Shown here: positions 1-64,000 of the stretch, one piece after another
Position numbering within the stretch: the first letter of the stretch is position 1
Layout of the letters: each line of letters begins with the position of its first letter
Sequence record: OQ885479
Source of the DNA: Escherichia phage SUT_E1520
Direction: 5' to 3' (one strand)
Length of the DNA: 64,000 nucleotides
Program-made: the position numbers and the translations under genes
Notes under the pieces: model-generated
The model's input: the letters and a program-made list of their open reading frames with translations, nothing else
Told to the model about the DNA's origin: nothing
Database searches by the model: none

Positions 1-876
1 ACGTAGGCGACATGCGTCTAACTCATCCTGGATACGCGCAGTAGTTACACCAGCGATCGCAGTCTGAAGTTCACAGCAACATTCAGCGATCTGACGTTCC
101 AGAGAGTTCTGGTTAGCACACATCTGAGCCTGAACAGCGGCAAACTGGTTATTAGTTTGTAAAGTCTGCTGGAAAGCGATCTGTGCAGAATCAAACTTAT
201 CTTGTGCACGAGCTATCTGGTTAGCTGCGAAAGATTGATCAATCTGGCGAGAAAGATCGAACTGACCCTGAATAACGTTGCGAGTTTCCTGGCAGATCTG
301 ATTAGACAGATTAGCACCTGTACCGTAGATCGTAGTTAGTACAGACTGAGTATCACGGCTCTGGTTTTGGGTTGTCTGGCTAAAACCATTGTTAACTGCG
401 CTTAAAACAGCTCCAGTACCCTGGTTAGCCTCTGTACGAGTAGTGTTGATAGCTGCTAGAATACTAGCGGTATCTTGGTTCTGAAGTACTGCATCAACTG
501 CGGTACCTTCACCAACTACACCACGTCCACCGAATCCACCGAAACCACCGAATCCGCCGGTTAATAGAGCACCGATTAGGATAGCTCCGAATAGTCCCAT
601 ACCTTCACCACCGAAAGCACCTGCGTTTGCTGGGTAACCACCCAGTAGGCCAGGGAAGCCACTAGTGAATACGTTTACTGGTTCTTGCATTTTATGTTTT
701 CCATATTTATGACAATGTTCATCATCGTCATCTTCTTCTTCATCATCGTGTTCACGATGTTTTTCTTCGTAGGCTCTGACCTTCTCCCACTTTTTCTTAT
801 CTGATTCCTCGTGACGGTGCAGTTCTGCTGCAACGCTAGCGACGGTCTCAGGACTCTTAGCTACTTCTTCTGTCAT
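1..876 (-). CDS. hypothetical protein, N-terminal part (gene runs past the window start); acidic stretch and Gly-rich GGFGGFGGFGG segment
   Basis: Open minus-strand frame from ATG at 874-876 (SD GGAGGTG upstream) to position 1 with no stop; not in the ORF track because it is truncated. Confidence 0.5.
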   Translation of the reverse strand, partial: MTEEVAKSPETVASVAAELHRHEESDKKKWEKVRAYEEKHREHDDEEEDDDDEHCHKYGKHKMQEPVNVFTSGFPGLLGGYPANAGAFGGEGMGLFGAILIGALLTGGFGGFGGFGGRGVVGEGTAVDAVLQNQDTASILAAINTTRTEANQGTGAVLSAVNNGFSQTTQNQSRDTQSVLTTIYGTGANLSNQICQETRNVIQGQFDLSRQIDQSFAANQIARAQDKFDSAQIAFQQTLQTNNQFAAVQAQMCANQNSLERQIAECCCELQTAIAGVTTARIQDELDACRLR

Positions 877-1142
877 ATTTTGACACCTCCTAGTATATAG
901 AAAATGTGTGTCTCTTTGATCACTCATCCATAACATATACTTTACACTACCCCAGCGAAAATGTCAAGGGGTCTTTAAAAATTGCCCCCGGATTTTTAGT
1001 GGGGTCACAAATTTTGGTCCTCCCCACTTATCTGCTACCCTTAAGTGCCCTATGATTTTCCTCTAAAAAGTTAAAAAATTTGATTGCTTGAATGCTAAAT
1101 TCTCTGTATAATATATCTATAAATTTGAGAGAGGAACCAAAT

Positions 1143-1661
1143 ATGAATGTTGATGAGCTAACACAGCACCTCTTATCCAGAGGATTTGATACAGATAAAT
1201 ATCATTGCTGGTTAAGTCCGGAAGGATGGCTAACAGTCCCGTTGTATGACTTCTCCGGGATGTTGCGAGGCTATCAGACGTATAATCCTTCTGCTCCAAA
1301 AGGTCATGGTAAGTGTCCCTTTGAAGCTAAATATTTTACTTATTCTACTACCCAGTGTGTATGGGGACTAGAAACTCTCAATGGAGATGAAAAAGTAGTA
1401 TTGATCGCTGAATCTGTATTTAAGGCAGTTGCGCTACATAACGCTGGTTATCCAGCCCTGGCAATGTTAGGTTCTTCTCCAGGAAAAGCGTTATTAAAGC
1501 AACTGAAATTATTACCTTTTAAATTGGTAGCTGTCGGAGACAACGATCCTGCGGGTGAAAAATTTGCTAGAAAATTAAACGGCTTTGTTTCTCCCGTAGA
1601 TGTGGATGAGATGTCTACCGAAAACTTGAAAAATTTTCTTGCTATGAAGCTAAATTTCTAA
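1143..1661 (+). CDS. Toprim-domain protein (primase-like or RNase M5-like fold)
   Basis: ORF track 1092..1661, start moved to the ATG after the conserved early leader GAGAGAGGAACCAAAT; Toprim signature VVLIAES...VAVGDNDPAGEKFARKL. Confidence 0.6.
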   Translation: MNVDELTQHLLSRGFDTDKYHCWLSPEGWLTVPLYDFSGMLRGYQTYNPSAPKGHGKCPFEAKYFTYSTTQCVWGLETLNGDEKVVLIAESVFKAVALHNAGYPALAMLGSSPGKALLKQLKLLPFKLVAVGDNDPAGEKFARKLNGFVSPVDVDEMSTENLKNFLAMKLNF

Positions 1662-1682
1662 TATAATATATCTTATAAATTC

Positions 1683-1771
1683 GGAAGAATAGCATAACGG
1701 TATTGCAGCAGATTGCTAATCTGTCGGTTTGAAATATAGCCTTGTGGGTTCGATTCCCACTTCTTCCGCCA
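1683..1771 (+). tRNA. tRNA-Ser (anticodon GCU), class II with long variable arm
   Basis: Manual fold: acceptor GGAAGAA/TTCTTCC, anticodon loop TTGCTAA, T-loop GGTTCGATTCC, 3-prime CCA encoded. Confidence 0.7.
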
Positions 1772-1777
1772 AATTCT

Positions 1778-1855
1778 GGTTCTCAAGCTCATATGGTATG
1801 AGCACCCGGCTCATAACCGGAAGGTACGTAGGTTCGAATCCTCGGGGAGCCACCA
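1778..1855 (+). tRNA. tRNA with CAU anticodon (Met or Ile2 type)
   Basis: Manual fold: acceptor with two G-U pairs, D-arm GCTCATATGGTATGAGC, anticodon loop CTCATAA, T-loop GGTTCGAATCC, CCA. Confidence 0.55.
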
Positions 1856-2073
1856 ACTTAATTAGGGGATTACAAGTGGAATTATACATAGTTTATGTTG
1901 TATTTATTCAAGATAGAGAATACCCGGATGAATATAAAAAAGGATATAGGTTAGCCAGAGCTACCTCTGAGGCCCAAGCTATGGATAAAGTGGCAGATTA
2001 TATGATTATGGTAGAAAACGTATACTATATCGACTCCCTTGAAGCCTCAAAAGTAATTGACTAAGGAGACTAT

Positions 2074-2259
2074 ATGTCCAAGTTTCAAGAACTCAAGCAA
2101 GAGCTAGAAGAATGTGCCTGCCCTGAGTGTAGGGGAATTGGTGAAAGTTCTGATGCAGAAGCAGGAGATACTTTTTGCAATATCTGGATTTGTTCAAATT
2201 GCAACGGTACAGGTATTAATCCTAACTGCGGTGTTTCCCTAGATATTGAACGAGGATAA
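2074..2259 (+). CDS. small Cys-rich protein (zinc-ribbon-like CPEC...CSNC)
   Basis: ORF track; SD AAGGAGA upstream; two CxxC pairs. Confidence 0.5.
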   Translation: MSKFQELKQELEECACPECRGIGESSDAEAGDTFCNIWICSNCNGTGINPNCGVSLDIERG

Positions 2260-2360
2260 TACCTGTGAAACTAAAAGATTATTATATTGGTTGGTTTGTG
2301 GGACTAGTAGTAGGATTTTCACTAGGCTATAATATGTATCAACTAATAAACTGATTACAT

Positions 2361-2437
2361 GGGGGTGTAATCGAATTGGTATAGGTACTGGACTTAAAAT
2401 TCAGGTTTTGTGGGTTCGAATCCCACCACCCCTACCA
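2361..2437 (+). tRNA. tRNA with UAA anticodon (Leu type) on a short-variable-loop scaffold; atypical
   Basis: Manual fold: acceptor GGGGGTG/CACCCCT, anticodon stem CTGGA/TTCAG, loop CTTAAAA, T-arm GTGGGTTCGAATCCCAC, CCA. Confidence 0.5.
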
Positions 2438-2452
2438 ACTTAAGGAAATAAG

Positions 2453-2620
2453 ATGTATAGACATCCACCTCCGCCAACACGTCGTTCTAGAGAAGTTATC
2501 CTCATGGAATTGACGAAAAACTTCAAGGCAACTCTTGAAGATAGAGATCTAGGCACAGATGAAGACATTGATTTTATTTGTAGACTATTAAACATGAAAC
2601 TGGAGAAACAACATGGCTAA
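2453..2620 (+). CDS. hypothetical small protein (55 aa)
   Basis: ATG after SD AAGGAAATAAG directly downstream of the tRNA; stop overlaps the next gene start; below the track length cutoff. Confidence 0.35.
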   Translation: MYRHPPPPTRRSREVILMELTKNFKATLEDRDLGTDEDIDFICRLLNMKLEKQHG

Positions 2621-2819
2621 TCCCGAAATTACCGCACAACGTTTCATGCTTAAAGGCATGATTGCTGAGGCAGGTATGACTCAAGAGGTTGCAGACTTTC
2701 ATAAGCAATTTCTTGATATTATAACCCTAGCTAAAGAGACAGGAGAAAGAGAACACGGAGCAGCAATTATGGCTATATCTCTTATTAGCCTAGACTTAGC
2801 TGAAGAATCTGGAGTTTAG
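2613..2819 (+). CDS. hypothetical protein
   Basis: ORF track; SD GGAGAAACAAC upstream. Confidence 0.5.
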   Translation: MANPEITAQRFMLKGMIAEAGMTQEVADFHKQFLDIITLAKETGEREHGAAIMAISLISLDLAEESGV

Positions 2820-2849
2820 CTCCTCCAAACAGAATTTTTAAAAATGTAC

Positions 2850-2879
2850 TTGCCTTTTGCTTTAAATTTCTGGTATAAT
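2850..2879 (+). promoter_or_regulatory. T5-type early promoter (-35 TTGCCT, -10 TATAAT, A-rich upstream)
   Basis: Member of a repeated promoter family with conserved leader ATAAATTGATGAAGGAG. Confidence 0.6.
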
Positions 2880-2909
2880 AGTTATATAAATTGATGAAGG
2901 AGTTAACGA

Positions 2910-3185
2910 ATGCAAAATCGTGTTATAGCAACTGGTATTGAAAGTGCAATCTGTAAATCCTGGGAAGGCTGGGAAGGTGAGATTGAATGGCTTTATTTCT
3001 ACGATGTAGAACTTCTGCCGGAAGTTAAAGCTAAATGTATTGAAGCTGGCATGGCTCCAGATGCAAAAGCTGATATTGATATTTCAATGTCTGAACTTAA
3101 AGGTCGTGTAATTACTGTTAGTGATGAGGGCGAAGAAGTTTTCGAACTTCCATTCTCCTTAACTGTCGCTCCTAAGTTCGACTAA
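2910..3185 (+). CDS. hypothetical protein
   Basis: ORF track; promoter and SD upstream. Confidence 0.55.
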   Translation: MQNRVIATGIESAICKSWEGWEGEIEWLYFYDVELLPEVKAKCIEAGMAPDAKADIDISMSELKGRVITVSDEGEEVFELPFSLTVAPKFD

Positions 3186-3221
3186 CTAATACAGCACTGA
3201 GCAAGTTCTTTAAAATTTGAC

Positions 3222-3250
3222 TTGCTCAGTGCCATAAAACTTGATATAAT
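3222..3250 (+). promoter_or_regulatory. T5-type early promoter upstream of the tRNA block; overlaps a 12-bp inverted repeat (3192-3232)
   Basis: TTGCTC-N17-TATAAT; GCACTGAGCAAG / CTTGCTCAGTGC hairpin overlaps the -35. Confidence 0.5.
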
Positions 3251-3313
3251 AGTTATCTAATTTGGAAACATATCTAAAAGTGTTTAAACTAGTATTTGAA
3301 TACTTTTAAATAT

Positions 3314-3404
3314 GTTGGATTAGTATCGTAGAGGTAGCGAAGCAGACTGTAAATCTGCCGACTCGGAAGGGTCTCGGGTGGTTCGACTCCATCATCCAAC
3401 ACCA
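3314..3404 (+). tRNA. tRNA-Tyr (GUA), class II
   Basis: Acceptor GTTGGAT/ATCCAAC, anticodon loop CTGTAAA, long variable arm, T-loop GGTTCGACTCC, CCA. Confidence 0.7.
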
Positions 3405-3411
3405 AATTTAA

Positions 3412-3488
3412 GTCCTGTTAGACAAACTGGTAAAGTCACTACCCTTTCAAGGTAGGATTTGCGGGTTCGATCCCCGCACAGGACGCCA
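3412..3488 (+). tRNA. tRNA-Glu (UUC)
   Basis: Acceptor GTCCTGT/ACAGGAC, anticodon arm CTACC-CTTTCAA-GGTAG, T-arm GCGGGTTCGATCCCCGC, CCA. Confidence 0.75.
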
Positions 3489-3496
3489 ATTCCTGC

Positions 3497-3573
3497 ATTC
3501 CTAGAGTGTTACTGGACAGCATGTCGGTCTCCAAAACCGTACGGTCTAGGTTCGAGTCCTAGTAGGTTTGCCA
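3497..3573 (+). tRNA. tRNA-Trp (CCA); 5-prime boundary uncertain
   Basis: Anticodon loop CTCCAAA, T-arm CTAGGTTCGAGTCCTAG, CCA; acceptor pairing has two mismatches. Confidence 0.5.
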
Positions 3574-3579
3574 AAATTT

Positions 3580-3654
3580 GCACCTTTAGCTGAGATGGAT
3601 TAGCGCTTGCCTGAAGAGCTTGAGAGGTTCGTTCGATACGAACAGGGTGCACCA
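3580..3654 (+). tRNA. tRNA, probable Phe (GAA); unusual T-arm GTTCG-TTCGATA-CGAAC
   Basis: Acceptor GCACCTT/AGGGTGC, loop CTGAAGA, CCA; anticodon stem imperfect. Confidence 0.5.
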
Positions 3655-3656
3655 AA

Positions 3657-3944
3657 TTGAGGGAGCTGCTGATGCATCCTGAAAACTTCTTTATTTACTG
3701 CGCGGATAAGTTGCTGAAACGTAGAATTAACAAAGTCTATCATTATCGTGCTAGTCAACAGCCTTATGTATACGCTTTTGACGGTGATCACATTCCATTA
3801 GAACAATTATCCTGTGATTACATGATATTGAAGAACTTTGACGAGACAAAGATCTCAAGCGTTCATAATCGACAGAATCCCTTAACGTGGAAATATAAGA
3901 AGAAAAAGAAAGGCATCAAATTTTTAAAAAATGTAGTTGCTTAG
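3657..3944 (+). CDS. hypothetical protein (TTG start per track; first ATG at 3672)
   Basis: ORF track; starts immediately after the tRNA. Confidence 0.4.
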   Translation: MRELLMHPENFFIYCADKLLKRRINKVYHYRASQQPYVYAFDGDHIPLEQLSCDYMILKNFDETKISSVHNRQNPLTWKYKKKKKGIKFLKNVVA

Positions 3945-3965
3945 TTTCCAAAAGTTCTGTATAAT
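3937..3965 (+). promoter_or_regulatory. T5-type early promoter
   Basis: TTGCTT-N17-TATAAT followed by the conserved ATAAATTGAACTGGAGAAG leader. Confidence 0.6.
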
Positions 3966-4012
3966 AATTACATAAATTGAACTGGAGAAGCAACATGACA
4001 GAACAAGATAAA

Positions 4013-4088
4013 TCGACCGTTGGCTGAATGGCTTAGGCGAAGGATTGCAAATCCTTTTTATGTGAGTTCAAATCTCATGCGGTCGTCC
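4013..4088 (+). tRNA. tRNA-Cys (GCA)
   Basis: Acceptor CGACCGT/GCGGTCG, anticodon arm AAGGA-TTGCAAA-TCCTT, T-loop GTTCAAATC, CCA. Confidence 0.7.
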
Positions 4089-4230
4089 AATTTGCTGAAA
4101 GAGTTGTTAAATCAATTCAGGCACGCGTAGGAACACTGTCTCCGTAATTGAAAGATGAGGCACGGTTTGGAGAGGTATGCCGCTACACGCTACGGTGCTA
4201 ACTCCGTCTAGGTGAAAATCCTAGTCAGCA
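4089..4230 (+). ncRNA. structured non-coding segment (about 140 nt); T-arm-like hairpin with a non-canonical TGAAAAT loop
   Basis: No ORF; closing helix TTGCTGA / TCAGCAA; CTAGG-TGAAAAT-CCTAG hairpin; does not fold as a standard tRNA. Confidence 0.3.
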
Positions 4231-4241
4231 ATATAAATTTA

Positions 4242-4324
4242 GGGTCGTTAGCCAAGCGGTTTGGCGGTGGACTGTTAATCCATGTCGAAAGACAACGTAG
4301 GTTCGAATCCTACACGGCCCGCCA
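4242..4324 (+). tRNA. tRNA, anticodon GUU (Asn type) with an unusually long 13-nt variable region
   Basis: Acceptor GGGTCGT/ACGGCCC, loop CTGTTAA, T-arm GTAGGTTCGAATCCTAC, CCA. Confidence 0.55.
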
Positions 4325-4426
4325 AATTCTGTGTAGAGTTAAGTAAACCGGTAGCCAACCAGCTATCATTGCTGACATCGAATTCAGTCACAGATACCAT
4401 TTTCATTAATAACTGAGGAAACAAGC

Positions 4427-4612
4427 ATGTCCAAGAATGTAATTGCACAGCTAGAAGTTCATCGTGATAGCACTATCAACAATATTGAAGTTGAGAAGAA
4501 ATACATCGAAGAACTTAAACATGATATACTAGTAAGTCTCAACCGTCTTAATGTACGAAAAAAGTTTCTTAAAGAACTTAATGCAGCTATTGAAAAACTC
4601 AAAGCTGAGTAA
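4427..4612 (+). CDS. hypothetical protein (coiled-coil-like)
   Basis: ORF track; SD GAGGAAACAAGC. Confidence 0.5.
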   Translation: MSKNVIAQLEVHRDSTINNIEVEKKYIEELKHDILVSLNRLNVRKKFLKELNAAIEKLKAE

Positions 4613-4621
4613 ATGAATTAT

Positions 4622-4699
4622 GCGACCGGGGCTGGCTTGGTAATGGTACTCCCCTGTCACGGGAGGGAATGTGGGTTCAAATCCCATCGGTCGCGCCAA
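4622..4699 (+). tRNA. tRNA-Asp (GUC)
   Basis: Acceptor GCGACCG/CGGTCGC, anticodon arm CTCCC-CTGTCAC-GGGAG, T-loop GGTTCAAATCC, CCA. Confidence 0.75.
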
Positions 4700-4724
4700 A
4701 TTAAACTAGTACGAGAAATATGCT

Positions 4725-5072
4725 ATGATTAATGCTAAAGAAGAATTGTTACTTGCCTTAAAGAATATTAATTCTGAAGTTAAGTGTATTAAGATAGAAT
4801 TCGGTTATTATGGGGACAAAGAAGTTTGGGTGTTACCCGTAGGTTATACAGAAAAAGATATTGAAGATTTTCTAAATAATCTAGACTTTAAATATGATTC
4901 TGGTTTCGGTGGGCAATTGCTTTATGGTAACGTGTGGTTTACTGATGGAACTTGGTTAGAACGTGGTGAATACGACGGTTCTGAATGGTGGGAATATAAG
5001 GCTACACCAGCAATCCCAGAAGAATGCCGAACAATTAAGGGTGAAGTAGATAATACTTTACGGTTAAACTAA
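4725..5072 (+). CDS. hypothetical protein
   Basis: ORF track. Confidence 0.55.
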   Translation: MINAKEELLLALKNINSEVKCIKIEFGYYGDKEVWVLPVGYTEKDIEDFLNNLDFKYDSGFGGQLLYGNVWFTDGTWLERGEYDGSEWWEYKATPAIPEECRTIKGEVDNTLRLN

Positions 5073-5079
5073 TAAAATT

Positions 5080-5182
5080 TCAGTGCAGAACACGGAGCTA
5101 GCAATTCGGAAGTGCTGACTCATGATAAGCTGCCTATGTACTTGCGAAGCGGTCGTGTCCAAGACTCGGACTCTTGCACTGA
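5080..5182 (+). ncRNA. structured non-coding element 1 of 3 in tandem (about 100 nt, long closing helix)
   Basis: No ORF; CAGTGCAGA pairs with TCTTGCACTG across about 90 nt. Confidence 0.3.
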
Positions 5183-5203
5183 AAACAATCAAACATTCTA
5201 GCG

Positions 5204-5316
5204 TGGTTGATGGGGAAACCAGCTTGGCGAGGGCAGAAGCTCGTTCGATTCGAGTGAAAGAATGGTTCTCGTAAGTCCGCACAAGTGATAACAGGTTCGA
5301 GTCCTGTCTAGAATGA
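5204..5316 (+). ncRNA. tRNA-like structured element 2 of 3 (about 112 nt): 8-bp acceptor-like helix, D-arm-like and canonical T-arm, no standard anticodon arm
   Basis: CATTCTAG / CTAGAATG closing helix; TGGTT-GATGGGGAA-ACCA; ACAGG-TTCGAGT-CCTGT. Confidence 0.35.
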
Positions 5317-5327
5317 CACTATAAAGT

Positions 5328-5438
5328 TTACTTATTATGTAGGTTCCGATAGATCGGCGGGTCTATTCTGGCACTTAAGAGAGGTCTCGCAAACTTCTTT
5401 GTCAGCCGTGGGGTTGGTAGCCTCCAGGTGGCCTACAC
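5328..5438 (+). ncRNA. structured non-coding element 3 of 3 (about 110 nt)
   Basis: TACTTATTATGTAGG pairs with CCTACACAATAAGTA; no ORF. Confidence 0.3.
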
Positions 5439-5464
5439 AATAAGTAAATTTATTAAAAATTCAT

Positions 5465-5493
5465 TTGCTATTATGCTTAATTCTCTGTATAAT
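5465..5493 (+). promoter_or_regulatory. T5-type early promoter
   Basis: TTGCTA-N17-TATAAT; leader ATAAAGTGTTGAGAAGG. Confidence 0.6.
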
Positions 5494-5525
5494 ATACCTT
5501 ATAAAGTGTTGAGAAGGAAAGCAAA

Positions 5526-5723
5526 ATGAAAAAAGTTTTACTGCTGTCTGTATTCCTACTTACTGGTTGTTTTAAACTTGACTCAACCATTAATAAAGAG
5601 TATGAATTTGCTAAAAATTTCTGTGGCGGAGAGAGTAATATAAAGAATTTCTACATATATAGTACAATTCCTAGTACCGTTTATTGTGTAGACGGACGAA
5701 TTATTAATATTCCTCCACAATAA
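5526..5723 (+). CDS. putative lipoprotein (signal peptide with lipobox LTGC)
   Basis: ORF track; N-terminus MKKVLLLSVFLLTGC. Confidence 0.5.
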   Translation: MKKVLLLSVFLLTGCFKLDSTINKEYEFAKNFCGGESNIKNFYIYSTIPSTVYCVDGRIINIPPQ

Positions 5724-5732
5724 AAGAATTAA

Positions 5733-5808
5733 CAGTGCGTAGCGCAGTTGGTAGCGTGGGAGCCTTGGATGCTTCGGGTCGCAGGTTCGAGTCCTGCCGC
5801 ACTGACCA
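5733..5808 (+). tRNA. tRNA-Pro (UGG)
   Basis: Acceptor CAGTGCG/CGCACTG, D-arm GCGCAGTTGGTAGCGT, loop CTTGGAT, T-arm GCAGGTTCGAGTCCTGC, CCA. Confidence 0.7.
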
Positions 5809-5815
5809 AACAATT

Positions 5816-5892
5816 GCGGGTTAGATCTCTGGTAGAGATCGCTAGTCTCATAAGCTAGAAAGAGGTAGGTTCGATTCCTGCACCCGCTTCCA
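5816..5892 (+). tRNA. tRNA with CAU anticodon (Met or Ile2 type)
   Basis: Anticodon arm CTAGT-CTCATAA-GCTAG, T-loop GGTTCGATTCC, CCA; first acceptor pair imperfect. Confidence 0.55.
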
Positions 5893-5912
5893 TTTTAATA
5901 GAGGATTTCGAA

Positions 5913-6080
5913 ATGAAAGTATTTCGATTAGTAGTAAGTGACAAACGGTTAGGTAAGAATACATCAAAATCCTTACTCGCTCATTATGGTAAAAATTGGG
6001 ATGAAGTAATGGTAGAGTTTAGTACTAATCACCCTTACTTAAAAGTCCACTCTATTAAGGAAGTGTATAATGGTTACTAA
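5913..6080 (+). CDS. hypothetical small protein (55 aa)
   Basis: ATG after SD AGAGGA; below the track cutoff. Confidence 0.35.
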   Translation: MKVFRLVVSDKRLGKNTSKSLLAHYGKNWDEVMVEFSTNHPYLKVHSIKEVYNGY

Positions 6081-6081
6081 T

Positions 6082-6160
6082 AGATCGCTAGCTCAATAGG
6101 TTTAGTAGCATCCGACTTTTAATCGGAAGGTTCTGGGTTCGAGTCCCAGGCGATCTACCA
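6082..6160 (+). tRNA. tRNA-Lys (UUU)
   Basis: Acceptor AGATCGC/GCGATCT, anticodon arm TCCGA-CTTTTAA-TCGGA, T-arm CTGGGTTCGAGTCCCAG, CCA. Confidence 0.7.
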
Positions 6161-6178
6161 ATTTCAAGAAAAACGCAG

Positions 6179-6207
6179 TTGCTTAATGCTTAATTTCTTG
6201 TTATAAT
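6179..6207 (+). promoter_or_regulatory. T5-type early promoter driving a non-coding leader and downstream tRNAs
   Basis: TTGCTT-N17-TATAAT; leader ATAAATTGATGAGGAG but no ORF follows. Confidence 0.6.
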
Positions 6208-6214
6208 ATTTATA

Positions 6215-6445
6215 TAAATTGATGAGGAGAAATCCTCATCATAGTTCACTAAGGTATTAGCTCGACCTAGGACTGGCTGCCAAAAAGCACGATCCCTACG
6301 ATTCGGGAGAAGTTCTAGATTAGTCCACTAGGTTCAGCGGCAACTGAATAGTGTATCGGGTTTGCGAGATGACGCGGTTCCTTCCGCTTGAAGCGAAGGT
6401 GCTGTAGTTACGCCGAGCTAATAGCCTTAGTAAACTAAAGAATTT
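6215..6445 (+). ncRNA. promoter-proximal structured non-coding RNA candidate (about 230 nt) upstream of tRNA-Ala
   Basis: No ORF or tRNA fold; 9-bp long-range helix ATTAGCTCG (6256-6264) with CGAGCTAAT (6414-6422). Confidence 0.35.
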
Positions 6446-6524
6446 GGGGAATGGGTCTGCATGGAGTGGACACCTCGCTTGCACCGAGGACATCAGAACG
6501 GTTCGATTCCGTTATTCTCCACCA
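6446..6524 (+). tRNA. tRNA-Ala (UGC)
   Basis: Acceptor GGGGAAT/ATTCTCC, anticodon arm CCTCG-CTTGCAC-CGAGG, T-arm AACGGTTCGATTCCGTT, CCA. Confidence 0.65.
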
Positions 6525-6529
6525 AACAT

Positions 6530-6606
6530 GCGTGATTGATGGAATTGGCATACATACCGTCCTTAGAAGTCGGGTTTTGAGGGTTCGAATCCCTTGTCAC
6601 GCACCA
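6530..6606 (+). tRNA. tRNA with UAG anticodon (Leu type) on a short-variable-loop scaffold; atypical
   Basis: Acceptor GCGTGAT/GTCACGC, loop CTTAGAA, variable GTTTT, T-arm GAGGGTTCGAATCCCTT, CCA. Confidence 0.5.
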
Positions 6607-6718
6607 AATTTGATGGTCAGAGTAAATTAAACCTACTATCTCGGTTGAGCTGTTTTAATGGGTTCGAATCCCAGCGAGGCGTAACTGCCTGGTGTGATAG
6701 AGGCATCATCTTATTATT
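6607..6718 (+). ncRNA. non-coding segment with an orphan T-arm (GGGTTCGAATCCCAG) and no recognisable acceptor stem
   Basis: Canonical T-loop near 6658-6672 but no complementary 5-prime/3-prime acceptor halves found by hand. Confidence 0.25.
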
Positions 6719-6809
6719 GGAAGAGCAAATCGAATTGGCGACGAAAACCGCTTGGAAAGTGGCTGACTGGTAAAACGGCTTGAGAGTTCAAATCTCTCCT
6801 CTTCCGCCA
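6719..6809 (+). tRNA. tRNA-Ser (GGA), class II
   Basis: Acceptor GGAAGAG/CTCTTCC, loop TTGGAAA, long variable arm, T-arm GAGAGTTCAAATCTCTC, CCA. Confidence 0.6.
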
Positions 6810-6821
6810 AACAATTTATAT

Positions 6822-6916
6822 GGTAGGTCAATCCAATGGCTGGCGCTGGACTCCGACTTGAAATCGGTTGATCGTAGTGATACGGTGTAAGGGTTCGATC
6901 CCCTTACCTACCTCCA
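6822..6916 (+). tRNA. tRNA-Ser (UGA), class II with a very long variable arm (95 nt total)
   Basis: Acceptor GGTAGGT/ACCTACC, anticodon arm CCGA-CTTGAAA-TCGG, T-arm AAGGGTTCGATCCCCTT, CCA. Confidence 0.6.
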
Positions 6917-7062
6917 AATCCTGAAGTATGCCGGAATCGGTAGACGGGGCTGCCTAAAAGGTTTATAGGGAACATCCACTCCCTGCAACATACCTCATAA
7001 AGCGGCTGAGATAAATGGTCTATCTCGTGAAGGTTCAAGTCCTTCTGCTTCTTGATACACCA
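6917..7062 (+). ncRNA. non-coding structured segment containing a T-arm-like hairpin (GAAGG-TTCAAGT-CCTTC); not resolved as a tRNA
   Basis: No ORF; several local hairpins, including GAGATA-AATGGTC-TATCTC. Confidence 0.25.
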
Positions 7063-7282
7063 ATGGCTCAAAGTGTAACGGTGCTATTTGATGCGCTTAG
7101 TAAGACTTCCCCGACATGCGTTCGGGAGTAAGCTGCTAAGACTAGAGTAGAAGAGTTTCTGAGAGCCGCCACAATTGAAAATTCGTACTCGTCTTGAGCT
7201 GCGTGCAATAGGAGATAACTTGATTAGTATTCTAGAACATGCTAATTGAGGAAGGTTTCGCTAACCCTGCGAGTTTTCAATT
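7063..7282 (+). ncRNA. non-coding structured segment with a 13-bp long-range helix
   Basis: CCACAATTGAAAA (7169-7181) pairs with TTTTCAATTGTGG (7273-7285); no ORF, no canonical T-loop. Confidence 0.3.
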
Positions 7283-7359
7283 GTGGCTATATCATAATTG
7301 GTTAATGATCCTGATTGTGAATCAGGCCTATGTGGATTCGAATTCCACTAGCCACCCCA
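7283..7359 (+). tRNA. tRNA-His (GUG)
   Basis: Acceptor GTGGCTA/TAGCCAC, anticodon arm CCTGA-TTGTGAA-TCAGG, T-arm GTGGATTCGAATTCCAC, CCA. Confidence 0.7.
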
Positions 7360-7384
7360 AATTAACTTAAATAGGAAATAAAAT

Positions 7385-7579
7385 ATGGCTGATTTCTGCA
7401 AACAATGCTCCATTGATATGTGGGGTAAAGATACTGGTGATCTTTCTGGTTTGATTACAGAAGCTGAGGTCAAAGAAGGTTATGGTGCAGTTGTGATTTG
7501 CGAAGGATGCGGCGTTATTCGTGTTGATCATGAAGGCAAACGTTTGGAAGAATCTGAGCCAACAACAATTTTTCCGTAG
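7385..7579 (+). CDS. small Cys-containing protein (CxxC...CxxC zinc-finger-like)
   Basis: ORF track; SD AGGAAATAAA. Confidence 0.5.
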   Translation: MADFCKQCSIDMWGKDTGDLSGLITEAEVKEGYGAVVICEGCGVIRVDHEGKRLEESEPTTIFP

Positions 7580-7591
7580 AATAAAAATTAT

Positions 7592-7667
7592 TGGGATGTA
7601 GATCAATTGGCAGATCGTCGGCCTCTGACTCCGAAGGTTCCACGTTCGATCCGTGGCATCCCAGCCA
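7592..7667 (+). tRNA. tRNA-Gln (CUG)
   Basis: Loop CTCTGAC, T-arm CCACGTTCGATCCGTGG, CCA. Confidence 0.55.
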
Positions 7668-7673
7668 AATAAT

Positions 7674-7749
7674 TGGAGAGTAGTGTAACGGTTAGCACAA
7701 CGGCCTTTGACTCCGTTAATGGTAGGTTCGATTCCTCCTTCTCCAGCCA
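7674..7749 (+). tRNA. tRNA-Gln (UUG)
   Basis: Loop CTTTGAC, T-loop GGTTCGATTCC, CCA. Confidence 0.55.
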
Positions 7750-7757
7750 AACAATAA

Positions 7758-7833
7758 GCGGTTAAGCACACGGGTTGTGCCGCAGGCCTTCCAAGCCTCG
7801 CTGAGTAGGGTTCGATTCCCTCTAGCCGCTCCA
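7758..7833 (+). tRNA. tRNA-Gly (UCC)
   Basis: Acceptor GCGGTTA/TAGCCGC, loop CTTCCAA, T-loop GGTTCGATTCC, CCA. Confidence 0.6.
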
Positions 7834-7849
7834 ACTTTAAGGAAACATT

Positions 7850-8101
7850 ATGCACGTTTTTGAGTTTCGTAATAAAAGTACCGAAAAACGAGTTATTGTT
7901 ATTGGAGAAACATACCGAGCATACGAACAAACTGACGGCTCTGTTATCCTGAATGATGAGAAAGGAGGTTTTAGCTTTTATCCAGAAGAACCTTATGAAG
8001 AGTTTCGAAAACAATTTAACCTAGACTGGAGAAAGCATTTAAACACTGTTGCTTCATCTGTAGTATTGCCAACTACCAGTACTGTACTCTCTAATGGCTG
8101 A
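7850..8101 (+). CDS. hypothetical protein
   Basis: ORF track; SD AAGGAAACA. Confidence 0.5.
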   Translation: MHVFEFRNKSTEKRVIVIGETYRAYEQTDGSVILNDEKGGFSFYPEEPYEEFRKQFNLDWRKHLNTVASSVVLPTTSTVLSNG

Positions 8102-8258
8102 TAACCTAAAAGTCAAGATCGATAAACAAAAGAAACGTGTAGAAGTAGAGATTGGTGAAGAACGTGTAGCCTTCACCTTTGAATTTCTACAACAAATGGC
8201 AATGGCGGTTATGACTGATAAGTCTCCTGTTATTGAAAAAGAAATCCCGTTGAAATAA
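8094..8258 (+). CDS. hypothetical small protein (54 aa), start overlaps the upstream stop
   Basis: ATGGCTGA overlap with the preceding gene; below the track cutoff. Confidence 0.35.
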   Translation: MADNLKVKIDKQKKRVEVEIGEERVAFTFEFLQQMAMAVMTDKSPVIEKEIPLK

Positions 8259-8266
8259 CGGGTTCT

Positions 8267-8353
8267 GCTGGGTTGGCAGAATGGTTGAATGCACCTGATT
8301 TGTAATCAGGAGGAGTAATCCCGTTACAGGTTCGAATCCTGTGCCCAGCACCA
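8267..8353 (+). tRNA. tRNA with long variable region; anticodon read as UGU (Thr type) but identity uncertain
   Basis: Acceptor GCTGGGT/GCCCAGC, anticodon arm CCTGA-TTTGTAA-TCAGG, T-arm ACAGGTTCGAATCCTGT, CCA. Confidence 0.5.
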
Positions 8354-8367
8354 ACTTAAGGACTATT

Positions 8368-8535
8368 ATGTTTAAATTATTAGTAGTTATCTGGTATAGT
8401 CAATCAAATAGAGCGAATACCTCCCACGTTATAGACTTTAATACTAAAAATGAAGCTGAAAAAGCATATTCTAATTTAATAGAACGTAATAAAGAATCTC
8501 GTAGTATAGTTTATGAAGTGACTAAACTTTATTAA
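8368..8535 (+). CDS. hypothetical small protein (start moved to the in-frame ATG after the tRNA)
   Basis: Track ORF 8341..8535 begins inside the tRNA; SD AAGGACT precedes the ATG at 8368. Confidence 0.4.
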   Translation: MFKLLVVIWYSQSNRANTSHVIDFNTKNEAEKAYSNLIERNKESRSIVYEVTKLY

Positions 8536-8543
8536 AAATTCAT

Positions 8544-8572
8544 TTGCTTTCTCTCTTATTTATTGTTATAAT
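8544..8572 (+). promoter_or_regulatory. T5-type early promoter
   Basis: TTGCTT-N17-TATAAT; leader ATAAATTAATGAGAGGG. Confidence 0.6.
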
Positions 8573-8602
8573 ATTTATATAAATTAATGAGAGGGAAGCC
8601 AA

Positions 8603-8896
8603 ATGAAACGTTATCTTTCTGTTGTGTTCCAAACTGGTGGTCAACGCTATACCTATGAATTTCCTGGCTCTTGGAAGATCAAAGAAGGTGATCAAGTAGT
8701 AGTGTTAACACCGCGTGAGGGTTTTAAGGTAGTAACGGTTAAGCAAGTATTTCCAAAAGAGCATGAACCAGCTAAAGGCATTCGCTATAAGATGATTCAT
8801 GGTGTAGTTCGTCAAGTACCACGAGCGGAAGTCGAAATCAAAGTAGATAAAGATGGTAAACTTAAATATACCTCTTGCTTAGACGAGTTGCTATAA
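8603..8896 (+). CDS. hypothetical protein
   Basis: ORF track; promoter and SD upstream. Confidence 0.55.
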   Translation: MKRYLSVVFQTGGQRYTYEFPGSWKIKEGDQVVVLTPREGFKVVTVKQVFPKEHEPAKGIRYKMIHGVVRQVPRAEVEIKVDKDGKLKYTSCLDELL

Positions 8897-9102
8897 TGAG
8901 GATTACTTTTACAGAAAAGATCATGAGTAATGGTGTTATGATCATTACCGCATGGGATGGTAATCAGTGGTGTAGTGTTTCAGGTATTAAGCCTGAAGAA
9001 CAAACACTAGAAAATATCTCAAAGATTAAGCGAAGAATGGCAGAACGTGCACGACTTCCAGGTGCACCTAGAAATGGCAAACGTTCTGCTGCAAAATGTT
9101 AA
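8896..9102 (+). CDS. hypothetical protein (start at TAATG overlap)
   Basis: Track ORF 8875..9102; in-frame ATG at 8896 overlaps the upstream stop. Confidence 0.45.
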   Translation: MRITFTEKIMSNGVMIITAWDGNQWCSVSGIKPEEQTLENISKIKRRMAERARLPGAPRNGKRSAAKC

Positions 9103-9103
9103 T

Positions 9104-9180
9104 GCTTCGGTAGCTTAGCGATCTAAAGCACTCGGCTGATAACCGAGAGATCGGGGGTTTAAATCCCTCCCGGAGTACCA
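9104..9180 (+). tRNA. tRNA-Ile (GAU) with a non-canonical T-loop (TTTAAAT)
   Basis: Acceptor GCTTCGG/CCGGAGT with G-U pairs, anticodon arm CTCGG-CTGATAA-CCGAG, CCA. Confidence 0.6.
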
Positions 9181-9194
9181 AATTAAGGTTATGT

Positions 9195-9353
9195 ATGGAA
9201 GATATTGATAAACTTGCAAAAATATTTGCTGAACTTTCTGATATAGAAGTCTCAGAGAACTCTAGAATAGATATGTTTATTGACCAATATAGAGAAGGAC
9301 TTATCAGTAAGAAAGATCTTCTAGATCTAACCTATAAAGAATTAACTAGTTAG
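9195..9353 (+). CDS. hypothetical small protein (52 aa)
   Basis: ATG after SD AAGG; below the track cutoff. Confidence 0.35.
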   Translation: MEDIDKLAKIFAELSDIEVSENSRIDMFIDQYREGLISKKDLLDLTYKELTS

Positions 9354-9423
9354 TTGGCAGAGTGGTTATGCACCTCCTTCATACGGAGCGACTACAGTGG
9401 TTCAAATCCACTACTAACTACCA
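9348..9423 (+). tRNA. tRNA with CAU anticodon (third CAU tRNA; Met or Ile2 type)
   Basis: Acceptor AGTTAGT/ACTAACT, loop TTCATAC, T-arm AGTGGTTCAAATCCACT, CCA. Confidence 0.6.
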
Positions 9424-9460
9424 TTAAAAGAGCTAGAGATAGCTAACTTTAGGAGCAGCT

Positions 9461-9655
9461 ATGTTAACAATTAAAATAATGTCAGCCAAGAATGGGGAAC
9501 AGATTCATACAGGCAAAAGTGTAAGCTTTAATCCTAGAAATAAAAGATTGGCTATAGTTGGAGTAGACCAAGCCATCTTTTTAAAAGAAGATGAAGTAGC
9601 ATATGTCATGAACCAAACTGGTAAGACAGTTTCCGTATACTATGGAAAAGTATAA
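9461..9655 (+). CDS. hypothetical protein
   Basis: ORF track; SD AGGAGCAGCT. Confidence 0.5.
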   Translation: MLTIKIMSAKNGEQIHTGKSVSFNPRNKRLAIVGVDQAIFLKEDEVAYVMNQTGKTVSVYYGKV

Positions 9656-9697
9656 AGAATAAATAGCTGAGCCAAATTCTAACATCGGGGAGATCTA

Positions 9698-10066
9698 ATG
9701 AAAGCATATCAAAATCTTAAATCTGGCGTAATTAACCTTGTTCATGAAAATCAGATTATTCAGCTATACTCCGACAACGGTGAACTTAAACAGAAAGTTC
9801 TAGTTGAAGATCTAGAAGGTATCACACCACAATTCGATCCCGAAGCCTTCCGTGAAGTCAAAGTGGAAGTCGCCCCTCAAATCGAAGGTGGTCAGCACCT
9901 AAATGTCAATGTGTTAAGCTGTGATCAGCTTTTGGATGCGCAGAAACATCCTGAAAAATATCCTCAGTTGACCATCCGTGTCTCTGGCTACGCTGTTCGA
10001 TTTAACGCACTGACTCGTGAACAACAGAACGACGTTATTAGTCGTACATTTACTCAGGCGATGTAA
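9698..10066 (+). CDS. autonomous glycyl-radical cofactor (GrcA/YfiD-like; pyruvate formate-lyase C-terminal domain homolog)
   Basis: C-terminus [31 protein letters not shown] matches the glycyl-radical motif RVSGY of PflB/GrcA. Confidence 0.8.
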
Positions 10067-10147
10067 TGGGGTTTGGGTACGATTTCTCCGAACTACGTGA
10101 GGTAGTCGAGCAAACTCCGTTTATCTCCCAAGTTTTAGGAGAAATGT

Positions 10148-10462
10148 GTGGATCGAGCATTAAGACGCCATCACCGGCAACGTGTGAAGAACAACCGCAA
10201 GAAGTATTGGACAGTCTTTCCACATGAAGAAAGCCCTAAGCGGTTAGGTATTATCACTACTACTCCTTGCATCTGTTCTTGTTGGATGTGCGGGAACCCT
10301 CGCAAATATTATAAGAATAGTAAAGCAGGCATGAAAATTTCGGAGATTAGGAAAATGGAAGCAATGATTATGGGCATCTCAAATGATGAATTTGATGGCT
10401 TTGTAGGATTCGGAGAAGGAATCAGCTCAGGCTATTCCGAAGATGAACGCCCCGATCTGTAA
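10148..10462 (+). CDS. hypothetical basic protein (GTG start per track; a competing 53-aa frame starts at 10066)
   Basis: ORF track; overlapping alternative frame leaves the true gene uncertain. Confidence 0.35.
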   Translation: MDRALRRHHRQRVKNNRKKYWTVFPHEESPKRLGIITTTPCICSCWMCGNPRKYYKNSKAGMKISEIRKMEAMIMGISNDEFDGFVGFGEGISSGYSEDERPDL

Positions 10463-10471
10463 TTAATAACA

Positions 10472-10508
10472 AACCCCAGCTATTGAATAAGTAGTCTGGG
10501 GTTTTTCT
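10472..10508 (+). terminator. rho-independent terminator
   Basis: CCCCAGCT...AGTCTGGGG hairpin followed by TTTTTCT. Confidence 0.6.
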
Positions 10509-10583
10509 GTATAAAGGTACATAATATATGTATAATAAAATTCATCCACATTAGGTTAATTTAAAAGACTTAATGGAGGTAAT

Positions 10584-10931
10584 ATGAGCCGTACTTATCG
10601 TAAACAATCTGGTGATCAGTGGTGGAAGTCTAAAGAACACTTCTCTCAAGAATATTCTTTCTTCAAAGAAAATGGCTACTGGATTCGTGTTATTTATGCC
10701 AAATCCTGGGACGACATCAAAAAAGAAATGAAGGAAGCAACCATTCGTAATGAGAAAAAGGATGGTTATAACTGGAATTCCATTAGTAAGAATGTTAAGT
10801 GGCACTCTAATAAAATGGTTCGTCAAGGGAATCGTCAAGAACTTCACCGCGTGATGAAAGATCCAGAAAATTACGACTATAATCGCGATCATGACATGCG
10901 TAAGCGTGGGTTATGGTGGTGCTATGACTAA
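10584..10931 (+). CDS. hypothetical protein
   Basis: ORF track; SD GGAGGTAAT. Confidence 0.55.
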   Translation: MSRTYRKQSGDQWWKSKEHFSQEYSFFKENGYWIRVIYAKSWDDIKKEMKEATIRNEKKDGYNWNSISKNVKWHSNKMVRQGNRQELHRVMKDPENYDYNRDHDMRKRGLWWCYD

Positions 10932-10948
10932 ATTCTGAAATAATTCAT

Positions 10949-10977
10949 TTGCTAAACCTCTCTTTTCTTGCTATAAT
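10949..10977 (+). promoter_or_regulatory. T5-type early promoter
   Basis: TTGCTA-N17-TATAAT; leader ATAAATTGATGAGAGAGG. Confidence 0.6.
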
Positions 10978-11007
10978 ATGTTTATAAATTGATGAGAGAG
11001 GTTTGAA

Positions 11008-11289
11008 ATGAAAACTCGTCTAGACTGTGCTGTTCATGTTCTTGAGCATGATGTTGCTGGAACCTGTATGTCTTACCACGAAGCAGGTCGTTTAATTAAA
11101 GAACGTGTGGCAGATGTGTGCGGATTGAAGATTACTGCTGAGGAAGCTGATGATCTTTTAGGTCAAGCACTGGAGAAAACCGAAATGTTCCTCTGCGATT
11201 CTTGTTCTTGGTGGTGTGAAGCTCACGAACGTTCTTTCAATGATTATGATGTATGTCGTGATTGTAGTGGGGAGGATGAAGATGAATAA
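11008..11289 (+). CDS. Cys-rich acidic protein (C-terminus CRDCSGEDEDE)
   Basis: ORF track; promoter upstream. Confidence 0.55.
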   Translation: MKTRLDCAVHVLEHDVAGTCMSYHEAGRLIKERVADVCGLKITAEEADDLLGQALEKTEMFLCDSCSWWCEAHERSFNDYDVCRDCSGEDEDE

Positions 11290-11581
11290 GTTTATTATTG
11301 CACTGATGATCTCCGCAGTTAGTTTCGGTTCTCTGGCGTCTACCAAAGTTTCTATGAAAAATGGTAATGTTAAAGTCCAACAGAACGGCATTATTACCGA
11401 GTATGGTAAAGTTCGTGATGTTAAGGAACGTAATGGTAAAGTAGAAATCTATACTAATAAAAACTTCTCTACTCCAGCCATTACTATTAGCAAACGCGGT
11501 GAAATAACCACCCAACGTACTAATAGCTCCAGTTCTTTTACTTGTCGTTATGATTGCGACTTTGAAGGTGAAGATGAATAA
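11276..11581 (+). CDS. secreted protein (signal peptide), C-terminus CRYDCDFEGEDE
   Basis: Track ORF 11216..11581; start moved to the in-frame ATG after SD GGGGAGG. Confidence 0.5.
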   Translation: MKMNKFIIALMISAVSFGSLASTKVSMKNGNVKVQQNGIITEYGKVRDVKERNGKVEIYTNKNFSTPAITISKRGEITTQRTNSSSSFTCRYDCDFEGEDE

Positions 11582-11969
11582 TTTAGACCCTAGAATTAAA
11601 TTTGCAATTACAGAAATCCAAGATCAAATTGATGAGGATTTCACTGTTTGGTCAAGGTCTGGTAATGGAGAATATTGCCAGCTTTATAGTATGAAAATGG
11701 GTATCTCAATTGAGCTTAATATCAACCCTGAAGGTAGAGTAGAAGCCCAACCCATGTTCAGTGTTCCAGGCTTCTCTGGATTTGTTGCAGGCATAAAATT
11801 GTGTCTACCAAATAACCATCTTCATCGAGTTATTTGTCAGCTAGAGACTATTAAGCATTTCTTGCCAGAAGATAACATTAATGACTACTACCACGAAGTT
11901 GTAGCAGCTCATATGATGAAAGAATCTAAACGTCGGAGAGAAGAACGTGAAAAGACTAAACATCAATAG
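11574..11969 (+). CDS. hypothetical protein
   Basis: Track ORF 11550..11969; ATG at 11574 in the same GAAGATGAATAA stop/start overlap as the upstream junction. Confidence 0.5.
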   Translation: MNNLDPRIKFAITEIQDQIDEDFTVWSRSGNGEYCQLYSMKMGISIELNINPEGRVEAQPMFSVPGFSGFVAGIKLCLPNNHLHRVICQLETIKHFLPEDNINDYYHEVVAAHMMKESKRRREEREKTKHQ

Positions 11970-12243
11970 CATAGTGCAGATTCCAGCAACTAAGGATGTT
12001 TTAACATTCCTACGGAGTGAAAACGCTCAGTTTTGGCATGATCATGTTGTAAAGAACGGTAGTACTCCAGATGTAGTTGCCTTTGCTAAAAAACGTATCG
12101 AAGAATATAAAGATCCAGAGATTAAAGATGGGATGATTACTATGCAATTGTGGGTAGCCATGAATACGTTTGGACCTACTATGAGTCTAGGAGTTACTCC
12201 ACTGTTTACTAATATTCTAATTAATGAAAAGGATCTGAAATGA
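11947..12243 (+). CDS. hypothetical protein
   Basis: ORF track. Confidence 0.5.
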   Translation: MKRLNINSIVQIPATKDVLTFLRSENAQFWHDHVVKNGSTPDVVAFAKKRIEEYKDPEIKDGMITMQLWVAMNTFGPTMSLGVTPLFTNILINEKDLK

Positions 12244-12524
12244 TTATCTCTCCATTTGCCCTTTGGTTCGTCATTGGATCTATAGTAGCTATTTACAGCT
12301 TGGTTGATGATCTGTATATTTCTAAGAATAAAGATGTAATATTATACGTTATACATAAAACTCGACCGTTAGATCTGCCTCCTCTTGATGATAAAACATT
12401 ACTCAGATGTGCTAGATCTATGATATTTATTGTGGATATTCTTCTAGGCCCAACATCTGTGTTTTTCTTTTATAGAAAGACTCGTAATATGAAAAAATTT
12501 AAAGCTGAAATGCAGAATACCTAA
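12240..12524 (+). CDS. membrane protein (hypothetical)
   Basis: ORF track; hydrophobic N-terminus. Confidence 0.5.
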   Translation: MIISPFALWFVIGSIVAIYSLVDDLYISKNKDVILYVIHKTRPLDLPPLDDKTLLRCARSMIFIVDILLGPTSVFFFYRKTRNMKKFKAEMQNT

Positions 12525-12634
12525 AGAACTCGCGTAGGACCGAGTTGCGTCACCTGCAACTGTTACGGATAAGGGAGTCGTGCCCCTTAGTGCGGTAAGT
12601 GGTGAGGTGGCTGCTAGCCATAACTGGAGATAAT

Positions 12635-12979
12635 ATGACTATATTACTAATTCTTGTTACAACTTGGTTTTTAATCGGTGCTGGATATGCGATAGCTATT
12701 ATTAGACATTTGGATGAACATTCTGCTGAATGGTTTGTTAAGTATCTACGTATTGATGATCAAGAACAGAAGTTTAAAGATGAAAAGCAGAAAAAAGCAG
12801 TAAATAATATGACAGCCAAAGAATGCTTGTTCTACATGCGTATTGTAGGGTTCTTTGGACTATTAGTTGCTGGCCCAATTGGTTCTACCATTGCTCCATA
12901 TAAAGAAACAGTTGCCGACATCAAATTGTGGAGAAACGCAGGGGTACTACGCAAAGCTAGAGAAACTAATATTACATAA
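12635..12979 (+). CDS. membrane protein (hypothetical)
   Basis: Track ORF 12599..12979; start moved to the ATG after SD GGAGAT; two hydrophobic segments. Confidence 0.5.
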   Translation: MTILLILVTTWFLIGAGYAIAIIRHLDEHSAEWFVKYLRIDDQEQKFKDEKQKKAVNNMTAKECLFYMRIVGFFGLLVAGPIGSTIAPYKETVADIKLWRNAGVLRKARETNIT

Positions 12980-13021
12980 GATTGATACTAAATCAACTTA
13001 CTAGCAAAAGCAAATAATGAC

Positions 13022-13059
13022 AAAGCCCAGCCTGCACTTTTGCGACTGGGCTATTTTTA
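13022..13059 (+). terminator. rho-independent terminator
   Basis: AGCCCAG...CTGGGCT hairpin followed by ATTTTTAT. Confidence 0.55.
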
Positions 13060-13073
13060 TAATAAAATTTTAG

Positions 13074-13102
13074 TTACTTAGATGCCCAAACTTTTGTATA
13101 AT
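13074..13102 (+). promoter_or_regulatory. T5-type early promoter
   Basis: TTACTT-N17-TATAAT. Confidence 0.5.
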
Positions 13103-13133
13103 ATGTTTATAGATTGAGGCAAGAGGATTAAAT

Positions 13134-13832
13134 ATGAGGATTATTTCTAAGTTCGCCGATGTGTATGACTTGCAGAACAGTTTGTTCGACCCAGATCGTG
13201 TTTGGGAACGTAAAACTGAAGAGTTGCTGGTCAAAGTAACCGATGATGCAGAAAAGAACATTGTGCATACTCGCCAGGTATTTCGTGATGGTTCGCTATC
13301 TTTCCGTGGTGATTTCGAATATTTTGTAAACCCACTATTTGTTGCAGGTGAAGTTTACTGGTTACACGAGCTGTACTGCTGGCATCCAGCATTTAGCTTC
13401 AAAACGTTCAACCTCGACACTATGTTCGATAAAATGGAAGAGATGGGATTGCATGCTCGCTCTTATTTAATGGATAAGAGTCGCGGAGATGTTCGTGAAA
13501 CAATGCGTGATTTGCTCGCGGAAGCAAAACCTAAAGCAGAACGTATCTTATCCGAACTGCGTGTACCGATTGCATATGTGAAAGGTATTAAAAAGAACGA
13601 TAACGATGATGTTCGTAACTTCGTGATTCAGACTAACATTCGTTTCCATCAATCAGGTATTCCGTGGCAGGAAATTGAAAGTAACTTATACCGTTTACAC
13701 CAAGTTCTCGAACAGTATATCTTTGGAGTACTAGGAACTGGTGAGCCTGATATGATTAAAGTATCAGATAAAGACAGGTTAGCAGCGCATGGATTTGATA
13801 CAAAAACTTCTTTCAGGAATATGGCACGGTAA
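13134..13832 (+). CDS. hypothetical protein (232 aa)
   Basis: ORF track. Confidence 0.6.
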   Translation: MRIISKFADVYDLQNSLFDPDRVWERKTEELLVKVTDDAEKNIVHTRQVFRDGSLSFRGDFEYFVNPLFVAGEVYWLHELYCWHPAFSFKTFNLDTMFDKMEEMGLHARSYLMDKSRGDVRETMRDLLAEAKPKAERILSELRVPIAYVKGIKKNDNDDVRNFVIQTNIRFHQSGIPWQEIESNLYRLHQVLEQYIFGVLGTGEPDMIKVSDKDRLAAHGFDTKTSFRNMAR

Positions 13833-14238
13833 GTGGTATATCCTGGGAGCAGGTCTAGCGATAGGCATCGGATTCGGTGCTTATCACTTAGTAGATAAAG
13901 TGGAGACTTTAGCGGGAGATCTTGCAGTAGCTACTAAAAAGATCTCTTCTCTAGAGACTTCCCTTAATAAGGTGAAAGCTGAAAGTGAACTTCGTGAGAC
14001 TAGAATGAATCAGTATTTCACGATGAATAATATTTCTCAAGCAGATCTAGACAAAAAGATTAAGCAGCTAGATAAAGCTCTTAGTCGTCAAGATGTTATC
14101 GCTGCAAAACCTGGATTGGTAACATTGATTGCTAAAAAGCAGAATAAAGAGTTCGAGGAAAGATTAGCGTGTTTAACTGGAAACTTGGAGTACTGCTCGC
14201 AGCCACAATCACAATCACAGGCTGTGCAGAAGAAATAA
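13789..14238 (+). CDS. membrane-anchored coiled-coil protein
   Basis: ORF track; TM helix followed by heptad-like sequence. Confidence 0.5.
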   Translation: MDLIQKLLSGIWHGKWYILGAGLAIGIGFGAYHLVDKVETLAGDLAVATKKISSLETSLNKVKAESELRETRMNQYFTMNNISQADLDKKIKQLDKALSRQDVIAAKPGLVTLIAKKQNKEFEERLACLTGNLEYCSQPQSQSQAVQKK

Positions 14239-14522
14239 AACCAGAGCCATCTCATGAGTTAAAGCAAGCTCATGTAGACTGGCCTAAAGGACTTCAACCT
14301 TGTAGCTTTGACTTTAAGTTTGAAAAGAAATTAGCTACAAATGGAGAAGATGGCGTAGTAGTTGTTATACCATACAAAGATTGGAATGCAAAAGCAAAAT
14401 GTGAGGAAGCAGTTTACTCTTACATTTCACGACTGACTGGTATGGTCTGCTTCTATCGTCAAGATTTACAAGAAAAACGTTGCTTAGTTTACTATCCACC
14501 AATTAACAATAGGAAAGATTAA
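14169..14522 (+). CDS. putative lipoprotein (lipobox ITGC)
   Basis: ORF track; signal-peptide-like N-terminus. Confidence 0.5.
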   Translation: MFNWKLGVLLAATITITGCAEEIKPEPSHELKQAHVDWPKGLQPCSFDFKFEKKLATNGEDGVVVVIPYKDWNAKAKCEEAVYSYISRLTGMVCFYRQDLQEKRCLVYYPPINNRKD

Positions 14523-15274
14523 TGTCAGTATTAGTCGGTTTACATGGTGAAGCTGGTTCGGGAAAAGATACCGTTGCAAAATTAATTATCGATTGGTGTA
14601 ATGACACGTATCCAACGTGTTTATCTCGTCGTTATAGTTTTGCTAAGCCCGTTTATGAACTTGCATCCGTAATCCTCGGTGTAACTCCAGAGTTTCTAGG
14701 AGAGCGCAGGGGAAAAGAGATTGACCAATGGTTTACGGTCACACAATCTCAGTTGGAACGAGCCAGGGATGTGTGGTTTAAGTACGGTATCGATAAGTTT
14801 GAAGACTTCTCGTACGTTTGGCCTATTTTTGAGGAAAAATATCTTAATCCTCAACAACTTATATCAGAGAATAAAGAAGACGGTCTTTATAGCTTATTTA
14901 TTTCTCCGAGAAAAATGTTACAGCTCGTAGGGACAGAGCTAGGAAGGCAGCTGGTGCATGAACGCATTTGGCTCATAATTCTGGAGCAATCCATCGCTAA
15001 AGACGACCCAGATGTCGCCGTAATAACAGATGTTAGATTCCCCAATGAAGGAGAGTTACTCAGAGAAACAAACCATTTAGATATGGATTCTTTGATAGTA
15101 AATGTAGTACCCGCTGAGCAGAAGTTCACTATTAAATCAGATCATCCATCTGAAAGTGGTATTCCTGCAAAATATATTACTCACGAATTAGTTAATAAAT
15201 TCGATGGTATCAATAACCTTAAACTAGAAGTTTATAACTTCTGTGACTTAGAGCTAGAACCACTAGTTGGATAA
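14522..15274 (+). CDS. dnk: P-loop nucleotide kinase, probable deoxynucleoside monophosphate kinase
   Basis: Walker A GEAGSGKDT at the N-terminus; 250 aa, matching my recollection of T5 dNMP kinase. Confidence 0.6.
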   Translation: MSVLVGLHGEAGSGKDTVAKLIIDWCNDTYPTCLSRRYSFAKPVYELASVILGVTPEFLGERRGKEIDQWFTVTQSQLERARDVWFKYGIDKFEDFSYVWPIFEEKYLNPQQLISENKEDGLYSLFISPRKMLQLVGTELGRQLVHERIWLIILEQSIAKDDPDVAVITDVRFPNEGELLRETNHLDMDSLIVNVVPAEQKFTIKSDHPSESGIPAKYITHELVNKFDGINNLKLEVYNFCDLELEPLVG

Positions 15275-15286
15275 TCAAGGATCACT

Positions 15287-15886
15287 ATGACTAATAAAAA
15301 AGAAGAAAAGACTAACCTGTTTCACTCCATTCGCCAATCTAATGAGTATACCTTTTTCTTTGATGAAGAATTAGGCCCGCCGGATGAATACCGTGATTTA
15401 TCAATGGTACTTATGCAAGCAAATGAGGACGACGAAATTAATCTGATGATTAATGGCCCTGGTGGTTATGTTGATACTGCTGCACAGTTATCTAACTTAA
15501 TTGCTAATTGCCGTGGAACAGTTATAGGACATCTGGTTGGTCCTAGTGCTTCTGCTTACTGCACAATTTTCCTATCCTGTCATGGGTGGGTAGTACATCC
15601 ACATGCTACGCTAATGGGACACACGTTCTCTGGAGGATTCTGTGAGAAGGGTCAAGAAATCAAGAAAGCCTATGAATCTTACAACAAGTTCGTAGAAGAT
15701 ATGATGCTAGATGTCTACTATCCGTTTTTCTCAATAGACGAAATCGATGAGATGGTAAAAGACAACAAAAATATCTATCTAGATAGCAAAGAAATCCATA
15801 AGCGTATTGAAATCTTGGCAAAATATCGATCTGAGCAGTATAATAAAGCCCAGTTACCTCAATCAGAGGAGCATAAAGAAGAGTAA
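15287..15886 (+). CDS. ClpP-like serine peptidase
   Basis: INGPGGYVDTA and GPSASAY motifs resemble the ClpP INSPGG / GQAASMG segments. Confidence 0.5.
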   Translation: MTNKKEEKTNLFHSIRQSNEYTFFFDEELGPPDEYRDLSMVLMQANEDDEINLMINGPGGYVDTAAQLSNLIANCRGTVIGHLVGPSASAYCTIFLSCHGWVVHPHATLMGHTFSGGFCEKGQEIKKAYESYNKFVEDMMLDVYYPFFSIDEIDEMVKDNKNIYLDSKEIHKRIEILAKYRSEQYNKAQLPQSEEHKEE

Positions 15887-15895
15887 GTAGTTTTA

Positions 15896-15930
15896 AGCCA
15901 GGGTTTAACAACCCTGGCTTTTCTTTTATC
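15896..15930 (+). terminator. rho-independent terminator
   Basis: AAGCCAGGGTT...AACCCTGGCTT hairpin followed by a T-run. Confidence 0.65.
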
Positions 15931-15989
15931 TAAAATTCTTCTTGACAACGACAAAATTTTGTGCTCCAAAGAAAATCTTTAAAAACACA

Positions 15990-16018
15990 TTGTAATTTTC
16001 CTCCAAAATTAGTATAAT
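15990..16018 (+). promoter_or_regulatory. sigma70-type promoter upstream of the lysis genes
   Basis: TTGTAA-N17-TATAAT, followed by SD GAGGAGG. Confidence 0.5.
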
Positions 16019-16042
16019 GGTACTGGTTAGAGGAGGTTACAA

Positions 16043-16699
16043 TTGGAAAAGTTCTTACAATTATTAACGGTACTGCTCCAAGAAGCGAAAGATCCAGCAT
16101 CACTTCTTAAACGTCTGCTAACTATCTTAGTTGCTATCATTATTTTCTTATTTGTTAGTAATACTAGCGAGGTGATGTCATTCTTAAAGACTTTCTCCAC
16201 GTCTGCGGTTCTACAGGATGTTCAAACTCAAAGGATAGATAACTTTCCTAATGTAGCTAGAGAAAAGAGCATGGTACTCTTTTCTCAAACGGGTGCGGAT
16301 GCTGTTTTTGTAGTCAAGTATAAACCCGATGCCATTAATGATTATTCTAACATTATTGCATGGGAAAGCAATGCGCAATTAGATAGGGCTGACTTGGCCG
16401 ATAAAGCAGTAAATAAAACGTCTGAGCTATACAGACGTCACTTAGAGGGCTTTAACTACGCATCGGATTTAAGTGTAAGAGTAAATAAATATACGGGGTT
16501 AAATATACCTGCGTTTAAGAACGTTACTTTTAATTACATATACACTTGTCCATATTTCAATCTAAACAATATCTATGCTGGATATATTGGTATTGCTTGG
16601 AAAGATAATCCTGTAGATGCAGCCGATTCTGAGAAATTTAAGGAATATTTAACAAAGCTCTGTTCCCCACAACAGAGATCTTTAGGTAGATCAATATGA
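16043..16699 (+). CDS. putative holin (membrane N-terminus), immediately upstream of the endolysin
   Basis: ORF track (TTG start); TM segment; position; 218 aa as I recall for T5 holin. Confidence 0.55.
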   Translation: MEKFLQLLTVLLQEAKDPASLLKRLLTILVAIIIFLFVSNTSEVMSFLKTFSTSAVLQDVQTQRIDNFPNVAREKSMVLFSQTGADAVFVVKYKPDAINDYSNIIAWESNAQLDRADLADKAVNKTSELYRRHLEGFNYASDLSVRVNKYTGLNIPAFKNVTFNYIYTCPYFNLNNIYAGYIGIAWKDNPVDAADSEKFKEYLTKLCSPQQRSLGRSI

Positions 16700-17109
16700 G
16701 TTTTAAATTTGGTAAAAATAGCGAAAAACAATTAGCTACCGTTAAGCCAGAGCTACAAAAAGTAGCTCGTAGAGCTTTAGAATTATCTCCATATGATTTC
16801 ACGATCGTACAGGGTATTCGTACAGTAGCACAAAGTGCCCAGAATATTGCTAATGGTACTTCATTTTTAAAAGATCCTAGTAAAAGCAAGCATATTACTG
16901 GGGATGCCCTTGATTTTGCTCCATACATTAATGGCAAAATTGATTGGAATGATTTAGAAGCATTTTGGGCAGTTAAAAAGGCTTTTGAACAAGCGGGTAA
17001 AGAACTAGGCATTAAACTTCGTTTTGGTGCTGATTGGAATGCTTCGGGAGATTATCACGACGAAATAAAACGTGGTACCTATGATGGCGGTCATGTCGAA
17101 CTAGTTTAA
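16696..17109 (+). CDS. endolysin, L-alanyl-D-glutamate peptidase (M15-type zinc peptidase)
   Basis: 137 aa; HITGDALDF and GGHVEL zinc-ligand motifs. Confidence 0.8.
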   Translation: MSFKFGKNSEKQLATVKPELQKVARRALELSPYDFTIVQGIRTVAQSAQNIANGTSFLKDPSKSKHITGDALDFAPYINGKIDWNDLEAFWAVKKAFEQAGKELGIKLRFGADWNASGDYHDEIKRGTYDGGHVELV

Positions 17110-17120
17110 TTAATAACTGA

Positions 17121-17144
17121 GGCGGGAATATTCCCGCCTTTTTA
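17121..17144 (+). terminator. rho-independent terminator
   Basis: GGCGGGAATATTCCCGCC hairpin followed by TTTTT. Confidence 0.65.
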
Positions 17145-17186
17145 GGCAAAGGGGGCTTTAATAATTTTTGAAGATAGGAGAAAGCC

Positions 17187-17603
17187 ATGTTTGCAGAACT
17201 ATTCACTATGATGCTGCTAGGTATCTGGAAAATAAGTCTAGTAGTATTCGTTTTAATGATAGTCTTTACTATCATTGCATTAACTACCCGAAATAGCTTA
17301 TTAATAAAGGTTATTCACGGACTAGAGTATATAATTATGGGTTCATTCGGCGTTTGTAAATGCAATTGCCATAGAGATACGAAATATTGTTGGTTATGGA
17401 TGGAACTAGAGAATCCTATATCCATAGCTTTGGCTGTTTCATTCGGTATGATTCTTATGGCCCTTACTCTAGCATTAATACCTTTGATGTTAGCTGGGGG
17501 AGTTACAGCGTATTTCACCCTTTTCTCCCCGATACTTATGTACTCAATTTACCCAATAACTATGTATCTAGTTAGGAAAAAATTTATACATGCAGTAGAT
17601 TAA
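17187..17603 (+). CDS. multi-pass membrane protein (hypothetical)
   Basis: ORF track; several hydrophobic segments. Confidence 0.55.
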   Translation: MFAELFTMMLLGIWKISLVVFVLMIVFTIIALTTRNSLLIKVIHGLEYIIMGSFGVCKCNCHRDTKYCWLWMELENPISIALAVSFGMILMALTLALIPLMLAGGVTAYFTLFSPILMYSIYPITMYLVRKKFIHAVD

Positions 17604-17616
17604 GATAAAAAAGTAG

Positions 17617-17645
17617 TTGACTTTTAGCCCTAGTTATTATATAAT
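17617..17645 (+). promoter_or_regulatory. T5-type early promoter
   Basis: TTGACT-N17-TATAAT; leader ACATAAATTAGTTAAGAGAGG. Confidence 0.6.
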
Positions 17646-17678
17646 ATATACATAAATTAGTTAAGAGAGGTATATATT

Positions 17679-18110
17679 ATGTCTGATCGTTTCTATACTC
17701 AAATGGCGGAACATTTTCGTATACCACATTACGAGCTAAACATTGCACTCCGTGATCATGACTCTCCTGAGTACAAAAAGCTCGAAAAGAAAGCGGAAAA
17801 ATCTATTGATACAAAGGTAGGTGCATCTATGTCTAAGGGCAAAAAGTTAACTCGTCTTGATCTTAATAAAATTTTAACTGAACTTTTGGGTACTGATATT
17901 GAAGGTGCTAAATTACCGCTTCTTGTACTAGAGACTATGATTAAAAAGGTCAAAAATAAAGAATATAAGAAGGTAGAAGTCCCGGAAGGCAGATTAAAAG
18001 CTCCTTATCAGGAAGCATTAACCGAGTGTTTGGGTGTAAATCTTGATCTGAGCACCGCAACCGTAAAAACTATGAAAAACTTCTTAGAGGCCATTAATAA
18101 CTATGAGTAA
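17679..18110 (+). CDS. hypothetical protein
   Basis: ORF track. Confidence 0.55.
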   Translation: MSDRFYTQMAEHFRIPHYELNIALRDHDSPEYKKLEKKAEKSIDTKVGASMSKGKKLTRLDLNKILTELLGTDIEGAKLPLLVLETMIKKVKNKEYKKVEVPEGRLKAPYQEALTECLGVNLDLSTATVKTMKNFLEAINNYE

Positions 18111-18393
18111 ATTAGTATACCTATTAAAAGGTTCCACTTGCAATCCTTGCAAAATGTTTGAGCCAGTATTTGATAAAGTAGTCAATGACTATAATTTGGA
18201 AATCCATAAAGAGACTGATAATACAGAATTAATGCAGAAATTTGGTGTGCGCCAAGTTCCTGTAGTAGTTCTGGCAGATCGCTTACCTAATGGTCGAGTA
18301 GAAGCTAACCATATTTTGATTGGACGTCAGCTTCGTAAAGAAACTATGCACGAAGCTATTAAAAATTTCCTGGATGATAATCCAGAGGACTAA
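18103..18393 (+). CDS. thioredoxin/glutaredoxin-like protein (CNPC motif)
   Basis: CxxC near the N-terminus in a fold-sized protein. Confidence 0.5.
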   Translation: MSKLVYLLKGSTCNPCKMFEPVFDKVVNDYNLEIHKETDNTELMQKFGVRQVPVVVLADRLPNGRVEANHILIGRQLRKETMHEAIKNFLDDNPED

Positions 18394-18398
18394 TAAAC

Positions 18399-18432
18399 AA
18401 AGCCTGATCTTAGCAGATCAGGCTTTTATTTT
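18399..18432 (+). terminator. rho-independent terminator
   Basis: AGCCTGATCT...AGATCAGGCT hairpin followed by TTTTATTTT. Confidence 0.65.
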
Positions 18433-18434
18433 AC

Positions 18435-18463
18435 TTGCTTTTTGCTAAAAATTTTGGTATAAT
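18435..18463 (+). promoter_or_regulatory. T5-type early promoter
   Basis: TTGCTT-N17-TATAAT; leader ATATAAATTGATAAGAGAG. Confidence 0.55.
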
Positions 18464-18574
18464 ACTTATATAAATTGATAAGAGAGCCATTAATATGCTT
18501 ACGCCACCTATCTTTGCAGGGATTTTAGCCATATTAATGGACATCTTTGCCACTCAAGAAATAGGAGTATTACG

Positions 18575-18823
18575 ATGAACTATGCATATCTAATTATTAA
18601 TAACAATGTAGTTTGTGGTACTCGCGCCGTTGAGATGGGTATTACAGAAGAAAAGTATAAGTCACTTCCAGAAAAGGAACAACAATATTATGTTGAAGAA
18701 GCTGCTTGGGAATATGCTGATGTTTATCCCGAACAGCGTGAAGATCGCGTTACTATTGTTGTCTCTTTGGGGCTGGTTGGCTGTGATACCGAAGTTGATA
18801 CAGACCTAGAGACTTTAGAATAG
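18575..18823 (+). CDS. hypothetical acidic protein
   Basis: ORF track; SD AGGAGT. Confidence 0.5.
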   Translation: MNYAYLIINNNVVCGTRAVEMGITEEKYKSLPEKEQQYYVEEAAWEYADVYPEQREDRVTIVVSLGLVGCDTEVDTDLETLE

Positions 18824-18956
18824 TGGGGAGAATTAGACATTTCAGCTAAAAACTCTTTAATCCGTGAGGCTTTTTGGGAAGCAGTTGACTGCCATGTTGT
18901 CTTTGAGCCTAACGATGAGGAAGCTGAGAAGCATACTAACCACTGGAGATAATTAA

Positions 18957-19202
18957 ATGTTAGCGGAACAAGCAAAACGTTTAGCTAGGATAAATAGAGC
19001 TGCAATTCTTAAGAGCAGAAAGAAACCATATAAGTATGTTAAAAAGAGAATAGTTTCTTCTGTGGAGATTGGAGGTTCTTTTGTACAGTTTAATCGTGAT
19101 GAAATTAGTTATGAAGCTATAAAAGCCCTCTATAAAGAGGGTTATACTCTCCAACTATCTAATGAGTATGGCACAACTATTTTAACTGTTATTTGGGAAT
19201 AA
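18957..19202 (+). CDS. hypothetical protein
   Basis: ORF track. Confidence 0.5.
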   Translation: MLAEQAKRLARINRAAILKSRKKPYKYVKKRIVSSVEIGGSFVQFNRDEISYEAIKALYKEGYTLQLSNEYGTTILTVIWE

Positions 19203-19204
19203 TT

Positions 19205-20068
19205 ATGAAAAAAGAATTTAATGTACATAAAACTCTAGTAGTGCCAGATGATGCCAACTTGTTTTTCGTTGGTGATATTCATGGATGCAATGATTTGCTG
19301 GAAGATGCGTTGAAATTAGCTGGGTATAATAGCAAGAAAGATTGCTTAGTATGTGTTGGTGACTTAATTGACCGAGGCACACAAAACCTACAAGTTTTAG
19401 CCAAATTCCTGTATAATCCACATTTTATCAGTGTCCGTGGTAATCACGACCAATTTATGATTGCAGGAGATTGGGCTAATTGGATGTATAACGGTGGTAT
19501 ATGGGCTATGGAAGAGCTGGATGCAGACACCATTAAAAATATCGCCGAAGATATGGCTGAAAAAATGCCAGTATTCCTAACTGTTAGGCATCGTGGTAAG
19601 AAGTATGGTGTTGTTCATGGTGGTGTACCTTTTACGTACAAAGAATGTGGTAATGAAGTAGAAACCCCAGTATGGGATAATCTTATTGCACAAGTAGAAG
19701 CAGCTAAGGAAGACCCACATGACCATCCTGGATACCATATTGAACCATATTTATGGGATCGAGATGTAATCCAAGAAATAGGCTTCTACTTGTCCAAAAA
19801 TGGTGAGGAACACCCGTATTTCCAGCGTTATTCAGGATTTAAAGAAAAATATATGGTAGAAGTGCCAGAAGTTAAAGGGGTAGATTTCGTGTTTCATGGG
19901 CATACTGGAGTACCTTACCCACTTCTTTATAAAAACCGTGTTTACCTTGATACTGGCGGTGTTTTCAACGGGCAGTTGACGGTTGCGCAAGTTAATGATG
20001 AAACGGGCAAAATCACCACATTTACTACACTCCGGGAAGATAGCTGTGGTGTACAGAGGATTCTTTAA
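19205..20068 (+). CDS. Ser/Thr protein phosphatase (PPP-family metallophosphoesterase)
   Basis: GDIHGC, GDLIDRG and GNHD motifs; track ORF 19193..20068 with start moved to the second in-frame ATG. Confidence 0.75.
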   Translation: MKKEFNVHKTLVVPDDANLFFVGDIHGCNDLLEDALKLAGYNSKKDCLVCVGDLIDRGTQNLQVLAKFLYNPHFISVRGNHDQFMIAGDWANWMYNGGIWAMEELDADTIKNIAEDMAEKMPVFLTVRHRGKKYGVVHGGVPFTYKECGNEVETPVWDNLIAQVEAAKEDPHDHPGYHIEPYLWDRDVIQEIGFYLSKNGEEHPYFQRYSGFKEKYMVEVPEVKGVDFVFHGHTGVPYPLLYKNRVYLDTGGVFNGQLTVAQVNDETGKITTFTTLREDSCGVQRIL

Positions 20069-20367
20069 TGAATGATAGAATGAAAGAAGTACGAGAAGAA
20101 TTACGAGCAATGCGTATTGATGCCCTTCGTTGGAGGGCATTAGTTAATACTTTCGTCAAAGGAGATACGGGGGTAATATATTCTGGGATAGCAGTCAATT
20201 TTTGTTTTAATTCTCCTACTGAAATAGAGGTAGAAACAAGGCTTACTACCTATCTTAATGAGGTAGACCTTAAGGAAGGAGAGACTTCCGAGGAGTTTAA
20301 AACCAAAGTGTTAACCTCTTGGGTTGATAGTTTAATACAGAATAAGGAAAAGAGTAATGAAAGTTAA
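20068..20367 (+). CDS. hypothetical protein
   Basis: ORF track. Confidence 0.5.
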   Translation: MNDRMKEVREELRAMRIDALRWRALVNTFVKGDTGVIYSGIAVNFCFNSPTEIEVETRLTTYLNEVDLKEGETSEEFKTKVLTSWVDSLIQNKEKSNES

Positions 20368-20947
20368 ATTCTGGTCAGACTTGCACCTAGACCACCCTGG
20401 AGCGTTACGTTTCCGTCCGTGGTTTAAGAACATGAAAGAGCACGATGAGTATATTCTAGATACTTTGTCCAAGCATATTGGTAAACGAACAAAACTTATT
20501 TTGCTAGGAGATATTGCAGTAGGTCGTGAAGGTCTAGCTAAATTAAAGTCGGTTATCCACAATGTTCCTAATCAACTGATTATGGGTAATCATGATGCAG
20601 AACGTCAGGGACTGAGCATTAGGGACTTGGCGGAAGTTTATGACGATATTCAGGCTCTAGGTAAACAGACTGGAGGTGGCAAAAAGTTTTGGCTATCTCA
20701 CTGCCCTTTGCACCCTAATGAACTTCGTGGCAAACTAAATATTCACGGACACGTACATACTACTTCTCTACGTGATCCACGTTATATCAATGTCTCATTT
20801 GAAATGAGTAAAACTCCAATTCCACTAGAAGATATTGTGTCTGGTAAGTTTACTAGTTACGATAGAGTAGTTAATTGTACTACCGGCGAGGTATTACAAA
20901 TAGGGGAAGACGTAGCTGCTGTATTGCGTGGTGATATAAATGTCTGA
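20357..20947 (+). CDS. calcineurin-like metallophosphoesterase
   Basis: DLHLDH, GNHD and HGHVH motifs. Confidence 0.7.
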   Translation: MKVKFWSDLHLDHPGALRFRPWFKNMKEHDEYILDTLSKHIGKRTKLILLGDIAVGREGLAKLKSVIHNVPNQLIMGNHDAERQGLSIRDLAEVYDDIQALGKQTGGGKKFWLSHCPLHPNELRGKLNIHGHVHTTSLRDPRYINVSFEMSKTPIPLEDIVSGKFTSYDRVVNCTTGEVLQIGEDVAAVLRGDINV

Positions 20948-21062
20948 GTATATAGCTGAGGCTATTATTAAACGAATTATACAAGCGATAGCAATACTTA
21001 TAATCATTTGTATTGCTATTGGTACAGGATTAGGCATTTTAATTAAAAGTTTTATTTGCTAA
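20940..21062 (+). CDS. small hydrophobic peptide (40 aa)
   Basis: ATGTCTGA overlap with the upstream stop; single TM segment; below the track cutoff. Confidence 0.3.
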   Translation: MSEYIAEAIIKRIIQAIAILIIICIAIGTGLGILIKSFIC

Positions 21063-21084
21063 AATGCCTAAGTTTCTGTATAAT
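21056..21084 (+). promoter_or_regulatory. T5-type early promoter
   Basis: TTGCTA-N17-TATAAT; leader ATAAATTGATGAGAAGG. Confidence 0.55.
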
Positions 21085-21114
21085 TACTTTATAAATTGAT
21101 GAGAAGGAATCAAA

Positions 21115-21546
21115 ATGAACAAAGTTGATAAAGCTCTAGTTTTCGCAGCAGCAGATAAGTTTGAACAAGTTAAGGCAACTTTCCGAACCTTGTTCCAGTC
21201 TTACGTTCAAGATAAGTCTAATCCTATCTCTGAACGTTTGATGGTCTGGGAATGCCATGCTTGCAATGCCCTATTAATTGCGGATTATCGTAGCGATATA
21301 GATAAAGATCTGTGCGAAATTCTTATCGCTGAGGAAGCAGAACGTTATCAGTTAATCTCTTTCCAAGATTTGGCGGAGCATATCATCCCTGATGATCTTT
21401 GGGACAAATACTACGGTGATCCTGAAGATGAAGGAATGACTCCAGAAGCATGTATTGAGCTGATCTGCAAAGATCATCCTGAAATTGCAGAGAAATTTGA
21501 AAAGGTTTTTGCTTCTGAGTTCTCCGGCGTTGTTAACGATTGGTAA
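21115..21546 (+). CDS. hypothetical acidic protein
   Basis: ORF track. Confidence 0.55.
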   Translation: MNKVDKALVFAAADKFEQVKATFRTLFQSYVQDKSNPISERLMVWECHACNALLIADYRSDIDKDLCEILIAEEAERYQLISFQDLAEHIIPDDLWDKYYGDPEDEGMTPEACIELICKDHPEIAEKFEKVFASEFSGVVNDW

Positions 21547-21563
21547 GTAATTAAAAAATTCAG

Positions 21564-21592
21564 TTGCTTTAAGCCTTAAAATTCTGTATAAT
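21564..21592 (+). promoter_or_regulatory. T5-type early promoter
   Basis: TTGCTT-N17-TATAAT; leader ATAAATTAATGAGAGAGG. Confidence 0.6.
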
Positions 21593-21624
21593 AAGTTCAT
21601 AAATTAATGAGAGAGGAAATTCTA

Positions 21625-21876
21625 ATGGAAAACATGACTAAAAATGAAATGGCTAACGTTCTGGCAATTCTCCTCGACATGCAGGGTTTTGAGGGTCAGC
21701 TCATGAAGATGTCTATTCCGGCAATGAAAAAGATGTATGATTCTCTGAATAAGAATGCTATGGCGTTCAACCTCGCAAAACAGGAAGCACGTTTTGCGAA
21801 AGAGCATCAGGCAACTGCCGAACGTCGTGCAGCATCTTTTGAGCGTGAAGTTAAGCAACTGAAAGGTAAGAAATAA
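21625..21876 (+). CDS. hypothetical protein
   Basis: Track ORF 21607..21876; start moved to the ATG after the conserved leader. Confidence 0.5.
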   Translation: MENMTKNEMANVLAILLDMQGFEGQLMKMSIPAMKKMYDSLNKNAMAFNLAKQEARFAKEHQATAERRAASFEREVKQLKGKK

Positions 21877-22301
21877 TGACTAATGGCCAATTTTTCTATA
21901 CTATAGCAGTTAACTCGCTGCTTTCTTTAGCAATATCGATTGGTGTTACCGACTATATACTTAATCAACGTGACGAAGTGAAGGAAGTTGTAATAGAGGA
22001 ACATATCAGTCCAGAAATTAAAGCTAGGGCAGAAAGCAATAAGTTACTATCAAAACATAAAATAATGCTTGCAGAAGTAGACCTTGTGCTCAGGCAAATA
22101 AAACTAGATGAAGCCTTATCTAAAGATTCTGGGGTTGAAGTAGTAGATGCCTACAAAATGGAAGATTCAATTGAGGCCAAACTTCAAATTGAAGAGGGTA
22201 AGAGATTTTGTAGAGCAGTTAACGGATCTTTAGTCAAGATTAAATTCTACGAAACTGTAAGCCCCTACATTAAATGTAGTAATGGAGTAACGGACAAATG
22301 A
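21876..22301 (+). CDS. membrane-anchored protein (hypothetical)
   Basis: ORF track. Confidence 0.5.
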   Translation: MTNGQFFYTIAVNSLLSLAISIGVTDYILNQRDEVKEVVIEEHISPEIKARAESNKLLSKHKIMLAEVDLVLRQIKLDEALSKDSGVEVVDAYKMEDSIEAKLQIEEGKRFCRAVNGSLVKIKFYETVSPYIKCSNGVTDK

Positions 22302-22579
22302 TTATAGAAATTCTTATTGGACTGCTAGTGCTTATGACACTAGCAGCGATTGGTGGGGTTATTGGTATTGTAAGCATACGAAAAAATATGGAGAGTATGC
22401 GTATTACTAATAGTGGACTCCACTGTCGCTTAATAGAACAAGAACAAGATATTGAGCTAACGCAAAGACGCTCAGATATTCTAAAAGAAAAACTAAACAA
22501 TATTGAAGCAATAGCTGGGAATACAAAACTACCTAATAAAGTAATGCGTGCACAGATAATTACGGAGATTAAAAAATGA
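22298..22579 (+). CDS. membrane protein (hypothetical)
   Basis: ORF track. Confidence 0.5.
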   Translation: MIIEILIGLLVLMTLAAIGGVIGIVSIRKNMESMRITNSGLHCRLIEQEQDIELTQRRSDILKEKLNNIEAIAGNTKLPNKVMRAQIITEIKK

Positions 22580-22821
22580 TGATGTTTATTCTCGCATTTT
22601 ATTTAGTTGTGGTTGGTGTACTAGTTACTAAGTACCATACATGGACACCAAAGAATGTAGCTAAGGTAGCATTATTTGTTATTCCAGTACCTTTTATTAT
22701 CTTTTCTATGTTACTGGTAATGCTAATCGGTAAAGTAACAAAAACCGATGTTAAACGTATTGCTGATGAATTGCAACAGTCTTGTGATATGGTAGAGGAT
22801 ATTATTAAAGATGAAGCTTAA
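22576..22821 (+). CDS. membrane protein (hypothetical)
   Basis: ORF track. Confidence 0.5.
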   Translation: MMMFILAFYLVVVGVLVTKYHTWTPKNVAKVALFVIPVPFIIFSMLLVMLIGKVTKTDVKRIADELQQSCDMVEDIIKDEA

Positions 22822-23137
22822 TTTTAATGAATTAAATACCTTACATGAGATATTACAGTTTGTGAATAATAATATTAGTATTCCAGATGATACATTGGAA
22901 GTTCTCATGATAATTGAGAAAAAGGTAGGAATTGAGATTGAGGACTCTTGGAAACCACTTTCTGTATTAACACCACTTAATATGAAAGTGATAGTTAAAA
23001 ATATTGATACTGGTGAAGAGTGTGAAATGATTCGTAAAGAACTAGCTGATAGTTATTCACCAAAGTCTGTAGTAATGTATCATGATGACACACCTAAGAT
23101 CCTACAGACAGCTAATTACGTATGGCGTCTCCCATGA
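22811..23137 (+). CDS. hypothetical protein
   Basis: ORF track. Confidence 0.5.
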   Translation: MKLNFNELNTLHEILQFVNNNISIPDDTLEVLMIIEKKVGIEIEDSWKPLSVLTPLNMKVIVKNIDTGEECEMIRKELADSYSPKSVVMYHDDTPKILQTANYVWRLP

Positions 23138-23280
23138 TTGATTTAGTACCAATTACTGCGGGGCTACTAGCACTATTAGTGCTCGCAGTTTTTATTATTG
23201 TGGAGCAGGCCAAAGTAATAAGGAGACTTAAAAACAATGATAAAACGTCTTGTTTATCAGGCACCAAAGATTGTAACTGA
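23134..23280 (+). CDS. small membrane protein (48 aa)
   Basis: ATGA overlap with the upstream stop; TM segment; below the track cutoff. Confidence 0.3.
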   Translation: MIDLVPITAGLLALLVLAVFIIVEQAKVIRRLKNNDKTSCLSGTKDCN

Positions 23281-23437
23281 GTATTTTGTATTACTGCCTC
23301 AGATTGTATTTCTAACAGCATTATTTAATATACTTTTTCGACATCTAGGAATAACGGAAAATATCTTCTACACTTCTAAACTACTTCCTTTTATGTACGA
23401 AGGCATCATCGTGGCAATTAACGGAGTTCGTAAATGA
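23237..23437 (+). CDS. membrane protein (hypothetical)
   Basis: ORF track. Confidence 0.45.
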   Translation: MIKRLVYQAPKIVTEYFVLLPQIVFLTALFNILFRHLGITENIFYTSKLLPFMYEGIIVAINGVRK

Positions 23438-23895
23438 CAGCACTACAACAACTACAGAATTACTGGTTTGATAACCAATTTAACGATCTCTTTATCCAGT
23501 TATTTGTCGAAACGAACGGACGTTTCAACTACCGATTCTTTAATAAGTTTCACGAAACAAAATTCTCCCATACAGAAATTAATGCAGCTATCCAAGATTT
23601 AACTGGTTCTAAAGTAATTCAATATCGTGAAGTAGATTTTACACCAGATTGTTTTGGGTTTGAATTGTTCAAGAAAGCGTATAAATTTGGTAAGTTTGAG
23701 GATGCTCGTCAATGGGTTCATGATTTCTGGTATAATACCGATATTGTTCCTAGTCGTGTACTGATTCTTAACTGGATTGCTAAACAACATCCACCTAAAG
23801 CTCAATCGGCTTTCTTACCAACTGACACAGGAAACCTCTACCATGACAGAAAAGAAAAATCCATTGCTGGAGCAGATGAAGGAATGGGAGAGTAA
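23434..23895 (+). CDS. hypothetical protein
   Basis: ORF track. Confidence 0.55.
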   Translation: MTALQQLQNYWFDNQFNDLFIQLFVETNGRFNYRFFNKFHETKFSHTEINAAIQDLTGSKVIQYREVDFTPDCFGFELFKKAYKFGKFEDARQWVHDFWYNTDIVPSRVLILNWIAKQHPPKAQSAFLPTDTGNLYHDRKEKSIAGADEGMGE

Positions 23896-24214
23896 TATTG
23901 AATCTGGTCTAGTAGACGGAGAAGATATTGTTAACTCTATGTTGGAAGTAACAATAGATAATATTAACCCTATTTTGGCCAGTGAAACCTCAGATCTTAT
24001 AGGACTTTCTAGTACTTTCGATTCTTTAGCTAAATTAGCTTTAGATAATGAAGAGATAACCAAAGAAGATCTCGCCTCAGCTATGAATATGGCTATTAAC
24101 GCTTACATTGGCAAACGTACCGATGAACTGGACAAACAAATCAAAAAGCGTGATATAACGTTAAATCTTATGGAAACGGCCACTATTTTAAGAAGTGGTA
24201 AACAACTCCACTAA
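23777..24214 (+). CDS. hypothetical protein (true start may be the in-frame ATG at 23843)
   Basis: ORF track; long overlap with the upstream gene suggests a later start. Confidence 0.45.
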   Translation: MLNNIHLKLNRLSYQLTQETSTMTEKKNPLLEQMKEWESNIESGLVDGEDIVNSMLEVTIDNINPILASETSDLIGLSSTFDSLAKLALDNEEITKEDLASAMNMAINAYIGKRTDELDKQIKKRDITLNLMETATILRSGKQLH

Positions 24215-24247
24215 TTCTAGAGGCCAGGACTTAATTGTTCTGACCTT

Positions 24248-24466
24248 TTGTGTTTCAAGGAACTTAGTATGAAAACATTAGATAACTACCTAAAGGCTAG
24301 ATATAGCCCTACGGAAGATCAATCTGCTGTAACCTGTGAAATAAGCAAAAATAAAACAGTACGATTAGCTCAAAAAGGTGGAGGAACATCCCCCAATATT
24401 ATTTGGCTATCCGAAGAACAAGCAAAAGACTTATACTGCAAACTAAATAAGTTATTTAATAAGTAA
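24248..24466 (+). CDS. hypothetical protein
   Basis: ORF track. Confidence 0.5.
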   Translation: MCFKELSMKTLDNYLKARYSPTEDQSAVTCEISKNKTVRLAQKGGGTSPNIIWLSEEQAKDLYCKLNKLFNK

Positions 24467-24467
24467 C

Positions 24468-24914
24468 ATGCGTGATAAAATAAATGAATTATTAATCGAG
24501 GAAGCTAACAACTTCCCAATAAATAGGTTTATCAAATCGGATGGGTCTATTAATAGAACCAAGATTAAGCAGCTACATCCCGACTTTCAACAAGAAGCAC
24601 TAAATATTATATTTATCAAGAAAGCTGTTGCAGTTCATGGAGCTTTCTTTGGATATGAGCATGTAAATTATAAAACAATGCAACAGCAAGTCGAGATCTA
24701 TTGTCCAGATCATGATGGTTATTACTGGCAAACTGCTAGATCTCATTTAGAAGGGCATGGTTGTCGACTGTGCGCACACAAGGTTGTGCAGCGTGTCACG
24801 GATTATGGAACTTATACCGTACCAGCATGTTATCATAAATTTGTAATTGACGATAATCATATAGTTTGGTATAATAAGTTTTCAAAGTTAAGAATGGAGA
24901 TAAATAGTGAGTAG
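24468..24914 (+). CDS. hypothetical protein (Cys/His-rich C-terminal half)
   Basis: ORF track. Confidence 0.55.
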   Translation: MRDKINELLIEEANNFPINRFIKSDGSINRTKIKQLHPDFQQEALNIIFIKKAVAVHGAFFGYEHVNYKTMQQQVEIYCPDHDGYYWQTARSHLEGHGCRLCAHKVVQRVTDYGTYTVPACYHKFVIDDNHIVWYNKFSKLRMEINSE

Positions 24915-25197
24915 CTATATTATATGGTCAAATCCATTAGCAGCACTTAGTAACAAACTATTTAAAACAACATGGGGCTATAATGAAATAGAATTAAGCA
25001 GCCGCCCCATACCAAATACATGCTCTCTAGTCCCAGATCTGTATAAAGTAGTAATAAATAACGTAGAATATTTGGTTGACGAATTTGACAGAAGGTATAT
25101 ACTAGAGTGCATTTATGATAACAATACATCAATGAATGAATTGATAGATCATGCCCAAATGTGTGATAAAAGCTGGATGTTAGTATGGAAATCATAG
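24907..25197 (+). CDS. hypothetical protein
   Basis: ORF track. Confidence 0.5.
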   Translation: MSSYIIWSNPLAALSNKLFKTTWGYNEIELSSRPIPNTCSLVPDLYKVVINNVEYLVDEFDRRYILECIYDNNTSMNELIDHAQMCDKSWMLVWKS

Positions 25198-25418
25198 CAA
25201 TTATTTTAGTAGTTATGTTATTCATCGTAGTACTTGTATCTTTTGCTATTATGCGTAGAGCCAGAGAATTAGCAGAAGATGTAGTAAAATTACGTGGTGA
25301 GGTAGCGGGGCTCAAACTACAACGTGAAGCTCTCAAGCTATTCGTAGCTCAAGGTAGTGTAGAGCATACAGCAGAAGACTTCATCGTATATCTTAAACGT
25401 TACATGGGAATCAAATAA
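25185..25418 (+). CDS. membrane-anchored coiled-coil protein
   Basis: ORF track. Confidence 0.5.
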   Translation: MEIIAIILVVMLFIVVLVSFAIMRRARELAEDVVKLRGEVAGLKLQREALKLFVAQGSVEHTAEDFIVYLKRYMGIK

Positions 25419-25603
25419 TGGAAACTCTTTTTCTTTTAATGCTCGTAGGTTCTCTGTTACTAATACTAGCACTTCTACTAATCTGCAACATTCTTAACAA
25501 CAAGAATCTAGAGTTAAAGTGTGAGAACCAAATCCTTAACCGTGAACTTAAACAATATAATCTAGCAGCCCATAAACTGTTAGACAAACTGGAGAATAAA
25601 TAA
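25418..25603 (+). CDS. small membrane protein
   Basis: ORF track. Confidence 0.45.
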   Translation: METLFLLMLVGSLLLILALLLICNILNNKNLELKCENQILNRELKQYNLAAHKLLDKLENK

Positions 25604-26217
25604 TGTTTACACAACAGCCTATTCAAGTAGTACCAGACCATGAACTGAACACATGGGATTACAGCTTTAAAGATTTAACTGCTACTGTACAATTCAAATC
25701 TATGAAGCTAACATTTGCACACACCGACCTTAAAGCCTGTAAAGATCTTGAGAGTAAGCTCGAAGATGCTCGTAAGATTTTTGGCACGGCTCGCATCCCG
25801 GCTGATAACCTGATTAATGCACTAATAGACGCTGGTTATAAACTCGTGAAGACTGAGGTGAACCGTCCTAGTGCTCCAGTAACTATTCGAGATTCATGGC
25901 CGTCCGGACCAATCGCAATGCTGAATAACTCCGATAAAAGATTAATGTCGGATATGCACAATATTCCTTGTGGGGGTGTGGTAAGTAGTACGCAGTCATA
26001 TAAGTTTGTGGAAGATTACGGCCCATCTGTACAGCTAAAACATACTCAAGAAGCTTTTGAATCTGATATGCGAAGCGTAGCACCTGCGGATGCTGGAGTT
26101 TCTAGGAGTTCTGTTTGTACTATTCATTTTAATAATCCTGGTAAACATGGAAGTTTAGAGGATGCTATTATGGAGGCGTTGGGAGCTGCTATTAATGAAG
26201 ATAAGAGAGGTAGCTAA
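25603..26217 (+). CDS. hypothetical protein
   Basis: ORF track. Confidence 0.55.
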   Translation: MFTQQPIQVVPDHELNTWDYSFKDLTATVQFKSMKLTFAHTDLKACKDLESKLEDARKIFGTARIPADNLINALIDAGYKLVKTEVNRPSAPVTIRDSWPSGPIAMLNNSDKRLMSDMHNIPCGGVVSSTQSYKFVEDYGPSVQLKHTQEAFESDMRSVAPADAGVSRSSVCTIHFNNPGKHGSLEDAIMEALGAAINEDKRGS

Positions 26218-26294
26218 TCCTCTAATACATGAGCCTCTACGGAGGCTCTAAAATAAAAAGAAGGTCATCCAGACCTTAAAAATGGGAGATAATA

Positions 26295-27179
26295 ATGTAT
26301 AACTTTAAAGATAAACTAAGACAAAACGCTGGTAAAACAAAACCTAAGAAAAATAATAGTGTTCCTGATGCTAAAGTACTTCCATTTCCTGAACTAACCC
26401 AGGAAGAAAAAGATAAACTAGCATTTATGTTCGATGCACTTATAGGATTAAGTGGACGACTGTACTCCACCCTTAGTATTAATGAGAAACGTCTAGTAGA
26501 GATGTTTTGTAAACGTTACCAAGTTACTTCAAAAGGCAACGCCCATAAAGAAGGTGAAAAAGCATTCACAGTCTTAAAAATCAGTGCATATGCACATCGT
26601 TTCTTAGTTTATGGGTTACAGATGGAATACTTCACCATTCCACCATTTAAGTCATTTCACATCTTTGAAGATGAACGAATGAATATTGATGATCTCTATG
26701 GAGATACATACAAGTACTCAGGAAGTCCATTCCATGATGCATTAAGAAGCTATCCTACTAGTTATTTACCAGTTAGGGCATCACAGGGTAAAGCTAGCAT
26801 CTTTGCGGTATACTCAGGATCTAAAGCATCGGATCTAGAAACTTATATATTTAAAGAGCGTAAATCTGTGCTTCCAGATGAAGCATTATATAATAATCCA
26901 TTGCTTCCAGAAAAAGAACCCGAGAAAATTGATGTAACCCCACCAACCCCATCTGATTCTCAATATTTAATCTACGAAAAACAAGTTAAGCTATCTCTAG
27001 AGATTGGTTTAGTCACACCGCTTGCTGCAGCATTCATCAATAGATACCTAGAAATTCCTAACGAGTTCCACACACGTTATAATACGAACATTCAGATAAC
27101 AGATGAACTAATTGCACTAGCAAAAGATACACCTACTGACACTGAGGCGTACCAAAAAGCATACCAAGAGTTACTGTAA
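26295..27179 (+). CDS. hypothetical protein (294 aa)
   Basis: ORF track; SD GGGAGATAATA. Confidence 0.6.
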   Translation: MYNFKDKLRQNAGKTKPKKNNSVPDAKVLPFPELTQEEKDKLAFMFDALIGLSGRLYSTLSINEKRLVEMFCKRYQVTSKGNAHKEGEKAFTVLKISAYAHRFLVYGLQMEYFTIPPFKSFHIFEDERMNIDDLYGDTYKYSGSPFHDALRSYPTSYLPVRASQGKASIFAVYSGSKASDLETYIFKERKSVLPDEALYNNPLLPEKEPEKIDVTPPTPSDSQYLIYEKQVKLSLEIGLVTPLAAAFINRYLEIPNEFHTRYNTNIQITDELIALAKDTPTDTEAYQKAYQELL

Positions 27180-27235
27180 GATCCTGCATGTCTCGGTGCA
27201 CAATACCTGTACCGAGACTCAAATACAAACTCTCG

Positions 27236-27264
27236 TTGACAGATAGCTAAATGTATGTTATCAT
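27236..27264 (+). promoter_or_regulatory. near-consensus sigma70 promoter firing into the repeat-rich non-coding region
   Basis: TTGACA-N17-TATCAT; no ORF for more than 1.5 kb downstream. Confidence 0.45.
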
Positions 27265-27600
27265 AACTCTATGAGTTAATAGAATTAACCATTTAGAGTT
27301 GCCACACAGAAGGTGTGGTGGTTCAGTAATTTAAAATTACTAACTTGTAGCGGAGGATACGGAGCGACAGGACAAGTTAATAAGTAATTTAATATAAATT
27401 GCTAGAAACATCACGAGACCTTCTGGCGGGGGCAAAGCTCTATATGAGAACCCTGGGGGATCTTATATTTAAAATAAAAGTAAAACTTTTGACCACATAA
27501 TTTACATTCAAGATGATACACCTGTTGCCGCTCATCTGCTAGGATGGCACAACACTTTCCTAGAAACTCCAGAGTTCTCACGAAATACTCACTCTTTCTA

Positions 27601-27672
27601 GGGCGGTTCTCCTAAGTTTCTAGGAACATATACTAGGCGGTTTAATACAGGGCGGTTATGGGGAGGGCGGTT
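27601..27672 (+). repeat. four copies of GGGCGGTT interleaved with repeated TTTCTAGGAACATATA units
   Basis: Direct repeats seen in the sequence. Confidence 0.6.
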
Positions 27673-27715
27673 ATTTCTAGGAGACATTTTTTGAAAACAC
27701 ATTTCCAGAAATTAC

Positions 27716-28316
27716 TGTCGGATTTGCACATTGTGTTTCTAGAAATTTATGGTCGGATTTGCACAATTGCCTAAGTTTTTAGGAACATATAATCTCTTGA
27801 AAATGGCAGCATTATTTCGGGCCGAAGGCCCATGATTGCCTGAGTTTTTAGAGCCACAGAAACTTTCACTTGTCAAGCTATTTTGCCCCATTTAGCTAAT
27901 AAGATTTTACTTTATCTGCACTAATCTCAAATTAACCCAAATCTTCTCAACTCTTCCCCAAAATCCCCGCAAATCAGGTGCTACGCACCAAACATGCGCC
28001 CCTCTCGCAGTTCCCTCAAATTTTTCTCGATCTCTCAACTTCTCCCCAAACTCTTACAATCACACACTCTCCAATCGAAGTCACAAAAATCTTGTCGGAT
28101 TCGCACAAATAAACCCATGTCGGATTTGCACATATTCTAGTTAATTCCACAGGATTGATGCGCAGCATCGGATTGCTGGAGTTTTTAGGAAAATTCATTG
28201 TCGGATCCGCACATTATAAAAATTTTTCGGGTCGGATTTGCACACTACCAAAAATTGTCGGATTCGCACATACACGCCCACGCGTAATCCATGGGGGCAA
28301 ATGTCGGATTTGCACA
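27716..28316 (+). repeat. iteron-like array: eight copies of the 15-mer TGTCGGATYYGCACA
   Basis: Copies near 27716, 27751, 28093, 28118, 28199, 28230, 28256 and 28302, irregularly spaced. Confidence 0.7.
27880..28080 (+). other. G-depleted, C/A-rich tract of about 200 bp on the plus strand
   Basis: Strong strand compositional asymmetry, almost no G. Confidence 0.6.
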
Positions 28317-28349
28317 AAAGCGCAGGGCAATTGCCCTGCTTGCCTGAAT

Positions 28350-28545
28350 ACGAATGATAATGAGAATCATTCTCATTTAAAAAGCGGAATGTGAATGATA
28401 ATAATTCGCATTTAAGAATGGAAGTGAGAATTATTCAGGAAGTGAAACGATTCTCATTTAAAAAGTGGAATGATTATTAGTTAGATAGTGAAATGCGAAT
28501 GATACTGATTCGTATTTAAGAATGGAAGTGAGAAACACTATTATT
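28350..28545 (+). repeat. tandem degenerate repeats carrying a Fur-box-like 19-bp perfect palindrome AATGAGAATCATTCTCATT
   Basis: Palindrome at 28359-28377; repeated GAATGATAAT... and ATTCGCATTTAAGAATGGAAGTGAGAA units. Confidence 0.6.
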
Positions 28546-28660
28546 TAAGTTATCCACAGACTTATCAACAGCACGATTTGACTTGACAAAATCCTAGCCA
28601 TTTTGAGGCGTTATCAACAGACTTATCAACAGCTTATCCTACTGTATAAATATACAGTAT
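28541..28660 (+). repeat. left arm of an imperfect inverted repeat of about 110 bp, with DnaA box TTATCCACA and LexA-like box CTGTATAAATATACAG
   Basis: Reverse complement of 32386-32500 aligns along most of its length; DnaA box at 28550-28558, LexA-like box at 28642-28657. Confidence 0.6.
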
Positions 28661-28854
28661 TCCTATGCAGTGAATAATTCTAATATACAGCTAAAACGCT
28701 CTCAAACGCATTCTAACGCGTTTAATTTTGTTGGGGATACTAAAACACGGGTAAAATTGGAGGAGGCTTAGAAATTAGTTAGCGAGCTAACGATCACACA
28801 AGGCGACACGTAACACCCTAATCATTAGCAGGCTAACCATCGCGGGCGCGGTTA

Positions 28855-28873
28855 AATGAGAATCATTCTCATT
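28855..28873 (+). promoter_or_regulatory. second copy of the 19-bp palindrome AATGAGAATCATTCTCATT (Fur-box-like)
   Basis: Exact repeat of the palindrome at 28359-28377. Confidence 0.5.
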
Positions 28874-28915
28874 TGAAAATTGGGGGCACTCCCTGATAGT
28901 TGCGCCCCGTGATTA

Positions 28916-29110
28916 TTAGTCTGGTAGTCGATGCGTGATTTTTTCCTCCTCCCCGTAGGAATCCACCAAATACTGATAATAACCATCGTGATCATAAATC
29001 ACTTTATCATATTCGCCACGCTCGACCGCTTGCCGATTCTCCGGCGTATCTGGCACGTAAAAAACATCAACCATTGTACTGATCTTGGTTACAACTATTT
29101 TATTACTCAT
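28916..29110 (-). CDS. hypothetical protein (64 aa), last gene of the minus-strand operon
   Basis: ORF track; SD-like sequence upstream on the minus strand. Confidence 0.45.
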   Translation of the reverse strand: MSNKIVVTKISTMVDVFYVPDTPENRQAVERGEYDKVIYDHDGYYQYLVDSYGEEEKITHRLPD

Positions 29111-29211
29111 AATAACTCCCTAGTAAATATATTTTTGCCAATAGTGGCGAATGTTATCGCCACCAGCGGAATCATTAGCGGCCTTACTATTACCAACGAA
29201 AATATATAATC

Positions 29212-29571
29212 TCATTGCGCCACCTTTCGAAACGCTGTTTCAATACTATCCGCAGTGGATTGAATATATGCGCCTTTCATTATCAGGCGCTCGGTACATA
29301 CCTTGCGGAAAATATTAATAAAATCATCTTCATTTTCTGCAATTAATGCTTCACCCATAACCTGAACGTCACAAGATGCAAAGGTCAAAAATTGAAACGC
29401 TAGTTCACGGGCAACGACCGCATTAATTTTATAATGTGCCTTGCCCTCATAAATATTAATAACGCCCTTATAAGCTGGGGAAAGCTGATTTAAATAGTTT
29501 GCTAATAATGCTGGGCGGCAATTAGCAACAAAACGATTGCCTTCATAAATTATCATTTGCATAGCTCCCAA
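29212..29571 (-). CDS. hypothetical protein (TTG start per track; first ATG at 29562)
   Basis: ORF track. Confidence 0.5.
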   Translation of the reverse strand: MGAMQMIIYEGNRFVANCRPALLANYLNQLSPAYKGVINIYEGKAHYKINAVVARELAFQFLTFASCDVQVMGEALIAENEDDFINIFRKVCTERLIMKGAYIQSTADSIETAFRKVAQ

Positions 29572-29675
29572 ATAGTTCCGCCGATGATCATTAGCTGACT
29601 AATAATTATCAGAATAAAACCAATTGAAGGCAGGACGCCCCAAAAACGAAAAGCCGTTTTAATTTGCTGAATCAT
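29553..29675 (-). CDS. small membrane peptide (40 aa)
   Basis: Overlapping-coupled with its neighbours; single TM segment; below the track cutoff. Confidence 0.3.
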   Translation of the reverse strand: MIQQIKTAFRFWGVLPSIGFILIIISQLMIIGGTIWELCK

Positions 29676-29802
29676 TTGTTAGCCTCCCGATTAGATAGCC
29701 AGATAAAAGCATAAAGATCCCCAATGAAATGGGGTCATTTTTAAATAAGGTGGCGATAAAACCGCCAGCCATTGCAAGGATAATAACAATAACGCTTTTC
29801 AT
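29659..29802 (-). CDS. small membrane peptide (47 aa)
   Basis: ATGA overlap with the upstream stop; TM segment; below the track cutoff. Confidence 0.3.
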   Translation of the reverse strand: MKSVIVIILAMAGGFIATLFKNDPISLGIFMLLSGYLIGRLTNDSAN

Positions 29803-30011
29803 AGTACCCCACGAAACGCAGCGTAAAAGGTGGCAAAGTGTTTAACTGTTTCAGCTATCACGTTGCCGCGCTTATCAAATTTTTTCTCGGTAACACGAAA
29901 GGCATTTTTGTTACGTGCTACATATTCGATTTTACAATCTTCCCGCTCGAACGTGTTAACATCCACCAGCTTAAAGCCTTTCGAACGTGCAAGGGAAACG
30001 TTGCGGATCAT
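29799..30011 (-). CDS. hypothetical protein (70 aa)
   Basis: ORF track; SD AAGGAGA upstream. Confidence 0.45.
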   Translation of the reverse strand: MIRNVSLARSKGFKLVDVNTFEREDCKIEYVARNKNAFRVTEKKFDKRGNVIAETVKHFATFYAAFRGVL

Positions 30012-30013
30012 TT

Positions 30014-30163
30014 TTATTCTCCTTTACTAGTCATGCAGCCCAGCAGATAAGAAAACGCAGCAATGCCAGCGCCAATAATAACGGCGTGAACGCCAAAAGC
30101 TATTGCAAACAACGATAAAATAGCGCCCAAGATACCCGCCAGAATAGCTCGAAAAATAACCAT
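30014..30163 (-). CDS. small membrane peptide (49 aa)
   Basis: SD GGAGAAT upstream; TM segment; below the track cutoff. Confidence 0.3.
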   Translation of the reverse strand: MVIFRAILAGILGAILSLFAIAFGVHAVIIGAGIAAFSYLLGCMTSKGE

Positions 30164-30213
30164 TTTTTTTTATTCTCCTAGTCAGTGAGGGATATAATAT
30201 CCCCCGTTACTAA

Positions 30214-30444
30214 TTACATTAAAACAATTTTTGCAGCTTGTTTTTTAGTACAGTGTTCCGCTTTCAGCGTGTCCAGCAAAAAGCCCGCCGTTTGCTGATC
30301 GATTTTATCGGCGTTGTATAGTTCTTGGATGGTGTTATAAGTTTTAGCAATGCCGAACTCCTGCACCATTTCATGAATAATGGCGCGGTTAGATACCCAG
30401 CCTTGAGCGGTGAACAGATGAGTAGCAGAAGAGTAAGCAACCAT
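30214..30444 (-). CDS. hypothetical protein (76 aa)
   Basis: ORF track. Confidence 0.45.
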   Translation of the reverse strand: MVAYSSATHLFTAQGWVSNRAIIHEMVQEFGIAKTYNTIQELYNADKIDQQTAGFLLDTLKAEHCTKKQAAKIVLM

Positions 30445-30548
30445 TTTAAGCCTCCAAATTTTTGGGAAATTTTTAATCCACCGTTTTGGTGTAAAAGCAT
30501 TATAACAAAAAAGGCCACCATAAAAGGCGACCTTTACAAAACTTTACA

Positions 30549-31043
30549 TTAAACTACCTGTAAGGATTCAACATTGAAACATCGTTTTAATTCATCATGT
30601 AAAACAGCGTATTCCTCCCATCGGGTATTATCAGGAATATAAACAAGCTGTTTTAATCGATTTGCGTATATTACCGCTTTATTATCAATTATTTCGACGC
30701 CACCATATTTAATAATTAATTTCATGACGGAATTAATAGGATCGCCGCCGTTTACATATGTGCCGGATTTACTTAATTGATAATGATAAAGGCCAGCATA
30801 TACGTTTTCATTTTCATACCATTCGCCAGTTTCTTCGTCTTCATAGCCATCGCTACCAAAACGAGAAGCATTATCAATAGCCATTTCATGAGCGAAAGCG
30901 TCCAGATCCGTACCAGCAGGAACAAAGTATTCCTCGGTATTCCCTTCCCCGCAATAGCCAGTATGACAATCGACTAAAATGATCATATCATGTTTAGCCG
31001 TGCTCACTTCCCCTAGCGAGAAGCCGTATTTTTCCTCAGCCAT
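30549..31043 (-). CDS. hypothetical protein (164 aa)
   Basis: ORF track; SD AGGAGG upstream. Confidence 0.55.
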   Translation of the reverse strand: MAEEKYGFSLGEVSTAKHDMIILVDCHTGYCGEGNTEEYFVPAGTDLDAFAHEMAIDNASRFGSDGYEDEETGEWYENENVYAGLYHYQLSKSGTYVNGGDPINSVMKLIIKYGGVEIIDNKAVIYANRLKQLVYIPDNTRWEEYAVLHDELKRCFNVESLQVV

Positions 31044-31108
31044 TTATTAGCCTCCTATTAATTAACAAGGGAGTAGTAAAGCGGGGAAATAATCCCCGCT
31101 AAATATTA

Positions 31109-32119
31109 TTACTCGCTTTCGGTGTTAGTGGTAAAAGTAGAAATATCAATACCTTTCACCATTTCATCAATCATTTCAGCGATGTTAAAACTTTGCACCA
31201 TTTCCAGCATTGCCGCTTCCATAGCCGCCCCCGCTACCGCTTTCGCCTTTTGGTTAGTCGGTGCGTACTGGTCAACCGCTACACTCAGCAGGTTAGCGAT
31301 CACTACACGACCAATAGGTGTATCGATATAACCTTTGATCATGAATGGTGCTTTTTTAGCCGCTACTTTCGTAATTTGAGTTAATGCAATTTTACCCGCC
31401 TCCAGTTTTGCAGCATTTACAACAGCGGATTTATTGGCGGCAACGATGTTAGCAATCTTGGTCATGGTGTTTTTTCCTTTGTTTTCAGTAGTTTGAGTGT
31501 TAACGCTTTGAGTGTTAGAATTTACAGCATGGTTTTCTACGCTGTCAATAATCTGATCTTCATCTTTCCAGAAAGAAAAACCAGCGCTTTCTATATCCCC
31601 ATCATAAATATATGGGTATAGCTCCCGTGGTAACAAAAAATTACCGTCGCCATCAAAAGCCATTATACCGGTATATTGAGATCCGTCGTTATCCGGCTTA
31701 TGCCATCCAGCGGGTAAATACTTCCAGATAACATCTAAAAATCCCTCAATGCTAGAAAGTCCATTTATCAGATCAAGTCCAATAAGCTCAAAACTATTTA
31801 TATTAAATGATTGACGGCCTGAATTGCTATGATACGCAACAATATTATTACCCTGCGCAACAATAAAATCGGTATCCGGCCCCGCTCCCCTGCCTGTAAA
31901 GATATGGCAATCCCGATTATATAAAACTAGCGTTGCCCCTTGTCTATATAAGGGTAGAAAACTATCCATATCATAAGCGTCATAATCATCAAAAAAGTTT
32001 TGATGAATAGTTTCAATCTTGTTAATAAAATGTTTAATGCTGGTTGACTTGCTACCGTCTAGCAGGTTGCGCAATGCACCCTTTAATACGGTGGCATTAT
32101 CAGGTTTATACAGCCTCAT
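31109..32119 (-). CDS. hypothetical protein (336 aa), first gene of the minus-strand operon
   Basis: ORF track; SD GAGGAGG upstream. Confidence 0.6.
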   Translation of the reverse strand: MRLYKPDNATVLKGALRNLLDGSKSTSIKHFINKIETIHQNFFDDYDAYDMDSFLPLYRQGATLVLYNRDCHIFTGRGAGPDTDFIVAQGNNIVAYHSNSGRQSFNINSFELIGLDLINGLSSIEGFLDVIWKYLPAGWHKPDNDGSQYTGIMAFDGDGNFLLPRELYPYIYDGDIESAGFSFWKDEDQIIDSVENHAVNSNTQSVNTQTTENKGKNTMTKIANIVAANKSAVVNAAKLEAGKIALTQITKVAAKKAPFMIKGYIDTPIGRVVIANLLSVAVDQYAPTNQKAKAVAGAAMEAAMLEMVQSFNIAEMIDEMVKGIDISTFTTNTESE

Positions 32120-32385
32120 TTGTTAGGCCTCCTCGTTAATCGGTGAGTGAATGATAAAGGTAAATTTCTAGCATAGGCAAATATTATTTTACCTTTTTAT
32201 TTTCCTTGCCTAGCGCCTATTTTTATGATAACCGCGCAGCGGTGCAATAAAGAGCAAACCACGGCGAAGCCACCAGGCCGACGCATTGAGGCTTTACTTT
32301 AATATTACCTTACAGCGTTTAGCTCGTTAGAATGCGATTTAAGCCGCTTAAAATTGATTGCAGTTGTTAACACTACCTTTTTACC

Positions 32386-32500
32386 CTGTATAAATATACA
32401 GTAGGATAACCTGTGGATAAGTCTGTGTAAAAGTCCTTATATCGCCGCCTATCGTGTCAAGTCAAAAAGTGCTGTGGATAACTTTGTGTATAACTTAAAT
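32386..32500 (+). repeat. right arm of the inverted repeat, with LexA-like box and two TGTGGATAA DnaA boxes
   Basis: LexA-like box at 32386-32401; DnaA boxes at 32412-32420 and 32473-32481. Confidence 0.6.
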
Positions 32501-32830
32501 GATAGTGGTTCTCACTTAGCTAGATGATTTCTTATAGTTATTATTTCTCATTAATTTATATGTATATTATATATCATGAAATAGTTAGTTGGCTAATGAG
32601 ATTTTTCCGTGATTAATAGTCTGCTAATAATTCAGGTCGTTACAATCCACCAGCATGATTATCATTCTAGCAATTATTAGTCTGCTATCTTTCCGATGCA
32701 TACTAACAAATAAAAGTCAATTAATTTATTTCATAAAATAAGTAGTTATCCACTGGAAAATAAAAGTCAAGTGGATAACTAGGAAAATTTCATTTTTGCT
32801 TTTGGGGATAAGTTATCAACAAGGCTAGAA
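32500..32830 (+). other. AT-rich region with further DnaA-box-like 9-mers; origin-like or host-factor binding region
   Basis: TTATCCACT near 32746, GTGGATAAC near 32771, TTATCAACA near 32813; very AT-rich 32520-32720. Confidence 0.4.
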
Positions 32831-33225
32831 TGCGCCTAAAACGCTCCAGAACGCAATAAAGTTTTTAGCCATCCCATCATAAGGGGATAAGCCGTTTATC
32901 GTTACCACGAGCTTTTTAGATTTTGTCAAGTAGGGCAAAGCAAATATAAATGAAAAAATTACTTGCCTATTTGCTTTATTTTGTGGTATTCGCGCGCCCG
33001 TTTCTTTTAATTTTAGGCCGTCGCCGCACGGTGTCCGGTGAGTTTTACCTTTACATTTCTTTACAAAAATAAGGTTGCGCCATTTTCGGGAATCCCCTAT
33101 TATTTATCTCGTAGGGCGGCAATGACGAACTACACGGCGGGAAGTTTACCGCCACGCTCTTTAAAAATTGGGTACATCTTAAAGCCTATCGGCGGTAAAC
33201 TTATTCATTATAAGGAATCGACGAT

Positions 33226-33429
33226 ATGAAACAAACGCTTTTGATCACTGGCAAGCCTATTAAGGCACTAGATAGCAAAACAAAAAATTTGTTGACAGTA
33301 GCTCAAAGATCAGTAAGATATAGATTCACGCAGTACAAGAAAGGTCGCCAGCAAGGTCTGGAAATGATCTGGCGAAATATTATGATTGACCTAAAAGAAA
33401 ATCATAAAAAATTGCAAAAAATTGTTTGA
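33226..33429 (+). CDS. hypothetical basic protein (67 aa), flanked by a 25-bp inverted repeat
   Basis: ORF track; inverted repeat arms at 33169-33193 and 33437-33461. Confidence 0.3.
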   Translation: MKQTLLITGKPIKALDSKTKNLLTVAQRSVRYRFTQYKKGRQQGLEMIWRNIMIDLKENHKKLQKIV

Positions 33430-33659
33430 CAACCTAGCCGATAGGTTTTAAGATGTACCCAGTTCGATAAGAGCGATAACTTGATAAAATTTGACGGTCG
33501 GTGCTTACCATAATGCATCCCGCCCCCTAACGGGATATAGCGGCCTACGTGGAGTTCTTTAAAATTGATTATATTGGCGAGCGGATTGTTACTTATTACC
33601 TGCTGTTACTTTCTAGCAGGTAATGCGGAACAATCCCCAAATAACTAGGAGTTTATATT

Positions 33660-33911
33660 ATGCAAAACGTTATTACCGCGCCGAAAGTTGGTCAATCCGT
33701 CTTCATTCCTTTCGTTACTAAAACGGATGAATTAACCGGAAAGGCCGAACGTATTAAAGGTGCGGCGCTTATGCCGTTCGATACAATCGACGCGGTATAC
33801 GCTGAAAATGAACGTAGTAACAACGGCAAGCCCGTTTTTAGCGTTCGCGTTAAATCCGGCGATGTTGTAAAGGTTGTTCAACGCAACGAAAAATGGGAAG
33901 CTGTATTGTAA
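33660..33911 (+). CDS. pre-early protein (hypothetical)
   Basis: ORF track; SD TAGGAG; 10-bp-stem hairpin upstream at 33595-33624. Confidence 0.5.
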   Translation: MQNVITAPKVGQSVFIPFVTKTDELTGKAERIKGAALMPFDTIDAVYAENERSNNGKPVFSVRVKSGDVVKVVQRNEKWEAVL

Positions 33912-34007
33912 ATTAGTGTTAACTTTATATCCCCTTATTTCAGGGGGATATAACGATTAACATTAAGTTAATCTAATCCCTTAAATTAAACTAATAGGAG
34001 TTACATC

Positions 34008-34415
34008 ATGACTAACGCTAAAACCGCAAAATTCGCATGGAATGAAGAAAACACTCAGAAAGCTGTTTCCATGTATCAACAGTTAATTAATGAAAACGGT
34101 TTAGATTTCGCAAATAGCGACGGTTTAAAAGAGATTGCAAAAGCAGTGGGCGCGGCTTCTCCCGTATCCGTTCGGTCAAAATTGACCAGCGCAAAAGCAT
34201 ATCAAAAAAGCGATAAGCCTCGCAAAGTTGGCGGCGGTAGTTCAATCCGCAAAGCTCATTATGTACGCGTTATTGCAAAACACGCTATCGATTCCGGCAT
34301 TATCAAAGATGCCGATGATCTGGCAAGCCTTGAAAGTGCAAAACTTGAAACGCTGGACGCAGTAGCGCAATTGTTAGGCGTTGCCGATGAAGTAAAACAA
34401 GCCGCAGGCGAATAA
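34008..34415 (+). CDS. A2-like pre-early protein (putative DNA-binding)
   Basis: 135 aa, immediately upstream of A1; assignment by position and size only. Confidence 0.4.
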   Translation: MTNAKTAKFAWNEENTQKAVSMYQQLINENGLDFANSDGLKEIAKAVGAASPVSVRSKLTSAKAYQKSDKPRKVGGGSSIRKAHYVRVIAKHAIDSGIIKDADDLASLESAKLETLDAVAQLLGVADEVKQAAGE

Positions 34416-34507
34416 TAGTTATACCTTGCCCCCTTTTTTAGTGAGGGGGCAATAATATAACTGTTTAGCGATAGTTATTTTCTTCCCTTAAATCAGGAGT
34501 TTTTAAA

Positions 34508-34705
34508 ATGATCTTTTATCCTACTGAATCATTAATTCTAGGCTTGTTTATTATGGCGGCCTCGTTATTGTTCGCTTATTTTCAAAATGATTTAGATTCG
34601 TATTATTTTAAACGTAAATCTAAGTTAGCAAAGCGTTTAGGTCTTATTTGTTTTATTGCCGCCGTTGCTTGTGGTGTTAGTTCTAGCCTTATGCCTTTAA
34701 ATTAA
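34508..34705 (+). CDS. small membrane protein
   Basis: ORF track; two hydrophobic segments. Confidence 0.45.
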   Translation: MIFYPTESLILGLFIMAASLLFAYFQNDLDSYYFKRKSKLAKRLGLICFIAAVACGVSSSLMPLN

Positions 34706-34795
34706 TGTTGCAAATTATAACGCCTATTATTCGAGGCGTTATATTTGGCAATATTGCCGTTATTAATCTAATCCCTTTAATGGAGTTTTATTATC

Positions 34796-36460
34796 ATGAT
34801 TATTTCCGCAGAAAAACAAACCGTTATCCTGAAAATGGCCGCTGACTTTAATTTCTATGGTAAACGTCTGCGCGCTACTAAACTGGAAGTCTGCGACGAT
34901 ATATCAAAAGCGGTCTACGATACAACGAAACACTCCACCGCCATTTGTGATTGGTTGGAAGCAAATAAACCAGCGAAACCGAAAGCGGCGAAAGTAGCAA
35001 AAGCCATTAAAAACGACGAGCGCCCAGAAGCGGCGGGGGTTGTTTCTAGCACGGTTGAACAGTGGGAAGTAAAACAAGGCAAACGCTTTATTATTACATC
35101 GATTCAGAATAATACTTTCCCGCATAAAAACTTTTTGGCCTCACTTGAACAATATGCCAAATTTATCGGCGCTGATTTGCTCGTTTCTAAGTATATTTAT
35201 AATAAAAACGGTTTTCAAAATGGGGAAGGTGCGGATGGAATCAAATATGATTCCGCGTTTGATAAATATATTTGCAGCAAAAACGTGTTTTTAAATAACC
35301 GCCGTTTCGCTTTCATGGCTGAAATTAATGTTTTGCCAACCGCAGATTATCCGCTTTCTGGATTCGCAGAAACTGCAACGGCTTTAAATATTGAAGGTCT
35401 GGCAATTGGTCACGCTAAAATCACCGCTGAAAGTGTGCCAGCTTTAAAAGGTGAAGTAGTGCGCCGTATGTATTCAACCGGAACGGCAACGCTCAAAAAC
35501 TACATTCAGCAGAAAGCAGGACAAAAGGCCGAGGCGCTGCATAACTTCGGTGCGCTTATTGTTGAGTTCGACGACGACGGGGAATTTTTTGTACGCCAGC
35601 TTGAAACGATGGACGAAAGCGGGGTGTTTTATGATCTGAACGTTTGCGCTACTCCTGCCGGATGCTATGAAACATCGGGGCATGTTTTAGGCTTGCAGTA
35701 TGGCGATATTCACGCCGAAAAATTAGATGATGATTGTGCCGTTGCGTCATGGGCTGGCGAGAATAGTTTGCTTGATATTCTTAAACCAAAATATCAGCTT
35801 ATTCATGACGTGCATGATTTTACATCGCGCAATCATCATAACCGTGCATCCGGTGTATTCCTAGCGAAACAGTATGCCGCCGGACGTGATAAAGTTCTGG
35901 ATGATCTTATCGATACGGGGCGCGTGCTGGAATCAATGGAACGTGATTTTAGTCAAACAATCATCGTAGAATCGAATCACGATTTGGCGCTATCCCGCTG
36001 GCTTGATGATCGTAATGCTAACATTAAAGACGATCCCGCCAACGCCGAACTATATCACCGCCTAAATGCTGCAATTTACGCGGCAATCGGTGAGCATGAC
36101 GATACTTTCAACGTGCTAGATTATGCGTTGCGCAAGGTTGCAGGTTGTGAGTTTAACGCCATTTTCCTAACCACTGACCAATCTTTCAAGATTGCAGGTA
36201 TTGAATGCGGCGTACACGGTCACAACGGCATTAACGGCAGCCGTGGCAACCCGAAACAATTTAAGAAATTGGGCAAGTTAAACACGGGGCATACGCATAC
36301 CGCCAGCATTTACGGCGGCGTATACACCGCTGGCGTAGCTGGTAGTCTGGATATGGGTTACAACGTTGGCGCGTCAAGCTGGACGCAGACGCATTTAATT
36401 ACCTATGCAAACGGTCAGCGCACTTTGATTGACTTTAAAAACGGTAAATTCTTTGCGTAA
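34796..36460 (+). CDS. A1: A1-like pre-early protein, calcineurin/Mre11-like metallophosphoesterase (probable DNase)
   Basis: 554 aa; motifs GDIHAE, HDFTSRNHHN and GHTHTAS. Confidence 0.7.
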   Translation: MIISAEKQTVILKMAADFNFYGKRLRATKLEVCDDISKAVYDTTKHSTAICDWLEANKPAKPKAAKVAKAIKNDERPEAAGVVSSTVEQWEVKQGKRFIITSIQNNTFPHKNFLASLEQYAKFIGADLLVSKYIYNKNGFQNGEGADGIKYDSAFDKYICSKNVFLNNRRFAFMAEINVLPTADYPLSGFAETATALNIEGLAIGHAKITAESVPALKGEVVRRMYSTGTATLKNYIQQKAGQKAEALHNFGALIVEFDDDGEFFVRQLETMDESGVFYDLNVCATPAGCYETSGHVLGLQYGDIHAEKLDDDCAVASWAGENSLLDILKPKYQLIHDVHDFTSRNHHNRASGVFLAKQYAAGRDKVLDDLIDTGRVLESMERDFSQTIIVESNHDLALSRWLDDRNANIKDDPANAELYHRLNAAIYAAIGEHDDTFNVLDYALRKVAGCEFNAIFLTTDQSFKIAGIECGVHGHNGINGSRGNPKQFKKLGKLNTGHTHTASIYGGVYTAGVAGSLDMGYNVGASSWTQTHLITYANGQRTLIDFKNGKFFA

Positions 36461-36515
36461 TTAAATTATTTCCCTAGCGGCTTGAAATATAGCCGCTATT
36501 TCAGGAGTCACAAAA

Positions 36516-36773
36516 ATGAAAGTTACATTACCCAAAACACTGGACGAAAAAGTATTCATTTCACCGGATGAAATGGAATCTGATAAAGTTTACAGCTTCG
36601 GGCCTATCCTAGCCGCTAAAACTAATACTGATGGCGTTATTTCCGTAGATTACCGTGATAATGATGTTGTTCCTTTTGATGACGATAGCGCTTTTTATGA
36701 GTGGCTAAGTGATAATAATCTACCCGTAAACGGTGAATTAACGCCGTACCAGATGCAGATTATTATCAAATAA
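36516..36773 (+). CDS. pre-early protein (hypothetical)
   Basis: ORF track. Confidence 0.5.
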   Translation: MKVTLPKTLDEKVFISPDEMESDKVYSFGPILAAKTNTDGVISVDYRDNDVVPFDDDSAFYEWLSDNNLPVNGELTPYQMQIIIK

Positions 36774-36811
36774 TTTAAATCCATTATTAAACTAATTGGG
36801 GTTTTATAAAT

Positions 36812-37204
36812 ATGAAAAAGCAAAATATTCCATTCGATCGCGCTCAGTCTTCCATTGTTCTGGTTTATTCTAATGGTGAACGTTATCACGTCGAGGCGTG
36901 GCACGTTATTGATGAATTGTTAGATTTCAATGATGCGATGCAGGTTACAACATTTGCATATATGCAAGGCAAACTAACAAGCCATATTAAAGCAAAAGGC
37001 GTTTATATTGACACGGTGAAACAAGAAACGATTATCATCGACGCAGTAAAATCCGGCCTAGCCTTTGCAGTTGTCGCGCCTTGCCTCGCTTGCCTTGATG
37101 ATCAGCTAGCGAGCGCAAAGGTATATACCTGCGCGGGTATTCGTTCCCATGTATCAGGTGAGGATATTAGTTTTATTGCTGATGCGTTGGCTTATGGTCT
37201 TTAA
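36812..37204 (+). CDS. pre-early protein (hypothetical)
   Basis: ORF track. Confidence 0.5.
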   Translation: MKKQNIPFDRAQSSIVLVYSNGERYHVEAWHVIDELLDFNDAMQVTTFAYMQGKLTSHIKAKGVYIDTVKQETIIIDAVKSGLAFAVVAPCLACLDDQLASAKVYTCAGIRSHVSGEDISFIADALAYGL

Positions 37205-37283
37205 TAGTTGATTTATTATTACCCGCTTATAAATAGCGGGTAATGCTGGATAAACTAAATCCCTTTAATGGAGAACGTAACAA

Positions 37284-38018
37284 ATGAATAAAGCTATTAT
37301 GAATATTTCCCGTAATTTCCCGCATATTTCCCGCGTCATGATTTGGGATTTAGACGGCACTATCATTAATTCTTTCCATCGTGTAGCGCCTTGCTTTGAT
37401 AGTGAGGGCAATTTAGATTTAAATAAGTATAAAAATGAAGCCTGCAAACATCATTTAATAATGCAAGATACTTTATTGCCATTGGTTGAATATATGCGCC
37501 AATGTATGAATGATGCAAATACTTTAAACATTATTTGCACCGCTCGACTAATGAGCAAGTCGGACTATTATTATTTGCGTAAACAAGGGTTGCGCGGTCG
37601 TGGTGATAGTAATATCCGTGTATTTTCCCGCGATACACTACACAAATATTTTGAAGCTGATAAAGTTAGCGAGATATACCACAGCAAAGACGCCATTTAT
37701 AAATCGTATTATTTTGAATTATTTAAACAATTATATCCAAACGCTGACTTTACAATGATTGACGATCATAAAGGCGTGCTATCAGCGGCGGCATCATACG
37801 GATTTAAAACGCTGGACGCGCAAGCCATTAACGATATTCTATCAATCGGCGTTGCATTGATAGGTGAAACCTTTATCGATGAATCTCTCGATGATGATAA
37901 TGATTATCAGTTCCTAGCTGATCGTTTGAAATTATGTTGGGAAAGTATGACCGAGGAAGAACGCGCAGAATATAGTTGCAGCCCGCAACAATATATTGAG
38001 AAATTAAAAGTTGCGTAA
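37284..38018 (+). CDS. dmp: 5-prime-deoxyribonucleotidase, HAD-superfamily phosphatase
   Basis: 244 aa; HAD motif I DLDGT near the N-terminus and a later DD motif. Confidence 0.7.
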   Translation: MNKAIMNISRNFPHISRVMIWDLDGTIINSFHRVAPCFDSEGNLDLNKYKNEACKHHLIMQDTLLPLVEYMRQCMNDANTLNIICTARLMSKSDYYYLRKQGLRGRGDSNIRVFSRDTLHKYFEADKVSEIYHSKDAIYKSYYFELFKQLYPNADFTMIDDHKGVLSAAASYGFKTLDAQAINDILSIGVALIGETFIDESLDDDNDYQFLADRLKLCWESMTEEERAEYSCSPQQYIEKLKVA

Positions 38019-38032
38019 TAATTAAAGTTGAA

Positions 38033-38069
38033 ATAGTCACGGTGTGTAATGATAACATGCCGTGACTAT
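38033..38069 (+). terminator. stem-loop after dmp (terminator-like)
   Basis: ATAGTCACGG...CCGTGACTAT hairpin. Confidence 0.45.
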
Positions 38070-38082
38070 TAGCTTGCTAAGT

Positions 38083-38100
38083 ACCGGGCGGTAATGAGAC
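38083..38100 (+). promoter_or_regulatory. third copy (one mismatch) of the Fur-box-like palindrome
   Basis: AATGAGACTCATTCTCAT between dmp and the small-membrane-protein operon. Confidence 0.45.
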
Positions 38101-38169
38101 TCATTCTCATCTGGGGAGCCACTGGACACACCTCCATGTGTAATCTTATGAAATTTGACAAAAGTCGAA

Positions 38170-38415
38170 TTAGCGCATAGAAGGGTCATCAAACCTGTGT
38201 TCTGGTCTGAACTCCCGGAATCTCTTCCGCGACGCCCGAGATCCATCCGACCACTCTCGCTCAAACTCCGCACGTTTCTCGTCAAACTTCCGCTCCCTTT
38301 CCGCAATCTCCCGCGTCACTCCCGCAATATATTCCCGATGCTTATTGATTGCCGCAGTCGTCCCGAAAACTCCCGCGAGTATCCCGATAATAAAAGCAAT
38401 TATAATACTAAACAT
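38170..38415 (-). CDS. small membrane protein with a charged C-terminal tail (81 aa)
   Basis: ORF track; last gene of a translationally coupled minus-strand operon. Confidence 0.45.
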   Translation of the reverse strand: MFSIIIAFIIGILAGVFGTTAAINKHREYIAGVTREIAERERKFDEKRAEFEREWSDGSRASRKRFREFRPEHRFDDPSMR

Positions 38416-38602
38416 CTAATTCCCTCTCAATTTGCAGAATACGGGTGCTATCACAACGTTGCAGTAGTACTAGCTTTTCTAGAATAACTTGTTGTTGTTT
38501 TACCTGGGCTTCTAGAGTTTTTAGGCGGAGATACACGATACGAGAGACAATGAGGATTACCCAGACTAATATTACCATTAGTGTAATTGCCACTTCCATC
38601 AT
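38408..38602 (-). CDS. small single-pass membrane protein, paralog family member (64 aa)
   Basis: ORF track; TM helix and C-terminal RILQIERELD-like motif. Confidence 0.45.
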   Translation of the reverse strand: MMEVAITLMVILVWVILIVSRIVYLRLKTLEAQVKQQQVILEKLVLLQRCDSTRILQIERELDV

Positions 38603-38706
38603 TTATGTTTCTCCGATAGTAAGGTTTCGATTCTAGCTAAGTGATTATCTAAGATACATTGCCCAATAATCACAATCCCCAGTAGTGCAATAATTACCCA
38701 TTCCAT
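38599..38706 (-). CDS. small single-pass membrane protein, paralog family member (35 aa)
   Basis: MEWVIIALLG...RIETLLSEKHK; TAATG and ATGATG overlaps with neighbours; below the track cutoff. Confidence 0.35.
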   Translation of the reverse strand: MEWVIIALLGIVIIGQCILDNHLARIETLLSEKHK

Positions 38707-38861
38707 TATTTACGCTCCTCTAATAAAGTTTCAATTCTAGATAATCTATTGCTCAACTGCATTAATTTAATCTCTGTTTGGGTTACAGAGGTATCTATTA
38801 CACGTAAGCCTGCAAAGAGAAGTATCAATAAGACGAATATGCCAATAATTACCCATTCCAT
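38706..38861 (-). CDS. small single-pass membrane protein, paralog family member (51 aa)
   Basis: Track ORF 38706..38891; start moved to the ATG at 38861 (MEWVIIGIF...RIETLLEERK). Confidence 0.45.
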   Translation of the reverse strand: MEWVIIGIFVLLILLFAGLRVIDTSVTQTEIKLMQLSNRLSRIETLLEERK

Positions 38862-38998
38862 TATAGCCACCCCGCCATAGCTGCTAACCAAAAACCTACG
38901 AAGATTAAGAATAATACAAAACCAAATCCGTAAATATTAACCCACGCTTCGTACACTTCTCCACGTCTGTTCTTTCTTTTATTTGACATATCTTTCAT
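38861..38998 (-). CDS. small membrane protein (45 aa), first gene of the operon downstream of llp
   Basis: SD AGGAGC upstream; basic N-terminus then TM helix; below the track cutoff. Confidence 0.4.
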   Translation of the reverse strand: MKDMSNKRKNRRGEVYEAWVNIYGFGFVLFLIFVGFWLAAMAGWL

Positions 38999-39152
38999 GC
39001 TCCTATGAGTATGGTATTTGGAATACCCTAGCAATTGCAGTGATTAGTATAAATATTCTTATTATACCTTCCCTAGTGTCTTGTGTGGCATCCTGGACTA
39101 ATTCTGCGCTAGGATTATCTTAAGTGGTGATAGTTACTAAGGTCGTTTTTAC

Positions 39153-39386
39153 TTAGAAAACTCCCTCACATGTATTCCCCTCAGTAAAGTAGCTTACGGG
39201 AGCCCAAAAAGACCCATAGGCCATAATTGGTGACACCAAAAACATATCCCCTTTCCTATCAAAAACATTAGCCTTATATTTCACATGATCTTGTACATAG
39301 TAGGCCTCACATTTAATATCTTTAGGACCAAAAGTAGAGCAAGCCGAAAGAAGTACCACTGCCATAGCTAAAAATAATTTTTTCAT
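39153..39386 (-). CDS. llp: Llp lipoprotein (FhuA-blocking superinfection-exclusion lipoprotein)
   Basis: 77 aa; signal peptide with lipobox LLSAC; divergent from and adjacent to the pb5 gene as in T5. Confidence 0.75.
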   Translation of the reverse strand: MKKLFLAMAVVLLSACSTFGPKDIKCEAYYVQDHVKYKANVFDRKGDMFLVSPIMAYGSFWAPVSYFTEGNTCEGVF

Positions 39387-39465
39387 TTACATTCTCCTAT
39401 GTTTAATTTATAATACTATTATACAGAATTATAGCAATATAGGCAATTAAATTTTTGGAGAACTT

Positions 39466-41388
39466 ATGAGTTTTTTCGCTGGCAAGCTAAATAATAAATC
39501 TATACTCTCTCTGCGCAGGGGTAGTGGCGGAGATACTAATCAACATATTAATCCTGACTCTCAGACCATATTCCATTCAGATATGCCCCATGTTATCATA
39601 ACAGAAACTCACTCCACAGGGTTAAGGCTAGATCAAGGTGCTGGAGATTACTACTGGTCTGATATGCCTAGCAGAATTACCCAGTTACATAATAATGATC
39701 CTAATAGAGTTGTGCTGACGGAGATTGAGTTCTCAGATGGCTCTAGACATATGTTATCCGGTATGTCTATGGGGGTAGGTGCTAAGGCGTACGGAATTAT
39801 AAATCCACAGGTCATGTCCCAGGGTGGCTTAAAAACACAAATAACAGCTAGTGCTGATCTATCCCTTGATGTAGGTTATTTTAACAGTGGAACTAGTGGA
39901 ACTATTCCCCAGAAGCTTAGAGATGGTACTGGATGTCAGCATATGTTTGGCGCCTTTAGTGGGCGTAGAGGATTTGCATCTAGTGCAATGTACTTAGGTG
40001 GTGCCGCTCTTTATAAGTCTGCCTGGGATGGTTCAGGATATATTGTGCCCAGCTCAGGATCCATAACTATCCCTAGCGACTACGTTAGGCATCCCGGAGC
40101 TAGAAACTTTGGATTTAACGCCATATATGTTCGTGGTAGATCTTGCAATAGAGTTCTTTACGGTATGGAAGGGCCTAACTATACCACTGCTGGAGCTGTG
40201 CACGGTGCTTCTAGTTCTGGGGCTCTTAACTTTATAGATAACCCTAGCAATCCCTCGGCTCCTAAGTACTCTGTAGGTTTCGCACGTGCTGATCCCACTA
40301 ACTATGCTTATTGGGAAAGTATGGGTGATCCGAATGATGCTGCTAATGGGCCTATAGGTATATATAGTGAGCACCTCGGTATTTATCCATCTAAAATTAC
40401 TTGGTATGTTACCAATCTAGTATACAATGGCTCAGGATACAGTATTGATAGTGGGCTATTTACTGGCAATGATATTAAACTTAGCCCAAGAGAGTTTATT
40501 ATTAAAGGGGTTAATGTTAATAATACGTCATGGAAGTTTATTAACTTTGTTGAGAAAAACTTTAATGTAGGTAGCAGAGCTGATTTTCGTGATGTTGGGT
40601 GTAACTTGAGTATGGGTGCCCCCTCTACTGGAGTTTCTGGCATAGCAACATTTGGGCTGCCCACTACGGAAAGCAATAACGCACCAAGTATTAAAGGTGG
40701 TAACGTTGGTGGTTTAAATACTAATGTAGTTAGTATTTATAACTTTTTACCTTCAGCATCTTGGTATGTTTCTAGTAATCCTCCAAAAATAGGCAGCAAT
40801 TATGGAGATGTTTGGAGTGAGAATCTTTTACCTTTAAGACTTCTAGGTGGTAGCGGAAGTACTGTACTATCTGGTAACATAGTATTTCAGGGTAATGGTT
40901 CCGTGCATGTTGGCACCGTGGGACTAGATCTTAATAGTAGTAGAAATGGCGCAATTGTATGTACTATGGAGTTCCTGGATGACACATGGTTGTCTGCAGG
41001 AGGTATTGGCTGCTTTAATCCTACGGAAATGCTATCTAAAGGCGCCGAATATGGAGATAGTAGGTTCAGAATGGGTGGCAATACTATCGATAAAAAACTT
41101 CACCAAATATTGTCCCTACCTGCAGGAGAATATGTACCATTTTTTACTATTAAAGGTACTGTAGTAAATGCTTGTAAATTACAGGCTGCTGGGTATACTC
41201 CAACTCCGTACTGGGTATCTGGGTTGCCGGGATCAGTAGGTCAAACGGGTTACTATACTCTAACATATTATATGAGAAATGATGGAAATAATAATATCTC
41301 TATTTGGTTAGAATCCTCTATGAGCAATATAATTGGCATGAAAGCATGCTTACCAAATATTAAACTTATAATTCAACGCCTTACCTAA
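39466..41388 (+). CDS. oad: receptor-binding protein pb5 (Oad)
   Basis: 640 aa, matching T5 pb5 length; position next to llp. Confidence 0.75.
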
Positions 41389-41398
41389 AGGAGGAAAT

Positions 41399-41881
41399 AT
41401 GGCAAATGATGTATTAGTACCAGATCTTATGTCCCCTGAAGGGATGGATGTAATTGAAGCGTATTTACAGTGCGGCAGCGATGTGCCTTCTGCCGCACGT
41501 AGTCTTGGGATGTCCGAAATTGCTTTCCGAGATATTATGAATCGTAGTGAAGTTAAGAATTACTTAAACGATATTTTTATGGAGAGTGGATTCCGTAACA
41601 GAGATCGTTTATTTGGTGTTCTAGATGAGGTTATCAAGCGTAAACTAGAGGAACTGGAAGAAACTGGCATGGGTTCTGACCAAGATATTATGGATATTCT
41701 CTGGAAAGCACATAAAATGAAAATGGAAGAAATGAAAATGATGGTAGAATTGGAGAAAGTGAAGGCAGCAGCCCGTACTCCAGCTAACCAGACCAACATC
41801 CAGAATAATATTATTGCTGGAGCTGGGGATCAAAACTACATGGACTTAATTACTTCCCTAGCTACTGGAGGTAAGAAGTAA
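41399..41881 (+). CDS. putative terminase small subunit
   Basis: 160 aa directly upstream of the large terminase with stop/start overlap; helix-turn-helix-like N-terminus. Confidence 0.5.
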
Positions 41882-43197
41882 TGGAAGTATCAAGACCCTA
41901 CGTTAACACAGTAGATGTTATTGATTTCGGAATAGACAAACGTTTCTTTCGTTTACCTGTTTCGGGAATACTAGCACAAGAAGGTATTACACCTAATGGT
42001 CCTCAAATAGCAATCATCAATGCTTTAGAGGACCCTAGACATCGTTTTGTAACGGCGTGTGTATCACGCCGTGTAGGTAAATCCTTCATCGCATACACAC
42101 TTGGGTTCCTAAAATTGTTGGAACCTAATGTGAAAGTGTTAGTAGTTGCCCCTAACTACTCACTAGCCAACATCGGATGGTCTCAGATTCGGGGTCTTAT
42201 TAAAAAATATGGCCTACAAACCGAACGTGAGAATGCTAAAGATAAAGAGATTGAGCTGGCAAACGGCTCACTGTTTAAACTAGCTTCTGCAGCTCAGGCT
42301 GACTCCGCAGTTGGACGTTCATATGACTTTATCATCTTTGATGAGGCGGCAATTTCCGATGTGGGTGGTGATGCCTTTAGAGTTCAGTTGCGTCCTACCC
42401 TAGATAAACCAAACTCTAAGGCTCTATTTATCTCTACTCCTCGTGGTGGTAACTGGTTTAAAGAGTTTTATGCCTACGGATTTGATGATACATTACCTAA
42501 CTGGGTATCTATTCATGGTACATATCGTGATAACCCACGTGCTGATCTGAATGATATCGAAGAAGCACGTCGTACAGTTAGTAAAAACTACTTTCGCCAA
42601 GAATACGAGGCTGACTTCTCTGTATTCGAAGGTCAGATCTTCGATACCTTTAATGCTATAGACCATGTTAAAGACCTTAAAGGTATGCGTCACTTCTTTA
42701 AAGATGATGAAGCATTCGAAACATTGCTTGGTATTGACGTTGGTTATCGTGATCCTACAGCAGTTCTTACTATTAAATATCATTACGATACGGATACTTA
42801 CTATGTATTAGAAGAGTACCAGCAGGCGGAGAAAACCACAGCTCAGCATGCTACGTATATTCAGCACTGTATAGATCGTTATAAAGTTGATCGTGTTTTT
42901 GTTGACTCTGCCGCAGCTCAGTTCCGTCAGGACTTAGCTTATGAACATGAAATTGCATCGGCTCCAGCTAAAAAATCTGTCCTAGATGGATTAGCATGTT
43001 TACAAGCACTATTCCAACAAGGCAAGATTATTGTGGATGCTTCATGTTCCTCATTAATTCACGCATTGCAGAATTACAAGTGGGATTTCCAAGAAGGTGA
43101 AGAAAAATTATCACGTGAAAAACCACGTCATGATGCTAACTCTCACCTCTGTGATGCTCTGCGCTATGGAATTTACTCTATTTCCCGTGGTAAATAA
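41881..43197 (+). CDS. terminase large subunit
   Basis: 438 aa; Walker A-like RRVGKS; DxD-rich C-terminal nuclease-like region. Confidence 0.8.
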   Translation: MEVSRPYVNTVDVIDFGIDKRFFRLPVSGILAQEGITPNGPQIAIINALEDPRHRFVTACVSRRVGKSFIAYTLGFLKLLEPNVKVLVVAPNYSLANIGWSQIRGLIKKYGLQTERENAKDKEIELANGSLFKLASAAQADSAVGRSYDFIIFDEAAISDVGGDAFRVQLRPTLDKPNSKALFISTPRGGNWFKEFYAYGFDDTLPNWVSIHGTYRDNPRADLNDIEEARRTVSKNYFRQEYEADFSVFEGQIFDTFNAIDHVKDLKGMRHFFKDDEAFETLLGIDVGYRDPTAVLTIKYHYDTDTYYVLEEYQQAEKTTAQHATYIQHCIDRYKVDRVFVDSAAAQFRQDLAYEHEIASAPAKKSVLDGLACLQALFQQGKIIVDASCSSLIHALQNYKWDFQEGEEKLSREKPRHDANSHLCDALRYGIYSISRGK

Positions 43198-43311
43198 ATA
43201 AGTATAGGAAGGGATACTACTCAGTTGGTATCCCATTCCTGCATTTTAAAATCCCCTTTACAAATTCGATACGATTATGTATACTATATTCATACAGTTG
43301 AGGAGAACACT

Positions 43312-43749
43312 ATGGCAAGCAATATAAAATATAAACGCGATGCTATATCCCTTATGAGAGACGGAATAAAAAGTCAATATAAAAAAGACTCTCAATGTGC
43401 TATCTGCGGTTGTGCTGAAGAATTAGAGCTTCATCATTACCATACGGTGTCTCTACTAGTTAAAAAATTTGCTAAAGAACTCCAATTGGATTTCACTGAC
43501 GAAGAAATAGTCCTTTCAAATAGGACGGCATTCTATGATCGATATAGGCATGAGCTAGTAGAAGACACTGTTACCCTTTGTGTACACCATCACCAATTAT
43601 TACATAAGGTTTACACAAAAGAACCTCCTTTATTTTCTGCTAATAAGCAAAAAGTGTGGGTTCAAAAGCAGAAAGACAAATTACAGAATCCTCAAGAAAA
43701 GACACAAGTCAAGACTGAAACAAAATCAGGATTCGCAAGGTTCTTATAA
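43312..43749 (+). CDS. putative HNH endonuclease
   Basis: Track ORF 43225..43749, start moved to the ATG after SD GAGGAGA; CAICGC...HHYH...CVHHHQLLH motif. Confidence 0.5.
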   Translation: MASNIKYKRDAISLMRDGIKSQYKKDSQCAICGCAEELELHHYHTVSLLVKKFAKELQLDFTDEEIVLSNRTAFYDRYRHELVEDTVTLCVHHHQLLHKVYTKEPPLFSANKQKVWVQKQKDKLQNPQEKTQVKTETKSGFARFL

Positions 43750-44966
43750 TGGGTTTTAAAAGCTGGATTACTGAAAAGCTAAATCCGGGTCAACGTATTA
43801 TAAGAGACATGGAACCAGTTAGTCATCGCACTAACCGTAAGCCTTTTACCACTGGACAAGCCTACAGTAAAATTGAGATTCTCAATAGAACTGCTAATAT
43901 GGTTATAGATAGTGCGGCGGAGTGTTCTTATACTGTCGGAGATAAATATAATATTGTCACGTATGCCAATGGCATCAAGGCAAAGACTCTAGACACTCTC
44001 TTAAATGTACGACCTAATCCATTCATGGATATAAGCACATTCCGTAGACTTGTAGTCACTGACCTACTTTTTGAAGGTTGTGCATACATCTATTGGGATG
44101 GCACAGCACTTTACCATGTCCCTGCTGCATTAATGCAAGTAGAGGCAGATGCCAATAAGTTTATCAAAAAATTTATATTTAATAACCAGATAGACTATCG
44201 CGTAGATGAGATTATCTTTATAAAGGATAACAGTTACGTGTGTGGCACAAATTCTCAAATTTCTGGACAATCTCGTGTTGCTACTGTTATTGACTCTCTT
44301 GAGAAGCGTTCTAAGATGCTTAACTTTAAAGAGAAATTCCTCGATAATGGAACTGTGATTGGTCTTATTCTTGAGACGGATGAAATCCTGAACAAGAAAT
44401 TGCGTGAGCGTAAACAAGAAGAATTACAACTAGATTATAATCCTAGTACTGGTCAGTCCTCTGTCCTGATTCTAGATGGTGGTATGAAAGCTAAACCGTA
44501 CTCCCAAATATCCTCTTTTAAAGACCTAGACTTCAAGGAAGACATTGAAGGATTTAATAAATCTATCTGTCTAGCCTTTGGTGTTCCGCAAGTACTGCTT
44601 GATGGTGGTAATAATGCGAACATTCGACCAAATATCGAACTGTTCTATTATATGACTATCATTCCTATGCTGAACAAACTGACTAGTTCTCTTACTTTCT
44701 TTTTTGGTTATAAGATTACTCCTAATACTAAGGAAGTAGCTGCATTAACACCAGATAAAGAAGCTGAGGCTAAACATTTAACCTCATTGGTTAATAATGG
44801 TATTATGACTGGTAACGAAGCTCGTTTAGAGCTGAACCTTGAACCTTTAGATGATGAGCAGATGGATAAGATTCGTATTCCTGCTAACGTTGCTGGTTCT
44901 GTAACAGGTGTATCTGGTCAAGAAGGTGGCAGACCTCAAGGTTCCACCGAGGGAGATAAAGAATGA
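43749..44966 (+). CDS. portal protein
   Basis: 405 aa between terminase and protease; typical position and size. Confidence 0.75.
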   Translation: MGFKSWITEKLNPGQRIIRDMEPVSHRTNRKPFTTGQAYSKIEILNRTANMVIDSAAECSYTVGDKYNIVTYANGIKAKTLDTLLNVRPNPFMDISTFRRLVVTDLLFEGCAYIYWDGTALYHVPAALMQVEADANKFIKKFIFNNQIDYRVDEIIFIKDNSYVCGTNSQISGQSRVATVIDSLEKRSKMLNFKEKFLDNGTVIGLILETDEILNKKLRERKQEELQLDYNPSTGQSSVLILDGGMKAKPYSQISSFKDLDFKEDIEGFNKSICLAFGVPQVLLDGGNNANIRPNIELFYYMTIIPMLNKLTSSLTFFFGYKITPNTKEVAALTPDKEAEAKHLTSLVNNGIMTGNEARLELNLEPLDDEQMDKIRIPANVAGSVTGVSGQEGGRPQGSTEGDKE

Positions 44967-45445
44967 TTGATTATAATGGTCTAAAGACCATTTTTGGTGA
45001 AAAACTACCAGAATCTCATATCTTCTTTGCTACGGTTGCTGCGCATAAATATGTTCCTAGCTATGCTTTTCTGCGTAGAGAACTAGGACTTTCATCTGCG
45101 CATACTAACCGTAAAGTATGGAAGAAATTTGTAGAGGCTTATGGTAAAGCAGTTCCTCCTGCTCCACCATTAACTCTTTCTAAAGATTTAACTGCTAGTA
45201 TGTCTATTACAGAAGGTACAGCATTAACACTTTCTGTTACTGCAACCGGCGGAACTGGTCCTTATACTTATGCATGGACTAAAGATGGTTCTCCTATTCC
45301 AGATGCTTCAGGAGCTACCTATACTAAGCCTGCAGCAGCTACTGATGATTCGGGAGTCTATAAAGTAACGGTTACAGATAGCAAGAAAGTTAGTAAACCT
45401 TCTACTGCATGCACAGTAACGGTTAATCCCGGTGTTGGAGGCTAA
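44963..45445 (+). CDS. capsid decoration protein (pb10-like) with Ig-like domain
   Basis: 160 aa; Ig-like segment TGGTGPYTYAWTKDGSPIPDASGATYTKP...GVYKVTVTD. Confidence 0.6.
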   Translation: MIDYNGLKTIFGEKLPESHIFFATVAAHKYVPSYAFLRRELGLSSAHTNRKVWKKFVEAYGKAVPPAPPLTLSKDLTASMSITEGTALTLSVTATGGTGPYTYAWTKDGSPIPDASGATYTKPAAATDDSGVYKVTVTDSKKVSKPSTACTVTVNPGVGG

Positions 45446-45448
45446 TAA

Positions 45449-46081
45449 ATGACACAAGCTGCTATTGACTATAACAAGTTAAAATCAGCACCGGTTCATT
45501 TAGATGCTTATATTAAATCTATTGATAGCGAATCCAAAGAGGGTGTTGTAAAAATCCGTGGATTCGCTAATACAATTAGTAAAGATCGCGCTGGTGATGT
45601 AATTCCTGCCTCTGCATGGAAAACATCTAATGCACTTGCTAACTACATGAAAAACCCGATTATTCTTTTCGGACACGACCATCGTCGTCCAATCGGCAAG
45701 TGTATTGATCTTAATCCTACTGAAATGGGTCTCGAAATCGAATGTGAGATCTATGAAAGTTCTGACCCGGCTATCTTTTCGCTAATTAAAAACGGTGTAC
45801 TGAAAACTTTTAGTATCGGATTCCGCTGCCTAGATGCAGAGTGGGATGAAGCTACTGATATATTTATTATTAAAGATTTAGAACTATACGAAGTTTCGGT
45901 AGTTTCTGTACCTTGTAATCAGGACTCAACATTCAATCTCGCTAAGAGTATGAATGGTCATGATTATACTGAATGGCGTAAATCTTTTACTGCAATAAGT
46001 TCTAAAGCTGTCCCAGCTCAAGAACGTAATCTTTCTGAACTAGAAAAACTTGCGATAGCTTTAGGCTACGTTAAAGAATAA
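45449..46081 (+). CDS. prohead protease
   Basis: 210 aa immediately upstream of the major capsid protein gene. Confidence 0.65.
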   Translation: MTQAAIDYNKLKSAPVHLDAYIKSIDSESKEGVVKIRGFANTISKDRAGDVIPASAWKTSNALANYMKNPIILFGHDHRRPIGKCIDLNPTEMGLEIECEIYESSDPAIFSLIKNGVLKTFSIGFRCLDAEWDEATDIFIIKDLELYEVSVVSVPCNQDSTFNLAKSMNGHDYTEWRKSFTAISSKAVPAQERNLSELEKLAIALGYVKE

Positions 46082-46098
46082 CGGAGAATTATTTAAAA

Positions 46099-47475
46099 AT
46101 GACTATTGATATTAATAAGCTGAAAGAAGAACTTGGTCTGGGTGATCTGGCTAAATCTCTGGAAGGTCTGACCGCTGCTCAGAAAGCTGCTGAAGCTGAA
46201 CGTATGCGTAAAGAGCAGGAAGAAAAAGAACTGGCTCGTATGAATGACCTGGTTTCTAAAGCAGTTGGCGAAGATCGTCAGAAGCTAGAAGAAGCTCTGG
46301 AACTGGTTAAATCCCTGGATGAGAAATCTAAGAAGAGCGCAGAACTGTTTGCACAGACTGTAGAAAAACAGCAGGAAACTATTGTTGGTCTTCAGGACGA
46401 AATCAAATCTCTGCTAGCAGCTCGTGAAGGTCGTTCCTTCGTTGGTGATAGCGTAGCTAAAGCACTGTACGGTACTCAGGAAAACTTTGAAGATGAAGTT
46501 GAAAAACTGGTTCTTCTGTCTTACGTGATGGAAAAAGGTGTATTTGATACCGAACATGGCCAGAGACACCTGAAAACTGTAAACCAGTCCTCTTCAGTAG
46601 AAGTTTCTAGTGAAAGCTACGAAACTATTTTCTCCCAGCGTATTATTCGTGACCTGCAGAAAGAACTAGTAGTTGGTGCTCTGTTTGAAGAACTGCCAAT
46701 GTCCAGCAAAATTCTTACTATGCTGGTTGAACCAGATGCTGGTAAAGCTACTTGGGTAGATGCTAGCGCATATGGTACTGATGCTACTACTGGTGACGAA
46801 GTTAAAGGTGCTCTGACTGAAATTCAGTTCAAAACCTATAAACTGGCTGCTAAGTCCTTCATTACTGATGAAACTGAAGAAGATGCAATCTTCTCCCTGC
46901 TACCGCTGCTGCGTAAGCGTCTGATTGAAGCACACGCTGTTTCTATCGAAGAAGCTTTCATGACTGGTGACGGTACTGGTAAGCCTAAGGGTCTGCTGAA
47001 ACTGGCTGAAGGCGATAGTGCTAAAGTTATTACTGAAGCTAAAGCTGATGGTTCTGTTCTGGTAACTGCTAAAACTATCTCTAAACTGCGCCGTAAACTG
47101 GGCCGTCATGGTCTGAAACTGAGCAAACTGGTACTGATTGTATCTATGGATGCTTATTACGATCTGCTGGAAGATGAAGAATGGCAGGATGTTGCCCAAG
47201 TTGGTAATGATGCTGTTAAACTGCAAGGTCAGGTTGGTCGTATTTACGGTCTGCCGGTTGTAGTTTCTGAGTTCTTCCCGGCTAAAGCTAACTCTGCAGA
47301 GTTCGCAGTTATTGTTTATAAAGATAACTTCGTAATGCCGCGTCAGCGTGCTGTTACTGTTGAACGTGAGCGCCAAGCTGGTAAACAGCGTGATGCGTAC
47401 TACGTTACTCAGCGTGTTAACCTGCAACGTTACTTTAATAACGGCGTTGTATCTGGTGCTTACGCTGCATCTTAA
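46099..47475 (+). CDS. major capsid protein precursor (coiled-coil N-terminal scaffold domain)
   Basis: 458 aa; N-terminal coiled-coil delta-like domain; position. Confidence 0.8.
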   Translation: MTIDINKLKEELGLGDLAKSLEGLTAAQKAAEAERMRKEQEEKELARMNDLVSKAVGEDRQKLEEALELVKSLDEKSKKSAELFAQTVEKQQETIVGLQDEIKSLLAAREGRSFVGDSVAKALYGTQENFEDEVEKLVLLSYVMEKGVFDTEHGQRHLKTVNQSSSVEVSSESYETIFSQRIIRDLQKELVVGALFEELPMSSKILTMLVEPDAGKATWVDASAYGTDATTGDEVKGALTEIQFKTYKLAAKSFITDETEEDAIFSLLPLLRKRLIEAHAVSIEEAFMTGDGTGKPKGLLKLAEGDSAKVITEAKADGSVLVTAKTISKLRRKLGRHGLKLSKLVLIVSMDAYYDLLEDEEWQDVAQVGNDAVKLQGQVGRIYGLPVVVSEFFPAKANSAEFAVIVYKDNFVMPRQRAVTVERERQAGKQRDAYYVTQRVNLQRYFNNGVVSGAYAAS

Positions 47476-47492
47476 TACAGGCTTTTCAGCCG

Positions 47493-47522
47493 ATAAGGAG
47501 AGCTTCGGCTCTCCTTTTTTAT
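47493..47522 (+). terminator. rho-independent terminator after the capsid gene
   Basis: AGGAGAGCTTCGGCTCTCCT hairpin followed by TTTTTT. Confidence 0.7.
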
Positions 47523-47535
47523 TGGGGAAAAATAA

Positions 47536-48048
47536 ATGCAAATCATTACAGCCGAAGATTATAGATTATATGGTAGCTTAAAGCGACCTGAACTAGAATC
47601 CGGTGTAGAAATGATGATTACTGCTGCCAATGCGCTGATTACGAGCCTTCTAGGCATGGATGATGCTGATGCGGTAGACCAGTTAATCAATACAAAACCT
47701 ACACGTAGGAAATATTTTCTGAGTTCACCATCTGCTACCTCCGTAACTAAAGTGACGATTAATGATAATGAGATTGACCCAGAGCAGTATAAACTATACT
47801 CTGACGGTATTATCCTTCTCAAATTTAATCCTCCAGAAGGTTATATGGACGTAGCGTATACACAAGGTGGATTTAACCCAGTGCCTGAAGATCTTAAGTT
47901 AGCAGCGTGTATGCTAGTAGATCATTGGCATAAACAAGATTATCGCCAAGCTAAAACAATTGGTGGTGAAACAGTAACCTTCAATAGCACTAAGTCTGGT
48001 ATTCCAGAGCATATTCGTACTATTATTGAAGTATACAGGAGAGTATAA
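47536..48048 (+). CDS. head-tail interface protein (putative, by position)
   Basis: ORF track; preceded by the TTTATTGGGGAAAAATAAA motif. Confidence 0.5.
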   Translation: MQIITAEDYRLYGSLKRPELESGVEMMITAANALITSLLGMDDADAVDQLINTKPTRRKYFLSSPSATSVTKVTINDNEIDPEQYKLYSDGIILLKFNPPEGYMDVAYTQGGFNPVPEDLKLAACMLVDHWHKQDYRQAKTIGGETVTFNSTKSGIPEHIRTIIEVYRRV

Positions 48049-48815
48049 TGTCTCTTTCCGATCTAGCTAAACAAATTATTAAAGAGCAGCTAGATACTGC
48101 AGGACGATCTGAAAATAATAAGAATACTGTTGTGTACTCTGTTGAGACAGGGTTAAAAGATCCTACCAGAGATGGTACTGTTGCTCAAGTATCTTTTAAG
48201 TTTTCAAAACCCGTATCACAAGATCTTCTTGATGTTAGAACAGCCTCTATACTAAAAGCGGTATCCTCTAGTTTAGATCTTTCGGGAGATTTAGGTGCTC
48301 TAGAGAACTTAATACAAGCAACCGCTGGTAAAAAATCTGCTGTAGGTAAAAAACGTTCTACAGGTAGAGTACAGGTAAACTTCGGTGATCCTAGAGATGT
48401 GGAAGATGGTTATTCTGGTGCAGTAACAGGTGCTTCCGGTCGTTTTGTATCAAATAGTAATATGCGTACTATTCTTGAAATAGTTGCTAAGGAATATTTG
48501 ATAAAAGATATGAAAAAGGCAGGAGCGCCATTAAAGTTTAGAACTGGTAGATTTGCAAATTCTCTAAAAATTAAAGATGTTATGCTTAGGGATGCAGAGA
48601 CTAGTAAAGGTGCCCCCGAACTAAACGTGACGTATAATTATATGGTACGTCCATATTCTGTATTTAATCCAGCAGTATCTACATATAGAAGATTATCTTT
48701 ACGACCCTACCCAGGTGCTAGAAACCCACAAAAACTTATTGGTGAGGCTATAGCAAAAGCTGCAAGAGACCTGATTCACTCTAGATATAAAATCAAGGTT
48801 AATCAAGGAACCTAA
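48048..48815 (+). CDS. structural / morphogenesis protein (putative)
   Basis: ORF track; translationally coupled. Confidence 0.5.
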   Translation: MSLSDLAKQIIKEQLDTAGRSENNKNTVVYSVETGLKDPTRDGTVAQVSFKFSKPVSQDLLDVRTASILKAVSSSLDLSGDLGALENLIQATAGKKSAVGKKRSTGRVQVNFGDPRDVEDGYSGAVTGASGRFVSNSNMRTILEIVAKEYLIKDMKKAGAPLKFRTGRFANSLKIKDVMLRDAETSKGAPELNVTYNYMVRPYSVFNPAVSTYRRLSLRPYPGARNPQKLIGEAIAKAARDLIHSRYKIKVNQGT

Positions 48816-48818
48816 TAA

Positions 48819-49304
48819 ATGGATCATAGAACAAGTATTGCACAAGCTCTGGTTGACCGTATATCTAAACAGTTGGACGGTTCTCAACCTGACGAATATT
48901 TTAATAACCTATATGGAAACGTTTCTCGTCAAACTTATAAATTTGAGGAAATACGAGAGTTTCCTTATGTGGCAGTTCATATCGGAACTGAAACTGGGCA
49001 GTATCTTCCTTCAGGCCAACAGTGGATGTTTTTAGAACTTCCAATCCTGGTGTACGATAAAGAGAAAACAGACATTCAAGAGCAACTTGAAAAACTCGTA
49101 GCGGATATAAAAACCGTTATTGACACAGGTGGAAATTTAGAATATACTGTTAGTAAACCTAATGGATCGACCTTCCCATGTGAGGCAACTGATATGATCA
49201 TTACATCAGTTAGTACAGATGAGGGTCTACTGGCCCCATATGGTTTAGCAGAAATAAATGTAACAGTGAGGTATCAGCCTCCACGTAGGTCACTTCGCAG
49301 ATAA
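48819..49304 (+). CDS. structural / morphogenesis protein (putative tail completion)
   Basis: ORF track. Confidence 0.5.
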   Translation: MDHRTSIAQALVDRISKQLDGSQPDEYFNNLYGNVSRQTYKFEEIREFPYVAVHIGTETGQYLPSGQQWMFLELPILVYDKEKTDIQEQLEKLVADIKTVIDTGGNLEYTVSKPNGSTFPCEATDMIITSVSTDEGLLAPYGLAEINVTVRYQPPRRSLRR

Positions 49305-49330
49305 GTTACAGATTAGGAGAAAATAATTAA

Positions 49331-50737
49331 ATGTCTTTACAACTATTACGTAATACTCGAATCTTCGTGTCTACGGTTAAGACTGGTCATAATAAGACCA
49401 ACACGCAAGAGATTCTAGTTCAGGATGATATTTCTTGGGGTCAGGACAGTAACTCAACAGATATTACTGTTAATGAAGCTGGTCCGCGTCCAACTCGTGG
49501 TTCTAAACGTTTTAATGACTCTTTAAACGCGGCTGAGTGGAGTTTCTCTACTTATATCCTTCCGTATAAAGATAAAACTACTAACAAACAGATTGTTCCT
49601 GACTATATGTTATGGCACGCTCTTTCTAGTGGTAAAGCTCTTAACCTAGAAGGTGACACAGGAGCACATAATAACGAAACCAATTTTATGGTTAACTTTA
49701 AAGATAACGCGTACCACGAACTGGCAATGCTGCATATCTACATCCTGACTGACAAAGCATGGAGTTACATCGACTCTTGCCAGATCAACCAGGCAGAAGT
49801 TAACGTTGATATTGAGGATATTGGTCGTGTAACTTGGTCAGGTAATGGTAACCAGCTTATTCCTTTGGATGAGCAACCATTTGATCCTGATACTGTAGGT
49901 ATTGATGATGAAACTTATATGACTATTCAGAGTTCTTATATTAAGAACAAACTGACTATCCTGAAAATTAAGGATATGGATTCTGATAAGGCATATGATA
50001 TCCCTATTACTGGTGGTACTTTCACCATTAATAACAACATCACGTACCTAACCCCGAATATTATGTCCCGTGTAAATATTCCGATCGGTTCATTTACTGG
50101 TGCATTTGAATTAACTGGTTCACTAACTGCCTATCTAAATGATAAATCTCTTGGTTCTATGGAACTGTACAAAGATCTTATCAAAACCTTGAAGGTAGTT
50201 AACAAGTTTGAAATCGCACTTATCCTTGGTGGTGAATACGATGATGAACGTCCGGCAGCTGTGCTGGTTGCTAAACAGGCTCACGTTAACATTCCTACTA
50301 TTGAGACTGATGATGTACTTGGTACTTCAGTAGAGTTTAAAGCTATCCCTACAGATTTGGATACTGGTGATGAAGGTTATCTTGGTTTCTCTAACAAGTA
50401 TACTAAAACCACTGTGGCTAATCTGATTGCTACAGGAGATGGAGCTAAAACTCCACCAAAACTAGTTGAATCAATCACAGTTAAATCTGTTGGTAATGCT
50501 ACTTCAGTACAGAACAGTAATACTCTACAGATGTCTGTTGAAGTAACTCCGCCAGATGCTACTAATAGTGCTGTAACTTGGTCTATTTCTAGTGGTGATG
50601 CAGCTACAATTGATCCAGAATCTGGTTTATTAACTGCGGACACTACTAAGACAGGTTCTGTTACTGTCAAAGCTGTAGCTAAAGACGGTTCTGGTGTAGA
50701 AGGTACTAAGAGCATTACAGTTACTGCTGGTGGCTAA
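49331..50737 (+). CDS. tail tube protein (pb6-like) with C-terminal Ig-like (Big_2) domain
   Basis: 468 aa; C-terminal segment ITVKSVGNATSV...TWSISSGDAATID...VTVKAVAKDGSG. Confidence 0.75.
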   Translation: MSLQLLRNTRIFVSTVKTGHNKTNTQEILVQDDISWGQDSNSTDITVNEAGPRPTRGSKRFNDSLNAAEWSFSTYILPYKDKTTNKQIVPDYMLWHALSSGKALNLEGDTGAHNNETNFMVNFKDNAYHELAMLHIYILTDKAWSYIDSCQINQAEVNVDIEDIGRVTWSGNGNQLIPLDEQPFDPDTVGIDDETYMTIQSSYIKNKLTILKIKDMDSDKAYDIPITGGTFTINNNITYLTPNIMSRVNIPIGSFTGAFELTGSLTAYLNDKSLGSMELYKDLIKTLKVVNKFEIALILGGEYDDERPAAVLVAKQAHVNIPTIETDDVLGTSVEFKAIPTDLDTGDEGYLGFSNKYTKTTVANLIATGDGAKTPPKLVESITVKSVGNATSVQNSNTLQMSVEVTPPDATNSAVTWSISSGDAATIDPESGLLTADTTKTGSVTVKAVAKDGSGVEGTKSITVTAGG

Positions 50738-50741
50738 TTAA

Positions 50742-51641
50742 ATGTACTACTCTCTAATGAGAGAGTCAAAAGTTATAGTTGAGTATGATGGTAGGGCATT
50801 TCATTTTGATGCCCTATCAAACTATGATATACAGACTTCCTACGAGGAATTCAAGACTCTTCGTAGGACTGTTCATCGTAGAACTAACTATGCAGACTCT
50901 ATTATAAATGCTCAAACCCCCTCTTCTATCTCTCTAGCAGTAAATTTCAGTAATACTCTTACTGAGGCTAACTTCTTTGAATGGTTAGGTTTTGATAGAA
51001 AAGGTAATACTTTCTTACTCCCACTATATAGTAATAATATTGAACCTATTATGTTCAATATCTATATAGTAAATAAAGATAATAACTGTGTATATTTTGA
51101 AAACTGTTATGTATCTACGGTAGATTTTTCTTTAGATAAGAACATACCAATTCTTAATGTTGGTATTGAATCGGGGAAATTTTCCGAAGTATCTACATAT
51201 AGAGAAGCAGGTTCTATTATACAGGGTGAAGTAATGTCTTATAGCCCAGTAATAGCTTCTACTAATGGTAGCGTCTTACCAGGTCTTATCTCTGCCTCTT
51301 TATCTTTCCAGCAGCAGTGCTCTTGGAGAGAAGATAAGAGTGTTTTTGATATAAATAAAATCTATAATAATAAAAGAGCTTATGTAAATGAAATGAATGC
51401 TTCGGCAACTATTTCTCTATATTACTTAAAACGTTTTGCAGGAGATATGGTTTACAATGTCGAACCAGAGGTAGATGTACCTTTAAATATAAGAAATAAT
51501 AATATTTCTATAGATTTTCCTTCAGCACGTATTACAAAACGCCTAGATTTCTCAGATGTGTATAGAGTTGAGTGGGATATTATACCTACTGCTTCTTCAG
51601 ACCCAGTGAGAATAGATTTCTTTGGAGAAATTAAAAAATGA
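50742..51641 (+). CDS. tail-associated protein (hypothetical)
   Basis: ORF track; position between tail tube and tape measure. Confidence 0.5.
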   Translation: MYYSLMRESKVIVEYDGRAFHFDALSNYDIQTSYEEFKTLRRTVHRRTNYADSIINAQTPSSISLAVNFSNTLTEANFFEWLGFDRKGNTFLLPLYSNNIEPIMFNIYIVNKDNNCVYFENCYVSTVDFSLDKNIPILNVGIESGKFSEVSTYREAGSIIQGEVMSYSPVIASTNGSVLPGLISASLSFQQQCSWREDKSVFDINKIYNNKRAYVNEMNASATISLYYLKRFAGDMVYNVEPEVDVPLNIRNNNISIDFPSARITKRLDFSDVYRVEWDIIPTASSDPVRIDFFGEIKK

Positions 51642-52042
51642 TTAATTTAAAAGATATTACTCTTGATACTCGTACTATTACTCTTTCCTACCCAGGTATG
51701 CCAAACTTTAAACTAGAACTTAACTATATGTCTCGCGCTACCTCTAAACGTGTTATTTCTTCTGCTAAACGTGACGAATGGGTTAATGGTACACTGATAC
51801 AAGTGCAGGATGATGATAAGTTCATTGAAGCATTTGTTGACGCAGCTATTAAAGGTTGGACTGGTTTGACTGTAGGTGACGTTGAAAAACTGATGCTGAT
51901 TGAAACAGATGCTGATCCCGCTACTGAAGTTCCTTTTAGCCGCGATAATGCTGTAATGCTTATGCAGAACTCTGCTGCGTTTGATTCTTGGATCAACCAA
52001 ACAGTGTTCCACTTAGACACTTTTCGTAGCCCAAAAGCGTAA
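51638..52042 (+). CDS. putative tail assembly chaperone
   Basis: Acidic small protein upstream of the tape measure gene; positional. Confidence 0.45.
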   Translation: MINLKDITLDTRTITLSYPGMPNFKLELNYMSRATSKRVISSAKRDEWVNGTLIQVQDDDKFIEAFVDAAIKGWTGLTVGDVEKLMLIETDADPATEVPFSRDNAVMLMQNSAAFDSWINQTVFHLDTFRSPKA

Positions 52043-52103
52043 AGAACTCCTAGATGCTGTTGCTGATTTTGCAGACAAATGTATTAAAAGCTCAGCATCT
52101 AAA

Positions 52104-52472
52104 ATGACTAAACAACAATATTTAATACTTTGCGAGTCAATGGGTATAGAGCCTGATCCTAAGGCTATGCCCGTTGAACTCGAAGATTTTCCACCTATTG
52201 TATCTATTAGTATGAATATTTATAACAGTCTAATTGACTGTTTCATACCGGGTGACTTCCCTATTTTTATAGGTAAGGATAAGGCTGCATTAGGTGTTTT
52301 ATTTGATATTTATGGGATTACTGATCCTATAGAAAAAGAATTCGTTCTACACATTATCAATATATTTGATGCTAAAGCTGTAGATGCTGCACGTAAGCGT
52401 GCTGAGCAGCATAAACCGCAAAACGGAAGGATTCCTAACGTTAAGCCACATGCTAGATCTCGTGCACGGTAA
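52104..52472 (+). CDS. putative tail assembly protein
   Basis: ORF track; positional. Confidence 0.45.
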   Translation: MTKQQYLILCESMGIEPDPKAMPVELEDFPPIVSISMNIYNSLIDCFIPGDFPIFIGKDKAALGVLFDIYGITDPIEKEFVLHIINIFDAKAVDAARKRAEQHKPQNGRIPNVKPHARSRAR

Positions 52473-52506
52473 AAGTTTCCTCCAATGGGCGTTCCACGAT
52501 GAGGCT

Positions 52507-52537
52507 TGGCTCTGGGTGATTTGCCCAGAGCCTTTTT
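52507..52537 (+). terminator. rho-independent terminator, followed by the TTTATTGGGAAAAATAAA motif
   Basis: GGCTCTGGGTGATTTGCCCAGAGCC hairpin followed by TTTTTT. Confidence 0.7.
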
Positions 52538-52555
52538 TATTGGGAAAAATAAAAC

Positions 52556-55500
52556 ATGACTGATAAGCTAATACGAGAATTACTAATAGACGTTAAACAG
52601 AAGGGGGCAACTCGTACTGCAAAGTCTATTGAAAACGTATCTGATGCGTTGGAAAATGCTGCTGCTGCTTCCGAACTGACAAATGAGCAGTTAGGTAAAA
52701 TGCCCAGAACTCTTTATTCCATTGAGAGGGCAGCAGACAGAGCAGCGAAAAGTCTTACTAAAATGCAAGCTAGTAGGGGTATGGCTGGTATTACTAAATC
52801 CATTGATGGTATTGGTGATAAGCTAGATTACCTGGCTATCCAACTTATTGAAGTAACAGATAAACTAGAAATTGGATTTGATGGAGTTTCTAGATCTGTT
52901 AAAACAATGGGTAATGATGTTGCAGCTGCAACAGAAAAAGTCCAGGATAGATTATACGATACTAATAGAGCATTAGGTGGTACAGCTAGAGGTTTTAACG
53001 ACACTGCTGGTGCCGCTGGTAGAGCTTCTAGAGCTATTGGTAATACCTCTGGTTCAGCACGTGGTGCAACTCGTGATTTTGCGGCAATGGCTAAGATCGG
53101 TGGTAGTCTACCTATTATGTACGCAGCTCTTGCTTCCAACATCTTCGTTTTGCAATCAGCATTTGAACAACTTAAACTAGGTGATCAGCTAAATCGTCTA
53201 GAAAAATTTGGTGTTATAGTAGGTACTCAGACAGGTACTCCTGTTCAGACCCTTGCTAGATCACTACAAGAAGCTGCTGGATATGCTATTTCTTTTGAGG
53301 AAGCAATGAGACAGGCATCTTCAGCATCTGCTTATGGATTTGATGCTGAACAACTTAATAAATTTGGTTTAGTAGCTCGTCGTGCGGCTGCTGTTCTTGG
53401 CGTTGATATGACTGATGCACTTAACCGTGTAATTAAGGGCGTATCTAAACAAGAAATCGAACTTCTGGATGAACTTGGTGTCACTATCCGTCTTAATGAC
53501 GCATACGCTGATTATGTTAAACAGTTAAATGCTGCAAACACAGGTATAACATATAATGTTAATAGTCTTACCACTTTCCAGAAGCAACAAGCATATGCTA
53601 ATGCAGTAATTGCTGAATCTACTAAACGGTTTGGCTATCTAGATGAAGTACTACGTGCAACTCCATGGGAGCAATTTGCTGCTAATGCAGATGCTGCACT
53701 AAGAAAAATACAACAAGCTGCTGCTAAGTATTTAGGGCCAGTAATTGATGCTATCAACACAGTATTTTATACATCTCAGGCTTCTATATCTGCTGAGGCA
53801 GCTAGAGCTCAAGAAAAAACTAATAGACAGATAGACCCTACCAACGTTGGTGCTGTTGCTTTAAGTTTAGCTGCTTCTGAAGAAGGCTATAATAAAGCTC
53901 TAGATATGTATAAGGAATCTCTTGATAAGCGTAATAAGCTAAAATCTGAGTTCGATAAACGAATGGAACAAGCAGATTTCTATACAAAACTAGCTATACG
54001 TCAAGTTGGTGAAGGTATTCCTGTTGGTATTGCAGCCGCGGGTGCTTCCGAAGCTAATAAAAAGTTTGTAGAAGAAACCGCAGCTATGGGTCTACAAGTA
54101 ACTAGACTCGGTAAGGAAGTAGAGGATTCTACAGAGAACCTCAATGCTTGGAAATCAGCTTATCAGGCTGCTGGAGCTGCTGCTGCAAAAGCTAATCCAG
54201 AGTTTCAGAAACAGATTAATCTACAGAGAGATACTACTGATCCTGATGCTGTATACGATTTTAACTCTACTGTATTAAAAGGACTAACTGAACAACAAAA
54301 GGCATATAATCAGACTAAGAAAACTGCTAGTGACTTAGCTAATGATATACAGAACGTTGCTCAGAATACAGATACTGCTGCTAAGACTAGTGCTACTTTA
54401 GCAGATGCTATAAAAAATATAGAATCACTATCTCAAGGTACTGGTAAAAGTGCAGACGAGTATGTTAAAAACCTTAACCTAGGCTATAATACTCTGTCTG
54501 AAATGAAAACTGCGTCTCAGGCCTTATCTGAGTACGTTAAACTAACCGGTAATGAGACTAAGAACCAGTTAGCAGTTCAACAGAAGATAGCTGACGTATA
54601 CAACCAAACTAAAGATAAAGAAAAAGCACAGGAAGCCGGTAGGCGTTTAGAACTCCAACAGTTAGAAGAGCAAGAGGCTGCTTTACGCCGTGTACTTCAA
54701 ACTAATCAGGGAAATAAAGCTGTTGAGAAAGAGATTGAAAAAATTCAGCTGGAGAAACTTAAGCTTACCAATCAGGGTATGGAAGCTCAGAAGAAAGTTA
54801 AGGATTATACAGATAAAATTCTGGGTGTAGACCGTGAGATAGCTCTCTTAAATAACCGTACTATGACAGATACTCAGTATCGTTTAGCACAGTTAAATCT
54901 TGAATTGACCATTGAAAAAGAGAAGTACGAATGGTATACAAAACAAGCTGATAAACAGAAAGAGGCGGAACAGTCTAGACGTGCTCAAGCCCAAATTGAA
55001 CGTGAAATCTGGAAATTCCGCCAAGATCAGATTGCTTCAATGGCTGCTGGTAGAGAGGAAGAACAGCAAAGACAATTTACTGCTAAACCATTAATGGGAA
55101 ATGCGGAGCGCTTACAGGAACAGCTAAAATTATATGAAGACTTAAAGCAGAAAACATTAGGTAATGCTGCGGCACAAGCGGAATATAATAAAAAGATAGC
55201 TGAAACTAGGGCACAACTAGCAGGTTTAAGGGCACAGAGAAATGCGGAGATGCAAGCTTCTGTTGGATCTTCTTTAGGTGCTGTGTACACTCCTACAACT
55301 GGACTATCTGGAGAAGATAAAGATTTTGCTGATATGGGAAATAGAATGGCTTCTTATGATCAGGCAATTTCTAAACTATCTGAGTTAAATTCCGAAGCAA
55401 CTGCTGTAGCTCAAAGCATGGGTAATTTAACCAATGCTATGATTCAGTTCTCTATGGGGTCTTTAGACACTACTTCCACGATCGCAGCAGGTATGCAGAC

Positions 55501-56236
55501 TGTGGCCTCTATGATTCAATATAGTACTAGTCAACAGGTTAGTGCAATTGATCAGGCTATTGCAGCAGAGCAGAAACGTGATGGTAAATCAGAAGCATCT
55601 AAAGCTAAGTTGAAGAAACTAGAAGCTGAAAAGTTGAAGATTCAACAAGACGCAGCTAAGAAGCAGATCATCATCCAAACTGCAGTAGCTGTAATGCAAG
55701 CGGCGACAGCTGTACCGTACCCGTTCTCTATTCCTTTGATGGTGGCGGCAGGTTTGGCAGGTGCCTTAGCTCTTGCTCAAGCATCTTCTGCATCTGGTAT
55801 GTCAAGTATTGCAGATTCTGGAGCGGATACAACTAGTTACCTAACCTTAGGAGAACGTCAGAAGAATATAGATGTGTCCATGTCTGCTAATGCAGGTGAA
55901 CTGTCTTATATTCGTGGCGATCAAGGTATAGGTAGCGCTAACTCTTTCGTTCCTCGTGCTGAGGGTGGTAATATGTACCCTGGGGTTAGCTATCAAATGG
56001 GTGAGCATGGTACAGAAGTAGTTACCCCTATGATTCCTATGAAAGCTACACCTAATGATGAGCTAAAAACTTCATCTAACTCAACTTCAGGAAGACCTAT
56101 CATCTTGAATATTAGTGCTATGGATGCTGCAAGTTTTAGAGAGTTTGCTTCTAGTAATAGTAGTGCTCTAAGAGACGCAGTAGAATTAGCTCTGAATGAG
56201 AACGGTGCTAGTCTGAAAACATTAGGAAATTCTTAA
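52556..56236 (+). CDS. tape measure protein (pb2-like)
   Basis: 1226 aa; Ala/Gln-rich helical repeats, hydrophobic segments and a C-terminal region. Confidence 0.85.
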   Translation: MTDKLIRELLIDVKQKGATRTAKSIENVSDALENAAAASELTNEQLGKMPRTLYSIERAADRAAKSLTKMQASRGMAGITKSIDGIGDKLDYLAIQLIEVTDKLEIGFDGVSRSVKTMGNDVAAATEKVQDRLYDTNRALGGTARGFNDTAGAAGRASRAIGNTSGSARGATRDFAAMAKIGGSLPIMYAALASNIFVLQSAFEQLKLGDQLNRLEKFGVIVGTQTGTPVQTLARSLQEAAGYAISFEEAMRQASSASAYGFDAEQLNKFGLVARRAAAVLGVDMTDALNRVIKGVSKQEIELLDELGVTIRLNDAYADYVKQLNAANTGITYNVNSLTTFQKQQAYANAVIAESTKRFGYLDEVLRATPWEQFAANADAALRKIQQAAAKYLGPVIDAINTVFYTSQASISAEAARAQEKTNRQIDPTNVGAVALSLAASEEGYNKALDMYKESLDKRNKLKSEFDKRMEQADFYTKLAIRQVGEGIPVGIAAAGASEANKKFVEETAAMGLQVTRLGKEVEDSTENLNAWKSAYQAAGAAAAKANPEFQKQINLQRDTTDPDAVYDFNSTVLKGLTEQQKAYNQTKKTASDLANDIQNVAQNTDTAAKTSATLADAIKNIESLSQGTGKSADEYVKNLNLGYNTLSEMKTASQALSEYVKLTGNETKNQLAVQQKIADVYNQTKDKEKAQEAGRRLELQQLEEQEAALRRVLQTNQGNKAVEKEIEKIQLEKLKLTNQGMEAQKKVKDYTDKILGVDREIALLNNRTMTDTQYRLAQLNLELTIEKEKYEWYTKQADKQKEAEQSRRAQAQIEREIWKFRQDQIASMAAGREEEQQRQFTAKPLMGNAERLQEQLKLYEDLKQKTLGNAAAQAEYNKKIAETRAQLAGLRAQRNAEMQASVGSSLGAVYTPTTGLSGEDKDFADMGNRMASYDQAISKLSELNSEATAVAQSMGNLTNAMIQFSMGSLDTTSTIAAGMQTVASMIQYSTSQQVSAIDQAIAAEQKRDGKSEASKAKLKKLEAEKLKIQQDAAKKQIIIQTAVAVMQAATAVPYPFSIPLMVAAGLAGALALAQASSASGMSSIADSGADTTSYLTLGERQKNIDVSMSANAGELSYIRGDQGIGSANSFVPRAEGGNMYPGVSYQMGEHGTEVVTPMIPMKATPNDELKTSSNSTSGRPIILNISAMDAASFREFASSNSSALRDAVELALNENGASLKTLGNS

Positions 56237-56240
56237 AACT

Positions 56241-56268
56241 GGAGGAGGACTTTGAGTCCTCCTTTTCT
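56241..56268 (+). terminator. rho-independent terminator after the tape measure gene
   Basis: GGAGGAGGACTTTGAGTCCTCC hairpin followed by TTTTCTTT. Confidence 0.65.
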
Positions 56269-56289
56269 TTATGGAAAAATAAAAATTTC

Positions 56290-56319
56290 TTGATAAAATT
56301 TTCTAATACTATTATAATA
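56290..56319 (+). promoter_or_regulatory. sigma70-like promoter ahead of the baseplate genes
   Basis: TTGATA-N18-TATAAT, then SD AGAGGAG. Confidence 0.4.
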
Positions 56320-56345
56320 TTGTTATTAAAGAGGAGAAATTAACT

Positions 56346-56960
56346 ATGAGATTACCAGACCCATACACGAATCCAGAACTTTCAGGCTTAGGATTCGAAA
56401 GTGTTAACCTGATTGATAATGACCCAGTAATTCGTGATGAGTTACCAAATGGTAAAGTTAACGAAGTTAAGGTATCTGCTCAATACTGGGGTATAAATAT
56501 TTCTTATCCAGAATTATTTCCAGATGAATATAGTGTTCTAGATGCTTTTATTCTAGAATACAAAAGGACTGGTGGTTATATAGATGTTATATTACCCCAA
56601 TACGAAGCTTTTAGAGTTAGAGGTAATACTAGTCTAGTAAATATACCTGCTGGACAGAAGGGTTCTAATATAACTATGGATACAAAAGGGTTTCTTACAG
56701 GTACCCCAAAACCGGGGGATCTATTTAAGCTGTCTAACCACCCAAAAGTATATAAAATAACATCATTTAACAAATCAGGTAATACATGGTCTATAAACTT
56801 ATACCCTGATTTATTTATAACTACTACTGGAGCGGAGAAGCCAGTATTTAATGGAATCCTATTTAGAACAAAACTCATGAATGGTGATGCTTTTGGATCT
56901 ACACTAAATAATAACGGAACATACTCCAACATCTCACTAAATTTACGGGAAAGTCTATGA
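56346..56960 (+). CDS. distal tail protein (pb9-like, Dit)
   Basis: 204 aa directly after the tape measure gene. Confidence 0.65.
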   Translation: MRLPDPYTNPELSGLGFESVNLIDNDPVIRDELPNGKVNEVKVSAQYWGINISYPELFPDEYSVLDAFILEYKRTGGYIDVILPQYEAFRVRGNTSLVNIPAGQKGSNITMDTKGFLTGTPKPGDLFKLSNHPKVYKITSFNKSGNTWSINLYPDLFITTTGAEKPVFNGILFRTKLMNGDAFGSTLNNNGTYSNISLNLRESL

Positions 56961-59806
56961 AAAAAATATTAGATAGTGCTAGAAACTACTTAAAAAATAA
57001 TAGCAGAATAAAAACTGCTAGTCTAATTTCTCTAGAATTACCCGGCTCTACAGGTACTAGTACTGCTTTTATTTACTTAACTGACTATTTTAGAGATGTA
57101 CTATATAATGGTATTTTGTACCAGGCCGGTAAAGTTAAGTCTATTAGCACACATAAACAAAATAGAGATTTATCTATTGGCAGCCTATCTTTTACTATTA
57201 CAGGTACAGCACAGGATGAAGTACTGAAATTAGTGCAGAATGGTGTATCCTTTTTAGATAGACTAGTATCAATCCACCAAGCAATTATTACAGAGGATGG
57301 TTCTATTTTACCTGTAGACCCAGACACAAATGGCCCTTTATTATACTTTAGAGGGAGAATTACTGGTGGAGGTATTAAGGACAACATTAGTACTTCTGGG
57401 GTTGGAACCTCTACAATTACTTGGAATTGTTCTAACCAATTCTATGATTTTGATAGGGTTAACGGTAGGTTTACTGATGATGCTTCTCATAGAGGGCTTG
57501 AGGTTGTAGCAGGACAATTAGTTCCATCTAACGGGGCTAAAAGACTTGAATACCAGGAAGATTATGGGTTCTTTCATGCCAATAAAAGTATCTCTATTCT
57601 AGCAAAGTATCAGGTACAGGAAGAAAGATACAAGCTAAAGTCTAAGAAAAAGCTATTTGGACTATCTAGAAGTTATAGTCTTAAAAAGTATTATGAGACT
57701 GTTACTAAAGAAGTAGATATAGATTTTAACCTTGCTGCTAAGTATATACCAGTAGTTTATGGTGTACAGAAAATACCGGGAATACCTATTTTTGCGGATA
57801 CGGAATTACACAATCCTAATATAGTTTACGTAGTATACGCTTTTGCTGAAGGAGAGATAGACGGTTTTCTTGACTTTTCCTTTGGGGATAACCCTATGAT
57901 TTGTATGGACTCTAATGATAGCTCTGCTAGAACCTGTTTCGGTGTTAAAAAAGTAGCAGGAGACACCATGCAAAGAATAGCATCAGGAATATCTTCTAGT
58001 AGTCCTTCTGTGCACGGTCAGGAATATAAATATAATGATGGTAATGGTGATATAAGGATTTGGACTTATCATGGAAAAGCTGATCAAACGGCTTCTGAAG
58101 TATTAGTAAATATAGCGAAGGAACGTGGGTTCTATCTCCAAAATATGAACGGTAATGGGCCTGAGTACTGGGATACTAGATATAAATTATTAGATACTGC
58201 ATACGCGGTAGTACGCTTTACTATTAATGAAAATAGAACTGAGATTCCAGAAGTTAGTGCTGAGATTCAGGGTAAGAAGATAAAAATCTATCATCCTGAT
58301 GGTAGAGTAACTGCTAATAGTACTAGTTTAAATGGTATTTGGCAAACACTTGACTACTTAACTTCAGATAGGTATGGTGCAAACATTGCTATTGATCAGT
58401 TCCCCCTACAACAATTGGTACAAGAAGCTGCTATCTTAGATATTATAGATGAATCTTACCAAGTATCCTGGCAGCCATACTGGAGATATGTTGGGTGGAC
58501 TGATCCATTAGCAGAAAATAGACAAATAGTACAAATGAATACTATTCTAGATACATCTGAATCAGTATTTAAAAATGTGCAAGGTTTACTAGAATCCTAC
58601 GGTGGGGCTATTAACAACTTATCTGGTCAATATAGGATTACTGTAGAAAAATATTCTAATACTCCATTAGAGATTAATTTTCTGGATACTTATGGTGATT
58701 TAGAGCTATCAGATACTACTGGTAGAAATAAATTCAACTCAGTTCAAGCATCCATAGTAGACCCAGCTCTTAGCTGGAAAACTAACTCTATTACCTTTTA
58801 TAACTCTAAATATAAAGAGCAGGATAAAAATTTAGATAAAAAATTACAATTATCTTTTGCAAATATAACTAACTACTATACTGCTAGAAGTTTTGCAGAC
58901 AGAGAACTTAAGAAATCTAGGTATTCTAGAACCCTCTCATTTTCTTTACCATATCAATTCATTGGTATTGAGCCTAACGATGCTATTGCATTTACATACG
59001 ACCGTTACGGATGGGATAAGAAGTACTTTTTAGTAGATGAAGTCGAAAACTCTAGAGAAGGAAAGATAAATGTTACTCTACAGGAGTATGGGGAAGATGT
59101 ATTTATCAACTCTGATCAAGTAGATAATAGTGGTAATGATATACCAGATATTAGTAACAACGTTCTTCCTCCTAGAGATTTTAAATATACTCCTACACCC
59201 GGTGGTTTAGTTGGTTCTATAGGAAAAAATGGTGAGTTATCTTGGCTTCCAAGCTTAACTAATAACGTAGTTTATTACTCTATCGTGCATTCCGGGCATG
59301 CTGAGCCTTATATTGTGCAGCAACTAGAAACAAATCCCAATGAACGCATGATCCAAGAGATAATTGGAGAGCCTGCAGGCTTAGCGATATTTGAAATAAG
59401 GGCTGTGGATATAAATGGTAGAAGAAGTTCTCCAGTAACCTTATCTATAGAACTTAACTCTGCTAAAAACCTAAGTGTAGTATCTAATTTTAGGGTAACT
59501 AATACGGCTTCTGGGGATGTAACTGAATTTGTAGGCCCAGATGTAAAACTAGCTTGGGATAGGATACCAGAAGAAGATATAATAGAAAGTATATTCTATA
59601 CTCTGGAAATCTATGACTCCCAGAATAGAATGCTAAGAAGTGTACGTATTGAAAATCAGTATACTTATGACTATTTATTAATGTATAATAAGGCAGATTT
59701 TGCTCTTCATAACAGTGATGCTCTAGGAATAAATAGAAAACTATATTTTCGTATTAGAGCAGAAGGAGATGATGGAGAACAGTCTGTGGAGTGGGCATCC
59801 ATTTAA
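56957..59806 (+). CDS. baseplate hub protein (pb3-like)
   Basis: 949 aa, matching T5 pb3 length; position. Confidence 0.75.
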   Translation: MKKILDSARNYLKNNSRIKTASLISLELPGSTGTSTAFIYLTDYFRDVLYNGILYQAGKVKSISTHKQNRDLSIGSLSFTITGTAQDEVLKLVQNGVSFLDRLVSIHQAIITEDGSILPVDPDTNGPLLYFRGRITGGGIKDNISTSGVGTSTITWNCSNQFYDFDRVNGRFTDDASHRGLEVVAGQLVPSNGAKRLEYQEDYGFFHANKSISILAKYQVQEERYKLKSKKKLFGLSRSYSLKKYYETVTKEVDIDFNLAAKYIPVVYGVQKIPGIPIFADTELHNPNIVYVVYAFAEGEIDGFLDFSFGDNPMICMDSNDSSARTCFGVKKVAGDTMQRIASGISSSSPSVHGQEYKYNDGNGDIRIWTYHGKADQTASEVLVNIAKERGFYLQNMNGNGPEYWDTRYKLLDTAYAVVRFTINENRTEIPEVSAEIQGKKIKIYHPDGRVTANSTSLNGIWQTLDYLTSDRYGANIAIDQFPLQQLVQEAAILDIIDESYQVSWQPYWRYVGWTDPLAENRQIVQMNTILDTSESVFKNVQGLLESYGGAINNLSGQYRITVEKYSNTPLEINFLDTYGDLELSDTTGRNKFNSVQASIVDPALSWKTNSITFYNSKYKEQDKNLDKKLQLSFANITNYYTARSFADRELKKSRYSRTLSFSLPYQFIGIEPNDAIAFTYDRYGWDKKYFLVDEVENSREGKINVTLQEYGEDVFINSDQVDNSGNDIPDISNNVLPPRDFKYTPTPGGLVGSIGKNGELSWLPSLTNNVVYYSIVHSGHAEPYIVQQLETNPNERMIQEIIGEPAGLAIFEIRAVDINGRRSSPVTLSIELNSAKNLSVVSNFRVTNTASGDVTEFVGPDVKLAWDRIPEEDIIESIFYTLEIYDSQNRMLRSVRIENQYTYDYLLMYNKADFALHNSDALGINRKLYFRIRAEGDDGEQSVEWASI

Positions 59807-61863
59807 TGATTTCGAATAATGCACCAGCCAAAATGGTCTTAAATAGTATAATGACTGGATATACAATGGCATATGTCCAGCACTCTATATATACTGACTA
59901 TGACGTTATTGGTAGATCTTTTTGGTTAAAGACAGGAGAAAGTATAGATAGACGTGATTATACTGGTATAGATACTTTCTTCATAATGATTAATAACCTG
60001 ACCCCTTCAACCTCTTACGAGATTCAAGGGGCTTTCTACGACTCTATTATTGATTCTGAACTGCTAGAGGCTAAGATTGGTATCAATCTCTCTAATGAGA
60101 CTAACTTTAGGACAAAAGAGAAGCCAATAATTGTTGCAGCAAGATCTGAATCAGAACCTGTGGATGTTGGGGTAGGTGCACCGATAGTTGTCGTAGAAAC
60201 AACTGGTGAAGCAAGCTACTGTACTATTGAGTTAAAAAGTACAGCTACTGAAGACAGTCCTTGGACTAAGTATTACATTGGGGCTTTAGGTTCTACTATT
60301 AAATTTGGTGGAGTTCCTATCGGAGATTATAAGATCAGAATATCTGGTCAAGTAACTATGCCTGATGGTGTTACAGTTGATTCTTCTGGGTACTATGAAT
60401 TCCCTAATATTTTAACAGTAGCTTATAATTTTGTTCCTCCTACTGCACCTATCAATATTGTTTTTAAAGCTGCACGAATTGCTGATGGTAAAGAACGATA
60501 TGATGTTAGAATTGAGTGGGATTGGGAACGCGGTGGTGGTGCTAATGTTCGTGAGTTCTTGGTTACATATATAAATTCTGAAGAATACGCTAAGACTGGC
60601 TGGGCTAAAGCTCAAAAGATAAACGTTGGTGCTGCCAGAGCTGCAACAATTATATCATTCCCATGGAAAGTTGAACATACCTTTAAGGTATCATCAATTG
60701 CCTGGGGACCAAATAAACAAGATATAACAGAATCAGCTCCTGTAACATTTATATTGAATGAAGATACTCCTCTAGATAACAGCTTTGTCAATGAGACTGG
60801 TATTGATGTTAACTATGCCTTTATTAAGGGCAGCATGAAAGATGGAGAAATCTGGAGACAGACATTCTTAATCGATGCAGCTACTGGTGCTATTAACATT
60901 GGTCTGCTAGATGAAGAGGGAAAAGCACCTATTTCTTTTGATCCTATAAACCGTGTTGTTAACGTTGATGGTAAAGTAATTACTAGAGATATTAATGCTG
61001 CGAATTTTATCATGACTAACTTATCCGGTAAGGATAATCCAGCAATTTACACTCAAGGTAAATCTTGGGGGGATAATAACTCCGGTATTTGGATGGGCAT
61101 GGATAATACCTCTGCCAAAGCTAAGTTAGACATTGGTAATGCCACACAGTGGATTCGTTATGATGGTGATGTACTACGTATTTCTAGTGGAGTAGTAATT
61201 GGAACACCAAATGGCGATGTAGATATCCAAACAGGTATACAGGGCAAGCAAACAGTATTTGTTTATAAGATATCAACTGCACTTCCAGCAAAGCCACTAG
61301 AACAAGATTATCCGCCTCCTGGTTGGTCAAAAACTCCACCTAATCGTACAGATATGACACAAAATATCTATGCGACTACGGGTACACTTGACCCAGTTAC
61401 TAATAAGCTACTTGCAGGTACTAGCTGGTCTGATGTAGTTCAGTGGAGTGGTACTGAAGGTACTATAGGACATGATGGACAACGTGGTCCTGGAATGTAT
61501 TCCTTAGGTATTCCTGGTCTTGGTGGTTGGGATGATGGGCAGGCTAATGCCTTCTTCCAGAATAACTTTGGTAGTCCTCCAGTTAGATATGATGTATTGA
61601 CAGAGTTTAATAGTAATGCTCCGCAATCTGCATTTACTCGTCAATGGAATGGTTCCGGTTGGGTTAACCCAGCAATGGTACTGCATGGCGATATGATAGT
61701 TAATGGTACGGTAACCGCCAGTAAGATTGTAGCAAATAATGCCTTCTTATCTCAGATCGGTGTTAACGTTATTTATGATAGAAACGCTGCATTATCTGAT
61801 AATCCGGAAGCCTATTACAGAATGAAGATAGACCTGCAAAACGGGTACATCCATATAAGGTAA
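59791..61863 (+). CDS. central straight fibre protein (pb4-like)
   Basis: 690 aa; position after pb3. Confidence 0.7.
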   Translation: MGIHLMISNNAPAKMVLNSIMTGYTMAYVQHSIYTDYDVIGRSFWLKTGESIDRRDYTGIDTFFIMINNLTPSTSYEIQGAFYDSIIDSELLEAKIGINLSNETNFRTKEKPIIVAARSESEPVDVGVGAPIVVVETTGEASYCTIELKSTATEDSPWTKYYIGALGSTIKFGGVPIGDYKIRISGQVTMPDGVTVDSSGYYEFPNILTVAYNFVPPTAPINIVFKAARIADGKERYDVRIEWDWERGGGANVREFLVTYINSEEYAKTGWAKAQKINVGAARAATIISFPWKVEHTFKVSSIAWGPNKQDITESAPVTFILNEDTPLDNSFVNETGIDVNYAFIKGSMKDGEIWRQTFLIDAATGAINIGLLDEEGKAPISFDPINRVVNVDGKVITRDINAANFIMTNLSGKDNPAIYTQGKSWGDNNSGIWMGMDNTSAKAKLDIGNATQWIRYDGDVLRISSGVVIGTPNGDVDIQTGIQGKQTVFVYKISTALPAKPLEQDYPPPGWSKTPPNRTDMTQNIYATTGTLDPVTNKLLAGTSWSDVVQWSGTEGTIGHDGQRGPGMYSLGIPGLGGWDDGQANAFFQNNFGSPPVRYDVLTEFNSNAPQSAFTRQWNGSGWVNPAMVLHGDMIVNGTVTASKIVANNAFLSQIGVNVIYDRNAALSDNPEAYYRMKIDLQNGYIHIR

Positions 61864-61866
61864 ATA

Positions 61867-62289
61867 ATGAGTACTGAAAATAGAGTTATAGATTTAGTAA
61901 TAGATGAGAAAGTACCATATGGTTTAATGATGCAGTTCTTAGATGTTGATGATAGTACTTATCCACCTACAAATACCCCCGTTAACTTAACCGGGTATTC
62001 TCTAAGGGGTACTATAAAAAATAGCCTAGATGAGAATGCGGAGATATTAGCATCCTTTACTACTAATATTATTGATGCTGCTCAAGGGGCTGTAGCTATA
62101 AGTTTGCCAGTAGAATCTGTGGAAAATATAGGGGCTAGAGCATCTAAAGATAGAGATAAATATAACCCTCGTCAGCGATTCGCAGGATACTATGATATAA
62201 TTATGACTAGAGATGTTATAGGATCTGCAATTAGCTCCTTTCGTATAATGGAGGGTAAAGTATTTATCAGTGATGGGGTAACTAAATAA
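61867..62289 (+). CDS. collar / tail protein (p132-like)
   Basis: 140 aa between pb4 and the tail fibre gene. Confidence 0.55.
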
Positions 62290-64000
62290 TGGCAGTAACT
62301 ACTAAAATTATTGTACAACAAATATTAAATATTGATGATACTAAAGCTACTGCTAGTAAGTTTCCTAGATATACAGTAACTCTAGGTAATTCTATTAGCT
62401 CTATTACTGCAAGTGAGTTAGTATCTTCTATTGAGGCTGCAGCTAAGTCTGCTGCAGCTGCAAAAGATTCTGAGATAGCGGCTAAAACTTCGGAGCTTAA
62501 TGCTAAGAACTCTGAACAGGAAGCTGCTATTTCTGCTGGAGCTTCTGAAGCCTCTGCCACTCAGTCCGCTACATCTGCTACTCAATCTGCTGCATCAGCT
62601 ACTAAATCGGAGGAATCAGCAGCTGCAGCTAAAATATCTGAGACTAATGCTAAAACTAGCGAAGATAAGGCAAAGGCTAGTGAAACTAATGCAAAAACTA
62701 GTGAGACTAACGCAAAAACTAGTGAGACTAATGCAAAGGCTAGCGAAGATAAGGCAAAGGCTAGTGAAACTAATGCTGCTGCTTCTGCTATTGCAGCAAA
62801 GACTAGTGAAGATAAGGCAAAGGCTAGTGAAACTAATGCTGCTGCTTCTGCTTCGGATTCTAAAGGCTATAGAGATGGGGCAGAAATATTCTCTGCACAA
62901 GCCGCCGCATCAGCATCCGCTGCAAAAACCTCGGAAACTAATGCAAAAGCTAGTGAAACCAATGCAAAAACTAGTGAAACCAATGCAAAAACTAGTGAAA
63001 CCAATGCAGCCCATTCCGCAGCCTCAGCTAGCCAATCAGTAACTACTATTCAAGGCTTAAAATCAGATGTTGAACAGCTAAAAATAGATACACAAGGTAT
63101 TAAGGATACTGCAGTAGCAGAGACAGTAGCTTTAAAATCAGACGTTGAGCAGCTAAAAATAGACACACAGGGAATTAAGGACGCTGCTGTGTCCGAAACT
63201 ACCACGCTAAAAGATGCTGCTGCTGCTTCCGCTGCACAAGCAAGCAATAGCGCTATCGAAGCAGGACAACAAGCTAGCAATGCTGCTGGTAGCGCACAAA
63301 GCGCATCTACAGACGCTGGGCGCGCGGAAGTGGCTGCTGGAAAAGCTGAAGGTATCATTAGTAAATCGTTATTAAAAGAAAATAATCTTTCAGATCTGTT
63401 GGATATCAATGCTTCTCGTCAGACACTCCTTATAGACTCACTTGTGCAAGATGGGGTTCATACTTTTTTATATTCACATAATAGATTATATAGATTTGTT
63501 ATTAGAGATGATGGTCTTATTGTACTTCAGAGAAATGCAACAGGTGACGGAATTTCATGGGAAACTCTTCCATTATCAACTGCGGCTGGGGGTACAGGAG
63601 CAGATACTCCTGAAGGTGCTAGATATAATTTAGGAGTTGATAGGCTGTTTCAGAATTCTGTAGAAACAGTTTTATATTCTCCAAATAAAAACAAGTATCT
63701 AACCATTCCAGCTGACGGGGATCATTGGGGCGTTTATGATGCTACCACCGATCAATGGCTACCACTAGGTATTCAATTTGGTGGTACAGGTGCTAAGGAT
63801 GCGAATGGTATCAGAAATAATATAGGGCTTGGTGAGAAACATGCGCCAAAGTTCCTTAGTCTTAATGTTGAAAATGAAACGGAAAATGCAGTTACTGCAA
63901 ACGCAGGTATATACCATTCAAAACTAAAGAATACCCAAGGCGAAGATATTGGTTCTTCTCAGTCGTATTTTGAGACTCAAGTAGGCGTAGGAAAGCATAC
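62289..64000 (+). CDS. L-shaped tail fibre protein (pb1-like), N-terminal part; gene runs past the window end
   Basis: Open frame from ATG 62289 to the window end, missed by the track because truncated; Ala/Ser-rich with SETNAKT and SEDKAKASETNA peptide repeats. Confidence 0.75.
   Translation, partial: MAVTTKIIVQQILNIDDTKATASKFPRYTVTLGNSISSITASELVSSIEAAAKSAAAAKDSEIAAKTSELNAKNSEQEAAISAGASEASATQSATSATQSAASATKSEESAAAAKISETNAKTSEDKAKASETNAKTSETNAKTSETNAKASEDKAKASETNAAASAIAAKTSEDKAKASETNAAASASDSKGYRDGAEIFSAQAAASASAAKTSETNAKASETNAKTSETNAKTSETNAAHSAASASQSVTTIQGLKSDVEQLKIDTQGIKDTAVAETVALKSDVEQLKIDTQGIKDAAVSETTTLKDAAAASAAQASNSAIEAGQQASNAAGSAQSASTDAGRAEVAAGKAEGIISKSLLKENNLSDLLDINASRQTLLIDSLVQDGVHTFLYSHNRLYRFVIRDDGLIVLQRNATGDGISWETLPLSTAAGGTGADTPEGARYNLGVDRLFQNSVETVLYSPNKNKYLTIPADGDHWGVYDATTDQWLPLGIQFGGTGAKDANGIRNNIGLGEKHAPKFLSLNVENETENAVTANAGIYHSKLKNTQGEDIGSSQSYFETQVGVGKH
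62640..63190 (+). repeat. tandem in-frame repeats inside the tail fibre gene
   Basis: Repeated 21-nt AAAACTAGTGARACYAATGCA units; about 57-bp direct repeat at 63055-63110 and 63112-63167. Confidence 0.65.

What the first reader, a model, noticed from the sequence alone, without database searches (positions are those of the whole stretch)
5080..5438. Three tandem structured non-coding elements of about 100-112 nt in the tRNA island that are not tRNAs
Each unit (5080-5182, 5204-5316, 5328-5438) has no ORF and is closed by a 9-15 bp long-range helix. The middle one carries an 8-bp acceptor-like helix, a D-arm-like hairpin and a perfect T-arm (ACAGG-TTCGAGT-CCTGT) but no standard anticodon arm. 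They sit downstream of an early promoter among genuine tRNAs, so they are probably transcribed and processed with them. They could be tRNA-derived regulatory RNAs, decoys for tRNA-targeting host nucleases, or processing elements.
Basis: seen in the sequence. Interest (0 to 1): 0.7.

Follow-up and report, generated by a model that had tools for sequence, protein, structure and literature searches.

The report
Known T5 stable RNAs, one tRNA-scaffolded
Two of the three elements are the long-annotated phage T5 stable RNAs RNA2 (tRNA-like) and RNAIV, whose function is still unknown, and RNA2 proves to belong to a widespread, phage-only family of tRNAs whose anticodon loop is replaced by a conserved ~50-nt module.

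Summary
The window is a T5-like phage (Tequintavirus) tRNA region.

- **Unit 2** is RNA2, window 5194-5318. The T5 (AY543070) and BF23 (AJ604530) records annotate it as a "tRNA-like stable RNA with unknown functions".
- **Unit 3** is RNAIV, mature 5337-5439, annotated as a "stable RNA with unknown functions".
- **Unit 1** (5078-5184) carries no RNA annotation in the T5, BF23 or sampled phage records.

All three are real, but they are not repeats of one another.

**RNA2.** It is a full tRNA cloverleaf whose 7-nt anticodon loop is replaced by a 55-nt insert. The insert has a GGGY/RUCC helix, an internal T-arm-like hairpin, and the motifs GAAAGnAUGG, CGUAA and GCA. I found 44 distinct relatives: other Demerecviridae, T4-like and jumbo phages, and metagenomes. 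None of the 12 exact-pattern hits in 100,044 bacterial and archaeal genomes was a member. Their tRNA bodies differ completely and covary, while the insert is conserved. This looks like a natural "tRNA scaffold" carrying a functional module.

**RNAIV.** It is a covariation-supported four-way junction closed by an 18-20-bp helix. The annotated mature ends lie inside that helix, which suggests RNase III excision.

**Unit 1.** It has a 10-bp closing helix and is about 8-fold more conserved than the adjacent ORF. Its inner fold is unsupported.

Function is unknown for all three. A T5 deletion mutant lacking them is viable. A decoy or sponge role is plausible but untested.

The parts
5078..5184 (+). 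Unit 1: unannotated structured element. The closing helix is 5078-5087 / 5175-5184, extendable by G5088-C5173 and A5089-U5172 across a bulged U5174. It also has a small 3' hairpin, GUCC-AAGACUC-GGAC.
   Evidence: One search shows the 10-bp perfect inverted repeat. One search gives nucleotide diversity 0.008, against 0.067 in the adjacent ORF. In one search it is present in 219 phage records, all >=90% identical, and none of the 60 listed records annotates an RNA there. One search shows a ~60-nt cousin that shares the 3' CGGACUCU and sits just upstream of RNA2 in My1, L009, L070 and L026, with a compensatory change in its closing helix. The inner fold is not supported.
5194..5318 (+). RNA2: the T5/BF23 'tRNA-like stable RNA', 125 nt. 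It is a tRNA cloverleaf scaffold plus an insert.
   Evidence: map it onto AY543070 rna2 and AJ604530 rna2 at 96.8-100% identity. Covariance model R1 scores it 83.2 bits.
5194..5201 (+). Acceptor-like stem, 5' strand. It pairs with 5308-5315 and is followed by the 3' tail ACA at 5316-5318.
   Evidence: for the helix. In some searches all 7 acceptor pairs show double changes across the family.
5204..5221 (+). D arm: UGGUU-GAUGGGGA-AACCA.
   Evidence: In some searches, 4 of 4 modelled pairs covary.
5222..5226 (+). Anticodon-stem equivalent, 5' strand (GCUUG). It pairs with 5282-5286 (CAAGU).
   Evidence: In some searches, 5 of 5 pairs covary. The unguided RNAalifold run also recovers this helix.
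5227..5281 (+). A 55-nt insert that replaces the anticodon loop. In order it contains:
- linker GCGA;
- P2 GGGC (5231-5234), which pairs with GUCC (5275-5278);
- AGAA;
- an internal T-arm-like hairpin, GCUCG-UUCGAUU-CGAGU (5239-5255);
- GAAAGAAUGG, then UUCU;
- CGUAA (5270-5274);
- GCA (5279-5281).
   Evidence: Searches show it conserved in 44 distinct family members. The internal hairpin covaries in 4 of 5 pairs. The Y:R pair is U-A or C-G in 28 of 44 sequences.
5291..5307 (+). T arm: ACAGG-UUCGAGU-CCUGU.
5324..5451 (+). RNAIV precursor domain. Closing helix arms are 5324-5343 and 5432-5451.
   Evidence: 20 nt, 90% complementary. (z = -4.3 with the helix included). In some searches, My1 has an 18-bp helix of different sequence, 17 of 18 paired. 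Covariance model R2 scores the window copy 141.5 bits.
5337..5439 (+). Mature RNAIV, 103 nt per the T5/BF23 annotation. It is a four-way junction:
- hairpin A, 5348-5355 / 5360-5367, loop GGCG;
- arm B, outer stem 5368-5372 / 5401-5405 and inner stem 5378-5385 / 5393-5400, loop CUCGCAA at 5386-5392;
- hairpin C, 5410-5413 / 5421-5424.
   Evidence: for the mapping. for covariation: 22 of 47 pairs show double changes. One search shows the GGCG and CUCGCA loops kept in the divergent L009 copy.

Best explanation
The three elements are non-coding RNAs cut out of the polycistronic T5 tRNA-operon transcript. They are not tRNAs and not genes for proteins.

**Unit 2 = RNA2.** This is a complete tRNA body (acceptor stem, D arm, 5-bp anticodon stem, 4-nt variable loop, T arm) in which the anticodon loop is replaced by a 55-nt structured module.
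- Inferred from tRNA biology: the tRNA body acts as a scaffold. It should give RNase P 5' cleavage, which fits because the annotated 5' end is the first acceptor base. It should also give 3' trimming, CCA repair and nuclease resistance.
- Inferred from the conservation pattern: the conserved module is the working part, and it presumably binds a factor conserved across very different hosts.
- Leading but unproven idea: a non-decoding tRNA mimic that titrates or blocks a tRNA-binding or tRNA-targeting factor.

**Unit 3 = RNAIV.** This is a four-way-junction RNA. Its 18-20-bp closing helix is probably cut by RNase III (inferred), because the annotated mature ends lie inside the helix.

**Unit 1.** This is a highly conserved hairpin-closed element just 5' of RNA2. 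Most likely it is a leader or processing or stability element, or a further small RNA.

**Shown:** identity with the annotated T5 RNAs, the structures, the family distribution, and dispensability.
**Inferred:** the processing enzymes and any function.
For: **Identity.**
- The T5 and BF23 records annotate rna2 and rnaIV at the homologous positions.
- The coordinates transfer exactly.

**RNA2 cloverleaf.**
- 94.8% of cells are paired, against 29-47% in slid controls, and 25 of 30 pairs show double changes.
- The result holds on 44 distinct sequences.
- Unguided MAFFT plus RNAalifold recovers the anticodon stem, P2, the inner hairpin and the T arm.
- Model R1 also matches ordinary tRNAs end to end at 20-30 bits.
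- The Rfam tRNA model matches two family members end to end, with a 51-nt or 55-nt insertion in the anticodon loop; in L097 it falls directly after C32-U33.

**RNA2 family distribution.**
- 47 viral loci carry the pattern, including 204-363 kb contigs and a T4-like Acinetobacter phage.
- 39 of 40 metagenome loci are confirmed by the model.
- None of the 12 pattern hits in 100,044 prokaryotic genomes is confirmed.
- The discriminator base and the acceptor sequences vary.

**RNAIV.**
- Covariation supports the fold.
- Homologs occur in Epseptimavirus, My1 and L009.
- The mature ends 5337 and 5439 fall inside the helix 5324-5343 / 5432-5451.

**Context.**
- There is no terminator or promoter between tRNA-Asp and P13a.

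**Unit 1.**
- Searches give the closing helix, the conservation and the short cousin.

**Dispensability.**
- T5Mos carries the deletion 30661-38625, which removes all three elements, and it is viable (PMC11464382).
Against: - I have no expression data of my own. 'Stable RNA' rests on the wording of the GenBank annotation, and I could not retrieve the primary papers.
- Several conserved motifs of the insert were fixed by my search patterns, so their invariance is partly circular.
- My structural alignments were built by choosing the best pairings in small windows, which biases them towards the structure.
- A short helix P3 inside the insert is not consistently supported.
- The annotated RNAIV 3' end gives a 1-nt 3' overhang, not the 2-nt overhang expected of RNase III.
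- Unit 1 has no covariation, an ill-defined inner fold (MFE frequency 0.003), and no stable RNA annotated for it.
- No binding partner or phenotype is known, and no conserved neighbouring protein was found.
Confidence: 0.8

Rival explanations
1. RNA2 is an intron-containing or otherwise decoding tRNA. On this reading the insert is spliced out, or tolerated, and the RNA works in translation.
For: - The tRNA body is complete.
- The Rfam tRNA model accepts two relatives with the insert treated as an insertion in the anticodon loop.
- ARAGORN in intron mode of 19 relatives as intron-bearing tRNAs.
- CGUAAAUCCGC resembles the 3' half of tRNA-Tyr, Asn or Cys anticodon arms (reading).
Against: - ARAGORN in intron mode finds nothing in window 5000-5500, and it assigns 6 different identities to the relatives.
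- The insert is conserved while the tRNA bodies and discriminators vary, which is the opposite of what an intron predicts.
- The base at the U33-equivalent position, just 5' of CGUAA, is not conserved.
- The annotated stable species is the full 125 nt.
- From established knowledge: bacterial tRNA introns are group I introns of more than 200 nt.
Confidence: 0.05
2. The elements are decaying tRNA pseudogenes or spacer remnants with no function of their own.
For: - The T5 tRNA region holds several degenerate tRNA-like RNAs: RNA1 and RNA3.
- The region is dispensable in the laboratory.
- Gene content here varies between relatives: tRNA-Gly, HNH endonuclease genes and extra elements come and go.
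Against: - Compensatory changes maintain every helix of RNA2 and RNAIV across phage families.
- The RNA2 insert is about 78-86% identical over 63-99 nt between T5 and the Klebsiella, Acinetobacter T4-like and L034 copies.
- Diversity in unit 1 and RNA2 is about 8-12 times lower than in the adjacent ORF.
Confidence: 0.05
3. They are purely cis-acting processing or stability signals for the operon (RNase III or RNase E entry sites, 3' end protectors of upstream mRNA). On this reading they are not trans-acting RNAs.
For: - Long closing helices flank units 1 and 3.
- Unit 1 follows an ORF in T5, and no stable RNA is annotated for it.
- From established knowledge, cited in PMC4810235: RNase III takes part in T4 tRNA maturation.
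Against: - RNA2 and RNAIV are recorded as stable species.
- Conserved loops (GGCG and CUCGCA in RNAIV, and the RNA2 insert) go beyond what a cleavage site needs.
- A family member stands alone in L034, where ARAGORN finds no tRNA in the 10-kb locus.
- Unit 1 follows a tRNA or a tRNA-like RNA instead of an ORF in some phages.
Confidence: 0.1

Closest known systems
Phage T5 / BF23 RNA2 and RNAIV (misc_RNA features in AY543070 and AJ604530)
   Same: The same loci. Units 2 and 3 are 95-100% identical to them and map base for base.
   Different: There is no difference for units 2 and 3. Unit 1 is not annotated in those records. The window phage lacks the tRNA-Gly(GCC) and the ~147-nt element that BF23 carries between RNA2 and RNAIV.
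Phage T4 species 1 and species 2 stable RNAs (rnaC, rnaD)
   Same: They are stable RNAs of unknown function in a phage tRNA cluster. By eye, rnaC has a T arm and tRNA-like ends.
   Different: They are not homologous. Model R1 gives rnaC only 19 bits, the level of any tRNA, and no match to the insert. Model R2 finds nothing in the T4 region.
Engineered 'tRNA scaffold' for recombinant RNA expression (my own knowledge: Ponchon and Dardel, 2007)
   Same: The architecture is the same. A foreign structured RNA replaces the anticodon loop of a tRNA, so that the cell processes and stabilises it as a tRNA.
   Different: That design is artificial. Here the arrangement is natural and conserved, and its cargo is unknown.
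Bacterial Y RNA / YrlA (Rfam RF02553; PMC4201824)
   Same: Non-coding tRNA mimics with D-arm and T-arm equivalents. Some are phage-encoded.
   Different: The topology differs: in Y RNAs the 5' and 3' ends form the Ro-binding stem, not the acceptor stem. Rfam gives no YrlA match in the window at E <= 10. Only weak sub-threshold hits appear in related loci, and they lie elsewhere.
Canonical and intron-bearing tRNAs (Rfam RF00005)
   Same: Acceptor stem, D arm, anticodon stem and T arm are present, with tRNA-like conserved bases. Two relatives pass or approach the Rfam tRNA threshold.
   Different: A 55-nt conserved insert replaces the 7-nt anticodon loop. There is no anticodon and no prediction in the window.

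Membership tests
T5 RNA2 (annotated tRNA-like stable RNA) | Sequence identity and same position as rna2 of AY543070 and AJ604530 | tested here: met
   96.8% identical to T5 and 96.8% to BF23 over 124-125 nt, with the same neighbours.
T5 RNAIV (annotated stable RNA) | Sequence identity and same position as rnaIV of AY543070 and AJ604530 | tested here: met
   97.6% identical to T5 and 96.0% to BF23 over 124 nt. It lies directly upstream of promoter P13a.
T5 RNA2 / RNAIV | Accumulates as a discrete stable RNA in infected cells | not testable with these tools
   This rests only on the wording of the GenBank annotations. The primary papers were not found.
Canonical tRNA | Cloverleaf with acceptor stem, D arm and T arm | tested here: met
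   For unit 2 only. Model R1 also matches genuine tRNAs end to end.
Canonical tRNA | 7-nt anticodon loop with U33 and an anticodon, recognised by tRNA predictors | tested here: not met
   The loop is 55 nt. ARAGORN and Rfam give no call in 5080-5438.
Intron-containing tRNA | A predictor resolves an intron and a consistent anticodon, and the mature RNA lacks the insert | tested here: not met
   ARAGORN with -i0,80 finds nothing in the window and gives inconsistent identities in relatives. The annotated stable RNA is 125 nt. Splicing itself cannot be tested here.
tmRNA | tRNA-like domain plus a tag-peptide reading frame | tested here: not met
   ARAGORN finds no tmRNA. Rfam finds no tmRNA in the window.
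Y RNA / YrlA | Match to RF02553, with a Ro-binding stem formed by the 5' and 3' ends | tested here: not met
   No hit at E <= 10 in 4950-5550. In RNA2 the ends form an acceptor-type stem.
RNase III-processed RNA (unit 3) | Roughly two-turn double helix with the mature ends inside it and staggered | tested here: inconclusive
   The helix is 18-20 bp with one mismatch. The annotated ends 5337 and 5439 lie inside it, but they give a 1-nt overhang rather than 2 nt. No enzymology is available.
Rho-independent terminator | GC-rich hairpin followed by a U run | tested here: not met
   No + strand terminator-like site was found in 3600-6200.
T4 rnaC / rnaD | Homology to T4 species 1 or species 2 RNAs | tested here: not met
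   Model R1 gives 19 bits on rnaC, tRNA level only. Model R2 gives no hit.

The most novel reading that the evidence does not exclude
RNA2 is the founding, long-overlooked member of a widespread, phage-specific class of 'tRNA-scaffolded' RNAs. In this class a conserved ~50-nt module sits where the anticodon should be. The module contains a T-loop hairpin, a GUAA-containing internal loop and a segment that resembles the 3' half of a tRNA anticodon arm. It would act in trans as a decoy or inhibitor of a conserved host tRNA-binding or tRNA-cleaving factor, for example an anticodon nuclease of an anti-phage system. That would make it an RNA-based counter-defence that rides on the tRNA processing pathway. 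RNAIV and unit 1 would be further members of the same accessory RNA cassette.
Probability: 0.25. Interest if true: 0.8.

Novelty: already known. Interest (0 to 1): 0.5.

Why it matters
Phage tRNA clusters have recently been recast as counter-defence islands. T5 tRNA-Lys neutralises PARIS, and T5 tRNA-Tyr protects against the PtuAB toxin of retron Eco7 (PMC11464382).

The non-tRNA stable RNAs in the same cluster are annotated only as having unknown functions, and I found no study of them in the literature I could search. This work shows three things that make the question tractable:

- RNA2 is not a T5 oddity. It is one of at least 44 distinct covarying relatives in phages as different as Demerecviridae, T4-like phages and jumbo phages of several hundred kb.
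- None of the 12 exact-pattern hits in 100,044 bacterial and archaeal genomes was a member, and the family is absent from Rfam 15.
- It has a defined conserved module that can be mutated, pulled down or solved structurally.

It would also be a natural precedent for the tRNA-scaffold design used in RNA biotechnology.

Tried and rejected
- **tRNA, tmRNA and Rfam calls.** ARAGORN default and intron mode, Rfam at gathering threshold and Rfam at E <= 10 all gave nothing in 5080-5438. The only hit was a chance snoR145 match at E = 9.8.
- **Repeat family.** The three units share no similarity with each other and have no paralogs in the window.
- **Homology to T4 rnaC/rnaD or to T5 RNAI/RNAIII.** Rejected using models R1 and R2.
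- **Conserved partner protein next to RNA2-family members.** Clustering the neighbouring ORFs found one ~210-285-aa family in 5 of 23 loci, sometimes in several copies per locus. I did not identify what it is. No family was shared across the loci generally.
- **Bacterial or prophage copies.** The genome-contig scan gave 12 hits, and none was confirmed by the model. I estimated that about this many would occur by chance.
- **Helix P3 inside the insert** (5' WG-NNN pairing with the bases before CGUAA). The register shifts between lineages, so it is not established.
- **Aminoacylation identity.** G3:U70 occurs in only 2 of 44 members, there is no long variable arm, and the discriminator varies. 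No conserved identity emerges.
- **Resemblances I noted by eye.** These were the insert versus the 16S rRNA 3' region, 5S loop E, and the Ro-binding site of Y RNAs. I did not test them and treat them as probable coincidence.
- **Literature.** Searches for T5 stable RNAs or tRNA-like RNAs returned nothing relevant.
- **Inner fold of unit 1.** The MFE and centroid structures disagree, and the variants are too few to decide.

Full report
**What the window is.** The region is the tRNA gene cluster of a T5-like phage (Tequintavirus). A blastn search with window 5060-5460 hits 468 phage records. These include 100% identical T5-like phages, phage T5 itself and BF23. ARAGORN finds 20 tRNAs on the + strand but nothing between tRNA-Asp (4622-4698) and tRNA-Pro (5733-5808). 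Rfam finds nothing there at gathering threshold, or at E <= 10 apart from a chance snoRNA hit.

**The observation.** The sequence and an inverted-repeat search confirm three hairpin-closed elements:
- 5078-5087 / 5175-5184, 10 bp, perfect;
- 5194-5201 / 5308-5315, 8 bp, perfect;
- 5324-5343 / 5432-5451, 20 nt, 90% complementary.

However, unit 2 begins at 5194 and unit 3 is longer than stated. The T arm ACAGG-UUCGAGU-CCUGU (5291-5307) and the D-like hairpin (5204-5221) are as described.

Single-sequence folding is not remarkable, with z between -1.3 and -1.8. The exception is unit 3 with its full closing helix, z = -4.3. The three units share no similarity with each other or with anything else in the window.

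**Two of the three are already annotated.** The T5 genome record AY543070 and the BF23 tRNA-region record AJ604530 carry two misc_RNA features here:
- rna2, "RNA2, tRNA-like stable RNA with unknown functions", 125 nt;
- rnaIV, "RNAIV, stable RNA with unknown functions", 103 nt.

Both lie between ORF T5.067 and promoter P13a. Pairwise alignment and BLAST transfer them to window 5194-5318 and 5337-5439. The consensus scan finds P13a at 5465-5493. It finds no + strand terminator in 3600-6200, so the elements belong to the transcription unit that also carries tRNA-Cys, tRNA-Asn and tRNA-Asp.

Unit 1 lies in the 121-nt stretch that neither record annotates. It is present in 219 phage records. None of the 60 I listed annotates an RNA there; a few carry automatic "hypothetical protein" calls. 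I could not find the primary papers, so "stable RNA" rests on the annotators' wording.

**RNA2 is a tRNA body with its anticodon loop replaced.** In order, RNA2 consists of:
- an acceptor stem (8 bp in T5) and the tail ACA;
- a D arm;
- a 5-bp anticodon-stem equivalent, GCUUG / CAAGU;
- a 4-nt variable loop;
- a T arm.

The anticodon-stem equivalent closes 55 nt instead of 7. The insert reads: linker, GGGC, AGAA, hairpin GCUCG-UUCGAUU-CGAGU (a second T-arm look-alike), GAAAGAAUGG-UUCU, CGUAA, GUCC, GCA. GGGC pairs with GUCC.

**Relatives outside T5.** BLAST had already shown the core in Pectobacterium phage My1, Klebsiella phage KPN4 and the T4-like Acinetobacter phage 133. In phage 133 it sits unannotated between tRNA-Gly and tRNA-Cys.
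- A pattern scan of IMG/VR returned 47 loci, including contigs of 204-363 kb.
- A second pattern in metagenomes returned 40 loci, one on a 570-kb contig.
- A covariance model built from 20 diverse members confirmed 39 of those 40 metagenome loci and gave 44 distinct sequences.
- The same pattern hit only 12 places in 100,044 bacterial and archaeal genomes. None was confirmed by the model.
- The family therefore looks phage-specific. It has no Rfam 15 model.

**Evidence for the RNA2 structure.**
- On my structure-guided alignment, 94.8% of cells form standard pairs, against 29-47% when partners are slid. 25 of 30 pairs have changes on both sides.
- On the model-fitted alignment of 44 sequences the figure is 94.1%.
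- Both alignments lean towards the structure. As a check, RNAalifold on a plain MAFFT alignment independently recovered the anticodon stem, GGGY/RUCC, the inner hairpin and the T arm, with 13 covarying pairs.
- The model also matches ordinary tRNAs end to end at 20-30 bits.
- Rfam's tRNA model matches two family members end to end, at 50.6 and 27.3 bits. It treats the module as a 51-nt or 55-nt insertion in the anticodon loop; in L097 the insertion comes directly after C32-U33.

The tRNA bodies, acceptor sequences and discriminator bases differ completely between lineages, while the insert is conserved. That pattern is what one expects of a scaffold carrying a functional cargo. It is the opposite of an intron. 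One caveat: several insert motifs were fixed by my search patterns, so their invariance is partly circular. The BLAST-found members (78-86% identical over 63-99 nt) argue that the conservation is real.

**Is RNA2 a tRNA with an intron?**
- ARAGORN with introns allowed finds nothing in window 5000-5500. In relatives it proposes six different identities by carving the insert arbitrarily.
- The base at the U33-equivalent position, just 5' of CGUAA, is not conserved.
- The annotated stable species is the full 125 nt.
- I therefore rate a decoding role as unlikely.
- There is no conserved aminoacylation signature. G3:U70 occurs in 2 of 44 members, there is no long variable arm, and the discriminator varies.

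**RNAIV.** Homologs from Tequintavirus, Epseptimavirus and My1 align into a four-way junction:
- a long closing helix;
- hairpin A with loop GGCG;
- arm B, an outer and an inner stem with a 7-nt loop CUCGCAA;
- hairpin C with a 7-nt loop UUNNUAG.

96.9% of cells are paired, against 38-51% in slid controls, and 22 of 47 pairs have double changes. My1 keeps an 18-bp closing helix (17 of 18 paired) whose inner 11 bp differ entirely in sequence. A divergent copy in L009 keeps the loops GGCG and CUCGCA. The window has a single copy, and T5 RNAI and RNAIII are not detected by the model.

The annotated mature ends, 5337 and 5439, lie inside the helix 5324-5343 / 5432-5451. That points to a double-strand-specific cut, so RNase III is the obvious candidate. 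This is an inference, and the annotated overhang is 1 nt rather than 2.

**Unit 1.**
- The closing helix is solid, but the inner fold is not. The MFE structure has frequency 0.003, and the MFE and centroid structures disagree.
- Among six distinct T5-like sequences that cover the whole region, nucleotide diversity is 0.008 in unit 1 and 0.005 in RNA2. It is 0.067 in the adjacent ORF and 0.060 in the promoter region. Unit 1 is therefore under strong constraint.
- In My1, L009, L070 and L026, a ~60-nt hairpin sits in the same place just upstream of RNA2. It shares the 3' motif CGGACUCU and shows a compensatory change in its closing helix.
- In other phages, unit 1 follows a tRNA or another tRNA-like RNA instead of an ORF. 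In still others, RNA2 follows tRNA-Lys directly.
- I regard unit 1 as a conserved leader, processing element or additional small RNA. I cannot say which.

**Function.** Nothing here establishes a function. T5Mos carries the deletion 30661-38625, which removes all three elements, and it is viable. [quoted passage not shown] These are therefore accessory elements. I found no conserved neighbouring protein.

RNA2 has a complete tRNA body but no anticodon. Its module is conserved in phages of very different hosts, and phage tRNA clusters are now known to counter tRNA-targeting defences. For these reasons I think a non-decoding tRNA mimic that titrates or blocks a conserved tRNA-binding or tRNA-cleaving factor is the most attractive idea. 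I give it about 0.25. The resemblance of CGUAAAUCCGC to the 3' half of tRNA-Tyr, Asn or Cys anticodon arms (T5 tRNA-Tyr: CUGUAAAUCUGC) is a lead, not evidence.

**Verdict.**
- The objects are already known as T5 RNA2 and RNAIV, plus one unannotated neighbour.
- What appears to be new is the family-level picture of RNA2 as a widespread, phage-only tRNA-scaffolded module, and the covariation-supported structures of RNA2 and RNAIV.

Noticed in passing
window 6719-6809 and 6822-6916: Two tRNA-Ser genes are not called by ARAGORN or by Rfam at gathering threshold. They are annotated in the identical phage T5_ev212, and T5 annotates the homologs as tRNA-Ser(GGA) and tRNA-Ser(UGA). By eye the sequences look like class II tRNAs.
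   Followed up: partly
window 1778-1852: Rfam calls a tRNA here at 40.3 bits that ARAGORN misses. By position it is probably the T5 tRNA-Ile2(CAU) homolog.
   Followed up: no
window ~4327-4400, ~6255-6426 and ~6922-7282: By position these are the other T5 stable RNAs of unknown function: RNA3, RNA2H, and RNA1/RNAI/RNAIII. RNA1 looks like a class II-type tRNA-like RNA with extra sequence. None matches models R1 or R2 beyond the level of an ordinary tRNA.
   Followed up: partly
L001 (BF23) 2765-2985; also L009 and Epseptimavirus loci L068-L072: Many relatives carry tRNA-Gly(GCC) plus a conserved ~147-nt non-coding stretch between RNA2 and RNAIV. Both are absent from the window. Some Salmonella phages have an HNH endonuclease gene there instead.
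   Followed up: no
L113 ~160-247 (TrudiGerster), L071, L005 1714-1799 (My1): Another unannotated tRNA-like RNA of ~90 nt ends in ...ACUCCACCA. It sits directly upstream of unit 1 in some Epseptimaviruses and downstream of tRNA-Gly in My1.
   Followed up: no
L006 (Klebsiella phage KPN4) ~1612-1750 and ~2105-2175: A ~130-nt element has an acceptor-like helix (AGUAUCG / CGAUACU), a T arm and a long internal insertion. Further on, a hairpin-closed element ends in CGACUCUAGAACAG, which resembles the 3' end of unit 1.
   Followed up: no
window 5120-5125: The self-complementary hexamer UCAUGA lies inside unit 1. In phage TrudiGerster three adjacent substitutions turn the site into another self-complementary hexamer, CGCGCG. 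A loop-loop dimerisation site is possible. This is unexplained.
   Followed up: no
L034 3709-3828; L091 4062-4179: One RNA2-family member stands alone between ORFs on a 164-kb contig, where ARAGORN calls no tRNA in the 10-kb locus. Another lies on a 570-kb contig.
   Followed up: partly
L030 (Shigella phage SHSML-45) and L006 (KPN4), RNA2 3' ends: The KPN4 copy ends in UCCA and the SHSML-45 copy is followed by ACCA, that is, a genome-encoded CCA. T5 has ACA and would need CCA repair.
   Followed up: no

What the first reader, a model, noticed from the sequence alone, without database searches (positions are those of the whole stretch)
6215..6445. Promoter-driven non-coding leader of about 230 nt upstream of tRNA-Ala
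A canonical early promoter (6179-6207) with the usual leader is followed not by a gene but by about 230 nt with no ORF and no tRNA fold, enclosed by a 9-bp long-range helix (ATTAGCTCG at 6256-6264 with CGAGCTAAT at 6414-6422). A dedicated promoter feeding a structured RNA suggests a stable small RNA rather than spacer.
Basis: seen in the sequence. Interest (0 to 1): 0.6.

Follow-up and report, generated by a model that had tools for sequence, protein, structure and literature searches.

The report
T5-family stable structured RNA RNA2H
The promoter-fed "leader" before tRNA-Ala is a real, intricately folded non-coding RNA: it is the counterpart of phage T5's annotated stable RNA "RNA2H", its fold is kept in most T5-like phage groups tested, and its function is still unknown.

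Summary
Window 6255-6426 is 98.3% identical to the misc_RNA "rna2H / RNA2H: stable RNA with unknown functions" of phage T5 (AY543070). The same feature is annotated in BF23 and DT571/2. Window 6160-6233 matches the annotated T5 promoter P13b.

I found homologs in Tequintavirus, Epseptimavirus, phage Eos, Sugarlandvirus (Klebsiella), Hongcheonvirus (Pectobacterium), Novosibvirus (Proteus) and Shenzhenvirus (Aeromonas). None was detected in Vibrio phage pVp-1.

Across these lineages 44 of 59 nested base pairs show compensatory changes. Two pseudoknots also covary: a 5' single strand pairs with the loops of hairpins P3 and P4.

There is no Rfam family, tRNA fold, plus-strand ORF, terminator or E. 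coli homolog.

The annotated mature ends sit in the middle of P1 with a 2-nt 3' overhang, which suggests RNase III excision (inferred).

The RNA lies inside deletions carried by viable T5 mutants, so it is dispensable in the laboratory.

Most likely it is an abundant early RNA that acts in trans by binding a partner. That function is inferred, not shown.

The parts
6179..6207 (+). Early sigma-70 promoter (T5 'P13b' homolog): -35 TTGCTT 6179-6184, 17-nt spacer, -10 TATAAT 6202-6207. The predicted start is about 6214-6215.
   Evidence: Read. The T5 regulatory feature 'promoter P13b' maps to window 6160-6233. The same promoter-plus-leader recurs at 18435-18478.
6220..6241 (+). Leader hairpin UGAUGAGGA-GAAA-UCCUCAUCA. 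It contains the RBS-like GAGGAG of the generic early leader. It is not part of the conserved RNA core: it is absent in Klebsiella phages and Eos, and is interrupted by a ~95-nt insertion in some relatives.
   Evidence: A 9-bp perfect inverted repeat. Variants run A-U, G.U, G-C, with A.C in T5. The insertion is shown.
6243..6264 (+). P1, 5' strand. Outer part is AGUUCACUAAGG (6243-6254), then U6255, then inner part AUUAGCUCG (6256-6264).
   Evidence: 98.6% of cells are paired, and 14 of 21 pairs show compensatory change across lineages.
6414..6436 (+). P1, 3' strand. Inner part is CGAGCUAAU (6414-6422), then AG (6423-6424), then outer part CCUUAGUAAACU (6425-6436).
   Evidence: Same evidence as the P1 5' strand.
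6255..6426 (+). Mature RNA2H (172 nt), taken from the T5 and BF23 annotations. The 5' end falls after G6254 and the 3' end after C6426, which gives a 2-nt 3' overhang in the middle of P1.
   Evidence: T5 misc_RNA 31808-31979 maps to 6255-6426 at 98.3% identity. The overhang geometry is my reading of the P1 pairing.
6265..6268 (+). P6, 5' strand ACCU. It pairs with GGGU at 6358-6361 and stacks on P1.
   Evidence: Versions are ACCU:GGGU, AUAC:GUAU, ACAC:GUGU, CAG:CUG and AAC:GUU. All cells are paired on an alignment that had not been fitted to this helix.
6270..6276 (+). Pseudoknot PK1, 5' strand GGACUGG. It pairs with the P3 loop UUAGUCC at 6320-6326.
   Evidence: Versions are GGACU:AGUCC (T5), AGUC:GACU and AGCC:GGCU (Klebsiella phages), GAACC:GGUUC (Eos, Pectobacterium), AGAAC:GUUCU (Proteus) and GACGG:UCGUC (Aeromonas, read).
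6278..6281 (+). Pseudoknot PK2, 5' strand UGCC. It pairs with GGCA (6339-6342) in the P4 loop and is followed by the conserved A-run 6282-6286.
   Evidence: Versions are UGCC:GGCA, ACCA:UGGU, AAUCA:UGAUU and GCCA:UGGC. GGCA is kept in all Tequintavirus P4-loop variants.
6287..6290 (+). Px, 5' strand GCAC. It pairs with GUGU at 6351-6354 and closes the P2/P3/P4 junction.
   Evidence: It is nearly invariant (GCAC or ACAC with GUGU) but reads AUGU:GCAU in Proteus phage RP7. One sequence (L036) breaks it.
6293..6308 (+). P2, a variable hairpin (UCCC 6293-6296 with GGGA 6305-6308). Other lineages carry longer, unrelated hairpins here.
   Evidence: All five pairs show compensatory change.
6314..6332 (+). 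P3 hairpin (UCUAG 6314-6318 with CUAGG 6328-6332). Its loop carries the PK1 3' strand.
   Evidence: UCUAG/CUAGA changes to UCUGAU/AUCAGA within Epseptimavirus, and to CGGAG/CUCCG, UUCCG/CGGAA and GGGA/UCCC elsewhere.
6333..6348 (+). P4 hairpin (UUCAG 6333-6337 with CUGAA 6344-6348). Its loop CGGCAA carries the PK2 3' strand.
6351..6361 (+). J4/5, GUGUAUCGGGU. It carries the 3' strands of Px (6351-6354) and P6 (6358-6361).
6364..6413 (+). P5, a long irregular hairpin. Its base is GCG 6364-6366 with CGC 6411-6413, directly abutting the P1 3' strand. Two unrelated modules (types A and B) are exchanged among lineages.
   Evidence: The base pair covaries as C-G, U-A and A-U. 8 of the 11 inner pairs are compensatory.
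6437..6445 (+). A 9-nt spacer (AAAGAAUUU) before tRNA-Ala(UGC) at 6446-6524. No terminator lies here, so the RNA and the tRNAs are probably one transcript.

Best explanation
SHOWN: This is the gene for the T5-family stable RNA RNA2H. It is a ~172-nt non-coding RNA (a ~194-nt conserved element including the outer stem) with a compact fold. A ~22-bp closing helix P1 is followed by a short stacked helix P6. Next comes a single-stranded 5' segment whose two halves pair with the loops of hairpins P3 and P4 (pseudoknots PK1 and PK2). Then come an A-run, a short helix Px closing a junction of P2, P3 and P4, and a long variable hairpin P5. INFERRED: It is transcribed early by host RNA polymerase from the P13b promoter, together with tRNA-Ala and tRNA-Leu. 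It is cut out of the precursor by RNase III in the middle of P1, because the annotated ends leave a 2-nt 3' overhang. RNase P would then trim the downstream tRNA. INFERRED, with lower confidence (about 0.3): the mature RNA acts in trans through its folded core, by binding and sequestering or assisting a conserved host or phage factor. That would make it a protein or ligand decoy or an RNP cofactor, probably linked to the accessory role of the tRNA cluster in translation support or counter-defence. It would not act by coding, by long antisense pairing or as a switch for the downstream genes.
For: Identity: RNA2H and promoter P13b of T5 map onto 6255-6426 (98.3%) and 6160-6233, and the same annotation is in BF23 and DT571/2. 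Structure: z = -6.3. On 26 sequences 95.1% of cells are paired, with 26 of 51 compensatory pairs against 8 or fewer in slid controls. On 17 sequences from seven lineages 94.9% are paired, with 44 of 59 compensatory pairs against 13 or fewer. P6 was tested on an alignment not fitted to it and is 100% paired. PK1 and PK2 are complementary and colinear in every lineage with different sequences. Strand: conserved G.U pairs would be A.C on the other strand, and the plus-strand score is 218-233 bits against about 31 for the minus strand. It is not coding, not a tRNA and not a known family. No terminator lies between the RNA and tRNA-Ala. Breadth: 420 phage records carry the T5 type and 81 the Klebsiella type, plus Pectobacterium, Proteus and Aeromonas T5-like phages. 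Trans-acting rather than tRNA-specific: the downstream neighbour is tRNA-Ala in T5, Klebsiella phages and Eos, tRNA-Leu in DU_PP_V, and a CDS in RP7. In Aeromonas phage AhP_Mru1 the downstream neighbour is an unannotated tRNA-like sequence about 6 nt after P1, upstream of the annotated tRNA-Tyr. Processing: the outer P1 lies outside the annotated mature RNA, yet it is conserved and covaries. The annotated ends are offset by 2 bp across a 22-bp duplex.
Against: I had no expression, end-mapping or binding data, and the basis of the annotated ends (experiment or prediction) is not stated in the records. RNase III cleavage is therefore geometry-based inference. The RNA is dispensable. Viable T5 deletion mutants reported in PMC11464382 (deletions 30661-38625 and 29191-32442) span T5 31808-31979, assuming the same coordinate system. 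One T5-like genome (L057, probably FFH_1) has the core deleted. Few junction nucleotides are invariant across all lineages, which argues neither for nor against a catalytic or ligand-binding core. No partner is identified. Short seed pairing (under 11 nt) with host mRNAs cannot be excluded.
Confidence: 0.6

Rival explanations
1. It is a cis-acting leader of the tRNA operon. The folded 5' element would only protect the precursor from 5'-end-dependent decay or provide an RNase III entry site that sets up maturation of the downstream tRNAs, and the excised piece would have no function of its own.
For: The RNA is directly followed (6-11 nt) by a tRNA in T5-like, Klebsiella, Eos and Pectobacterium phages, and by an unannotated tRNA-like sequence in the Aeromonas phage. 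No terminator lies between them. The most sequence-conserved part is the outer P1 stem.
Against: In Proteus phage RP7 the next gene is a CDS, and the downstream tRNA differs between lineages. A simple stem would be enough for protection or processing, yet two covarying pseudoknots, P6 and Px are maintained across genera. The T5 record calls it a stable RNA.
Confidence: 0.15
2. It is a base-pairing regulatory sRNA that targets host or phage mRNAs through one of its conserved single-stranded stretches (the A-run, J2/3 or J4/5).
For: Conserved unpaired stretches exist: CAAAAARCAC and AGUGUA.
Against: No complementarity of 11 nt or more to the rest of the 64-kb window was found, against about 5.6 expected by chance. 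There is no significant match in 5,426 E. coli genomes and no terminator or U-tail. The conserved stretches differ between lineages that infect different hosts, while the architecture is what is kept.
Confidence: 0.1
3. It is a ribozyme or a ligand-binding aptamer, for example a self-processing RNA or an RNA sponge for a small molecule.
For: A compact double-pseudoknot core with variable peripheral hairpins is typical of ribozymes and riboswitch aptamers. High early expression would suit a sponge.
Against: There is no match to any Rfam ribozyme or riboswitch, even at E up to 10, in three lineages. There is no expression platform. Few strictly invariant junction nucleotides are shared by all lineages. 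Both annotated ends lie inside a duplex, which fits a protein nuclease better than self-cleavage.
Confidence: 0.1
4. It is non-functional: a decayed tRNA, an intron remnant, or a spacer that happens to fold.
For: The tRNA region of T5-like phages is mosaic, with degenerate tRNA-like pieces nearby. The element is deletable.
Against: Compensatory changes affect 44 of 59 pairs across phages of six host genera (Escherichia, Salmonella, Klebsiella, Pectobacterium, Proteus, Aeromonas). It has a dedicated promoter in T5, Klebsiella, Eos and Aeromonas phages. No tRNA signal is detected.
Confidence: 0.02

Closest known systems
Phage T5 / BF23 misc_RNA 'rna2H' (RNA2H, 'stable RNA with unknown functions'; AY543070 31808-31979, AJ604530 4056-4227)
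   Same: It is the same gene: 98.3% identity over 172 nt, the same promoter (P13b) upstream and tRNA-Ala(UGC) downstream.
   Different: There are only point differences. In the window the tRNA-Val that precedes the promoter in T5 and BF23 is absent. The records give no structure or function.
Other small stable RNAs embedded in phage tRNA clusters: T5 RNA1, RNA2, RNAI, RNAIII and RNAIV (annotated in AY543070), and phage T4 'species 1/species 2' RNAs (rnaC/rnaD; from my own knowledge, not checked here)
   Same: They are co-located and probably co-transcribed with phage tRNAs, processed to discrete stable species, deletable, and of unknown function.
   Different: RNA2H is not tRNA-like and is not a paralog of the others. 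Both covariance models find a single copy in the window. Some of the others are annotated as tRNA-like.
Large structured RNAs found next to tRNA genes in phages and prophages (ROOL, GOLLD; Rfam families; association with tRNAs from my own knowledge)
   Same: They are orphan, elaborately folded phage-associated RNAs near tRNAs with no known mechanism.
   Different: Those are about 3-4 times larger and occur mainly in Gram-positive bacteria and other phyla. No Rfam family matches this RNA at any threshold.
RNase III-processed precursor stems (for example 16S/23S rRNA flanking stems and T7 early mRNA sites; established knowledge)
   Same: A ~22-bp duplex is formed by sequences flanking the mature RNA. 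It has a central asymmetric bulge, and the annotated ends are staggered by 2 nt.
   Different: Cleavage by RNase III was not tested. The enclosed RNA is only about 170 nt.
Protein-sequestering structured RNAs closed by a long 5'/3' helix (6S RNA; bacterial Y RNA / YrlA)
   Same: They are abundant, stable, act in trans through shape rather than pairing, and have a long terminal helix.
   Different: There is no central bubble (6S) and no tRNA-like domain (YrlA), and no Rfam hit. The double pseudoknot has no counterpart in those families.

Membership tests
T5 RNA2H (GenBank misc_RNA rna2H) | Sequence homology to T5 31808-31979 | tested here: met
   98.3% identity over 172 of 172 nt, mapping to window 6255-6426. 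The feature is listed under the match.
T5 RNA2H (GenBank misc_RNA rna2H) | Synteny: promoter P13b upstream, tRNA-Ala(UGC) then tRNA-Leu(UAG) downstream | tested here: met
T5 RNA2H (GenBank misc_RNA rna2H) | Accumulates as a discrete stable RNA in infected cells | not testable with these tools
   Only the annotation text 'stable RNA' is available. No primary paper was found in the searchable library.
tRNA / tRNA-like RNA | Cloverleaf with T-arm and acceptor end | tested here: not met
   There is no ARAGORN call and no Rfam tRNA-clan hit in 6161-6445, even at E up to 10.
tmRNA | tRNA-like domain plus tag reading frame | tested here: not met
   ARAGORN finds no tmRNA. The only tmRNA_permuted hit (12.5 bits) lies over tRNA-Ala and tRNA-Leu, not over the RNA.
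Any Rfam 15 family (riboswitches, ribozymes, 6S, Y RNA/YrlA, RNase P, ROOL, GOLLD and others) | Covariance-model score at or near the gathering threshold | tested here: not met
   Nothing overlaps the conserved RNA in the window, IrmaTschudi, Sugarland or Eos, apart from weak snoRNA-model matches (16.9-21.1 bits against gathering scores of 44-45) that clip only its first ~20 nt, at E up to 10.
Transcription-terminating riboswitch or attenuator | Aptamer followed by an alternative terminator/antiterminator before the regulated gene | tested here: not met
   No plus-strand terminator-like site lies in 6200-6450. P1 closes the element 9 nt before the tRNA.
RNase III substrate | About two turns of duplex (about 20 bp or more) | tested here: met
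   P1 has 21 pairs plus a central bulge and is conserved in seven lineages.
RNase III substrate | Cleavage leaving 2-nt 3' overhangs, dependent on rnc | not testable with these tools
   The annotated ends (6255 and 6426) fit this geometry, but their experimental basis is unknown.
Hfq-type base-pairing sRNA | Intrinsic terminator with U-tail and a seed complementary to targets | tested here: not met
   There is no terminator, no complementarity of 11 nt or more in the window, and no E. coli match. Short seeds were not testable.
Small protein gene | Conserved ORF on the transcribed strand | tested here: not met
   No plus-strand ORF of 20 aa or more is present. The substitution pattern is pairwise-compensatory.

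The most novel reading that the evidence does not exclude
RNA2H founds an undescribed class of compact double-pseudoknot RNAs conserved in most Demerecviridae lineages tested. It would be an abundant early RNA that works by shape. For example, it could be a decoy or sponge for a conserved host factor or a tRNA-directed defence nuclease, or the RNA subunit of a phage RNP. It would then explain part of why T5-like phages keep their deletable tRNA region.
Probability: 0.35. Interest if true: 0.75.

Novelty: already known. Interest (0 to 1): 0.5.

Why it matters
The existence of the RNA is not news: it is annotated by name in the T5, BF23 and DT571/2 GenBank records. What this analysis adds is a covariation-backed structure (P1, P6, Px, P2-P5 and two pseudoknots), a probable processing route, and its presence in T5-like phages of six host genera (Escherichia, Salmonella, Klebsiella, Pectobacterium, Proteus, Aeromonas). 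Such conservation of a deletable, highly expressed early RNA in a region now known to hold counter-defence tRNAs makes an old orphan directly testable. The tests are a precise deletion challenged with defence-system panels, pull-downs and structure probing. If it proves to be an RNA decoy or RNP cofactor, it would add an RNA-based layer to phage takeover or anti-defence.

Tried and rejected
- **Rfam:** scans at gathering and at E up to 10 on the window and three homolog loci gave no family.
- **tRNA or tmRNA:** ARAGORN found none in the region.
- **Host origin or antisense target:** blastn against 5,426 E. coli genomes gave no match. A scan of 185,579 species' genomes with a two-block motif gave one hit in a Chitinophagaceae MAG that lacks every structural feature and scored nothing with the model, so it is chance.
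- **Metagenome and IMG/VR scans:** these returned only T5-like and Sugarland-like phages.
- **Paralogy with T5 RNA2 or the other stable RNAs:** both covariance models find one copy in the window.
- **RNAalifold's first model:** it paired CUAGGACU with AGUUCUAG and CACU with AGUG. I rejected it in favour of P3 plus PK1, because the AG-to-GA and CU-to-UC changes in Epseptimavirus are fully compensatory only in P3, and because PK1 covaries in the other lineages.
- **Obligatory link to the unusual tRNA-Ala(UGC):** that tRNA occurs in unrelated 56-176 kb phages without the RNA.
- **Chance resemblances:** by eye, and from memory of those sequences, the P1 ends resemble type I-F CRISPR repeat ends and PK1 resembles the sarcin-ricin loop. 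I dismissed both because neither is kept in the other lineages.
- **Vibrio phage pVp-1:** the model found no hit with filters off across 25-47 kb. The 336-nt gap before its tRNA-Leu(UAG) folds no better than shuffles, z = -0.6.
- **Literature:** eight full-text searches found no paper on RNA2H.

Full report
**What the window is.** The region is the tRNA cluster of a T5-like phage. The query 6160-6450 is 100% identical to Escherichia phage SUT_E420 and 97% identical to phage T5. ARAGORN and Rfam place tRNA-Lys at 6082-6160 and tRNA-Ala(UGC) at 6446-6524, with nothing between them.

**Checking the observation.**
- The promoter is TTGCTT (6179-6184), 17 nt, TATAAT (6202-6207). It lies within the stretch that matches T5's annotated 'promoter P13b' (window 6160-6233).
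- A generic TTGACA/TATAAT scan misses it because TTGCTT matches only three positions of the consensus.
- The promoter-plus-leader sequence recurs at 18435-18478, and promoter-like copies lie at other sites in the window.
- No plus-strand ORF of 20 aa or more lies in the interval.
- The 9-bp complement 6256-6264 / 6414-6422 is exact. It extends to two adjacent arm pairs, 6255-6269/6409-6423 and 6242-6254/6425-6437.
- The 232-nt transcript folds at -85.4 kcal/mol against -58.9 +/- 4.2 for shuffles, z = -6.3.
The helix is ~22 bp rather than 9.

**It already has a name.** The T5 record AY543070 annotates a misc_RNA, gene rna2H, product RNA2H, 'stable RNA with unknown functions', at 31808-31979. 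It sits between promoter P13b and tRNA-Ala. BF23 (AJ604530) carries the same 172-nt feature, and DT571/2 lists rna2H under the match. RNA2H maps to window 6255-6426 at 98.3% identity. I found no paper on it in the searchable library. No Rfam family matches it in the window or in three homologs, even at E up to 10.

**Comparative structure within close relatives.**
- 420 phage records carry the element over at least 80% of its length.
- Tequintavirus and Epseptimavirus alignments show invariant blocks interrupted by two hairpins that are replaced wholesale. P2 is short UCCC/GGGA in one form and long UUGCAA-based in others. P5 comes as 'type A' or 'type B'.
- The P3 hairpin switches from UCUAG/CUAGA to UCUGAU/AUCAGA.
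- The base of P5 runs through GCG/CGC, GUG/CAC and GAG/CUC.

**Distant homologs.** A weak blastn hit led to Klebsiella Sugarlandvirus phages and to phage Eos. There the element again sits between a T5-type promoter and tRNA-Ala.
- A covariance model built from the close relatives scores these at 88-103 bits and finds only one copy in the window.
- A second model then detected Pectobacterium phage DU_PP_V (85.9 bits, before tRNA-Leu(UAG)) and Proteus phage RP7 (36.7 bits, before a CDS).
- It also detected Aeromonas phage AhP_Mru1 (43.1 bits). That copy has its own TTGCCC-17-TATAAT promoter and lies at the head of the tRNA cluster.
- Vibrio phage pVp-1 gave nothing.

**Covariation statistics.**
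- On 26 sequences, 95.1% of cells are paired and 26 of 51 pairs carry compensatory changes, against 8 or fewer when partners are slid.
- On 17 sequences from seven lineages, 94.9% are paired and 44 of 59 pairs are compensatory, against 13 or fewer.
- These alignments are fitted to the model, which favours the structure. Three things argue the signal is real: the slid controls, the direct reading of the sequences, and helix P6. P6 was discovered and counted on an alignment that did not contain it, and all its cells are paired.

**The fold, in window coordinates.**
- P1: 6243-6264 with 6414-6436.
- P6: ACCU 6265-6268 with GGGU 6358-6361.
- PK1: GGACUGG 6270-6276 with the P3 loop UUAGUCC 6320-6326.
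- PK2: UGCC 6278-6281 with GGCA 6339-6342 in the P4 loop.
- A-run: 6282-6286.
- Px: GCAC 6287-6290 with GUGU 6351-6354.
- P2: 6293-6308. P3: 6314-6332. P4: 6333-6348. P5: 6364-6413.

**Support for the pseudoknots and Px.**
- PK1 reads GGACU:AGUCC in T5, and AGUC:GACU or AGCC:GGCU in different Klebsiella phages.
- It reads GAACC:GGUUC in Eos and Pectobacterium, AGAAC:GUUCU in Proteus, and GACGG:UCGUC in Aeromonas.
- PK2 reads UGCC:GGCA, ACCA:UGGU, AAUCA:UGAUU or GCCA:UGGC.
- PK2 is short, and each instance alone is not significant. Its support is positional conservation with changing sequence.
- Px is nearly invariant but becomes AUGU:GCAU in Proteus.
- Conserved G.U pairs and the score asymmetry (about 220 bits against about 31) fix the plus strand as the RNA strand.

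**Processing (inferred).** The annotated mature ends fall after G6254 and after C6426. G6254 pairs with C6425 and G6253 pairs with C6426. The two cuts are therefore offset by two base pairs in the centre of a 22-bp duplex, next to a conserved asymmetric bulge. This is the geometry RNase III leaves. The outer half of P1 is outside the mature RNA. Yet it is the most sequence-conserved part and it still covaries (for example C-G to U-A and A-U to G-C), which fits a processing signal. No terminator separates the RNA from tRNA-Ala. A common precursor, later trimmed by RNase P, is therefore likely. Whether the annotated ends were measured is unknown to me.

**Function (inferred).**
- The RNA is not coding, not a tRNA mimic detectable by current models and not a riboswitch with an expression platform.
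- It has no long complementarity to the window or to E. coli.
- Its neighbour changes between lineages (tRNA-Ala, tRNA-Leu, a CDS), which weakens a purely cis role.
- It is deletable. A T5-like genome (L057, the same length as FFH_1) has lost the core between GCTCGA microhomologies. Two viable T5 mutants described in PMC11464382 carry deletions that span its T5 coordinates.
- A strong early promoter, excision to a stable species, a compact conserved fold with free peripheral hairpins and an accessory status fit best with an abundant trans-acting RNA. Such an RNA would bind a conserved host or phage partner.
- I hold the identity and structure with high confidence (about 0.9), RNase III processing with moderate confidence (about 0.5), and the binding or decoy function with low confidence (about 0.3).

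**Verdict.** The gene itself is already known as RNA2H. Its fold class is not in Rfam and its function is open. It is a well-defined orphan RNA kept in T5-like phages of six host genera, and it is now ready for experiment.

Noticed in passing
window 6607-6916: tRNA-like sequences that ARAGORN does not call. Sub-threshold tRNA-Sec-model hits lie at 6719-6805 (19.7 bits) and 6822-6912 (37.6 bits). They are counterparts of T5 tRNA-Ser2 and tRNA-Ser1. The HNH endonuclease gene hegC that T5 carries here is absent.
   Followed up: partly
window 5194-5318, 5337-5439, 6927-7064, 7065-7171, 7176-7279: Homologs of five more T5 'stable RNAs with unknown functions' (RNA2, RNAIV, RNA1, RNAI, RNAIII). None has an Rfam family at gathering threshold, and none matches the RNA2H model.
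   Followed up: partly
window 6160-6179 (junction between tRNA-Lys and the promoter): The tRNA-Val(UAC) that lies between tRNA-Lys and promoter P13b in T5 and BF23 is missing in this phage.
   Followed up: no
L003 460-574 (Obesumbacterium phage Ob_P); also L006, L031, L033, L044, L048: A ~95-nt insertion sits inside the leader hairpin, between UUGAUG and CAUCAA, upstream of the RNA in several relatives. Its nature is unknown.
   Followed up: partly
L037 1015-1227 (Klebsiella phage vB_Kpn_3, MZ079855, 'partial genome'): A chimeric copy: the 5' half is Sugarlandvirus-type and the 3' half is near-identical to Epseptimavirus type B. The P1 5' strand has no partner. This is either recombination inside the RNA gene or an assembly chimera.
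   Followed up: partly
L057 about 2237-2304 (IMG/VR 2706796640, 108,483 bp; same length as phage FFH_1, KJ190157): A natural deletion of the RNA core joins the P1 5' strand to the distal part of P5 at a GCTCGA microhomology. The promoter, the P1 3' strand and tRNA-Ala are retained.
   Followed up: partly
window 6446-6524; loci L054-L061: The downstream tRNA-Ala(UGC) has an atypical D-arm and scores only 36.3 bits on the Rfam tRNA model. A 23-nt identical D-stem/anticodon-arm segment occurs in unrelated large phage contigs of 21-176 kb that lack the RNA. It may be a widely shared phage tRNA variant.
   Followed up: partly
L036 (Salmonella phage JN-S202001), equivalents of window 6327 and 6352: Two substitutions (A to G in the P3 loop, U to C in Px) would be compensatory in an alternative helix CACU:AGUG but break Px. 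This could be a tertiary contact, a conformational switch or chance.
   Followed up: partly
P5, window 6364-6413 and homologs: Two unrelated P5 modules are distributed without regard to phage taxonomy. Type A is in T5, Eos and UTK0009. Type B is in most Epseptimavirus and in Sugarlandvirus. The type-B apical loop UGGCUAAU resembles the P1 3' strand.
   Followed up: no
window 1778-1852: Rfam finds a tRNA (40.3 bits) that ARAGORN did not report.
   Followed up: no
L055 about 2700-2940 and L060 about 5270-5500 (IMG/VR contigs of 141 kb and 59 kb): Long tRNA-like sequences (acceptor-like ends, a GGTTCGA T-arm motif and large insertions) lie just upstream of the shared tRNA-Ala in unrelated phages.
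   Followed up: no

What the first reader, a model, noticed from the sequence alone, without database searches (positions are those of the whole stretch)
6607..7282. Further ORF-free structured segments between tRNAs, including a 13-bp long-range helix
Segments 6607-6718 (orphan T-arm GGGTTCGAATCCCAG with no acceptor), 6917-7062 (T-arm-like GAAGG-TTCAAGT-CCTTC plus a GAGATA/TATCTC hairpin) and 7063-7282 (CCACAATTGAAAA pairing with TTTTCAATTGTGG about 90 nt away, overlapping the tRNA-His 5-prime end) could not be folded as tRNAs. Together with the elements above, roughly 1.3 kb of the island is structured non-tRNA RNA.
Basis: seen in the sequence. Interest (0 to 1): 0.5.

Follow-up and report, generated by a model that had tools for sequence, protein, structure and literature searches.

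The report
Known T5 stable RNAs between tRNAs

Summary
ARAGORN and Rfam assign no tRNA or RNA family to 6607-6718, 6917-7062 or 7063-7282. The window is a Tequintavirus. The T5 RefSeq record already annotates the homologous DNA as misc_RNA: RNA1 (window 6920-7064, "tRNA-like stable RNA"), RNAI (7065-7171) and RNAIII (7176-7281), all "function unknown". The main finding is therefore already known.

New here:
- **RNA1** is a covariation-supported, tRNA-Leu-like cloverleaf. A 60-nt arm with an invariant ACAUCCAC loop replaces the anticodon arm.
- **RNAI** is a rod-shaped hairpin ending in R-CCA in three genera.
It pairs RNAI's CCA tail with tRNA-His +1..+5. Its length holds across five different inserts (11 of 19 pairs compensatory). 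It blocks the tRNA-His acceptor stem in the predicted precursor fold. The annotated RNAIII ends lie inside it with a 2-nt 3' overhang, which suggests host RNase III (inferred).
- **6607-6718** is an unannotated, conserved four-way-junction RNA with a T-loop hairpin (100% of pair cells paired, 6 compensatory pairs).

Trans functions remain unknown. A viable T5 deletion mutant lacks the three annotated RNAs.

The parts
6607..6718 (+). 'segA': an unannotated conserved structured RNA between tRNA-Leu(UAG) and tRNA-Ser(GGA). The covariance-model core is 6607-6710. Helices: P1 6611-6615/6704-6708; P2 6632-6634 and 6636-6640 with 6696-6703; Pd 6642-6644/6650-6652; P3 (T-loop hairpin UGGG-UUCGAAU-CCCA) 6659-6673; P4 6675-6692.
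   Evidence: At least 97% identical in many Tequinta/Epseptimavirus genomes and present in Sugarlandvirus. Model R1 finds it once per genome in 29 sources and finds no paralogues. 100% of 300 pair cells are paired, with 6 compensatory pairs and 0/500 shuffles for the covariation score. A third lineage (L109) again keeps the pairs. No feature is annotated under it in almost any record.
6719..6916 (+). Context: tRNA-Ser(GGA) 6719-6809 and tRNA-Ser(UGA) 6822-6916.
   Evidence: Annotated in T5_ev212, HildyBeyeler and DT57C. Sub-threshold tRNA-Sec-type Rfam hits. Missed by ARAGORN.
6920..7064 (+). RNA1 (T5 gene rna1, T5s03, 'tRNA-like stable RNA'). Acceptor stem 6923-6928/7046-7051. D arm 6931-6947. 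Extended 'anticodon' arm 6948-7007 with invariant apical loop ACAUCCAC at 6972-6979. Variable arm 7008-7026. T arm 7029-7045. 13-nt 3' tail.
   Evidence: BLAST to T5 rna1 gives 85.5% (annotation). Cloverleaf count on 23 sequences: 99% paired, 10 compensatory pairs, 0/500 shuffles. The 5' part is closest to tRNA-Leu.
7065..7171 (+). RNAI (T5 rnaI, T5s02, 107 nt): a rod-like imperfect hairpin. Terminal stem GGCUC/GAGCC (7065-7069/7163-7167), then G7168 and CCA 7169-7171.
   Evidence: 91.6% to T5 rnaI. Annotated in T5 and DT57C. Homologues in Epseptimavirus and Sugarlandvirus keep GGCYC...RGCC-R-CCA, with compensatory changes in the terminal and apical stems. All three sequence classes give the same rod fold.
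7172..7175 (+). CAAU spacer between the annotated RNAI 3' end and the RNAIII 5' end. It lies inside the 5' arm of the long helix.
   Evidence: The 4-nt gap is in the T5 and DT57C annotations and maps here.
7176..7281 (+). RNAIII (T5 rnaIII, T5s01, 106 nt): a three-way junction closed by the long helix. Inner 12-bp hairpin at about 7219-7250.
   Evidence: 99.1% to T5 rnaIII. Folds. 95-100% identical wherever this version of the insert is present, 98-100% within Tequintavirus. Other lineages carry different inserts of 40, 75, 145 or 153 nt between the same helix arms.
7168..7187 (+). 5' arm of the 19-20 bp closing helix. It contains RNAI's discriminator base and CCA.
7268..7287 (+). 3' arm of the closing helix. 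Its last 5 nt are tRNA-His +1..+5.
   Evidence: U7182:G7273 and U7186:G7269 are wobble pairs only on the + strand.
7283..7359 (+). tRNA-His(GUG). The T5 annotation starts it one base earlier, at U7282.
   Evidence: ARAGORN, Rfam 59.9 bits, 78-nt T5 annotation.

Best explanation
The segments are genes for small stable RNAs. They are co-transcribed with the tRNAs of a T5-like phage and cut out of the polycistronic precursor by host enzymes.

Identity (shown):
- 6920-7064 is T5 RNA1, 7065-7171 is T5 RNAI and 7176-7281 is T5 RNAIII.
- 6607-6718 is a fourth, unannotated RNA of the same kind.

Anatomy (shown by covariation and folding):
- RNA1 is a tRNA-Leu-derived cloverleaf. Its anticodon arm is replaced by a 60-nt arm with an invariant ACAUCCAC loop.
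- RNAI is a rod ending in a tRNA-type R-CCA.
- RNAIII is whatever insert sits inside a 19-20 bp duplex. That duplex pairs RNAI's CCA tail with the first nucleotides of tRNA-His.
- In the predicted fold of the primary transcript this duplex wins over the tRNA-His acceptor stem.

Mechanism (inferred):
- The duplex is a host RNase III site.
- A staggered cut at 7175/7176 and 7281/7282 would release RNAIII with a 2-nt 3' overhang.
- The same cut would free RNAI, whose 4-nt tail is then trimmed back to CCA.
- It would also unlock tRNA-His for folding and final 5' maturation.
- RNA1, RNAI and segA would be released by the usual tRNA-processing enzymes acting on their own ends or on those of their neighbours.

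What the released RNAs do in trans is unknown. They are non-essential on laboratory hosts.
For: Identity:
- The window is 100% identical to Escherichia phage SUT_E420 over 6500-7400 and lies in a Tequintavirus tRNA island.
- T5 RefSeq annotates rna1, rnaI and rnaIII between tRNA-Ser1 and tRNA-His. They map to 6927-7064, 7065-7171 and 7176-7281 at 85.5%, 91.6% and 99.1% identity.
- DT57C carries the same annotation.

Not tRNA and not coding:
- No tRNA or Rfam call.
- RNAI length classes of 100, 101, 106 and 107 nt are not multiples of three apart.

Structure:
- RNA1: 99% of pair cells paired, 10 compensatory pairs.
- segA: 100% paired, 6 compensatory pairs.
- RNAI: terminal and apical stems covary.

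Helix:
- 18-19 of 19 closing positions pair in all five insert types, and the count stops there in each.
- 97.7% paired, 11 of 19 pairs compensatory, 0/500 shuffles.
- z-scores of -3.2 to -7.5.
- In the 298-nt precursor fold the 20-bp helix stacks on RNAI's stem and the tRNA-His acceptor stem is not formed.

RNase III:
- The annotated RNAIII ends are U7176, which pairs with A7279, plus overhang A7280-U7281.
- The annotated RNA2H ends (6255, 6426) lie inside a 17-bp helix with the same 2-bp stagger, and no tRNA abuts them.
- RNAIV is closed by a 20-nt helix.
- E. coli RNase III is reported to take part in T4 tRNA maturation (PMC4810235).

Dispensability: T5_123, with deletion 29191-32442, removes all three annotated RNAs and is viable (PMC11464382).
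Against: - No RNA-level data were available here.
- The mature ends come from database annotation whose experimental basis I could not read. The RNAIII 3' end may have been set simply by adjacency to a tRNA-His drawn with a -1 base.
- RNAIV's annotated ends give a 1-nt stagger, not 2.
- 19-20 bp is at the short end for E. coli RNase III substrates (my own knowledge).
- A Novosibvirus has only an 11-bp hairpin before tRNA-His, so the device is not general in Demerecviridae.
- RNAIII's interior is 98-100% conserved within Tequintavirus, which suggests a role beyond a cis processing signal.
- Covariation comes from only three to five lineages, so independent events are few.
Confidence: 0.65

Rival explanations
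1. The released RNAs act in trans as decoys or sponges. RNA1 (a tRNA-Leu-like class-II mimic with no anticodon loop), RNAI (a CCA-ended rod) and segA (a T-loop RNA) would bind and titrate host tRNA-targeting defence nucleases or tRNA-binding proteins. They would complement the phage's nuclease-resistant tRNAs. This does not exclude the processing role.
For: - tRNA-like arms are preserved by covariation while the anticodon loop is absent.
- The ACAUCCAC loop and the R-CCA end are invariant across genera.
- T5-like phages are attacked by several tRNA-cleaving systems: PARIS, Retron-Eco7, Septu and Schlafen. Septu cleaves the variable loop of a class-II tRNA (abstract).
- The RNAs are dispensable on lab strains, as expected for conditional counter-defence genes.
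- A convergent SNP in T4 rnaD arose during host adaptation (PMC12685909).
Against: There is no direct evidence. In the PARIS study the rescuing fragment encoded tRNAs, not these RNAs. One lineage reduces the RNAIII position to a bare 40-nt hairpin, so at least RNAIII's interior is expendable.
Confidence: 0.25
2. The long helix is only a structural clamp or insulator that keeps neighbouring modules from misfolding. All cuts are made by RNase P, RNase E and 3' exonucleases, and RNase III is not involved.
For: - RNAI's R-CCA end and the tRNA neighbours fit ordinary tRNA processing.
- The RNAIII 3' end coincides, within 1 nt, with the RNase P site of tRNA-His.
Against: - The RNAIII 5' end (7176) lies inside a perfect duplex, where single-strand-specific RNase E should not cut. 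The sequence CAAU|UGAA also lacks the U at +2 reported for RNase E sites (abstract of PMC5222698).
- The predicted precursor fold denies RNase P a folded tRNA-His.
- The RNA2H ends show the same stagger without any adjacent tRNA.
Confidence: 0.2
3. The segments are decaying tRNA pseudogenes or neutral spacer DNA with no selected structure.
For: RNA1 is clearly tRNA-derived. segA keeps a perfect T-loop hairpin. The region is a hotspot for homing-endonuclease and ORF insertions.
Against: - Stems are maintained by compensatory and wobble changes across three genera.
- Loops and R-CCA are invariant.
- Curated records annotate the products as stable RNAs.
Confidence: 0.04
4. The segments encode small proteins, as several GenBank records annotate.
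For: Short ORFs exist, for example 7015-7131 and 7239-7370. 'Hypothetical protein' CDS are called over the region in some records.
Against: - The ORFs overlap tRNAs and are not conserved.
- Homologues differ by 1-, 6- and 7-nt indels.
- Substitutions follow base-pairing, not codon positions.
- Curated T5 and DT57C annotations give RNAs.
Confidence: 0.02

Closest known systems
Phage T5 stable RNAs RNA1, RNAI and RNAIII (NC_005859 features T5s03, T5s02, T5s01; also annotated in DT57C)
   Same: Homologous sequence (85.5%, 91.6% and 99.1% identity). Same order: tRNA-Ser, RNA1, RNAI, 4-nt gap, RNAIII, tRNA-His. Same strand as the tRNAs.
   Different: This window lacks T5's CDS T5.063 and the hegC homing endonuclease. 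Where T5 has hegC, the window carries the 112-nt segA RNA. RNA1 here ends ...CACCAAU, whereas T5 has ...UAUCAAU.
Phage T4 species 1 and species 2 RNAs (rnaC, rnaD)
   Same: Small stable RNAs of 139 and 119 nt. They are encoded inside a phage tRNA cluster, next to a homing endonuclease, and directly follow a tRNA. They carry tRNA-like pieces: a T-arm in rnaC and a ...GCACCA end right after rnaD. Their roles are unknown (PMC3014915).
   Different: No sequence similarity beyond the generic T-arm: the best BLAST hit is 16/17 nt to the segA T-loop hairpin, and nhmmer finds nothing. The phage family is different.
RNase III processing stems: the T4 tRNA precursor, rRNA operon stems, T7 early-RNA sites
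   Same: A long duplex formed by sequences flanking an excised RNA. The annotated product has a 2-nt 3' overhang. RNase III involvement in phage T4 tRNA maturation is reported (PMC4810235).
   Different: Cleavage has not been shown for T5-like phages. Here one arm is the CCA end of another small RNA and the other arm is the 5' end of a tRNA. I have not seen that arrangement described (my own knowledge, not a literature proof).
Canonical class-II tRNA-Leu
   Different: RNA1 has no 7-nt anticodon loop and no discriminator plus CCA after the acceptor stem. tRNA models reject it.

Membership tests
tRNA (Rfam RF00005 / ARAGORN cloverleaf) | Cloverleaf with a 7-bp acceptor stem, a 5-bp anticodon stem with a 7-nt loop, a T arm, and a score above the family threshold | tested here: not met
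   No ARAGORN call. No Rfam hit in 6607-6718, 6917-7062 or 7063-7282, even at E<=10.
T5 stable RNAs RNA1 / RNAI / RNAIII | Sequence homology to the annotated T5 genes | tested here: met
   BLAST gives 85.5%, 91.6% and 99.1% identity over essentially full length. Alignment A1.
T5 stable RNAs RNA1 / RNAI / RNAIII | Synteny: between tRNA-Ser(UGA) and tRNA-His, on the tRNA strand | tested here: met
T5 stable RNAs RNA1 / RNAI / RNAIII | Accumulates as a discrete stable RNA in infected cells | not testable with these tools
   Only the database annotation 'stable RNA' is available. The primary papers are not in the searchable library.
T5 stable RNAs (as a kind), applied to segA 6607-6718 | Conserved, structured, ORF-free unit between tRNA genes on the tRNA strand | tested here: met
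   T5 itself lacks it, and it is not annotated in any record seen.
E. coli RNase III substrate | Near-perfect duplex of about two helical turns | tested here: met
   19-20 bp at 7168-7187/7268-7287. The length is conserved in five insert types.
E. coli RNase III substrate | Product termini inside the duplex with a 2-nt 3' overhang | tested here: inconclusive
   The annotated RNAIII (7176-7281) and RNA2H (6255-6426) ends fit. RNAIV gives 1 nt. The experimental provenance of the annotated ends could not be checked.
E. coli RNase III substrate | Cleavage depends on RNase III in vivo or in vitro | not testable with these tools
   Needs rnc mutants or purified enzyme.
T4 rnaC / rnaD | Sequence homology | tested here: not met
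   Only a generic T-arm match at E = 0.013, and no nhmmer hit.
Any curated Rfam family (tmRNA, Y RNA-like, GOLLD/ROOL, introns and others) | Covariance-model hit | tested here: not met
   Only tRNA-clan hits appear, all outside the three segments.

The most novel reading that the evidence does not exclude
The 19-20 bp duplex would be a phage device that makes tRNA-His maturation depend on RNase III and sets its 5' end. It could leave the extra -1 nucleotide (U-1) that RNase P would not retain without a G-1:C73 pair. The RNAs excised alongside it would be tRNA mimics used as decoys against tRNA-targeting immune nucleases: RNA1 with its invariant ACAUCCAC loop, the CCA-ended RNAI, and the T-loop RNA segA.
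Probability: 0.15. Interest if true: 0.65.

Novelty: already known. Interest (0 to 1): 0.33.

Why it matters
Small stable RNAs in the tRNA clusters of T4 and T5 have been known since the 1970s-80s, and none has an assigned function. They sit in an island that is now recognised as a counter-defence locus against tRNA-cleaving immune systems.

This work adds no new class. It turns an old annotation into testable statements:
- A duplex of conserved length ties RNAI's CCA end to the 5' end of tRNA-His, and it should make tRNA-His maturation depend on RNase III.
- RNA1 is a tRNA-Leu mimic with an invariant loop.
- A further conserved RNA (segA) is missing from every annotation seen.

None of these RNAs is in Rfam. 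Several GenBank records place spurious CDS calls over them, so family models built from these alignments would improve annotation of hundreds of T5-like genomes.

Tried and rejected
- **tRNA and ncRNA prediction.** ARAGORN and Rfam, at gathering threshold and at E<=10, found nothing in the three segments.
- **Literature.** Searches for T5 stable RNAs, T5 with RNase III, and T5 transcriptomes found no open-access description of RNAI, RNAIII or RNA1. The experimental basis of the annotated ends therefore could not be read.
- **IMG/VR pattern scans.** Scans for an RNAI motif and for the segA core returned only T5-like isolates, so no wider family was found.
- **Distant IMG/VR loci.** Loci L035-L071, fetched via the T5.062-like protein, contain no segA. 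They were not examined for the other RNAs.
- **RNAI alignment.** MAFFT misaligns the middle of the three RNAI classes. RNAalifold therefore recovers only the terminal and apical stems, and I did not build a model to fix this.
- **My first hand-typed helix alignment** contained typing errors and was discarded. It was replaced by scripted sequences.
- **Permuted tRNA for segA.** Considered and dropped, because covariation supports the long-range P2 pairing rather than a D-arm hairpin.
- **Protein-coding and pseudogene readings.** Rejected on indel pattern and covariation.
- **Generality of the helix.** A Novosibvirus was checked for the helix and has only an 11-bp hairpin.
- **A 14-nt complementarity** between the RNA2H 3' arm (6406-6419) and segA P4 (6673-6686) was not pursued and may be chance.
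Full report
**Observation**

- GGGTTCGAATCCCAG at 6660-6674.
- GAAGG-TTCAAGT-CCTTC at 7029-7045.
- The GAGATA/TATCTC hairpin at 7008-7026.
- CCACAATTGAAAA at 7169-7181, with its reverse complement at 7274-7286. That is 2 matches against 0.01 expected in shuffles.

The repeat finder extends the arms to 7168-7185/7270-7287. With the wobble pairs U7182:G7273 and U7186:G7269 the helix runs 7168-7187/7268-7287, 20 bp. These G-U pairs exist only on the + strand, which is the strand of the tRNAs.

ARAGORN and Rfam (gathering threshold; E<=10 over 4900-7900) place no tRNA or other family in 6607-6718, 6917-7062 or 7063-7282. The two stretches in between are class-II tRNA-Ser genes (6719-6809 and 6822-6916). 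ARAGORN misses them, but related records annotate them.

**What the window is**

The 901 bases around the finding are 100% identical to Escherichia phage SUT_E420. They match 454 phage records, nearly all T5-like, and the closest records fetched belong to Tequintavirus.

The T5 RefSeq record NC_005859 annotates, between tRNA-Ser1(UGA) and tRNA-His:
- a small CDS, T5.063;
- misc_RNA rna1 ('tRNA-like stable RNA with unknown functions', 144 nt);
- rnaI (107 nt);
- rnaIII (106 nt, abutting tRNA-His).

BLAST of those features against the window gives:

| T5 feature | Window coordinates | Identity |
|---|---|---|
| rna1 | 6927-7064 (full length extrapolates to 6920) | 85.5% |
| rnaI | 7065-7171 | 91.6% |
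| rnaIII | 7176-7281 | 99.1% |
| tRNA-His, 78 nt | 7282-7359 | 100% |

DT57C carries the same rnaI and rnaIII annotation. Other T5 misc_RNAs map to the 'elements above': rna3 4327-4399, rna2 5194-5318, rnaIV 5337-5439, rna2H 6255-6426.

**RNA1**

23 distinct homologues from Tequintavirus, Epseptimavirus and Sugarlandvirus align with almost no gaps. A tRNA-type cloverleaf fits them:
- 6-bp acceptor stem;
- 3-bp D stem with an 11-nt loop;
- hairpin variable arm;
- T arm;
- a three-segment 60-nt arm in place of the anticodon arm.

This fold is 99% paired, with 10 pairs changed on both sides and 0/500 shuffles reaching the covariation score. Slid controls drop to 41-50% paired.

The apical loop ACAUCCAC (6972-6979) is essentially invariant. 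The acceptor and D-arm sequence is closest to tRNA-Leu: 16/19 nt with T5 tRNA-Leu1. No discriminator plus CCA follows the acceptor stem, and the distal 'CCA' in this window is TCA in T5.

**RNAI**

Three sequence classes exist, of 107, 100 and 101 nt in the three genera. All share GGCYC...GUAACGG(U)UGC...GAGUUUC...RGCC-R-CCA. Each folds into the same rod-like imperfect hairpin.

RNAalifold on a MAFFT alignment recovers the terminal stem (U:A to C:G) and the apical stem (CCCGA/UCGGG, CCUGG/CCAGG, UCUGG/CCAGA, CUUGG/CCAAG), with 7 compensatory pairs. The middle is misaligned and was not quantified. The conserved R-CCA gives RNAI a tRNA-type 3' end.

**The long helix and RNAIII**

I took the sequence from RNAI's CCA to the first nucleotides of tRNA-His in every locus. 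This gives five insert types of 40, 75, 118, 145 and 153 nt whose interiors have largely diverged in sequence.
- Each closes with 18-19 paired positions out of 19 counted from the ends, and the pairing run ends there.
- On an alignment of the two arms, 97.7% of cells pair and 11 of 19 pairs carry changes on both sides. 0/500 shuffles reach the observed covariation score, and slid controls pair 32-46%.
- All variants fold with the full helix, at z = -3.2 to -7.5.
- One lineage (L013) has only a 40-nt hairpin with a GCAA loop. The conserved element is therefore the duplex, not RNAIII's interior.

The 5' arm always starts at RNAI's CCA. The 3' arm always ends inside tRNA-His, at +4/+5 in Tequinta/Epseptimavirus and at +2 in Sugarlandvirus.

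In a fold of 7065-7362 the 20-bp helix stacks directly on RNAI's terminal stem, and the tRNA-His acceptor stem does not form (z = -4.7).

**How it probably works**

The annotated RNAIII starts at U7176, which pairs with A7279, and ends at U7281. That is a blunt helix end with a 2-nt 3' overhang. The reciprocal product, ending at 7175, has the same overhang opposite U7282. This is the geometry left by RNase III.

The RNA2H ends cannot have been set by an adjacent tRNA. They lie inside a 17-bp helix (6248-6264/6414-6431) with the same 2-bp stagger. RNAIV is closed by a 20-nt helix, with a 1-nt stagger.

E. coli RNase III is reported to take part in T4 tRNA maturation (PMC4810235).

I therefore infer this sequence of events:
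1. RNase III cuts the duplex.
2. RNAIII is released.
3. RNAI is freed, and its CAAU tail is trimmed back to CCA.
4. tRNA-His can now fold.

Shown here: identity, folds, covariation, and sequestration of the tRNA-His 5' end in the predicted precursor fold. Inferred: the enzyme and the order of events.

Caveats:
- I could not read the primary papers.
- The RNAIII 3' end may have been assigned by adjacency to tRNA-His.
- 19-20 bp is short for RNase III.
- A Novosibvirus has only an 11-bp hairpin before tRNA-His.

**Segment 6607-6718 (segA)**

T5 itself has the hegC homing endonuclease here, which explains why no annotation exists. The 112 nt are at least 97% identical in the Tequinta/Epseptimavirus loci fetched here. 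In the phage collection, 167 of 251 matching records are at least 99% identical. Sugarlandvirus has homologues in the same position, after tRNA-Leu(UAG).

A covariance model built on a hand-derived structure has five helices: P1, bulged P2, a 3-bp Pd, the T-loop hairpin P3 and P4.
- It finds exactly one copy in 29 sources and no paralogues.
- All 300 pair cells are standard pairs, and 6 pairs change on both sides.
- The single-sided changes are all to wobble pairs.
- A third lineage (L109) gives yet another P2 (CUGCU/AGUAG) and another P3 (CGGG/CCCG).
- ORF insertions in HildyBeyeler and L109 begin right after its 3' end, so it behaves as a discrete unit.

segA is a conserved four-way-junction RNA carrying a canonical T-loop. 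It is of the same kind as the T5 'tRNA-like' RNAs but is not annotated. Its thermodynamic z-score alone is not significant.

**Function in trans**

This is unknown. T5_123, with deletion 29191-32442, removes RNAIII, RNAI, RNA1 and RNA2H and is viable (PMC11464382). The T5-annotated RNAs are therefore not essential on laboratory hosts; segA, which T5 lacks, was not tested.

The island is a counter-defence locus against tRNA-cleaving systems. A decoy role for the tRNA-like RNAs is plausible but untested. The strong conservation of RNAIII's interior within Tequintavirus and the invariant RNA1 loop hint at functions beyond processing.

**Comparison and novelty**

The closest known things are:
- the T5 RNAs themselves, which are homologous and syntenic;
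- T4 rnaC and rnaD, which are analogous: stable RNAs in a tRNA cluster beside a homing endonuclease, with roles unknown. They show no sequence similarity beyond a T-arm.

The finding as written is already known. The increments are segA as an extra member, covariation-backed structure models, and the duplex of conserved length with RNase III-type termini. None of these RNAs is in Rfam, and some GenBank records place CDS calls over them.

Noticed in passing
window 6719-6809, 6822-6916, ~7757-7832, 1778-1852: Four tRNA genes are missed by ARAGORN. Three are annotated in related records: tRNA-Ser(GGA), tRNA-Ser(UGA) and tRNA-Gly(UCC). The fourth (1778-1852) passes Rfam at 40 bits. The three in the region scanned at E<=10 get only sub-threshold tRNA-Sec-type Rfam hits.
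   Followed up: partly
window 6530-6606: The tRNA with anticodon UAG (Leu) is class-I shaped: 77 nt with no long variable arm. The phiR2-01 record calls its homologue 'tRNA-Pseudo-TAG'. T5 itself has a normal 85-nt class-II tRNA-Leu1 at this position.
   Followed up: no
window 6248-6264 / 6414-6431 (RNA2H, 6255-6426) and 5324-5343 / 5432-5451 (RNAIV, 5337-5439): Two other T5 stable RNAs are also closed by 17-20 bp helices. Their annotated ends lie inside the helix, with a 2-bp stagger for RNA2H and 1 nt for RNAIV. This suggests a shared double-strand-specific excision mechanism.
   Followed up: partly
L104 ~1037-1160 (Salmonella phage SB9); L072 ~1800-1931 (Klebsiella phage IME260): A further conserved ORF-free module with two hairpins (GUGCUUC...GAGCAC and GGGAUGAGAGACCAUCCC-like) sits just upstream of RNAI in these lineages. 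It is absent from the window.
   Followed up: no
window ~6709-6718; L002 2209-2465; L109 ~10700-10809; T5 hegC: ORF and homing-endonuclease insertions occur exactly at the borders of segA. T5's hegC replaces segA altogether. The island is mosaic at the level of single RNA modules.
   Followed up: partly
window 7176-7281: RNAIII is 98-100% identical across Tequintavirus genomes. The adjacent RNAI is 90-100% and RNA1 82-100% identical. The cause is unexplained; strong constraint or recent gene conversion near tRNA-His are possibilities.
   Followed up: no
window 6406-6419 and 6673-6686: A 14-nt stretch, 86% complementary, links the 3' arm region of RNA2H to hairpin P4 of segA. It could be chance or a long-range contact.
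   Followed up: no
window 7385-7579: The 64-aa T5.062-like protein downstream of tRNA-His has two CxxC pairs. It has homologues in 63 IMG/VR loci, and many of the contigs differ in size from T5 genomes.
   Followed up: no
L005 964-1125 (Salmonella phage Sepoy gp180) and similar records: 'Hypothetical protein' CDS are annotated across RNAI and RNAIII in several GenBank records. They are probably spurious.
   Followed up: partly
L102 850-893 (Proteus phage 2, Novosibvirus): tRNA-His is preceded by an 8-bp hairpin and then an 11-bp hairpin that ends exactly at -1. Before these lies an unannotated tRNA-like element ending ...GGUGCACCA. There is no 19-bp helix.
   Followed up: partly
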